A stretch of 63,715 bases of DNA, filler included, from Dugesia japonica (Eukaryota), in assembly GCA_001938525.1 (NCBI GenBank). It is 5 parts of 5 records of this genome, joined end to end, with 100 filler letters (N's around TTAATTAATTAA, not from the genome) between each part and the next. Parts side by side here need not be neighbours in the genome. Positions count along the whole stretch, not along the records: positions 43,362 to 52,776 come from MQRL01595011.1; 4 more parts are not named here. One strand, 5' to 3'. The position numbers and the translations under genes were made by a program. Positions 1 to 63,715 of the stretch are shown in pieces. Under the pieces are notes generated by a model. That model was given only the letters and a program-made list of their open reading frames with translations, searched no databases and was not told the DNA's origin. Positions within the stretch are counted from its first letter, which is position 1, and the number at the start of each line of letters is the position of its first letter.

Positions 1-26329: not shown

Positions 26330-26917
26330 ATGGAGAAATTAAGAAATGATGCAGTCTATTAGATTGTTGGGCCTAGTGGTAGCGTGAAAACATTGTTTAT
26401 GTAAATTACTGTAATCAAATTTATCCAAGTTCAAATTTAAAACAATATACTGGCATAGAGGCGCAGATGAAGAGAAAGGACTGAATCTGTAATATTAAAA
26501 TGAAAATCATAAATGGTTTTGATAAAAATTTGAGCAAAAGATTTAGACCAAGTGATGTTATTGTTCTTAATGATTTGTATCAGGAAGCAAATAAAGAAAA
26601 AGATTTCAAATATTTATTAACAAAGACATTGCAATGTGATCGTGATATTCATTACTCAAAATCTATTTCATCATGGAGGTAGACATAGAACCCGCAATTT
26701 AAATGTGCAATATTTGGTTCTATTCAAAGGTCTTAGAGATCAGACTGTTGTTGATTTTCTAGCAAGACAAGTATATCCAAATAACAGACAATTTCTGATT
26801 GAATCATTTCAAAATGCAACAGAAAATCCACATGGATATTTATTTCTTGACTTTACACAACAATGTCAGGATGACTATAGAGTTAGAAGAGATATATTCA
26901 ACCAAAATGGAAAATAA
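26330..26917 (+). pseudogene. Packaging ATPase
   Basis: VGPSGSVKT, VIVLNDL, IFITQNLF..RTRNLNVQYLVLFK..RD..LARQVYP..PHGYLFLD. Confidence 0.88.
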
Positions 26918-27839
26918 ACAAAATAGGTAATTTTGATAATATTATATAAAATGGCAAATTTTAACAAAATTGAAGGTGATTCAGTTACTGATGGTGACGT
27001 TGTGAATCAACGAAAAAAGATGTTTTTGAAGAAACAAACGAAACAATATTATAAGAAAAAATCCCATAAGAAGCAATCCCATAAGAAAACATATGCAAAT
27101 AAGAAATAGTAATTGAATAAGTTTAAAAAACTTGCTAAATGTACTGAAAAGAAACTTGAAATGATGAATGGAAGATGGCTATCATTATAAACAATTCGTT
27201 AATATATATTGTAAGGATTAAAAATTGTAAATCGCAATTTAAAGTTTGAAAAATTTGTTTCAAAAGATTTCAAGAATTTTTTAAAATATTTGTTTAAATA
27301 TCCAGCTTTTAAAAACATAGTTTATTGGAAGATTTGAAGATTTGAAATTTTGTGTTATAAATAAAAAATTTATTGAATTTTCCGAAAGTTTATCAGTAAC
27401 TAAAATATATGTTTATTGAAATAAAAAAATGAAATTAGAAAGAAGTATTCCGTTTTTTACATCATTAAAAAAAATCATCAAGATTTTCTTAGATGAAAAT
27501 TTTGCAATCATTTCCATCGTATGTTATACATCATTTAATGAGATTATTGTATATTTTGTTCGTGGTAATGTAAATTTTAGTGAAGCTGAAAAAAGTATAG
27601 AAAAAACAAAAGACATTATTAACGCTTGCAAATACAAAAAATAGAAAATTGATGAGACGAGTAATAATGAAAAATCAAAGAGTTGGTTTTATAGCAGCAT
27701 TACTTCCAATTGCACTAGCAGCATTAGGATTAACTCATTGTAAATAAACAATGTTATATTTATAACAATATTTAAATAAACAATGAGTGGATTGCAATCA
27801 TTACATAATTTTGACCTGAAAATTGCATGGAATTGTTTT

Positions 27840-28300
27840 AATGGGAAAACTTAAACACAACATGGACAGATCCCAAAATCTCAGCAGGTTTTTGAAGCGT
27901 AGACAAATTGATAAAAGCAGCACAACAAGAGCATATAAAAACATGATATTGGTGATTTATGGCAAATGGATCTAATGGAGATGATTCCATATTCAAAAGT
28001 TGATAAAAGGTACAAGTATATTTTGACATGCATAGATGTATTTAGTAGATTTGCAAGAGCTGTTCCAGTCAAATCAAAATCTGCTAATAATATAGAACCA
28101 GCAATCAAGTCAATGTTTAAAAATGCACATCCAGATAATTTACAAACGGATTTAGGTAAGGAATACTACAATTCTTATGTAAGACAGCTTTAAGATCATC
28201 TAAAAATAAGCCATTATAGTGTATTCTCACAATATAAAGCTGCAAATGTAGAGAGATTTAATCGTACATTGAGAGATGCATTGAAAACGTTCTTGGCATG
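27840..28300 (+). pseudogene. Polinton integrase, internally deleted and 3' truncated
   Basis: WQMDL, ILTCIDVFSRFA, LQTDLGKEYYN, VERFNRTL. Confidence 0.9.
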
Positions 28301-28360
28301 GATATGAATAACCAAGTTGAATATTAGCAACATAAATAGTCAATCAAGAAGAAAATTCAG

Positions 28361-29394
28361 ATGAAATCGAGTAATTTCTATACACTTTTACCAAGTAATG
28401 GCTGTCCACTTATTCATCCAGAAAATAATGCTAATAAATTCATTGTTGATATTCAAAATCCAATTTATATGTAATGTAGTTGGGAAGTAGCATTGTTAGA
28501 TTTAACCTTTGTATATCAAACATTTCCTTTATGTAGCTATTCTAAAATTCAATACATGTCATCTAAAAATATAGTAAATGAAATAACTGTTACACTTAAT
28601 AACAAAACAAACGTCGTGACTGTCAAGAAAAATGACAATGCCTTTATATCTTTCAGAGGATATTTAACTCTCTGTTGTGAATATCCATATGTACTCACAT
28701 TTGAACATGAGAAATTCGCACATAAATTTGGATTCAAATATAAATCTAACGGCATGGATAAAGGATGGCTTTCTATTATGTATTCATTATTTAAAAAGGA
28801 TTTTTCATTATAAAATGTAAAAACTATAATAGCCGATTCTAAAGTAACTTATCATACTGTACAGTTAAAAGATGAATTATACTTAACAGAAATAGAGCAA
28901 CTAAGTAAAATGTTAACAGAAAGCGGATCTGATCTATTTAATACAATTTTTTTAAAGCAAATAATCTATTTCAATTCTTTCTGAAAGATAATATCAAAAC
29001 GGTTACATTCGATAAAGTCTTGTCAATAACATTGGGCTTAGAAAAAGATCATTATTAACTTGCAGATATGAAGAATGGTGTAATACAAGGTGTGATAAAT
29101 CCAAAAATCATTAAGTTACATCAGCAAGTGTTCATCTATAGTAGTCTTGTTGAACCTATAATTGTAGAAGATGTTAGTGTACCTTTGTTGAAATCAGTAT
29201 GGATAGAAAAGCATGAAACTGATGAAGTAGTACAAATAATAGTTGATAATCCAATGTATTTACCTATTGCAACATCATGTACAAACAATATAGAAATTAA
29301 TATACGCGATGATAACGGAAAATTAATCAAGTCTGCAAAAGATTCAAAAACCCATTCAACTTTACATTTTAGAAAACTAAATAATGAATCCTGA
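28361..29394 (+). pseudogene. Minor capsid protein (penton)
   Basis: FYTLLPSN..HPENN..F..WEVALLDL at the N-terminus; FIYSSLVEP..PLLK..NPMYLP..IEINIRDDNG..TLHFRK at the C-terminus. Confidence 0.85.
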
Positions 29395-30311
29395 TATTTT
29401 TCCAATGTATAGTACTAGTGAAGCAGGTGGAGAATTTATCTTATCTTCACAAAGCATTAATGGAAACTATAATAAATTATAATGGTGATAGTAAAAATAT
29501 ATGTCTTGCAGCAATAAAATATGGATCAGAAGCAGATAGAAAATGTTTATTGCAAAATCAAAACAATTGGCAACTCGATTTCTTGTATCAACCGAAATAC
29601 CTTATTCCTGGTATCAATGTTCATATTCGATTGAAACGATCACCTGCTAAGATTTGTTTGGAATCTGCAGCTAATGAACGAAGACATGTATTACTAGATG
29701 CAAAATTAATGTTTAGACGTGTACCCGTTGTACCTTCAGTACTAGTTGCTCATCAATGGGGTCTAAAAAAGCAAAATGCTGTTTACCCAATAATAACCAA
29801 AGAAGTTGTTGCATTTGTAATTAGTAAAGATAGTTCATCCTTTTAAAAGAAACAAATCTTTGGTGATCGTCAATTACCTAGCTTTATTTTGGTTACATTT
29901 CAAAGTGGTGAACAATTTAATGGTAGTTATAAAAGCTTGAATTCAACATTTCAAAATCTAGATGCTGTTTCTGTTTCATTGACGAAAAATACTAATTATC
30001 AAGAAATATATACTCAAGATTTTACAAATGATAATTATACCACAACATATATGCAATCTATAGTACAAAATATGGGATATTTGAATAAGAATATGAATTT
30101 TGGAATATCCCTTCAAGAACGTAAGGCTAATTATCCCTTCTTTACATTTGTTCTTGCTCCAGATAAAAATCAGATTCAATTACCTCAACAAGGAAATTTG
30201 AGATTGGATATCAAGTTTGCCAGAGCTTTAACAACATCGGCATATGTTGTTATTTATGGAGTATTTGAAAAAGAAATTCAGATTAAAGAAAACCAAACAG
30301 TATTAGTGTGA
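29384..30311 (+). pseudogene. Major capsid protein, internally deleted
   Basis: KALMETIINY, DFLYQPKYLIPG..IRLKRS, LPSFILVTF..FNGSY, GNLRLDIKFA..VVIYGVFE..IQI. Confidence 0.85.
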
Positions 30312-30379
30312 ACAATATGTTGTGTAATTGGTAAATGTTATGAAGTTATGGTTATTATATTAATGATTTTTATTTTAAT

Positions 30380-30718
30380 AGTAATATTCAGATTGATCGG
30401 ATTGCATCTAAATGTCTTGGACCAGCATGGTTAGATGTTTATGCGTTAGATAAACTTCCAAAATATATTCCTGTAAACAATGCCTTATATGTCAATGCTC
30501 ATACATCAAATCTACCTAAGGAACATTGGGTAGTTGTTTACAATATACAAGCTAAAATACTAGTATTTGATCCATTGGGATTTTATTATCCGTCAATGTT
30601 GTTGTCACATTTATCAAAATTAACAAAACCAATTATGTACAACAAAATTCGTTATCAAAATCCATTTAAAACCACTTGTGGTCAACACTGTTTATTATGG
30701 TTGAAAAAACAAAGTTAA
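30380..30718 (+). pseudogene. Adenain-like protease
   Basis: VYALDKLP..VNAHTSNLPKEHWVVV..FDPLG..YQNP..TCGQHC. Confidence 0.85.
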
Positions 30719-31682
30719 AATTGAAACATTTATTTGTTATACAAATAATATATTTTTCTTATTGAAAATTTTTTCGTTGATTTATTTAAATAAAACAATA
30801 CCAATTAATAACACTTAATTTATAAAATACATACTTCAACTTAACTGTACTCATTTTGTTATTTAAGAAATAATTTTTTATATTTAAAATAAGTGTTTTC
30901 GTATGTAATTATTTATTATTTTGAGACGATTTATTATCAAAATTAACAAATTTTATTTAAAATACCACAACGTAATATATCTGTAATATTTCAAATTAAA
31001 TTTTAAATATTTCAGACAAATTATGTTGTGGTATTTTAAATCAAATTTGTAAAATTCTAATTATAACACTTGATAAACCATGATAAATTAGTAATTACTT
31101 ATCACAATTAAAAAAATATTAATCTAATAGAGTGAATTTTGACGGAGGTTAAAAAGTAAATTAATTTCTTTTTATTTTTTTATTATTAATTTGTTATATT
31201 TAGATGAATAACAATTTATATAAACAATGTGGAAGAAATTTCAATTCATCCGCGAATAATGTAAATTTATTATTAATAACTATTTAATTAATTTTCTTTA
31301 TAACATTTTAACAATGGAAAATGAATCACGAGGAGACAATGGATCGAATGTAGATTCGCTTTAGTTTTCTTTTCATTTTTTATGAAGTAAAATAATACAT
31401 TTTTTAAATAATATTTTAAAAAACATTTTAAAAATAATGTAAGAAATATATTATGAAGAAGATATTCAGAAGATATTAAGAAGATATTAAGAAGATATGT
31501 TTTTTTTATCTAATTTGATTTAAAAAATTCTATTCTTATGAAGAAAACATTTATGCTTAATTAAAGAAAACATCTATGAATTTCTATAAAGAAAACAATA
31601 TGGTTTATGAATATTTCGAAAAAAAGATCTATGCTTTGCAAAAGGTTCTACCCTAATGAAGTTTTTAATAAAAAGTTCCACT

Positions 31683-32640
31683 GTAAGATGATGAATAGTG
31701 GGAGTCTGCACCACGCACAAATTCAGTAATCCCCCCACCCGGTGACATAATCGGATTATTACATAAGTGTTTTTGTATTTTTCCAATGTAAATTGGCGGC
31801 GTCACACATTTGTGTGCATTACATAATGTAATTAATTTCGTCGCGATATTTTTACATAATTTGGGGTAATTTTTCCCTGTGTATTTAGTTGGTAAAGTTT
31901 TCTAGGCTTTTTAAGCAGCAATATTTTTTCAGGCTTTTAAGGTGGGGAAAATTTTTTATGGGAATTTTTTTTAGGAATCCTTGCAAACCGTTCATGTTGT
32001 TTAAATAATATGAAAATTTAAAAAATTGTTAAATCAATTTTTTATGGGAATTCGGAGCATCAAAAATTTTAAAAATAATTTTTTCAATTTTTTTAACATA
32101 TAGTTATTTTTCGAATATATCGACTTAGAATTTTACGGCGATCATGTTTGGTTTTCCCAGTATTTTGCACAGGATTTTTTCGAAAAAATAATTTCTTCTC
32201 AAAATAGGTCAAGAAACTGTCTATTCGATAGAGAATTATTCGCTGATTCCAAATATGTTGACCTAAAATCGTCAAATTTAATACTTGATTAAATAAATGA
32301 AGTTTTGTGGTGAAAAAATCTCAAAACTCAGAGTCTGGTGCTCAGACCTCTGTGCACAGATAACAGATATCGACTCAAATTTGGTATCATTTTACTCAGG
32401 ATTAAAAAGAGACAGCACAAAGTTAAAATATCGTCTCGGAAAAAATGCTTCCAAATGAATATGTACAGCCACTCTCCCGGAGTTGATAACATTTTTCGAA
32501 AATATCAAAAGTACCTAAAAATTTATCGAAATTTATACTATTCGACAGTAAATTTACGATAAGTACAAATAACACGGTTAAAAATCAAAAAACCTTATAC
32601 ATAAAAAGTTATAGAGAAACAAGTACTTTATTTTGGAATT
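31683..32640 (+). repeat. Dispersed non-coding repeat family X (candidate Polinton TIR)
   Basis: Long similarity with 59130-59850 and 54396-54740 (e.g. TTACATAATGTAATTAAT-TCGTCGCGA and AAAGTTAAAATATCGTCTC). Confidence 0.65.
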
Positions 32641-32914
32641 CCTAGTATTATTAAAAATAATAAAAACACTATAAAAACTAAATAATTAGATAAAGTCATT
32701 TTTCAAAGTAAAGATTTATTNNNNNNNNNNNNNNNNNNNNNNNNNNNNNNNNNNNNNNNNNNNNNNNNNNAAAAACACTATAAAAACTAAATAATTAGAT
32801 AAAGTCATTTTTCAAAGTAAAGATTTATTTAATAAAAATCTGATTATTCTGTTTGTTGTTTGATTATTGTACTGTTTGAAAATACGGAAAAAATTAATTA
32901 ATTAATTCCTTTAA

Positions 32915-33037
32915 ATTTCATTAAAATAAGATAAGGCTTCGATCAAGCTTTTGATCGAAGCCTTATCTTATTTTAATGAAATCTCAAATCCGATCAATGG
33001 TTAAGTCCAACAATTATTCTCACAATAATTGTAATTA
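32915..33037 (+). repeat. Penelope pLTR fragment with perfect 32-bp inverted arm
   Basis: Arms 32915-32946 and 32951-32982. The motif recurs at 23678, 24481 and 57870-58630. Confidence 0.65.
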
Positions 33038-33089
33038 AAAAATCCTTTAAATTTAATAAATAAAAACTCGGAAATGCTTAATATGGTTA

Positions 33090-33810
33090 ATATTTGGAAG
33101 ATTTAGTCTATTATTTACTTGGTTTGTGTAATTGTGATCAATTATTTCCACACAAAGGTAGGTTTTAGGGAATTTGGTCAATTATTTCCTCGGAATTGGG
33201 TATTGTTGGTCAATTATCTACTCAGTATGGACATACTTGGTCAATTATTTGCTCACAAGGATTTTTTTAGGCGAATTCAGTCAATTATTTACTTGGTAAT
33301 AGTCAGTTTGGGTAATTTTAGGGCAAATCGGTAAATTATTTTCTCGGGAATGATTAACTTCGTTAATTTTTGGAAGATTTAGTCTATTGTTTACTTGATT
33401 TAGGTAATATTAATCAATTATATTCACGGTTTGGGTATTGTTGGTCAATTATTTACTCAGTATAGGTAAACTTGATAAATTATTTGCTTACAAGGGTATT
33501 TTATAAGTAAATTTGGTCAATTATTTCGTTGGTAATGGTCAGTTTGGGTAACGTTTAGAGGAAATTGTTTAATTATTTACTCTGATTTAGTCAATTTGTG
33601 CTAGTTTTGAACGATTTTGTGAATTATTTACTCACAGTGACAAGATTTTAGTTGAAAGTGGTCAGATTTTGGTTGATAGTGATCAGAAATTGGTTGATAG
33701 TCCTCAGACCTTGGATGGTTATGGTCAATTATTTATTAACAAGGGTAATTTTTCGATGATTTGGTTTAATAATTTTATTGATAAGAGTAATTTGGCCAAT
33801 TATTTCATTT
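33090..33810. repeat. Array of degenerate GGTCAATTATTT units, including a ~275-bp duplication
   Basis: The motif recurs about every 30 bp; 33093-33340 resembles 33369-33580; related inverted units at 55260-55440. Confidence 0.7.
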
Positions 33811-35621
33811 AAATTAGTTAATCTCATATGATAAAATAAAAATCATTCATCATTACATCACTACATTAAAGATTAGTTAACCTTAATTAATAAAATGTTA
33901 ATAAATTTTATGTTTTAGAAAAAACTTTAATGTTGATTGAAAATTTCATCAAAGAAGTTGATAAAAGTTAATTAGTAGCAATTATTGCTTATTTTTAGTA
34001 TATTCAGCCAGTTTTCAATGATTTTAGTTGAAAAAGTTTCTCAATAAGATCAAATTGGATCAATTTTCAGTCAATTTTGGCCTATTTGTTAAAGAATTGT
34101 CTAATATTGATCTATTTGCTAAGGAATTTCATTAGTCAAATTTAAATTTTCAACAATTAATTAGTGGCTCCCATTAAATTTTAACATTTATAGTTATAAG
34201 ATGATAAATTAATTATAAATTAATTAATAGACGATAAATTATTCTCATCCATTGAATTTCAATAATAGTTTGCTTTTCTTTCCATCTCATTACATTACCT
34301 CATCCGGTTAGTACAATCGAGCAATTATTCCGACTGTTCACATCTAGTCTCAAATTGTTAACGCTCAAGACCGTTAGCTTCCAATCGAGTNNNNNNNNNN
34401 NNNNNNNNNNNNNNNNNNNNNNNNNNNNNNNNNNTTAATTAATTAANNNNNNNNNNNNNNNNNNNNNNNNNNNNNNNNNNNNNNNNNNNNTTCAATTCTA
34501 AGACGATTAATACCAAATTCGAAATTACACGATAAAAATTGACCGAAAAAATTGGTTTCGAAAAGTTGAATTTTCGACCTTCCCGAGCTAAAATTCAACC
34601 GTTCCATCTCGAATTCGAAAATTTTTTTCACGTATTCGTAACGATCAATCAAAATTCTTTCATACTGGCACTTCAATTACTAGCACGATCGACGGCGGGG
34701 GAGGGGGGTCGATGCCAGTGCGCTCATATCTATCTACTTGTCTAACACCACGATTTATAGGGAAAGGTCCAATTTTTCTGTTTTACACTTCCGATACATT
34801 TCATTGATGATATTTAGAGATTTATTTTGGAGGCCATGCCTTTGAAAAATTCCTTTGGCAAATTCTAATGGAACACTACCGAAATCGTCAGCAATATCAA
34901 TAAAACAGATATGAAGATCTGAATTATTTCTAAGATCAATATTGTCAGTTTTGATTCTTTTCGTGGATTGGATTGGTTCTATAAAGATATCAAATAGAGT
35001 CGAAATGTCATCATTTTCGTATTTTTTTAATTAAATAAGAAAGAGATTAGCTAATTCGACGCTTTTTTGAGCTTCGTTCTTTGATAGTCATGTTTCTTTC
35101 TGCTTTTTTGCAGAGATGTTGGATAAATCGTAAATTGATATTTTTTAATACTGTATTTCTCTCTTTTCTTTTCTTGATTTTGGAGTTTCGTTTTCAGTTA
35201 TTAATATTTCAATATTATCGGATGTTGATGGTATTTGCCTTTGAATTGTTTCAGGAATAATTAATTTGGCTATTTTAGCGATGGCCTCTGGCTCATTTTC
35301 TGATAGTTTTTCATCACTTCTTTTATAGATATTATAGATATTATTTTACTTCCAAATCATTATAGAAGTACACACAAGGATTATAAGCAGTCATTACAAT
35401 ATCGTTTAGATGACAGAAGATAACTTGTTTTGATTTTCAATATGGATCCAAGCATATCTCTTCTCAGGATTTGCTCTGATGATTATGTCAAACTTCCAGT
35501 TGTTATCTGTTACGTATTTAGACAGAAATTCTCTCTTTTTCATTTCATATTTAGCTTGATTTGCTTCATTTTTCCTTAGTTTTTCATTTAGTTTTTCTGC
35601 AATTTGTCGATCTTTTTCAAT

Positions 35622-35750
35622 TTGCAATATGAACTAAAATTTTTGTAGAAATAAAATTTAGTAGAATTACCCTATTAATCTTGATTTGATAATTTTTATT
35701 GTTAGTTTAGGTCTTTTTATGCTCTAATTATGCCTGTTAAATAAATCGTT
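35622..35750. repeat. 129-bp direct repeat, copy 1 (copy 2 at 37666-37794)
   Basis: Ungapped alignment with 10 mismatches; brackets the REL retrotransposon exactly. Confidence 0.9.
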
Positions 35751-37665
35751 TACAAAAAATTTAAGCTTTATTTATCAATAAAACAGGATGACTAGGCCGT
35801 GCATTAAGTCCAAGTAGGTATAAACGAATCAATAACCTTAACATTTTTCTTTTAGCAATTTAACTTTTTCTAACAGCCAAGTTCTAACAAACTTAGCTCA
35901 AACATCATGGAAGAAGAGTACAATCAATTGTATTGTATCCGGCTTAGTTGATCATATGATCCAAAAAATACGATTACTGGTTTTGATGACTTTTTCTATA
36001 AGACCCTGTGCGATGTGCTTAATTTCTCTGTTTTTGAGTCCAATTGCTTTGAGAGCTCTTTGATTGGCTGGATCCCATGATCCCAGGGTATCAAGAATTA
36101 TTGCATCGAGTGTAACCTTCTTGTGTTACTTGGCCCCAAGATCCTTTCAAACTTGCTCATATATAATTTTGTTGTCTATTCTAACTTTCTTGAAGCCTTC
36201 AATAGAATCATAGGGTACTTTGACGTCCAAAATGTGAACCTTGTTGTTCCTATTGCTAGTAATAATCAGATCCGGCTTCAACTTGGTTTTAAGGCCTTAG
36301 AGTGAGCAATCATACTGTACGTTAAAGTCCCATTTCCTGAATATTGAGGCCGTCTTCTCCAAAATTCTGTTGTGTTTGTTGTATTTCTGATTTTCATGGC
36401 TGGACAGTGATTAAAGATGTGCGTCTGTGTTTCAGCATGAGTACCACACTGCCTGCAATGAGTAGGCATATTCATTTTGAGCGTGAAAGGGTTGTAGTTG
36501 GTTCTGAGAAGGTTATTTTTTGCTCAGACCATGAATAAAAACCCTCTCTGAGACATTGATTTTTTCATGAATTTACTACTATAGTCAGAAGCAGCCATTT
36601 TATTTGCGATGAGACCTTATGATCAGCATAAGCAAGGATGGTTGCATTGAAACCAGAGTTTATAAAAGGGAATTTTGTTGCAGTATTCTTGATTATGAAA
36701 TCAAAAGTAAGGCTGAATAGAGTCATTGACATAGAACATCCTTACTTTACACTTTTATGAATTGCGATATTGTCAGTGTTGATGTCGAGACAGCTGTAGC
36801 TAGTATATACATCAGTATATAGATCTCTGAGAAGATGAATAGTATCACAGTGGAGACCCATTTTCTTCAGAGTATTCCATAGTAATTCAAGAGGAAGACT
36901 TCCAAAAGCATCAGCAAGATCTAATCAAGTCAAATGAAGATTTGTCTTTTCTCTTTCTGCTTTTTCCTTGATTATTTGGATAGTAGCGTTGTGTTGTGAG
37001 CAGCCATNNNNNNNNNNNNNNNNNNNNNNNNNNNNNNNNNNNNNNNNNNNNNNNNNNNNNNNNNNNNNNNNNNNNNNNNNNNNNNNNNNNNNNNNNNNNN
37101 NNNNNNNNNNNNNNNNNNNNNNNNNNNNNNNNNNNGAATCGTCTTCCTTTCCAGGTTTGAGTATAGGAGAAGTGTAGAATCTTTTCCATTGGTTTAAGAA
37201 TTTTTTTGTTTAAGAACTTTGTTAAAGAGTTCTTTAAGGAAACAATAACTATCGTCTAGTTTGGCCAAGTCTGAGTAGCTGATCTTGTCAAGACCAGAAG
37301 AAGATTTGTTAGCACAGCTAAAAGCATATTCAATTTCTTGAATAGTGATTTCGTTGTTGGTGTGGAAATCTTTAGAAGCAGGCAGTATATGATTTTTAAG
37401 CAGATTAAAGTCGAGATCTTTTGGTATAATCTGAGTAAATTCTTTGATGATGTATTCTTTAGTAGGTTAGTCGTTACAAGACCCTTTGCCGCGAATATAG
37501 ATTAGAAGCAGAAGCTTCGCACTCCCAAGAGCGCCTCTGGAAGCACCTGCTCGAATCGCTCGCCGACGTTATCCGGTGGAGCTGCGTAAGCACATACTTT
37601 TGGCGCCACTCATGATTGATAAATCAACGCAGACCCCTCGTTCTTGACACGGTGGCGGCCTTCTG
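35751..37665 (-). mobile_element. R2/NeSL-type non-LTR retrotransposon with restriction-like endonuclease, internally deleted
   Basis: RT remnants SSGLDKI, LDLADAFGS, LAYADH; CRQCG..ETQTHIFNHC knuckle; KPDLII..ILDVKVPY; LGSW; 3' AATAAA; GC-rich 5' leader. Confidence 0.88.
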
Positions 37666-38449
37666 TTGCAACACGAACTAAAACTTTTGTAGAAATAAAA
37701 TTTAATAGAATTACCCTCTTAATCTGGATTTGATCATTTTTATTATTAGTTTTGGTCTTTTTATGCTCTAATTATGCATGTTAAATAAATCGTTCATTTC
37801 TGTTTAGTGTAAAAAATAAAGCTTCCAAATAGTCCACGCTGCAGTCAGAAAATTATTCAAAAATTTTTATTGGAACAACATTTTCCAAAAGATGCGAACG
37901 GTAGCTATTGCGCCTAAAAAAGCGTAATCGCCTCATAAAAAGTGTAGATAGTAAACAAAAGGCAAGATGAGCTAGCAAACCGGGTGAAACAGAACCTCAC
38001 CCATAAAATCGATTTCCAAAAAAGATATATCGCGGACCTGTTCACCCCCTTAGAGCTCAAAAATCGGGTCCGGTGGAACAATCATGATGACGAGGCCACA
38101 TTCAACTTTTCGTATGACGAGCCAGCTCAGTGGCTTGACCCTGAGGCTCTAAACTTTATGTAGATAAAAAATGTTCGTAAAAAAAATTTATCTTACCAAT
38201 TCATTGTTAAACTTTTGAGTCAGTTAAATTTAATTGGGGAAATCTTGAACCCGAATCAAAGGTGTACAAGTTTGAACTCCAAGTAAGTGTTGGGAGTCAA
38301 TCATTTTGCACTGAAAACCTAAAATGAGCCTTTAGGTAAATTCTTCAAAGGGTCCCCCGAGGGCTGACTTTCCCCTCAGCCATAAATTTCTACACTTAAC
38401 TCAGGTGGAACCCCAACACTACTATAGGTGAACCTTTGGTGATGTAAGT

Positions 38450-39520
38450 TCATTATTTTCAATTTAGTAATAGCTTTGAACTAACCTTCCTTCATAAATG
38501 TAAGTGAATATTGTTTTTTGTCTAATCCCAATTTTCTTGTCAATTTTCAAATGCAACCTTTTTGGCATCATTTTGTAGCGTGAATTCAAAATATTTATCT
38601 GCTTTTTTAGACAATTCTTAAATATTTTATTACAATTTTCTGTCAAATATTTACTTAATTGTTTTAGTTCTGATATGTAAATATCATCTTCAAACGGAAT
38701 AGTATGATAATAAACTTTTGTGTAAGCTACTTTAATGTTTTACTTTTTGTATCATGGCATCATTTGCAAAGTTTGTGTAGATAGTACCGAACTTTTTTGT
38801 TAATTTGTTAGACTTAAATCCTAATCTAAATGAGTGTACAATAAGTTCATCTTCAAGTATAACAACATATAGAAAATCACAATAAAATATTATGATATTC
38901 TTTTCAAATATTTCAATATTTTCATTTTGATCAACACTAATCATTTTTTTCTTGTTATTTTATTTCGTGTTACTTTTTGTTATTTGAAACACTTCATCAT
39001 ACCAATTACTATTGAACTTTTTGATAAATGGTGAAGCTGGCATGTTCGAGATTCTCACATGATCACAAACTTTATATTTTGGTATTTATTTGCTTTTGAT
39101 TGTTTTCCTGATAACTATAACTTTAATTGATTGTTTGAACTTAAATCAACCGGTCTTGTTCCATTTAATTTCTTATGACCAGAATGATTATAACTTTTAA
39201 TAAGTTTCGGTTAAACATTTAACTAACTTTTATTACTCTTATTATTATTATTCAAAGCATCTCTCAATGTACGATTAAATCTCACTACTGTAAGAATACA
39301 CTATAATGGTTAATATTTAGATGACAGCTCTTACAAATCTACTAAATAAATATCACAGTCACATGAAGATCGTCAACAACAATAACATCACCTGGTCCCA
39401 ATCTTTTGCTCCAATATTTTTTGCACCAAAACCACTCTTAATTTTCAATTTATTATTACAAAATTTAGACTTAGTCACTGCATTCTCTTCATCTGCACTT
39501 CTATGTCAGTATATGTATAT
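38450..39520 (-). pseudogene. Fragments (ATPase, integrase C-terminus, probable penton) of another copy of the Polinton 2 family
   Basis: Nucleotide match CCATTATAGTGTATTCT..GAGATTTAATCGTACATTGAGAGATGC with 28211-28280; GDVIVVDDL; DHVRIS..F.K..NW.DEVFQI. Confidence 0.75.
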
Positions 39521-40827
39521 TTAGCAGAGTTATATTTAGATTTATTAATAAAATTATTATTATCTAAGCATTTTAAGAGTTCATTTATATATAAGTTTAG
39601 ACGATAATTAGAATTATCTTAAATTTTATTGAAGTTATTAATTTTAGGATTTTTAAAATTTCTGGAAGCAGATTTATCAGAAAAGGATTCCGCATTAGTA
39701 AATTTATTACTGTTAACGTCAGATCCAGTAGATTTGTTATATTCAACATATCCAATTTTTTATTGTTTAAAAATTTTTTAAACAAGACATTTTAAAATTT
39801 ATATTTGAACTTAAAGTTAATATTATTATTACTAATATTATTATTATAAAAATAAAACCTACTAGCCCAATTGCGACAAGTATTTTTATAGAAGCACTTG
39901 TGCTAGTAGAACATATTTTAAAATTATTATTGTCGTCAGTTTTAGTGATAATTTTATAATTTTTTGCTGGGAACAGCATTATAGGAATTAGTATTATTGG
40001 AAAAGTTACTGGAATTTGTCGCCATAATTTTGTTAATAAATTAAACTTGCTTATTGAATTTATTAACTTTAGTAATTAAGTTATTCTTTTATTTACTCAT
40101 GGTTAAACGAAATGTTGATAGAATTATAAGCTTAGCAATTTAATCCAATGTTTTTCTTTATTTGACCATGATTAAATGAATTTTTCTTGAGACTATGATA
40201 ATAGTGTTTCAGTTATATTTTATTTGTTATTACTAAATAAGTTTTTATTCATTTTAATATAGGTAAATATATAGGTGTAAGTATAGGTAAATTTCAAACT
40301 ACTTTTTGGAATTACCGAAAAAATCTAATAAGAAATAATTGAATCAAATACATTTCGTCATCTTTCTTTTATCTTATAAATATTATGACAGCCGTCAATA
40401 ATGAAAATTCGATAATGAATAAAATCTTTTACCATTGGTTACTTAAATTTCAATTGGTTTAAATATATAATGACTTGACAGTGCGGATAAAAATCAATCA
40501 ATAGGCTTTACTCAAAGAAGAACAGAATACTTTAACAGTTTTGGAATAGAATCAACTGTTTGATATTTACGAATTAAAATTTAAATTGAAGTGAACCGTC
40601 CCCGAAAAATTTATCTATTGACCACAGGTTAAGAAACCCTGCTCTAAAGTATTAATCAATGAAAATAACAAATTGAGAAAAGAAAAAGAATTGAAAACAG
40701 ATTCAAGAAAAAGTTAAATAAAACCTCGAACCCCAATATATATATTCATATATATTCAAAAACATATTGAATAAATTGCTTCGAACTATATAAAATGACA
40801 AACCGCAATTTTTTAAAACATTCGTTT

Positions 40828-40869
40828 GTAATGCATGTTTCGGACAAATCTATGTCCATCATCAGTTAC
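40828..40869 (-). ncRNA. Minimal type I hammerhead ribozyme, core variant (U16.1 to C)
   Basis: GTAA-CTGATGA-T-GGACATAGATTTGTCC-GAAA-CATG-CA-TTAC. Confidence 0.75.
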
Positions 40870-41522
40870 TGCGGTAAAATAAGAAGGAAATTGTTTATAT
40901 ACTGGCCAATAAAACCTGTTACGTAATCAATCCAATAAAATAAGATTAAAATAAATTTAAAATTGAATGTGTCCATTTGAGTATTAGGAATCGGATTATG
41001 CAACCCAATTCTTAAAGCCTCACACGCAATTCTTTCAAAATAGTTACCAAAACCGTTTTTCCAAACTGTAAACTCATCAATTCTTATTTTGCTTTTTCTA
41101 TTTATGCAGCAACAGGCATGATCTAAACCTGAACTTTTCCTATTCAATTGCAAATGCTCGCTAACACGTGTACGATAATGACGATATAACTCTCCAATAT
41201 ACGTGGCATCACACCCGTTACAATTGAATTGATAATCTAGGTTAGCGAGCAAAGCTTTTGGTGTAGTAGATTTGTTGCTTAAATAACTTGAGGTTTTCTT
41301 TGAAGTGAAAATTAATCTAAATTTATTATCATCAAAATATTTCATGCGAGAGCATTTTAATGATTTAGATCCTTCCCAGAATTGGGTTTGATAATCCGAT
41401 TCCTAATACTCAAATGGACACACATTCACTTTTAAATTTATTTTAATCTTATCTTATTGGATTGATTACGTAACAGGTTTTATTGGCCAGTATATAAACA
41501 ATTTCCTACTTATTTTACCGCA

Positions 41523-41564
41523 GTAACTGATGACGGAAATATATTTGTCCGAAACATGTATTAC
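41523..41564 (+). ncRNA. Minimal type I hammerhead ribozyme
   Basis: GTAA-CTGATGA-C-GGAAATATATTTGTCC-GAAA-CATG-TA-TTAC: stem I GTAA/TTAC, palindromic stem III, GUA cleavage triplet. Confidence 0.85.
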
Positions 41565-41619
41565 AAACAAATGTTTTAAAAAATTGCGGTTTTTCTTTAT
41601 ATATATATATATATATATA

Positions 41620-43190
41620 CAGTGAAACCTCCAAAGTTGGAAACTCGATAAGTTGACAACCCCTTCAATTTGAAACACACGCGGTCGCACAAGTGAAAAT
41701 AAACAATATATGACCACTATAAATTGAAAACCTCTCTCTTTTAAGTTGAAATAATTTACGGTGTCAATTCATACAAGAACTTGTAGAGCAAAAATTAACT
41801 TGAATTTTTTAAATTTGTTTCAAAATTCAAGGTCAAATAAAATTATTTCATCAATTTATAAAAGTTAGTAAATTGTTTTATTGTTCCAATTTCCAAGGAC
41901 GCTGAATAGGTAATTTTGATTAATAAATTTGGCAATAATTACAATTTGAATTTTAAAGGTTGTTGAACTTTAAAAATTAATAATATTAACACCAAATAAG
42001 GTTGTTGAATTTTAAAGGTTGATAATATTGACACAAAATAGGCAATTTTAATTATTAGATTTATTAATGTTTACAATTTGAATTAAAAAGGCCAAAATAG
42101 TTTTACTATAAATATTAGACAAGAATATCAGACAAATACCCATAAAACACTGGTAAAATTTTTTTTGAGGCATTGCATAAGCTATTTTATTTGTACTTAT
42201 AATATTTTATTGCAATTTATTGAATTATCATTATTATAGTTAGAATTTTAAATTATATTTTTATAAACTGTTTATTTTAATCTAGCAGTTTTCAATTTTA
42301 CTTTAGATTGTTAAAATTGTTGTAGATTGTATTTTTACAATTAATTCTAGCGGTTTACAATTTTTATAAATTATTAAAAGGTTGTAGACTAGCACCGAGT
42401 ATTCTTCTTCACATCTCCTATCACTTTTGCTATGTACACATACACCGAAAAACAATGGAAGTCACTAGTTGAACTAACAATCGATCAAAAGAAGATTGTT
42501 TTGGATTTCCTTGACAAAGGGCACAAAGGAGCAGACCTTGCAAAACAGTTTGCAGTGATAAGATTAATTCTTTATGGCAAAACAATTTTGACTCATGTAG
42601 AAAATAAAACTTCGAGCCAATGATAAAAATGAATTAAACAAGAAAGTTTTTAATTTCTTTACAATGTGTTCCAAGAAGAACATTCCAATTTCTTGTCCCA
42701 AGAGAAGGATTCAAAGATTGCCGTTAGTAGGTATCACCGATTTCAAGGGTAGCAATAGTTCGCTCGAGAAGTTTTGTAAGAGGAACAGCATTGACTTTCG
42801 AGCAATATGTGGTGATGCTGGAGATTTGGACATGAGTGCTGTAGAGTCCTACAAAAAGAGAATCCCCTTAATTATTTATAAATTTGATCGAAAAACGTTT
42901 TCAATACCGATGAAATGTCTGTATCCTTTCGTGCAACTACTAATAGACACTTTATATAACCAGTTAAAGACAGAAAAGATACAAAACAGTCCAAAGATGG
43001 AATTTCTATTCTGCTAGCGTCAAGTATGACAGGTAATATTAACATAAGTAAAATTAAATATAATTTATTAATCGACTTTTCTTTTGGTAGGAGAAAAACT
43101 CAAGCCCCATCATCATTGGCTATGCAGCATATCTACATCCATTCAAATCTGCTCGTATAGATGTTGAGAAACTTTCGGTCATTTGGCGTT
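41620..43190 (+). mobile_element. pogo/Tigger DNA transposon, left end and degenerate transposase with intron
   Basis: (TA)n then CAGT terminus; HTH-psq LTIDQKK..LAKQF; CENP-B-type FKGSN..LEKFCKR; FNTDE; intron 43033-43090 restores MTG/EKLKPIIIG. Confidence 0.85.
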
Positions 43191-44925
43191 GTTAAGTAAT
43201 AATAAGAGAGAGAGATAAGTAATGATATCAAAAATGTGTATTTCACAACAATGCTATGTGTNNNNNNNNNNNNNNNNNNNNNNNNNNNNNNNNNNNNNNN
43301 NNNNNTTAATTAATTAANNNNNNNNNNNNNNNNNNNNNNNNNNNNNNNNNNNNNNNNNNNNACAATAAATCAAAACCTCAAATTCATCTTCTAAAATTGA
43401 CTTGATACTTTCAAAATGACAATTACACTCACGCCATGAAAATTAAGTATAAGGATTCAACCACCACTATTTTATTCTGGTCATCGTGTAACACCTGATA
43501 CATTTATTTCAATTTCAGTCATCGATATTTTGTCTATATTCATCACCTCTTTACTATAGCAATCCATCTCATCCACGCTNNNNNNNNNNNNNNNNNNNNN
43601 NNNNNNNATGTCTTTATAATCGTTAACATCATATTCATTATCATCTCTCTTTAGTACCATCTCTCTAAGACTCGTCGTCAAATCTCTTTATTAACACCTC
43701 TCTCATCATCATCATCACATCTCACTAAATTCATTAAAAATCAGACCTTCATCTACATATAAATTTCCTGTCATAATTCCTTCTTGTTCATTATAAATAA
43801 TAATATTTTTCTNNNNNNNNNNNNNNNNNNNNNNNNNNNNNNNNNNNNNNNNNNNNNNNNNNNNNNNNNNNNNNNNNNNNNNNNNNNNNNNNNNNNNNNN
43901 NNNNNNNNNNNNNNNNNNNNNNNNNNNNNNNNNNNNNNNNNNNNNNNNNNNNNNNNNNNNNNNNNNNNNNNNNNNNNNNNNNNNNNNNNNNNNNNNNNNN
44001 NNNNNNNNNNNNNNNNNNNNNNNNNNNNNNNNNNNNNNNNNNNNNNNNNNNNNNNNNNNNNNNNNNNNAATTATAATAATAATACAATTCTTGTGCTTAA
44101 ACCTGACTCATAATCTAATATTTTATTATTTATAATGATCATTATGATTTATTCTGTTTTTCTCCTATAATTTCTCTCTAAAATATCAACATATTTTAAT
44201 ATAATTATTTGTTTTAATCTTTCTTTTTCTCTCATCGATATAATTTTATTTTTAACACATGGTTAACTTCATCACATTTATACAAATTATAAATAATAAT
44301 AGATATTCCTTGTTCTATTGACATTCTTCTTTTCGATCACTTTGACTGATTTTCTGAACACATTTTACCTTAACCATCTAATTATTGATTATCTTCAATT
44401 CTTGTATTTTTTAATATGTTATCAATTCTTCGTTTACTCTACAGCTTTTTACAACTTTATTTTCTTTTTATTGTTTTACCCTAGATTTTGTTTGATATTT
44501 CTTACACTTTTTAACTTCAGTTATTATTATTTAATAATCGTGTCTTTATTTTTTCATAGATCAATATTTCTTTTATTTCTCATTATTTATTTATTTATTT
44601 AGTTTTTTATTTCATTTTCTTATTACTCTTTAATTTATTTCCTTCTATAATTTTCATATTTTACAAAATGCTGTTTCAGCCAAACAAATTACTGAGGGCC
44701 CACAAAATTCCGCCCCGGAATTTATCCTGGTTCCGTTACTCTCTTTACACACGTTTGTTTCCATTTGGTTACTGCCGTTTACAATTCGTTGTTTGTGGTG
44801 GTGTTTGAAAAGATCCCACAAGGCAAGATACTCATTAGTCATAACAGAAAGAAAAAACAAAAGAAATAAGCAATTAATAAAAATACTTTTATTCTACATA
44901 TATGTTGGCATTATTTAATAGTTAA

Positions 44926-45015
44926 GGATCACAAAATAGTTATTGTCAATTGAATCACAAAATAATTATTGTCAACTGGATCACAAAATAGTTATTTTTA
45001 ACTGGATCACAAAAA
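44926..45015. repeat. 26-bp tandem repeat, ~3.5 copies
   Basis: GGATCACAAAATAGTTATTGTCAACT units. Confidence 0.85.
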
Positions 45016-48000
45016 CAATTAATTTTACTGTTTATCAAAACTATTGAGTTTTAGTATGTTATTGTTGCTTTTCACCCCACTGATATGCTATTAATAAATC
45101 ACCATTTACCCAGTCTCGAAGTGATCCATAATGTCCGATTCGCATGTTTTGATTTCTTTTACGTAACACTTGATGAGGTTTCATTTCGCATTTATCTGAA
45201 TTCCAGAGGAGCTTCGTTCTACATAGGATAGTATGTCTCTTTTTCTTCAATTTTCTGACTTCTTTTTATCCATAATGCTTCAAAAATCCGTAAGGGTCAA
45301 ATACCCATGTGTGCGATACGTATGATATTTGTTTTCTTTGACAGTGGTCCTCCTTTTCGTCCCACACTGGTCTGTGCCGATTTTGTACTGAATATAATAT
45401 ATGGAAGTATTTATAGTAACGCAGAAGAAAAACTCGGGATATCTCGAATAGCCCGACTGTCTTTTGATGGTATAATATCTCTCTTCTTTCTCTCTCCGGT
45501 TCTCCAATTCTTGTTCTATATGTTATTAATTGTATTTACTGTTGTTGTTGTTATGTTATATCAATAGTTACTCGCCCTGATTCTTGGAATATCTTGACTC
45601 TCATCGCTCGTCCTTTGACCTTTATCCCTGGTTTTACCCACGTATAGTTTTCTGTTTTCTCGTATTGACCTCTTGTTGTCATAATTCGTTGCTATCCTTT
45701 TCTCGATATCGTCTGTAATTTTACTTCAAATTTCGTTATATATAATCGATGCTCTGTATGTACATCCTCATAATCATAACATTCATCTCCATTGATGACT
45801 CGTAACATAATCACAATTATTGTCATATATATCCATACTTTTCCTGGAAACAACATTTGACTGGCTCCTCTGTGCGTTTCTGTTTCGATTTCTCTTCGTT
45901 TATCCGCTTTTTCTCCTTTTAAAGTGATCTTTATCAAAATCAGTGACTTTGTTTTTTGACGTTATTATAGCTGCTGTTATTACTATTATCCAATACTTGT
46001 TACTCTCGTTTTTACTCTTATCCGTTATTAATTTTAGACCCATTGTCCACATATTTTCGCTCTTAATCACTTTTCCCATTACTAATGCTAGTATTACATA
46101 TAGCCATTTATCCATCATTTTGACTGTTTTATTTGCTCCCCTGGTTGCTGTTGTAGTCTCGTTTATTTCATATAATTTTGTCGCCTGAATTCCAATCTTT
46201 GTAGGCCATGCCATTGCCACTATTGCTATTATGCGCACTATGAATATTATTATCGGTATCGATGCGATAGATGTCCAAGCAATTTTCTTCCATTGTCTTC
46301 CGAGTGACAGCTTTTTCGTTACTAGTACCTCCTCTTTCTCGTTTTAATAGATTGGCTCAATTTCCCCCATTATTATTTCTTTTTAGATTCCACTGTCATA
46401 TTTTATTACTGGTATTTCTGGTAGAGGAATTTTTGTCTCATTTTCTCTTCCTCCGCTTCCATTCTTTCAAGCTCTTCATGTTCTTTTTCGATTTCTTTTT
46501 GCTTCCAAGTTTTTTATTTCTCATCATATTGCCATTTTTGTTGAATTTCTAAACACCGCGGTATCATATATTCTGAATCCTCTTCGCACTATTTGGTGAT
46601 GTCACACTGGTCCTCTGTATTGTATTCAAATTCTTCACACCATTTTGTTATATCCCACTGATCGATAATTTTGTCAGCTTCTTCCATTTATTTTTGTTTC
46701 CAGATTCGGTATTTCTCAGTATGTCGTAATTCTTCATAAATTCTCCACCATTGAAGTGACACTTCTTCGGGATCCTCTTCGCAACTTTTGATAATGTTTC
46801 TTTGCTCGTCCGTATCGTAATTGGTTTCTCTGTCACCCCATGTCGCCTCGAATCAGTTTGATCTATCATTCTAGGTTTTAATTAAATTTTTTATATCCTT
46901 TTGAATCGTTTTGAGCCCATCTGTCGTTTCTGGTTGTTTTGTTAATATCAGTTTTTCATAATCGTTGTCACTGACCTCTTAAGTCGTCCTCAGATTTCCT
47001 CTCTGTGCCTTTATCACACCGATTCTGTGCTTGTCGCCTTTTATTTCTATTTATTCGATTTTTTCTCTTCCGTCTCCTTGGTCTTTGTTTTTTTCTTGGC
47101 TCATTATGTCCTTTATGATTGGTTTCACTTTTATTCTGATCAATTTCTAGTTTCTCCATTAACTTTTGACATTCAATTTTTAATGTTTGTAAGAAAAGTA
47201 GCGATCCGTCTCGATTTTCAACTTAAGTAAATGTTTCGAATCGTCTCCACATTGCTACGATTTTCTGTCCGTCTTCTTCTGCCGTGTTTAGTTCGTTAAT
47301 TTTTCATCTGTGTCTTCCATGAAATCCATCACTTCGTCTCCTAATTTCAATAAATCGACGTCCTCGTCGGTATTTGTTTGTAATTCCATCTTAATTAATC
47401 TTTGGTATATCATTGCTTTTTAAGTTTTCCGCTACAATTGGACATTTAGTTGGTTTTTTTGATACACATCGATTACACTTTTGAGTTTCTGGCTGTTCTG
47501 GATTCGTATCTATCATATCACATATTTTCTCTTCAGCTTCTTTCAATTGTAGTCCCATTATTATTATACATTTCAGACATACCTATTTTAACTTGTTTTC
47601 AGTTATTACAATCTTGGTTTCTTTTCGATTTTTATTACAATTATTGCATCTAATTTTACTTTGAATTTGGCTATTTGTAAGATCTTGTTTCTTTTGTTTC
47701 ACTTTTATCCATGACGACGGAATCTCTTTGCGTAAATTAATTTGACAGCTTCCACATTATTTCTTTGTTGTTGTCGTGTCAATTGGACATTTTCTAAGTC
47801 TGAAGTTTTTACAATTTCCTTCCAAGTTCCATGGTGAATGTGCTTCTTTGTTTTTGTCGATGTCGAATCGACTTGGTTTATTAAATGTCCATTTTCTTGT
47901 TGCCTCATTGTAATTCTTTGTGAAATTCGTAAGCATGGTTTACACAGCGGTTTCCAGTTGTCTGCGGATCCGTGTCCTTTCATTCCGTATTGTCCACATC

Positions 48001-48258
48001 TTAGATTGCCGCAAATTTGATTGTTGCTAATTTACATCTTGATACATACACGATACTTGGTTTCTTTAGTGGTTTTCAAAATTCTTTTAATTTCAGATTT
48101 GTTGCCGTTGTTTCGATCACCATATATGAGCTTTTGTTTGGTCTCTTTAATTTATCTGTCTTTCCAATATCAATTGTCGGTGTGTTTACTAACACAAGAT
48201 CCCCATTTTTAAATGTATGAGCGTCTGCTTTACAATCGTGTAATTCTTTGTAACTTTC

Positions 48259-50932
48259 TTAACTAAATCTTGCATTTGCTTCCGCCAATTTCCACATTTC
48301 CTTCATTTGATCTTTCATGCCTGTCACATAATCGTCTTCATCCGTGTACTGTGAAATTGGTGGTTGATATTCCAGATCAATAGGCATATTACATTCTCTT
48401 TCATACATTAAACTAAATGGTGTTGCTCTTGTTTTCGGATGGACTCCCATCCTATATGCAAAAGGCATAAATTCAAATGTTTGTCCCATTCTCTTTGATC
48501 CTTTGAAGCGTAGCTCGATAGCATTCTTGTTAAAGTTTGATTGAATCTTTTTGTCATTCCATTCATCTGCGGATGATATGCCGATGTCCATAGCTTGTAA
48601 ATATTGAAGAAACTTGTAACTTCTTTCATTAATTCACTTATAAAGTTCTTCCCTTGATCCGTTAAAATTTTCTTTGGAGGTCCATAACAACTAAATACTT
48701 TGTTAACTAACACTTTGGCAATTGTCGCTGCTTTCTGATCCCTCAACGCAAATGCTTCTGAGAATTTTGATAAATAATCTACTACTGTTAGAATGTATAT
48801 CTTTCCACTGTCCGTTGGTGGTAATGGTCCAATTATATCCATTGCTATTATATTCATTGGTGTTGCTGGCACTGGAATTGGTTGTAGCGGAACTTTGAAT
48901 TTCTTTCCTGTTCCTCTCCTTGCTGCGCATATCTGACATTGTTCTACCCATGTTTTTACACTTGTCGTTATATGTGGCCAATAATATTTTGCTCTCAATT
49001 TTGATTCCGTCTTTTTAGCTGACATATGCCCTCCTAATATTCCATTATGATATTGCTCCAAAATCTTTGCTCGTCTATTTTTAGGTATTACTGACAACAT
49101 TTTGTCGCTTTCTTTCATCATCAACCATCCATTGACTATTGCGTACCGTCCTCCTCGTTTCTTTAAATGTTNTTTCATGCTTTTATTACATTCAACTTTA
49201 CTCAGATCGTAATGTGTTAGATAATCTAGAATTATCTTAATTTCTTCATCATCATCTTGATCCTTTTTGAGACCTGTAAAATCTTTGTTCTCTGCTAATA
49301 TCATACATAAAGTTCGGATTTCTCGATTCATTAATTGCTGAATATTAATTACTTCATTATCTTGTATTTTAGTTCTAATTCATCTGTGAATCTCGCTCTT
49401 GACATATAATCTGCATTTGCATTTGCTTTAACAGATTTATATTTTACTAAAGATGCATATTCTTGTAGCTTCATGCCCCATCTCGCTATTCGATTTATCT
49501 GTAATGGTTTCTGTCCGATCATTGTAAGCGGTGGATGATCTGTATACACTACTAATTCATGTCCAAGTATCGGTTGGTTGAAATGTTTTACTGCTTTTAC
49601 TATTGCCAATATTTCTCTCTCTGTTGTACTATAATTCTTTTCTGCACCTTGTAAAGTTTTACTAAAATATCCGATTACTCGTTCTCAACCCTCTTCGTCC
49701 AGCTCCCATTGCATATCCACTTGCATCTGTTGCTAATATAAACGGTTTTATAAAATCTGTTTGCACTAATATTGGTGCTGTCATTAATTTTTCTCGTATT
49801 ATCTCGAACGCTTTCTGATGCTCGTCTGTCCAAGTAAATTTGACATCTTGTCGCACTAGTGACTGTATAGGTTTAACTATTGTTGCAAATCCTTTTATAA
49901 ATTTTCTATAATAATTTGCCATGCCTAAGAATACTTGTACATCGTTTACGTTCTTCGGTACCGGCAGTTTTTTTATCTTTTCAATATTTGCTGGGTCTGG
50001 TTGTTTTCCTTGATCTGATATTAAATGGCCCAAATATGGCACTTGATTTTTTGCACATTCGCACTTTGTAGGTTTCACTTTAAGGTTTCACATTCTTAGT
50101 CGCACAAATACATTTCGTAAATTTTTTAGGTGCTCCTCGCATGTTGTTGAGAATATCAAAAAGTCGTCAATATATACTCTGTCAATATTGGTGATTCAAT
50201 TTTAAATGTTCGATCTATCTCTTCTCCATTCGGGTCTATGTCGATTTCCAATCGTTTCGCCATTTCACCTTTAAGTACGTCCATTAATTTTTCTTTATTG
50301 TCATCGATTGTCTCGTCTATTTCGTCCATTGGCGTTAATTTTCCAATTTTTGAGTTTGGATATATCGTAATATCCTTTTCCGTCATATTTAATACATTTA
50401 CTGGTACTTTACCTGCTTCCAATATCTTCACAACTTCGTTTGCTGCTGGTAATTTATATCGCTTTGAGAAAGTTTCATGAGGTTCAAATATCATTTGTCC
50501 TTCCCAATCTGCATCTGTCTTTGCCATATAGAATACCTGACTCCTCCTTGGTATTACTATCTTTTTATTCGTATACACTCCATTATCTTTTGTATGCAAG
50601 TTCTCTCTAGATCCGGTAATTTGTAGAGTGTTCATATCTAATACTGCATTCTTCATTATTAATGGTATCAAATCTGTTCTAATTATGCACTTTTCGCTCA
50701 TTTTCATTATTATCATTTCATGCACCACATGTATGTCTTGGAATTCTACCTCGCATTTTAACTTTCCAATTATATGTAGCTGACCTCCGTCTGCCACCAC
50801 GACTTCCGTGTTTGAAGGTGTGATGTACGGCCATTTTAATGTTGTAACTAAATCACAATGTAGTACTGATATTGTTGCACCCGTATCCAATAACGCTGAT
50901 ATTTTCCGTCCATCAACTATTATATCTATCAT
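48259..50932 (-). pseudogene. pol: Element B pol: protease 2, dUTPase-like spacer, RT (N-terminal half deleted), RNase H, integrase
   Basis: ALLDTGAT; IVIPRRSQ..VPVNVLN..ITIYPNSKIG; YIDDFLIF, YLGHLIS, FLGMANYYRKFI; LATDASG, VYTDH; H..GGH..CQIC, MDIIGP, ILTDQG, TKRFNQTL. Confidence 0.93.
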
Positions 50933-52776
50933 TACTCTCGAACCGGCTTCAGAACTGTTGTAGTATAAGTATTCTGTCTTGATTGGTCGTTCAAACTCAC
51001 TACAGGACTACCTCTTCGTCGTTTTTCTGGTTTTTCTAATTTGTTTTCTAGTTGTTTTGATTTACTCCTTCTTCTACACAAATATTTTTTATGTCCACTT
51101 TTTCCGCATAAATAACACTTTGGTTCATTTTTGCAAGTTCCAATAGTATGTCCTGTTTCTCCGCAATTATAACAATGATGTATATTTTTCATACAACGCT
51201 TTGTTGTATGGTTTATTAAATTACATTTTTCACATCGCTAAGTAAGTTTACCATTTTTCCAACAATAATCTGATTGATGGTTAATCTTACCACAATGGAT
51301 ACATCTTGGATGTCTGAACTGAGATACTCGATTACTACTAAATTGATCCAAATCTATTTGTCCATCTGGAAATACTTTTGGCATTATATCTAACCCAATA
51401 ATACATTCAACCATAATATTATCCATTATCTTCATTGCGTGCATGAATCGTCCTCGTGACGTTAGTACTAGACAATCTATTTCTCCGACGGATTCTATTG
51501 CGTCGCCAGTTATCATTATTAGTTCATCTGATGTTTTTCGTATTTTTAATTTATCTACTTCATATAACACCTTAAAATTTATTATCGAGCTACTTGCACC
51601 TGTGTCTATCATACAATCTAAGATTTGACCATTTATTGTTAATCTTTTCATTAATACTTTGTATCCTAGTGATAACAATGGGGCTAAACTTTGTGTATCA
51701 CCTTTTCTGACATCTTCTTAACTTTTTGATATAATACTAAATTTCTTCAGTCGTAACAGTGTAGTTCGATTATCTTGTTCATCTTTTTCTTTAGGAGTGA
51801 GTGGAAGTGCACATTCTTTGCTCAGATAATGATCTTTAAATGGTTTCAGTTACTTGTTTGGATAATAGACTATATTCATCATTCGCTGTTTTTCTTTTGG
51901 GTATAATCTCCATCTATCTTTCCACAACTGTTTTGGTTTCTGTATTTTACCAAGTCGGTATTGTTGTCGTTTTTCTTGTTCCGCCACTTCTTTTGATAAT
52001 TCATCATATACTCCAAATTTGTCTGTTTGATTTCTTTTTTCGTAGTAAACTCCTTGCCATTGTGATGCAGGTGGTATACCTTTTGATTGATTCATTAACC
52101 ATTGATCATATGCTGGTGTTGATGCACCTTCCATTATTTCTGGTAATTCTTCATATACTTCCTCATCAATGACCGGATTATATCCCTTTTTCTCGTGATA
52201 TGCATCGGTCCATAGTCACGCTTGTTGTACGTTTCTAGTTTGTTCTCTTACTTTTTGTTTATACTCTGGCGTTGACTCTCGAATCTTCGGTCGATTATTG
52301 TCTGATCCATCACTGTCATCGCTACTACTATATTGCCTTCTCCATGGTTTGAATACATCAAAAATATTTGTCTTCTTTTCTTTCCGTTTTCTCATATGAT
52401 TACATATTGCACGAATTTGATTGATTATCTGTTCATCAGTTCCTCAAATTTGGCTCATATATCGCAGTAATCTCCTTGTGTCATGCAAATCGTTTGAATG
52501 ACTACTTAATACTGCTGATTTTGCCCAAGCCGGAAACCATTCCATCATCATTGACCAGGATAACTTTCTTTCTTTCTTATATAAATCGAAACACGCTAGT
52601 AATTGTGTTAATATCACTTTAACTATTTGTAATATGAAAATTATTCCTAACAATCCTGCCATTGCTTGTCCAAAACCGATACATTGACACCTCATTTTCT
52701 TTATCACATTTACTGTTGCCGTCTGAAAATGATCTGGTGATAATAGTAATTCGTAGTTTGGTCTGCCGTCTGATGT
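50932..52776 (-). pseudogene. Element B ORF1: envelope-glycoprotein-like C-terminus, linker, aspartic protease 1, four CCHC knuckles (five in-frame stops, no frameshift)
   Basis: ORFs 52444-52707, 51850-52134, 51238-51678 and 50932-51192 share one frame. FGQAMAGLLGIIFILQIVKVIL; CMIDTGAS..CIIGLDIM; CIHC, CEKC, CYNC, CYLC knuckles. Confidence 0.8.
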
Positions 52777-54395
52777 NNNNNNNNNNNNNNNNNNNNNNNN
52801 NNNNNNNNNNNNNNNNNNNNTTAATTAATTAANNNNNNNNNNNNNNNNNNNNNNNNNNNNNNNNNNNNNNNNNNNNTTAACAAGAAAATTATTTAAATTA
52901 TGAAAACAAAATAATGTCCATGGGAACTAAGTAAATAATTAAAAAACTGATGTAATTATTATGTTATGTATTTGTTATTGAAGAAAACTGCATTTCGGTA
53001 TTCTTAATCAATTTTAATTGGTTTGAATTTTGGAAAATCCATTTGTTTAAATGGTTTTATCAAGTGACTGACTTTTTTTTAAATTGATTGTTTTANNNNN
53101 NNNNNNNNNNNNNNNNNNNNNNNNNNNNNNNNNNNNNNNNNNNNNNNNNNNNNNNNNNNNNNNNNNNNNNNNNNNNNNNNNNNNNNNNNNNNNNNNNNNN
53201 NNNNNNNNNNNNNNNNNNNNNNNNNNNNNNNNNNNNNNNNNNNNNNNNNNNNNNNNNNNNNNNNNNNNNNNNNNNNNNATTATAATTCATTATAATTAAT
53301 TATAAATTATTAAAATAAATAAAACATACCTGAATTCTGATAAATCACGTAAAAACAAGTAATTAGCAGAAAAAATCTCATTAGAAATGAAATTCAATTC
53401 AAATTTCTATTTAGTTATACAGAAACAATAGTAATGTTGTGTCATTGATAAGCATAACAAATATGAATAATACAAATATGGAAAACCAAAATAGTTAGAT
53501 GAATGAAAATTTGCAAAAATGATCGTTGTTTATTATTATTGTTTGAAAAATTGAATGTTTAAAGATTGACTGTTAAAAATTTGATTTTCAAATATTGAAT
53601 AAAATTTAATATTTCTCAAAATTTAAATAAACTTTCATCATATTTTTTTATAATTTTTTCAAATTATTTTCGAATTAATTTAAATTAAAAAATATCTTTT
53701 AAAGAAAGATTTCAGTTTGAAATTTCATAAATTTAAAGTCATTATTAAATCAATCTCACAAGTCTAACAAATTGAGGTAAATAAACTAGGAGAATGTTAA
53801 ATTACAACAATTCCAAGTATCATGTCGAATGTAATTTGTAATTGATTGATTCATATCTGCTTAACTGTGTGTTTTGGTAATAACTTAATTACGAGAATTG
53901 TAATCTAGTTTACAAATATAATAAATTATGCCTTAAATAAAATAGATTTTTGGAAATCCAAATATCGAATAATTGTAGGACAAACGATTTATAATAAATT
54001 TTTTTAATAATTTTATTTTTATTATTTATTATTATCTACAAATTTAATGATATTACTACATTGTATTATAATTTCATATGCTCATTAATTTGCCAAATTA
54101 AACATGTGATTTTGTAGAATTGTAATGCATGATTACATTTAGAGGTTGACAAATTAGAATACGTACTGGTCATACTAAGTTTATTCAGCCATTTTAACTA
54201 ATTTGAATTATCATAATTATTATTGACGATATCGAGGTTTGCCAAACTATGTCACGGAACAGACTACTTTAAGAGATAATAAATACAAAATCAACATGAT
54301 CAAATATATCAATTAAATTTTTATATTTAATTAAAATTAATAATATTTATAACAGTCAGATAATTAATAGGACCGTGATTCTGCCTGCTTCAAAA

Positions 54396-55460
54396 AGTAG
54401 ATGGATAGTGGTGGTCTGGGGCAAAACACTTTTAACGCCCCTCCCTAGAATTAGTGATGTAATGAAACCTAATCCCAGTGTATTTAGTTTGGGAATTTTA
54501 AAATGACTTAATATTAGGTAATTTTACGTTACTGTTTTTAAATTTTCCAATGTTTTTAGTTGGCGAGCAAAATTTATGTACGATTTCATAACTTTTGATA
54601 GTATTTTTTTTAATTTACCAAATTATTTTCAAATTTTAATATTTTTAAGAGACAATATTTTTCAAGTTTTTTAAGCAGTAATATGTTTCAAGCCTTTTGG
54701 GCGGCAAAATTTTTTGTTGGATTTTTTACGAGAATCCGGGTGAACAAACCAAATTTTTCTTCTGCTTCCATCGATTTGGTCTAATTTGGATAATTTTGGG
54801 TTATTTTTAGGTGAATTAAGTAAAAAATTCCTCGGGTTTACTTGATTCTGTTGAATATTTTGTTCTCAAATTTAATTCTTGTGTTTATCTTATTTTCCTT
54901 AGCCCCAGACAGAACTTGTCGATATGCGTAAAATTCTCTATCAAATAGAATTACTTATAATTAAATTTGAGAACAAAATACCTTTCTAAAAATAATTTCT
55001 AGCTAGAAATGATATCGAGGTCATTCTGAATCGATTAAAGTAAGAATCTCAATAAGAAATTTTTTCAAAAAATATTCGAAACATGGGATTTTCACCCGGA
55101 TTCCCATTAAAAAAATTGATTTAAAAATTTAAAAATCTGAAAATTTAAACAAAGATGATCTAATTTCACCAAATTACCACAAAAATTATAATTATTTTTA
55201 AAAAACTTGAAAATTTATACAAGTTCAACTTTCTCCATAAATATCCTTAAAAAATTCAACTAAAACTGGCCAAACCGAGGAAATTCTCACCCACATTCAT
55301 CCAAAATCACCTAAAACTGACCCGTGTGTACAAATTTAACCACTGTCAGTAATTGTTTGTAGAAAATGAGCCAAAACTGAACACAGCGAGTAAATTCCAA
55401 ACCAAGATTGACCAAAACTAACCTATGTGAGCAAATAATAAATAAATAAATAATTCGGTA
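54396..55460 (+). repeat. Repeat family X copy beginning AGTAGATGGATAGTGG
   Basis: Same 18-mer at 56186; internal similarity to 31880-31990 and 59210-59260. Confidence 0.55.
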
Positions 55461-57919
55461 AACTACAAATTTTATCATTTAATTACTAAAAAGAATATAT
55501 TATAAATAATATTATAATATAAAAAAAATGTTTGATATTAAAAACTATTAAAAAAACATGGAATTCCAAAATATTAATTAGTTCAAATTAGTTAATATCA
55601 GTTAAAATAAAAATAACTGTCATCAAATTAATACTATAATTAGTCATTTGTCACTTGAAGTGAAGAAAATTATGTGATTTATATTGTATTTACAATCAAT
55701 ATTTAGTCAATTAAAATATGTCAATTTGGATTGTAATTTTTTTTTATCGTGTAATAATTTCATTAAATAATCCACAGTTAAACTATTGTTATTAATCAAT
55801 ATTTAATTAATTTTTGCATCATTAATAAATTTAATATATAATTAAAATCTAATTTCCATGAAATATAATTTATATTTAATACATACTTGAGAATATTGAC
55901 TATTCACAGGTTGGATTTAAATAAAGAAAATTTATTTCACGATGTAACAAATGTTACAAAAACTAACACTAAATAACTTTGTGATTTAACGTTATGGATA
56001 CAGTATTATTACACAAAGATGATTGCCGAAAAGAAAGAATGTTTGTGTACGGATCTCACGATATCTAATGTTGAACGGGAACATTGTACAATGCGGAAAT
56101 AATTTTTGGCAGTTTATCATTTCTGATTGAACTTTAAGCATCATTTAATATTATGATCAGATGACAAGGTGACTGCTTTAATGTTAGTAGATGGATAGTG
56201 GTGAACTGAGCTAAATCCTCTCCATTCACGTAATTACATACAGGGGATAAGAATTTTTATACAGTTTATGAGGTAATGAGTTAATTCTTATTACGTCATA
56301 CATATATAGTTACGTCAAAATCATGGATAATATCTTATTACTTGGTTATGTCATAAATACGCATTATTTTAAAATATACGTAATTATAGGAATTTGCATA
56401 ACTATATTATTTATCACGTGTTCACTCAGACATTTTAATTGACAGAAAAGCCCATTTTCGTTTAAATTAACCAATTTTAGCAAATTTTCAAATTTTTTTA
56501 AAAATAATTTTTGTTTTTCAAACATTAAATTTTATCTAGCAATCTATTGATTATCTCTTTGGGATCACTTTTGGTAAAATGTTAATTTTTCGAGAAAATT
56601 CTTCTCAAATTTTATCGTCAGCATATTTATATCTCTTTATTTTATTCATTTTCAAGAGTTATTATCTTAAACATCGATGTGTGTGCGACTCGTCACAGGG
56701 TCGATTCTTTTAGCTAGAATATTTCTTTATGAATAATAACGTACTGCAAAACTTCACTTAATTCGACGGATTACAACAGGCAATATAGAATTTGTGTTAT
56801 GAGTTAACGTAGGTTTTCCTTTCATTGTTGTTTTATTATCTTTAGGAACACAGTACATAAATGATAGAACTGGTTCATAACATTTTACTGCTAAAAATAT
56901 AGAATTTATTCGGTTTTCATATTTTAATTTAATTTTAATTTTAATCAACTCTTTATTAAATTTATTCTCTTCAATAATAGATAGTCTTTTATGAGTGATG
57001 CTTACATAATTATTCAGATGTTCCGGGAAGAAATCCTTTTATGTCTGTTCAGGTAAAGCTACCAAATTACTTGTTTTGTCTGTTGGAGTGACGATAATTG
57101 ATTTTAAATTCTTTATTTCTTTAATATTTTTGTTCTCATTACTTTTAGATTTGATAATCTTGTTATATTTGTAGGTTTCTAAAAGTTTATATGAGTTTTT
57201 CTATATTGTTATCAATTTATGTAATAGGCTAATTGTAGGTTGGTATCATACGTCTGAATTATTATTTGTTCTTCCACTTTAATGAAAAAATTAAGGAATT
57301 ATCTGATATTTCATATTTTGTGTTTTTAAGTCTGTGTAATTGGCATTTGAGACTGTAAAACGAAGCTTCAATCATTTCAATATTGTACAAGTTAGAGGCT
57401 CCTGAATTTGCAGGAATATAGATTGGCCCTTTCTTTAATAATTCTTTTAGTCTGTCAGTAAATGTATATTCTGTTAAATTTTTTTTTTGTTAAATGTATT
57501 TTCATTTTGATTTTATCTTCTGTTTTAGTTTTCTGAGAAAAATGAGTTCTCAAATTTTCTATATGCTTCATCATCTTCTTTATTTAGAGGGAATGGTAGT
57601 GGTTTATTTTTCATCAGATAATTAAGTTCACTATAGATTCTTTTTTGAAGAAGAGTTATCCATTGAAAACTTTGAAGTTTAGATAGTTGTTCGAATAGAT
57701 GATACTGAAAAGTATTCTTGAGTTTGTTTTTAGTTCTCAAACCAAATGGTATTAATTCTCTTCATTTACACTCATTAATAAATTTGATATGATTTAGAAT
57801 TTTGTAAATTTTCATCGCATTAAATAAATGAAAAAGTCTATGGTTGATGATGCTAGCTATAAGAGTTTTATAATTACAATTATTGTGAGAATAATTGTTG
57901 GACAATTAACCATTGATAG

Positions 57920-58300
57920 TATTAGTTAAATTTAAANNNNNNNNNNNNNNNNNNNNNNNNNNNNNNNNNNNNNNNNNNNNNNNNNNNNNNNNNNNNNNNN
58001 NNNNNNNNNNNNNNNNNNNNNNNNNNNNNNNNNNNNNNNNNNNNNNNNNNNNNNNNNNNNNNNNNNNNNNNNNNNNNNNNNNNNNNNNNNNNNNNNNNNN
58101 NNNNNNNNNNNNNNNNNNNNNNNNNNNNNNNNNNNNNNNNNNNNNNNNNNNNNNNNNNNNNNNNNNNNNNNNNNNNNNNNNNNNNNNNNNNNNNNNNNNN
58201 NNNNNNNNNNNNNNNNNNNNNNNNNNNNNNNNNNATCTTAATATTAAATATAAAATTTATAAAATCTCAGACATCCGAAATTCATGAATCGATACTCACA
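57920..58300. mobile_element. Small LTR-like insertion with 5-bp TSD GATAG (mostly N)
   Basis: GATAG at 57915-57919 and 58301-58305; ends CTCACA. Removing it restores the pLTR seen at 32951-33037. Confidence 0.65.
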
Positions 58301-58367
58301 GATAGCATTTGAGATTTCATTAAAATAAAGAAAAAGCTTTGATCAAAATAAATGTATTTTTATAGAA

Positions 58368-58686
58368 ATTCAAATTTTCGACAATTGTTTTCTTCAGGAA
58401 TATGATGACCTTTTGATAGATTCAAACGATAATAGATCTTTGCTACAAAATTCTTTATATTTTAATTTAAAATAAAAGCTTCGATCAAAATTTTTTTTTT
58501 GATTTTTGATAATATTTCTATTTTTCGACTTTGACTTCGTCAGGAATTGACTTGTTTTAATTTTTAAAATGTTTAATTATTATTTCGTTTTGATATATAT
58601 ATATTAAAATAAAGAAAAAGCTTCGATCAAAATAAAATGTATTTGTAAAAACGTTCAAATTTTCAACAATAGTCTTCATCAGGAAC
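58368..58686 (-). ncRNA. Three tandem minimal hammerhead-like motifs (58368-58401, 58514-58547, 58653-58686)
   Basis: ATTC-CTGAAGA-AAACAATTGTC-GAAA-ATTT-GAAT; TTC-CTGACGA-AGTCAAAGTC-GAAA-AATA-GAA; GTTC-CTGATGA-AGACTATTGTT-GAAA-ATTT-GAAC. Confidence 0.7.
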
Positions 58687-59129
58687 ATGTTGGCTTCTTG
58701 ATATATTCGATGCAATAGATCTTTCGTTTATTTAATTATGAATTTTTATTTTTATAATTTCAATTATCGAAACTTTTTCTTTATTTTAATTTTTATTTTT
58801 AAATTAACTTTTAAAAACTTTTTATTCGATATTAATTTTTATATGTTAGGAATTTTAAATTATTTTAAGCAATTATTATAATATATTTTAAATTTTGTGT
58901 TGTTTTTGTTTATCAATTTTGAAAATTTATTTTGTTTTTTTTGTGTTTTTTTTAAATTATTTACTATATATATAATTAGTATATTATTTATGTTGCACTC
59001 AAACGGCAATATTTTTAAAAAATTTTTTTTAATCAATTAAAAAATAATTATTTAAAAATATTGCCGTTTGAGTATAACATAACTAAAATGTATATAGTAA
59101 ATAATTTTAAAAATACACGAAAAAAACAC

Positions 59130-60110
59130 CCTGTTGATGTAATGCGTTACATAATGTAATTAATCTCGTCGCGAGATTACTACGTAAAAGATCCAGTATT
59201 TTTATTTTTTATAGGATTTTTTATGGAAATTCGGGTGAACAACTCAATTTATTTAAATAATATGAAAATTTAAAAAATTTTTAATTCAAATTTTTTAAGT
59301 GAATCTGGAACCTCCGAAATTTCAAAAATTTTTGAAAAATTTTTTTGTCGAGATTTTTACATGAATCGAAGAAGAATTCGATGGAGATTATTTTTCACAA
59401 ATAAAAATTTTTCGAAAAAATTATTTTTNNNNNNNNNNNNNNNNNNNNNNNNNNNNNAGATAGAGAATTCTTTGTTGATTCCAAATATATAAACCTAAAA
59501 TCGCCAAAGTTAATACCCGATCAAATAAATAAGGTTTTGTGGTGAAAAATCTCAAATTTTGAATTTTGGTGCTCAATTTTCTCTGCGTACATAACTCGTA
59601 TCGTTTCAAATTTGGTATTATTTTACTCAAGAGGAAAAAGTGACTATGCAAAGTTAAAATATCGTCTCAGTAAAAATACTTCCTAACGAAGATATTCAGC
59701 TGTTCTCTCGGATTTGGTAATTTTTTCTAAAATTCAAAAGTATCTTAAAATTCGCCAACAAGGTATCTATTTGATAGAGAATCTTCTAAATATGTAAACC
59801 TAAAATAGATAAAAAGTTAAATAGAAAAAACATGTACTTCATTTTTGTGAGTCCGGGAGGGAATTATAAAATTTGGAAAGGGTAACTCAAATTCAATCAT
59901 CCATGTACCTATTAGATAGAGAATTTAAAGTTGAATAGGAAAAACGTAGTTAAAAATTACCAAACTGTATACATAAAACGTTTAATAGAAAAAACATGTA
60001 CTTTATTTTTGTGAGTTCGGGAGGGAATTATGAATTTTGGAAAGGGTAACTAGACTGTAATTATAAATTATTCTATCCGATAGAGAAATTCATTTTGAGT
60101 AAGAAAAACA
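59130..60110 (+). repeat. Repeat family X copy with ~165-bp internal duplication, adjacent to pPolB
   Basis: Matches 31810-32640; 59820-59945 resembles 59985-60110. Confidence 0.65.
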
Positions 60111-60269
60111 TTGTTACAAATCACTAAACTTTATAGATAAAAGGTTATAAAGAAAAAAAACACAGTGTAAAATAAATGGACAATCATAGGAATCGAACCA
60201 CCACTGATGAACTGTAAAAAGTATGCTATTGCCGCTGGACCATGCAGTAATTGAAAATATTTCAAATAT

Positions 60270-61530
60270 TATCCTTAATTTAGAAAGATCAAGAACTGTT
60301 TGACCAATGTAACTAGGTTTATTCAAACAAACCATTTCCTTATTTAGTAAGACAGCAATCAAGTCATCATCTANCTTAATAGATTTCCTAAACCCTGGTT
60401 TTGACGTATAAGTTACAAGGTTTTTAGCCGAATACCAAAGTCAAAGATTCATACAATTCTTAAGCTTTTCTACAGACTTCCCATAAAGACTATTATTCAA
60501 GAGTTTATAATGATTTTTATCGAGATCAGAATTACTTTGTGCTCTTAATTGGGTATTATCATCAATATATTTTTTAAAAATGTTATCTTGAGAAAACTTA
60601 ACAGCTCTATGAACTTTATTTACTTTGACACCCAACTGTAAGCATATTTTCAACAATCTCCAATGAACAACATAATTATTCTTAGGATAATGTGTAAGCA
60701 ACAACGTTTTCACCTTAGATCTAGGAGGACTTTGGTGTTCAACAGCAACTGGAAGATCAGATAAGTAATTATGTAATGCAGTAGGAATTTTTACATCAAC
60801 CTCAAAGGTATATCCATAAGGTAAAGAATCCAAGTCAAGAATCAAATAATCATTCAATAAGTCATCAAAACCTGAATAAATCCATTCAAAATCTTTATAA
60901 GGAAGTTTTTGGTTTAAAGCGCAACCATACAAATTATTTATATCAATATATAATAAGTCAGTGTTTTTATCAAAAAATACATAATGTTTGTTAACAAAGG
61001 TAAGATCTCCTCTAATACCATCCTCAAGAAAGTGTACATATCATTGTCAGTCAATAACTGAATTGGATCAGTTAAAGTCATCAAGGCAGAAGCCCATGAC
61101 ATGACTGGAATTCCAAAGAAATTAAACGGTTCAAGTCTATTGTGAGTTAAGTATTTTTGTTTAAATTGCTGAAAAAAATCAGCAAAAAGAAAAACATCAA
61201 ATTTTAGATAGACCATCATATTGTCAAGTAGGTTATCACATACAGTAATTTCTCACATTTCAAGAGCTTTATTGCAAGATTCATCTGTATTTCATTCATC
61301 TGCATTTCATATGTGTCCTCTAATATTTGCAAACTTGAAGCAAACTCATACGGAATGATCCCCTTTGATTTAAAAATCCTATCATCATTAAACTCAACGG
61401 AAGTTAAAGGTGTAGAATGTATAGTCCTAACAGCAGCATCAAGAGAAGAGTTAATAAACTGGTAACTATCAATGAACTTAATTACTGTATTACCTTTATG
61501 TGCAATGAGACAGAGGAATTTCTCAGTTGA
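60270..61530 (-). pseudogene. Polinton pPolB, exonuclease to polymerase part
   Basis: KFIDSYQF, KGIIPYEF, YLKFDV, NNLYGCAL..KLP, YKLLNNSLYGK, LNKPSYIGQTVLDLSK. Confidence 0.92.
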
Positions 61531-61534
61531 TTTC

Positions 61535-63140
61535 TTACTATTAGAAGATGGACAAAGGTATCATTATTGGCCGTAATAAATCTGGATAGACTTGTAAATA
61601 CAGACATTAAGAAGAATGGTGTCCAAATAGTGTCAACATGGTGCCCTAATTGTCTGAATGGATTCAGAGATAATACAGCTTTTGAAAAACATGATCCTCA
61701 ATGTAGTAAAATCCAAACAGGTACCACGTTATATAACATGCCGATCGATCCTAACTTAGAATTTACGCACTATTCAAAAACTCTAAGTTCTCCATTCGTC
61801 AAAAACGCTGATTTTGAATCAGTATTATCACCAGATAAAGATTATTATCAAAAACATTTACCTATTACAGCCGGACATTTGCTAGTTAACAATTACGATA
61901 AAGAAACAAAATATCAAGAATTTATCTGAAACGACAGTGTTTTTAAGTTTTTTAAAGAGATTGAGGAAATCAGCAAAAATAATTTATATGTATAATAGAA
62001 AAAACCAGATGAATATTGTGAGGGGTTTTGAAACGTAAGTTGAAATTTTTGTGTGATTGGTTATCATATTTTTAAAATCTTTTTTTAAAAGAGAGATTTA
62101 AATTATTGATGAAATATTTAAATAAACAAATATTTGGTTTAAGGATAAATGAAAATTATTGAAATAAATAAAATTTTTAAAGTTAGTGAAAATTTTGACG
62201 TAAAATTAAGTAAATAAATATAAAGTATTTATTTTTAATTTTAAAAAATATCACAAATTAAAACACGGGATTTTAATTTGTTTGATTAAAAAATATTGTT
62301 GGTTATAGTTTTTATATTAATAAATCGTTGTAATAAATTTGGATTCTGATGTTAATGATTCAATGAGTAGTCAAAACTCAACTAAAAAATAATTTCTCTG
62401 GATCAAGAAATTTCCTTTGCTGCTACCAAAACATGTAATTTATGTGAGAAATTATTAGTAAATCCTGTTAGAGACTACGATAATTTTACAGATGAATATA
62501 TGGATGTAGCATGCAGCAGTTGCAATCTAAGCAGAAAACTAAATATGCAATTATCTGTTGTATTACATAATTTAAGAGTATATGACTTGCACCATATTCT
62601 TAAGCATATACCCTGTCAATTCACACATTGGGACCTACGCTTCGAATCGTTACCATATGGATACACTCTATAAGTTGACAATGAGATTCCCAACGAACTT
62701 CACTATTATCTCAGTTACTTGTCTATTGCAGCCGAACATTAATGTGCTCCAGGAAGTAAAGTCAAGAAATTAATCTTGATTCATTATCCAAAGTTTAACT
62801 ACGTAGTGCAATGGAGAATACTACGAATTTACTTGCAATTAGGTGTACAAGTAACAAATGTTCACAGATTTTCACTAGACCGTATTTTCAAGCAATACAT
62901 CGATAAAAACATCAAATTAAGGGCTGAAAGTGCAAATTAATTGAATACAAGTTACTATACGCTCATGAACAATTGCTTGTACGGTGAACCATTTGTAAAT
63001 CTAAAGAAAAGAATAAACTTGAGAACCATCAGTTGTACAGTTTCTTAGGACCAAAAGTCGCATTAATCAATAATGATGACAAAAGAGTGTGGACTGACAA
63101 AAACATAAGCATATTATACGGGCATTATTCTATATCGACA
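61535..63140 (+). pseudogene. Polinton pPolB, second relic (N-terminal region plus deleted C-terminus)
   Basis: WCPNCL..H...C, ADFES, CNLC..VRD..ACSSCNL, LHNLRVYD, LMNNCLYG, DDKR..YGHY. Confidence 0.88.
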
Positions 63141-63715
63141 ATAAATAAGACTTGCATGGAAAGAAGCGCATGTACAGGTAAATTATTTTGTTATTAGAAA
63201 TTATTAATTTGTACTATTAAAATCCAGTTTGCAATAAAGATCCAGATTGAAATTACTATGAAATGATTATACATAATGTAATGAATATGACTATATTTGT
63301 TTTATTGACAATAAATTTTGTGTTTTGATGTCTTTTGATTTTCTCATATATTCTTATATATGATATTCTTATTAATATTGCCCGAGACTTATTAATGTTA
63401 AAATTGCCCACAGAAATTAATGTTTCACTACTTAAAAATTTGAAAATTTTGGTTAATTTAGACAAGAAATCATAAAAATCAACTAATTTTAAAAAAAGCT
63501 ATTATTTTCGCTTAATTTAAACAAAAAAAAATTGCGCGTTATTTAAAACATACTGACATCATTTGCCCACGCACAAAATTTGAATTCTTAAGAAACAATA
63601 CTAAAAAAAGTGAGAAAAAAATCGAGCGGGGAAAAAATTGTGCCTCTGGAGGGGTGTATTCCATAACTTTCTTTACAAAATTTTCAAAGCATTTAGATTA
63701 ATTAATTATTTATTT

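What the first reader, a model, noticed from the sequence alone, without database searches (positions are those of the whole stretch)
35622..37794. REL (R2/NeSL-type) retrotransposon flanked by a ~129-bp apparent target-site duplication
Seen: 35622-35750 and 37666-37794 align without gaps at 10 mismatches. They abut the element's 3' end (just after AATAAA) and its GC-rich 5' leader. Established: non-LTR TSDs are usually under ~20 bp; the notable exception is rotifer R9, an R2-clade element making 126-bp TSDs in 28S rDNA. Inference: this is a second case of near-nucleosome-length staggered cleavage, here in an AT-rich non-rDNA target. The left boundary could be anywhere from 120 to 129 bp.
Basis: partly seen in the sequence, partly recalled or inferred. 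Interest (0 to 1): 0.78.

Follow-up and report, generated by a model that had tools for sequence, protein, structure and literature searches.

The report
Decayed R2-like retrotransposon, 129-bp flanking repeat
A dead, shortened copy of an R2-type jumping gene lies between two 92%-identical 129-base repeats that may be an unusually long insertion scar, but with only this one copy available the repeat could equally belong to the element itself or to a shared target.

Summary
35622-35750 and 37666-37794 are an ungapped 129-nt direct repeat with 10 mismatches (blastn E 2e-42). It has sharp edges on both sides and no third copy in the piece. The sequence between the copies, on the minus strand, is a decayed non-LTR retrotransposon with a C-terminal zinc knuckle and restriction-like endonuclease. 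A profile of its only database relatives finds solved R2 proteins as the two top hits (E 3.5e-6 and 4.6e-6).

The interpretation as a 129-bp target-site duplication is plausible but untested:
- No other copy and no empty site could be reached.
- The two repeat copies lie on opposite sides of the assembly gap, so "one element flanked by both" rests on the scaffold join.
- The left flank is a second R2-like reverse-transcriptase fragment on the same strand. Its open frame starts within 6 nt of the repeat's outer edge.
- The element is more decayed than the repeat's divergence predicts (10 in-frame stops against about 2 expected).

Rivals remain open: the 129-mer is the element's own 3' end, a shared 5' part, or a later DNA-level duplication. 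"Second case" is also wrong, because Dualen LINEs and nicking-deficient R2 already give long duplications. Verdict: partly supported, moderate interest.

The parts
35622..35750 (.). Left copy of the 129-nt direct repeat. It abuts the 3' end of element A and the 5' edge of fragment B.
   Evidence: 129 nt, 10 mismatches to the other copy, E 2e-42; 22% G+C; stops in all frames.
37666..37794 (.). Right copy of the 129-nt direct repeat. It abuts the G+C-rich 5' leader of element A.
   Evidence: edges sharp.
35751..37665 (-). Element A: a decayed, shortened R2-like (RLE-type) non-LTR retrotransposon. It is treated as one broken element and includes the assembly gap 37008-37135.
   Evidence: Relatives' C-terminal module aligns by tblastn at E 1e-22 to 1e-35. 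Stop-free pieces are 57-63% identical to P0002. zf-RVT E 2.7e-5. The coding path has 10 in-frame stops, at least 2 frameshifts, one large internal deletion and no N-terminal DNA-binding region.
35982..36634 (-). Within A: pre-knuckle linker, CCHC zinc knuckle and PD-(D/E)xK restriction-like endonuclease module (outer bounds of the match to relatives).
   Evidence: A profile of the relatives hits R2 proteins 9nl3_A (3.5e-6) and 9dou_A (4.6e-6) over their zinc knuckle and endonuclease.
36574..37466 (-). Within A: reverse-transcriptase remnant, from the N-terminal motifs to motif C, interrupted by the gap.
   Evidence: RT motifs seen by eye. 33% aa identity to B's motif-A region, E 6e-7. Pfam RVT_1 did not reach E 1 on A's short pieces.
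37008..37135 (.). Assembly gap (N, length only estimated) inside the RT of element A. It separates the two repeat copies onto different contigs.
   Evidence: Both sides carry same-strand RT parts in the right order. Frame continuity cannot be determined.
37490..37665 (-). G+C-rich 5' leader of A, of unknown origin, with no open frame.
   Evidence: 46-60% G+C. No Rfam family. Folds no better than shuffles, z -0.35. No HDV-like fold under a crude descriptor of my own.
35751..35960 (-). 3' untranslated tail of A under the duplication reading (about 200 nt). AATAAA lies 16 nt before the junction and there is no poly(A).
   Evidence: the match to relatives ends at 35982.
34764..35621 (-). Fragment B: a second, older-looking R2-like RT fragment (region before the RT up to motif A), on the same strand as A. 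It lacks everything after motif A. Its 73-codon open stretch begins within 6 nt of the repeat's outer edge.
   Evidence: Only PDB hit is R2 protein 9nl2_A, RT motif A region, E 0.02. Pfam RVT_1 E 0.054. A-B match E 6e-7. ORF 35406-35627. 7 in-frame stops and no frameshift needed.

Best explanation
Element A is a dead, 5'-shortened and internally deleted copy of an R2-like non-LTR retrotransposon (reverse transcriptase, CCHC knuckle, restriction-like endonuclease). It integrated by target-primed reverse transcription just upstream of an older R2-like fragment (B). The 129-nt direct repeat is most simply a long target-site duplication. On that reading, the first-strand nick was at the right-flank/129-mer boundary, and the second-strand break was 129 bp downstream at the 129-mer/B boundary. 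Fill-in then copied the 129-mer onto both sides. What is shown: the repeat, its sharp edges, the type of element and the identity of B. What is inferred: that the repeat arose at integration. Also inferred is the cause of the stagger. It could be a fixed property of the family, as in R9. It could be a one-off repair product, as seen when R2 second-strand nicking fails, which is plausible for a defective copy moved by another element's protein.
For: The repeat is real and exactly bounded. Its inner edges coincide with a jump to 46-60% G+C at A's 5' end, and with a point 16 nt past an AATAAA and about 200 nt past the end of the endonuclease match at A's 3' end. A is RLE-type. Long duplications are documented for this group: R9 at 126 bp (PMC6895275, PMC13486585), Dualen at median 900 bp (PMC9977147), and large duplications when R2 second-strand nicking is compromised (PMC13486585). 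The repeat is non-coding and shows no similarity to the rest of A. The other candidate 3' end (35622) has no AATAAA within 30 nt (read). If B once inserted at the same site with the same geometry, its 5' end abutting the repeat is expected.
Against: There is one copy only, and no empty site or second family copy was available. The two repeat copies are on different contigs of the scaffold (gap 37008-37135). A's ends are defined only by the repeat edges, so the 'exact flanking' is partly circular. A carries 10 in-frame stops where about 2 (0.9-3.5) are expected from the repeat's divergence (P about 1e-4 at the point estimate, 0.003 at the upper bound). So A was either already dead when it arrived, or the repeat is younger than A. 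There is no poly(A) or simple-repeat tail at the 3' junction. The outer edge of the left copy coincides with the start of B's open frame, which a random target would not predict.
Confidence: 0.45

Rival explanations
1. The 129-mer is the last 129 nt of the element's own 3' untranslated region. The copy upstream of A is then a partial tandem copy. It would be made either by the reverse transcriptase jumping from the 5' end of A's RNA to the 3' end of a second element RNA, or by a separate, severely 5'-truncated insertion at the same site. The true insertion would span 35622-37794 with little or no duplication.
For: End-to-end template jumping by RLE and APE LINE reverse transcriptases is established (PMC6895275, section 'A new model'). 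Tandem insertions of RLE elements are reported (Utopia-1_NVit, PMC4640811). A 3' UTR of about 330 nt is ordinary for such elements. If the composite is removed in thought, the three bases left of 37795 on the minus strand read ATG, in frame with B's 73-codon open stretch (read). No poly(A) marks 35751 as an RNA end.
Against: AATAAA sits 16 nt before 35751 but not near 35622. The G+C-rich leader between the upstream 129-mer and A's RT needs a further event. No short duplication is visible around 35622/37794. The ATG coincidence has a chance of about 2% and was noticed after the fact.
Confidence: 0.25
2. The 129-mer is a 5' terminal module, either a 5' UTR or co-transcribed upstream target retained on the RNA. 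It would be shared by A and B, which then lie head-to-tail as two insertions into one specific site.
For: On the minus strand both A and B are directly preceded by the 129-mer, about 380 and 470 nt before their RT motif 1. B's open frame starts at the repeat edge. R2 ORFs need no ATG and R2 RNAs can retain upstream target sequence (PMC13580325, PMC6895275). Both fragments are R2-like and on the same strand.
Against: A and B share only 33% aa identity at RT motif A and no DNA similarity next to the repeat, yet the 129-mers are 92% identical. That would need a recent exchange of the module. A's first 176 nt after the repeat are G+C-rich and unlike B's.
Confidence: 0.1
3. The repeat was made or homogenised at the DNA level after A was already dead, by a repair-associated duplication or gene conversion, or it reflects a wrong scaffold join. 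It would then say nothing about how the element cuts its target.
For: A's decay (10 stops in about 450 codons, at least 2 frameshifts, one large deletion) matches B's (7 stops in 286 codons). It far exceeds what the 7.8% repeat divergence predicts. The repeats have no indel. The two copies lie on different contigs.
Against: Both repeat/element junctions lie inside contigs, so they are real. A duplication whose two edges fall exactly on the ends of a retrotransposon remnant is what integration predicts, not random repair. RT parts on the two sides of the gap are in the right order and strand.
Confidence: 0.12

Closest known systems
R9 of bdelloid rotifers (Gladyshev & Arkhipova 2009, Gene 448:145; cited in PMC6895275 and PMC13486585)
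   Same: An R2-derived, restriction-like-endonuclease element whose insertions are flanked by a 126-bp duplication. That length is almost the same as the 129 nt seen here.
   Different: R9 is specific to a 28S rDNA site and the duplication was seen in many copies. Here the flank is AT-rich non-rDNA, only one decayed copy is seen, and the element's zinc-knuckle piece found no R2/R9-type protein above threshold in 1.84 billion proteins. Clade membership was not tested.
R2 (Bombyx mori, avian R2; PDB 9nl3, 9dou, 9nl2)
   Same: The C-terminal CCHC knuckle and PD-(D/E)xK endonuclease align over about 160 residues. B's RT motif A region also hits R2.
   Different: R2 inserts in 28S rDNA with a 2-bp deletion (PMC6895275, PMC13486585) and has N-terminal zinc-finger and Myb domains. 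A has neither the target nor the N-terminal domains.
Dualen-4b_cRei of Chlamydomonas (PMC9977147)
   Same: A LINE with an RLE whose new insertions carry long flanking duplications that resemble target-site duplications.
   Different: The duplications vary in length (median 900 bp) and the element also has an APE endonuclease. No APE is seen here.
R2 protein defective in second-strand nicking (PMC13486585)
   Same: Shows that an R2-type insertion can end with a large target duplication through host repair, without a programmed long stagger.
   Different: This is an engineered protein in human cells. Whether natural defective copies moved in trans behave this way is not known.
Tandem Utopia insertions (PMC4640811)
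   Same: RLE elements found head-to-tail in one target, as A and B are here.
   Different: Utopia targets U2 snRNA genes and makes duplications of 0 or 20 bp.

Membership tests
RLE-bearing non-LTR retrotransposons (R2/NeSL/R4/Hero/CRE group) | C-terminal CCHC zinc knuckle followed by a PD-(D/E)xK restriction-like endonuclease | tested here: met
   A's pieces are 63%, 57% and 37% identical to P0002 over the knuckle, the PD..D.K stretch and the end of the domain. tblastn E 1e-22 to 1e-35. A profile of the relatives gives R2 proteins as the top two PDB hits, E 3.5e-6 and 4.6e-6, aligned over knuckle and endonuclease.
RLE-bearing non-LTR retrotransposons (R2/NeSL/R4/Hero/CRE group) | Reverse-transcriptase domain upstream of the endonuclease on the same strand | tested here: inconclusive
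   RT motifs 1, 2, A, B and C are visible by eye. A's motif-A piece matches B's (E 6e-7), and B hits RVT_1 (0.054) and the R2 RT (0.02). A's own short pieces gave no Pfam or PDB RT hit. The RT end and thumb are deleted.
RLE-bearing non-LTR retrotransposons (R2/NeSL/R4/Hero/CRE group) | N-terminal DNA-binding region (zinc fingers, Myb) in autonomous copies | tested here: not met
   Only about 125 codons lie before RT motif 1. About 58 of them are the G+C-rich leader, which has stops in all frames. This copy is truncated or deleted, so the family's own state is unknown.
R2 clade / R9 | Insertion at a specific 28S rDNA site | tested here: not met
   No rRNA or other Rfam family anywhere in the piece at E up to 1. 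The repeat is 22-24% G+C.
R2 clade / R9 | RT phylogeny places the element inside the clade | not tested
   The RT is in short stop-free pieces and no named reference sequences were obtainable. The tools find no protein by name.
Long-duplication LINEs (R9-like behaviour) | The flanking repeat is single-copy at empty sites and recurs, with different sequence or at the same site, around other copies | not testable with these tools
   The source genome is not in the reachable collections. Window ORFs and relatives are not on record, metagenome scans were empty, and the word search was empty.
NeSL clade | Spliced-leader or other RNA-gene target, and a Ulp1-type protease in some members | tested here: not met
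   No RNA gene at the site. No protease-like match in any piece. The RT-based clade test was not possible.

The most novel reading that the evidence does not exclude
A lineage of restriction-like-endonuclease retrotransposons that is unrelated in sequence to R9 and not tied to rDNA always places its second-strand break about 129 bp downstream of the first nick. Taken with R9's 126 bp, this would point to a conserved spacing rule for the second cut, such as the geometry of a second protein subunit or a chromatin ruler. It could also explain why two R2-like fragments here sit in tandem, each preceded by the 129-mer.
Probability: 0.15. Interest if true: 0.6.

Novelty: new member of a known kind. 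Interest (0 to 1): 0.35.

Why it matters
How non-LTR retrotransposons make and place the second-strand break is still open (PMC6895275, PMC13486585). R9's 126-bp duplication is singled out in the 2026 literature as the case to study. An independent lineage with nearly the same spacing at a non-rDNA site would suggest a shared structural rule rather than an R9 oddity. It would also give a second natural system for comparison. As it stands, the locus is a single decayed copy, and it shows that such a case may exist, not that it does. The practical value now is a caution: a long repeat around one copy, split across a scaffold gap and next to a related fragment, does not suffice to call a target-site duplication.

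Tried and rejected
- The word search with the zinc-knuckle piece found nothing.
- Exact look-ups of two window ORFs and of relatives P0002 and P0003 were not on record.
- The cluster look-up gave UniParc ids only, with no organism.
- The metagenome scan with the relatives' alignment gave 599 pattern matches, none confirmed.
- The metagenome scan with the longest exact block of the repeat gave 0 matches.

2. The G+C-rich leader as a ribozyme or captured RNA: no Rfam hit, fold z -0.35, and no HDV-like double pseudoknot under a lenient descriptor of my own that hits 39% of shuffles. I found no support, but the negative is weak.

3. Extension of the repeat into A's last 20 nt (a shared AAGCTT-containing stretch seen by eye): not significant. 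Rejected.

4. Ciliate-type genetic code to explain the many in-frame TAA stops: rejected, because TGA also occurs on the coding paths and frameshifts remain.

5. A and B as a recent tandem duplication of one unit: rejected. They share only 33% aa identity at motif A and no DNA similarity elsewhere.

6. tRNA, tandem repeat or satellite nature of the 129-mer: none found.

7. PDB and Pfam searches with A's own short RT pieces gave no usable hits.

8. The R9 paper itself is not held, so its facts are taken from papers that cite it.

Full report
**Observation.** The piece 34491-43261 holds one strong direct repeat: 35622-35750 and 37666-37794. It is 129 nt, ungapped and 92% identical.
- A column-by-column check gives 10 mismatches (5 transitions), no indel, p-distance 0.078 and blastn E 2e-42. 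There is no third copy on either strand of the piece.
- The sequence just beyond each of the four edges aligns no better than shuffled sequence, so the repeat is sharply bounded.
- The repeat is 22-24% G+C with stops in all six frames. It matches no RNA family, tRNA or tandem array.

**The gap.** 37008-37135 is N. Upstream of it on the minus strand lie the N-terminal RT motifs. Downstream lie the following RT motifs, on the same strand and in the right order.
- Using neighbour B as a ruler, anchors on the two sides of the gap are offset by 2121 and 2023 nt. A therefore has about 98 nt more than B across the gap, so the real gap may be shorter than the 128 N written.
- One continuous element is the simplest reading. 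Frame continuity cannot be known, and the spacing of 2044 is only an estimate.
- The two repeat copies sit on opposite sides of the gap, that is on different contigs. Each repeat/element junction is inside a contig and so is real. That both junctions belong to one insertion rests on the scaffold join.

**What the insert is.** On the minus strand, 35751-37665 reads as an RT remnant followed by a CCHC knuckle and a PD..D.K stretch.
- Pfam gives zf-RVT (E 2.7e-5) on the knuckle piece.
- A full scan of 1.84 billion proteins with that piece gave five hits at E up to 0.001. Only P0002 and P0003 are credible relatives, with a single matched stretch at 61% and 54% identity; the other three matched in several short stretches, which I read as zinc-finger repeats. 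A word search with P0002 added P0006 and P0007.
- All four are UniParc-only gene models. They fuse the same module to a gag-like region, a kinase or a seryl-tRNA synthetase.
- A's stop-free pieces match P0002 collinearly at 63%, 57% and 37% identity. tblastn of the four relatives places the module at 35982-36634, in two frames, at E 1e-22 to 1e-35.
- A profile of three relatives finds solved R2 proteins as its two best PDB hits (9nl3_A 3.5e-6, 9dou_A 4.6e-6). The alignment runs over about 160 residues of their zinc knuckle and endonuclease.
- So the restriction-like-endonuclease assignment is supported. The clade (R2, NeSL, R4, Hero or other) is not resolved.

**State of the element.** A is about 1.9 kb, against several kb for autonomous elements of this group.
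- On its coding path I count 10 in-frame stops (6 TAA, 4 TGA, no TAG) and at least two frameshifts after the gap.
- There is one large internal deletion between RT motif C and the region before the knuckle. This is inferred from where the match to P0002 begins and from the translation.
- There is no N-terminal DNA-binding region.
- The first 176 nt (37490-37665) are G+C-rich, not coding, not a known RNA, and not unusually structured.

**The flanks.** The left flank is not anonymous DNA. 34764-35621 on the minus strand is a second RT fragment, B.
- Its only PDB hit is an R2 protein at RT motif A (E 0.02). Pfam RVT_1 is weak (0.054). It matches A's motif-A piece at 33% identity (E 6e-7).
- B has 7 in-frame stops and lacks everything after motif A.
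- B's 73-codon open stretch starts within 6 nt of the outer edge of the left repeat copy.
- On the element's strand the order is therefore: right flank, 129-mer, A, 129-mer, B. Both R2-like fragments are directly preceded by the 129-mer, about 380 and 470 nt before RT motif 1.
- The right flank (37795 onward) shows no match to A, to B or to the relatives.

**What the repeat is.** Four readings fit the anatomy.
1. *Target-site duplication of 129 bp.* The inner edges coincide with the composition jump at A's 5' end, and with a point 16 nt after an AATAAA and about 200 nt after the endonuclease at its 3' end. Long duplications are known for this group: R9 at 126 bp (PMC6895275, PMC13486585) and Dualen at median 900 bp (PMC9977147). 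If B had earlier entered the same site with the same geometry, its 5' end would be expected to abut the 129-mer. The recent finding that R2 insertions shift to large duplications when the protein's second-strand nick fails (PMC13486585) means a single long duplication need not reflect a fixed stagger.
2. *The 129-mer is the element's own 3' end.* The upstream copy would then be a partial tandem copy made by template jumping (an established property, PMC6895275) or by a second truncated insertion (tandem RLE elements exist, PMC4640811). Taken that way, an ATG immediately precedes B's open stretch in frame. I noticed this after the fact and give it little weight.
3. *The 129-mer is a 5' module shared by A and B.* This conflicts with 92% identity of the 129-mers against 33% protein identity of the RTs.
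4. *A later DNA-level duplication or homogenisation, or a scaffold error.*

**Age check.** If the repeats were identical at integration, each lineage has diverged by about 4% (Poisson range 1.9-7.1%). Applied to A's about 450 codons, that predicts about 2 new stops (0.9-3.5), against 10 observed. The probability is about 1e-4 at the point estimate and 0.003 at the upper bound. The model is crude: it assumes uniform rates and uses present-day codons. I did not compute a biased-mutation model; by rough reasoning, a G/C-to-A/T bias could raise the expectation about two-fold. Even so, A looks as old as B and older than the repeat. Either A was already defective when copied (it may be a non-autonomous deletion derivative moved in trans), or the repeat is younger than A or has been homogenised. 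This weakens, but does not exclude, the simple duplication story.

**Comparison with the known.** The closest behaviour is R9. The closest protein with a solved structure is R2. The locus fails R2/R9 membership on target (not rDNA), and the RT-clade test could not be run. The nucleosome-length idea has no evidence here.

- One search printed raw six-frame translations. One search printed bounds of stop-free stretches, pulled in by two codons, to serve as tool references. Both come close to showing where breaks lie, so I have not repeated them in the notes or here.

**Verdict.** The element type is confirmed as RLE/R2-like. The 129-bp target-site duplication is the leading reading (0.45) but is unproven. 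Interest is moderate.

Noticed in passing
window 34764-35621 (minus strand): A second, more diverged R2-like reverse-transcriptase fragment (B) lies directly beside the left repeat copy, on the same strand as element A. It has 7 in-frame stops but no frameshift, and it lacks everything after RT motif A. Left of it (about 34690-34735) is a short G+C-rich stretch of unknown nature.
   Followed up: partly
window 40787-41012 and 41378-41605: An inverted repeat of about 226 nt (94-96% complementary) surrounds a 159-aa ORF (40866-41345, minus). By eye the ORF has a GIY-YIG-like stretch of the kind found in Penelope-like elements. Pfam did not confirm it.
   Followed up: no
window 42432-43261 (plus strand): Two ORFs that by eye resemble the helix-turn-helix part of a pogo/Tigger-type transposase, running to the edge of the piece. 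Pfam was silent.
   Followed up: no
proteins P0002, P0003, P0006, P0007: The only database relatives of A's endonuclease module are UniParc-only gene models. They fuse the module to a gag-like knuckle region, a kinase domain or a seryl-tRNA synthetase. They are probably retrotransposon fragments absorbed by gene prediction in an AT-rich genome. The tools give no organism.
   Followed up: partly
window 35751-37665 and 34764-35621, coding paths: All in-frame stop triplets are TAA or TGA and none is TAG (A: 6 TAA and 4 TGA; B: 5 TAA and 2 TGA). This does not fit a TAA/TAG-reassigned code. It might reflect a biased mutation spectrum.
   Followed up: partly
window 37984-38163 (plus strand): A 59-aa ORF in a locally G+C-richer stretch (40-54% G+C) of the right flank. 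It has no Pfam match and its nature is unknown.
   Followed up: no
window 41956-42040 and 41598-41619: A 42-nt unit repeated twice (86% matches) and a (TA)11 microsatellite.
   Followed up: no

Follow-up and report, generated by a model that had tools for sequence, protein, structure and literature searches.

The window analysed here is the whole stretch of 63,715 nucleotides from Dugesia japonica (GCA_001938525.1), which consists of 5 parts; positions 43,362-52,776 represent MQRL01595011.1. This part carries the remains of a retroelement on its minus strand, with the following features given from the scaffold edge inward.

52492..52776, minus strand: C-terminal end of a Monjiviricetes/chuvirus-type (gB-like) envelope glycoprotein (PF24664, identity to relatives, hydropathy)
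51661..52491, minus strand: hydrophilic linker of 277 residues, predicted to be cytoplasmic, with four stops (GRAVY, stop statistics)
51376..51654, minus strand: protease 1, an extra retropepsin with DTGAS and IIGLD motifs (PF13975, E 2.7e-5, below cut-off; alignment with lineage proteases)
51076..51303, minus strand: four CX2CX4HX4C zinc knuckles (motif scan)
50660..50938, minus strand: protease 2, the retropepsin in pol position, in another frame in the window copy (PF13975, E 1.6e-6, above cut-off)
50315..50659, minus strand: conserved domain between protease and reverse transcriptase (RT), which may have a dUTPase-like fold (tblastn to P0008, P0019, P0046 and P0051)
49376..50177, minus strand: RT remnant from the YIDD motif, connection and RNase H, frameshifted (profile and homology searches)
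48010..49289, minus strand: integrase with H2C2, core and C-terminal part, frameshifted near 48460 (Pfam, homology, tree)
45047..48009, minus strand: decayed 3' coding extension (translations, hydropathy)
44069..44704, minus strand: putative 3' LTR start at 44704, where TG follows a G-rich tract (sequence by eye)

The frame that holds the envelope end begins at the scaffold edge (52776), which adjoins the joiner N44-TTAATTAATTAA-N44 at 52777-52876, and runs for 614 codons to a stop at 50932. Five internal stops interrupt it, at codons 111, 187, 309, 353 and 513 (first bases 52446, 52218, 51852, 51720 and 51240), and the remaining five frames of the same DNA contain 23-61 stops each. A preliminary description of the locus had reported this long frame with its five stops, and in it a TM-type segment, about 250 hydrophilic residues, a DTG protease and four CCHC knuckles. 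The coordinates and the stop count were confirmed, and all of these parts were located. The same description had taken every stop for the same C>T transition, which finds no support at 51720, where other copies show another kind of change; 51720 was the only one of the stops among the 40 rows of this comparison that were listed, with 1077 further rows behind them. The window copy is dead, as it carries stops and frameshifts and has lost most of its RT.

The envelope segment spans the membrane-proximal region, a TM helix (52665-52609) and the start of the tail, and is truncated by the scaffold edge. Hydropathy gave a single hydrophobic helix at residues 38-56. Residues 9-68 matched model positions 521-580 of 653 in PF24664 (Monjiviricetes_fusion) with an E-value of 1.4e-7 and 30.3 bits, above the cut-off of 27, and the whole 614-residue frame scored 26.2 bits, slightly below it. 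This segment had been matched by eye to the membrane end of a chuvirus-type glycoprotein, and the profile search thus bore out the homology on which that reading depended. The assignment to the gB/class III (chuvirus-like) type is by sequence alone. The segment is 51% identical to the corresponding part of P0008 and 32-36% identical to those of P0018, P0019 and P0021, and fuller relatives matched PF24664 with E-values from 1e-77 to 3e-95. The possibility that the envelope end is the tail of a gene begun in the element's own 3' ORF, as in a tandem or permuted copy, was rejected because the 3' ORF has no PF24664 match and the envelope of the relatives lies upstream in the same ORF.

The linker is coding beyond chance: its 277 codons contain 4 stops, where shuffled sequences averaged 21.5, and none of the 2000 shuffles had 4 or fewer. 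It has a GRAVY of -1.2 and a hydrophobic fraction of 0.26 (26%), compared with 0.25-0.30 in the post-TM linkers of relatives and 0.41-0.44 (41-44%) in two capsid segments. No Pfam or PDB match and no capsid signal were found in the linker, and none of the protein searches that were run returned a homologue of it. Protease 1 follows at about residues 375-467 of the frame, and the knuckles begin at residues 492, 515, 535 and 554; their best PDB match is a retroviral nucleocapsid (E 7.8e-5). Directly after the knuckles lies a second DTG protease that the preliminary description had overlooked and that starts pol. Protease 2 and the spacer are about 31% identical to P0008 over 217 residues; P0008 is the best match for this part as well as for the envelope end. 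The two proteases are 23% identical and both keep the catalytic motifs; they do not group together in a protease tree, which is itself unresolved (1 of its 14 branches starred). The frame breaks near 50994, between the knuckles and protease 2. A search around the frame overlap for an X-XXY-YYZ slippery heptamer found none, which leaves a programmed -1 shift without support. The break ahead of pol coincides with an indel between the window copy and other copies, as seen in contigs from 4 of 4 runs.

Behind the proteases the order RT-RNase H-integrase is that of Ty3/Gypsy (Metaviridae) elements, with the RT partly deleted. About 165 RT residues are absent upstream of 50177, and the contigs of other copies continue unlike the window copy at 50177-50184. 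The integrase matched PF17921 (E 1.7e-18) and PF00665 (E 4.8e-13) and is 42-47% identical to those of lineage relatives. In a tree of 70 rows, built without named reference elements, it fell into a clade of 6 rows (100/98) with the envelope carriers P0018 and P0019; envelope and integrase thus share a common lineage. P0144 carries an envelope yet lies outside this clade. The best PDB match of the envelope-carrying relative P0021 is the Ty3 RT (E 4e-82).

Five stored relatives (P0008, P0018, P0019, P0021 and P0144) have the envelope followed by protease and RT in a single stop-free ORF, which is the order seen in the window. These ORFs support the earlier claim that a glycoprotein end lies in frame with a protease within a Gypsy element, and together with the integrase tree they rule against a chimera of two elements. 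Where the envelope is complete, as in three relatives, a hydrophobic signal-like segment stands at its start (131-149, 368-386 and 350-368) and a TM segment at its end. P0008, the closest envelope relative, has one protease. P0018 and P0046, each a single gene call on one contig, resemble the window element in belonging to the integrase clade and in having two proteases ahead of RT, with zinc-finger modules nearby; these are C2H2 fingers between or before the proteases, as opposed to the CCHC knuckles of the window, and P0018 has a third protease after the integrase. CCHC knuckles between envelope and RT are present in 0 of 8 lineage relatives. Extra proteases appear to have been acquired by the lineage on more than one occasion (window, P0018 and P0046), each near a different zinc-finger module.

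Protein searches with the frame itself gave few matches. Residues 1-340 returned 1 match among 1533 candidates of near length, and no match was obtained among 945 shorter candidates or, with residues 1-200, among 197 longer ones, the last search being insensitive enough to miss P0018 and P0019. A representative search with the whole of P0008 was dominated by RT, and its top match, P0009, was rejected as an unrelated multi-RT gene call without an envelope. None of the 80 metagenome loci found with P0008 as the query matched envelope, linker, protease 1 or knuckles, and of the 11 pattern matches that viral contigs gave with P0002 as the query, none was a relative.

The element belongs to a many-copy family whose copies have diverged. 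Contigs with 80-99% likeness numbered 453-4845 per run and covered 30 of 30 bins of the stretch in 4 of 4 runs. One contig covers protease 1 and all knuckles (51073-51745), and another, 20 nt away, covers the knuckle tail and protease 2 (50661-51053). Among the 32 pieces listed of 11,654, none bridges the TM segment to protease 1 or the knuckles to protease 2. All 4 runs have loose contig ends at 52542, and summed depth drops 3.4- to 5.5-fold from the envelope end to the start of the linker; therefore some copies diverge just after the TM segment.

Taken together, the locus is very probably a decayed copy of a Ty3/Gypsy element with a gB-like envelope upstream of pol and in the frame of the protease, the intact members of which would encode one long polyprotein. 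The continuity of env-pro-pol is seen directly in the relatives, and in the window family it rests on the kept frame and the copy-specific indel. The polyprotein would run from a predicted gag, off the scaffold, through envelope, linker, protease 1, four knuckles, protease 2, RT and RNase H to integrase. An internal signal sequence would direct the ectodomain of the envelope into the ER lumen until the TM helix halts transfer, which would leave the parts after it on the cytosolic side and attached to the tail of the envelope. The N-terminus of the envelope would be released by signal peptidase, and knuckle module and pol enzymes would be cleaved off the tail by the retropepsins, the extra protease probably serving this release. 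The knuckles would bind the RNA of the element as an added nucleocapsid-like module. The preliminary description had proposed an env-PR-NC polyprotein ahead of pol with no capsid. Its order of envelope, protease and knuckles stands. Its separateness from pol is not supported, as the frame break matches the copy-specific indel. The knuckles, which had been taken for the nucleocapsid, are more likely an added module because they lie between two proteases. Nor is the lack of a capsid established, because the scaffold edge cuts inside the envelope and the expected place of gag is off the scaffold.

A truly capsid-less element, with the four knuckles as the nucleocapsid fused to the envelope tail and RNA packaged at the membrane without a Gag capsid, would agree with the finding of no capsid between envelope and knuckles, with the absence of a called Pfam capsid domain upstream of the envelope in P0018, P0019 and P0144, and with the mere 130 residues ahead of the signal segment in P0018. 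These three relatives, however, are known from gene calls whose start may lie downstream of gag, and in P0019 a CCHC knuckle (residue 31) precedes the envelope. The published elements of the same order were admitted with HHpred-supported GAG only (PMC13524379). With the region upstream of the envelope off the scaffold and none of 8 relatives showing knuckles after the envelope, this reading is very unlikely. It is extremely improbable that linker and knuckles represent a short divergent gag in an ENV-GAG-POL element. That order has been reported for two mite genomes (PMC13524379), and linker, knuckles and protease roughly follow gag-pol order; but a protease sits between linker and knuckles, and the composition of the linker resembles post-TM linkers and not capsid.

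The block of protease 1 and knuckles, perhaps with the linker, might also come from another retroelement, as a captured or nested fragment that became fixed in the family and is dispensable. The divergence of the two proteases and their failure to group, the lack of a match for linker and knuckles in the relatives, and one low-depth contig that skips 51362-52046 are consistent with this. The window has protease 1 ahead of the knuckles, the reverse of gag-pol fragments, where the knuckle comes first. The frame is kept through 614 codons, protease 1 retains both of its motifs, tandem proteases recur in P0018 and P0046, and the contig depth of the block is like that of the rest of the element, all of which make a dispensable fragment unlikely. 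Capture as the origin of the block is compatible with the polyprotein reading, from which this account differs in dispensability alone.

Several described systems resemble the element. Chary and Hayashi (eLife 2026, PMC13524379) have reported GAG-ENV-POL Gypsy elements with a gB-type envelope from nematodes, bryozoans and flatworms, and the architecture is thus not undescribed, as had been supposed. These errantiviruses, especially Platyhelminthes C1a, share with the window element a Gypsy pol, a gB/chuvirus-like envelope before pol and multiple copies. Intact multi-copy ORFs characterise the published group; the window copy is broken, and no full-length one was seen among the many diverged copies of its family. 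The envelope ectodomains of P0018 and P0019 have, by eye, many motifs in common with six planarian C1a sequences (PMC13524379, supplementary file 3). The non-canonical nematode ERVs (NERV clade) of Sacco et al. (2022, J Gen Virol, doi 10.1099/jgv.0.001739) are, according to PMC13524379, metaviruses that captured an RNA-virus glycoprotein and carry ENV ahead of POL. An envelope before pol and a chuvirus-like envelope in a Gypsy element are thus in print, and neither will surprise specialists familiar with the 2022 and 2026 papers. The hosts of the 2022 elements are nematodes, as against D. japonica for the window. These nematode elements reportedly have a continuous gag-env-pro-pol ORF, and we know of no second protease or post-env knuckles in them. 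Dezordi et al. (2020, PMC7642597) have reported Anakin, BEL/Pao elements with a chuvirus glycoprotein, in which the same glycoprotein family was captured by an LTR element of another superfamily. The window element does not have a pol of this type: its Pfam matches are those of Gypsy elements, and none of the Pao-specific families matched at E-values up to 1. The envelope of Anakin is said to be a separate gene after pol. Troyka elements, defined by a CX2CX8-10HX4C knuckle and no envelope (PMC12440569), were rejected as a match, as the window has CX2CX4HX4C knuckles and an envelope.

No description of two divergent proteases flanking a knuckle cluster was found in the literature searched; none of the papers listed contained 'two aspartic protease' or 'duplicated protease', and PMC13524379 alone was listed for 'gag-env-pol', with subscription papers, Repbase and figure supplements outside the scope of the search. 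The main text of PMC13524379 uses 'protease' once and 'zinc', 'polyprotein' and 'frameshift' not at all, and so does not discuss tandem proteases, a post-env knuckle cluster or in-frame fusion. With Pol fused to the rear of a membrane-anchored envelope, its processing becomes a problem. A tentative and rather unlikely solution is that a lineage of env-first elements has evolved multi-protease polyproteins with a division of labour, in which a second retropepsin, which might form a cis pair with the first in the manner of a two-domain pepsin, frees Pol from the envelope tail, and the tail-tethered four-knuckle module recruits genomic RNA to budding sites at the membrane. If true, this would be envelope-anchored RNA packaging, which is undescribed for Metaviridae in the literature searched. 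The many-copy family offers natural variation for studying polyprotein cutting and packaging.

The 3' extension (45047..48009) had no Pfam match above cut-off. It contains a Cys-rich stretch, an acidic repeat and a hydrophobic segment (46343-45903), and ends in some 250 residues headed by a signal-like segment (45874-45047). No second LTR copy is present in the window, and the 5' end of the element is off the scaffold. In 4 of 4 runs the summed contig depth over the extension was similar, and contigs cover the possible LTR down to 44500, the limit of the stretch compared. A second predicted membrane protein lies after the integrase.

The env-protease-knuckle feature is real. The minus-strand frame that begins at 52776 is 614 codons long and has five stops, where the other frames have 23-61, and its linker by itself is open more than chance allows (0 of 2000 shuffles). 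Translated with X at stops, the frame encodes the following.

Features of the minus-strand frame from 52776, by residue of the frame
9-68, minus: PF24664 Monjiviricetes_fusion (E 1.4e-7, 30.3 bits, cut-off 27; model positions 521-580 of 653; scored on the stop-free first 110 residues)
38-56, minus: TM helix
about 375-467, minus: retropepsin (protease 1)
492-567, minus: four CX2CX4HX4C knuckles

The frame is terminal on scaffold 43362-52776, whose edge cuts env, so that about 520 PF24664 model positions are missing. Stop counts, PF24664 and motifs thus bear out the preliminary description of one frame with five stops, a glycoprotein end, a protease and four knuckles. The single protease of that description is present before the knuckles, but a second retropepsin (protease 2), which begins at 50938 in a different frame (PF13975, E 1.6e-6), had been overlooked. 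The two proteases share 23% identity, and DTG is kept in each. Downstream of protease 2 come a conserved spacer, an RT remnant, RNase H and integrase. Relative to the database relatives P0008 and P0018, the window lacks about 165 RT residues upstream of 50177; contigs of other copies continue unlike the window at 50177-50184, and the RT deletion is therefore peculiar to the window copy, which is inactive.

A near-length protein search has yielded P0008 as the sole match among 1533 candidates. This protein, 1023 residues without a stop, consists of an env end, a 356-residue hydrophilic linker, a single protease, a spacer and RT, and shares 51% identity with the window in env and 31% in protease 2 plus spacer. 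BLAST with env segments has recovered four further env carriers (P0018, P0019, P0021 and P0144) among 150 proteins listed by a representative search, and Pfam, run on 24 of the 150, showed that in all four env precedes protease and RT. In an integrase tree of 70 rows, restricted to stored proteins with 180 or more aligned residues, the window falls in a six-row clade, support 100/98, with P0018, P0019, P0046, P0051 and P0085; the last three start at or just before the protease region, too late to show env. P0144 falls outside this clade on a long branch. A chimera of two elements, named beforehand as a refuting outcome, is disfavoured because env and integrase indicate one lineage, the window grouping with the env carriers P0018 and P0019. 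P0019 (HBK71150.1), an animal-type retroelement polyprotein with env, bears the label of a Flavobacteriaceae MAG protein, likely through eukaryotic contamination of a bacterial bin. Upstream of env, residues 115-290 of P0144 resemble by eye a DEDD-type exonuclease, with no Pfam match.

The absence of a recognisable capsid between env and knuckles, noted earlier, holds: Pfam and PDB searches of the linker gave no capsid match, and its composition is like that of the relatives' post-TM linkers and unlike capsid segments. Pfam called a capsid domain in none of the env-carrying relatives. In P0019 a CCHC knuckle sits at residue 31, ahead of the env signal segment (368-386), which fits a gag-env-pol order. 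Judging from the literature, an upstream capsid would be expected in the window family, and the element is most likely a GAG-ENV-POL gB-type Gypsy element with a putative upstream gag. Sacco et al. (2022) reportedly found a continuous gag-env-pro-pol ORF. Chary and Hayashi (PMC13524379) report gB-type env in GAG-ENV-POL order in errantiviruses of Nematoda, Bryozoa and Platyhelminthes, chuvirus-like glycoprotein genes adjoining gypsy POL, and ENV-GAG-POL elements in two mites; the env-before-pol architecture, previously thought unfamiliar, had thus already been described. The ectodomains of their planarian C1a sequences and of P0018 and P0019 are alike by eye. Identity with Troyka, a retroelement defined by a CX2CX8-10HX4C knuckle and a lack of env (Kojima 2025, PMC12440569), has been rejected, since the window element has CX2CX4HX4C knuckles and an env.

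What sets the window element apart is its protease-knuckles-protease block. Tandem proteases and zinc knuckles are undiscussed in the main text of PMC13524379, and a literature search listed no account of them, though Repbase, the Sacco paper and the figure supplements could describe them. CCHC knuckles downstream of env were found in none of the eight relatives. Two proteases precede RT in two of the five clade relatives: P0018 has two C2H2 fingers between them and a third protease 3' of integrase, and P0046 has a C2H2 finger ahead of both. The protease tree gives no resolved grouping. On the simplest reading, the post-env region would be a hot spot at which protease and zinc-finger modules have been added, with putative roles in Pol release and RNA binding. 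In P0018, P0019 and P0144, env opens with a signal-like hydrophobic segment and closes with a TM. This layout predicts a luminal ectodomain and a Pol tethered to the cytoplasmic tail, and would call for signal peptidase upstream and a retropepsin downstream.

Contigs of four sequencing runs, matched to 44500-52776 at 80% likeness, were placed in numbers of 3039, 3073, 4845 and 453, and every run had depth in all 30 bins. Their likeness ranges from <90% to >99%, and many diverged copies therefore exist, although summed depth should not be read as copy number. One 679-nt contig covers protease 1 and all four knuckles and one 397-nt contig the knuckle tail and protease 2, the two lying 20 nt apart without overlap. 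An indel near 50994, the window's frame-change point, separates the window from contigs in all four runs, and a search for a slippery heptamer at this point gave nothing; by inference, the frame break reflects decay and the family frame continues into pol. The stops had been attributed to C>T changes; at 51720, the one stop of the five among the table rows listed, nearly all covering depth departs from the window, through a change that is not the supposed transition. Against a continuous env-pol frame, none of the 32 pieces listed of 11,654 bridges TM and protease 1, all four runs have loose ends at 52542, and summed depth at the env end exceeds that at the linker start by a factor of 3.4-5.5. 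Several subfamilies alike in env but not in the linker would account for this, but some copies may carry a junction there. In run X6, one contig (depth 264) passes over 117 nt of the knuckle cluster (51129-51247); knuckle number may vary among copies, or the repeats may have misled the alignment.

Beyond integrase, about 3 kb of coding sequence has decayed and gives no Pfam match above cut-off. A second membrane protein appears to be carried here by the lineage. The window's 45047-48009 (-) is a longer decayed equivalent of the relatives' apparent post-integrase membrane protein, for which no Pfam family accounts. A C-terminal TM-like helix is present in all six integrase-bearing relatives (P0018, P0019, P0046, P0051, P0085 and P0144), with a signal-like segment ahead of it in four.

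The window's scaffolds are AT-rich (22-37% GC per 2 kb) and joined by spacers of N44-TTAATTAATTAA-N44. Further RT, RNase H and integrase fragments, from more distant Gypsy elements, occur at 3455-5388 (-), 16986-17376 (-) and 27954-28292 (+). Other elements are as follows.

Other elements in the window
5877-13900 (+), 14212-15158 (-) and 60444-61926: Polinton/adintovirus-like pieces, with the next six features
6871-7353: double jelly-roll capsid
7999-8505: phospholipase A2-like domain
8509-9228: integrase
9232-9630: ATPase-like ORF, by eye
9971-10381: adenovirus protein X-like, weak match
60444-61040: protein-primed polymerase B
35622-37794: 2.2-kb element with 129-nt direct repeats at both ends (92%)
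40787-41605: Penelope-like fragment, by eye

The 2.2-kb element is possibly a deleted non-LTR element. The Penelope-like fragment contains a GIY-YIG-like ORF (40869-41402, by eye; no Pfam match), which is overlapped by 186-nt inverted repeats of 94% identity.
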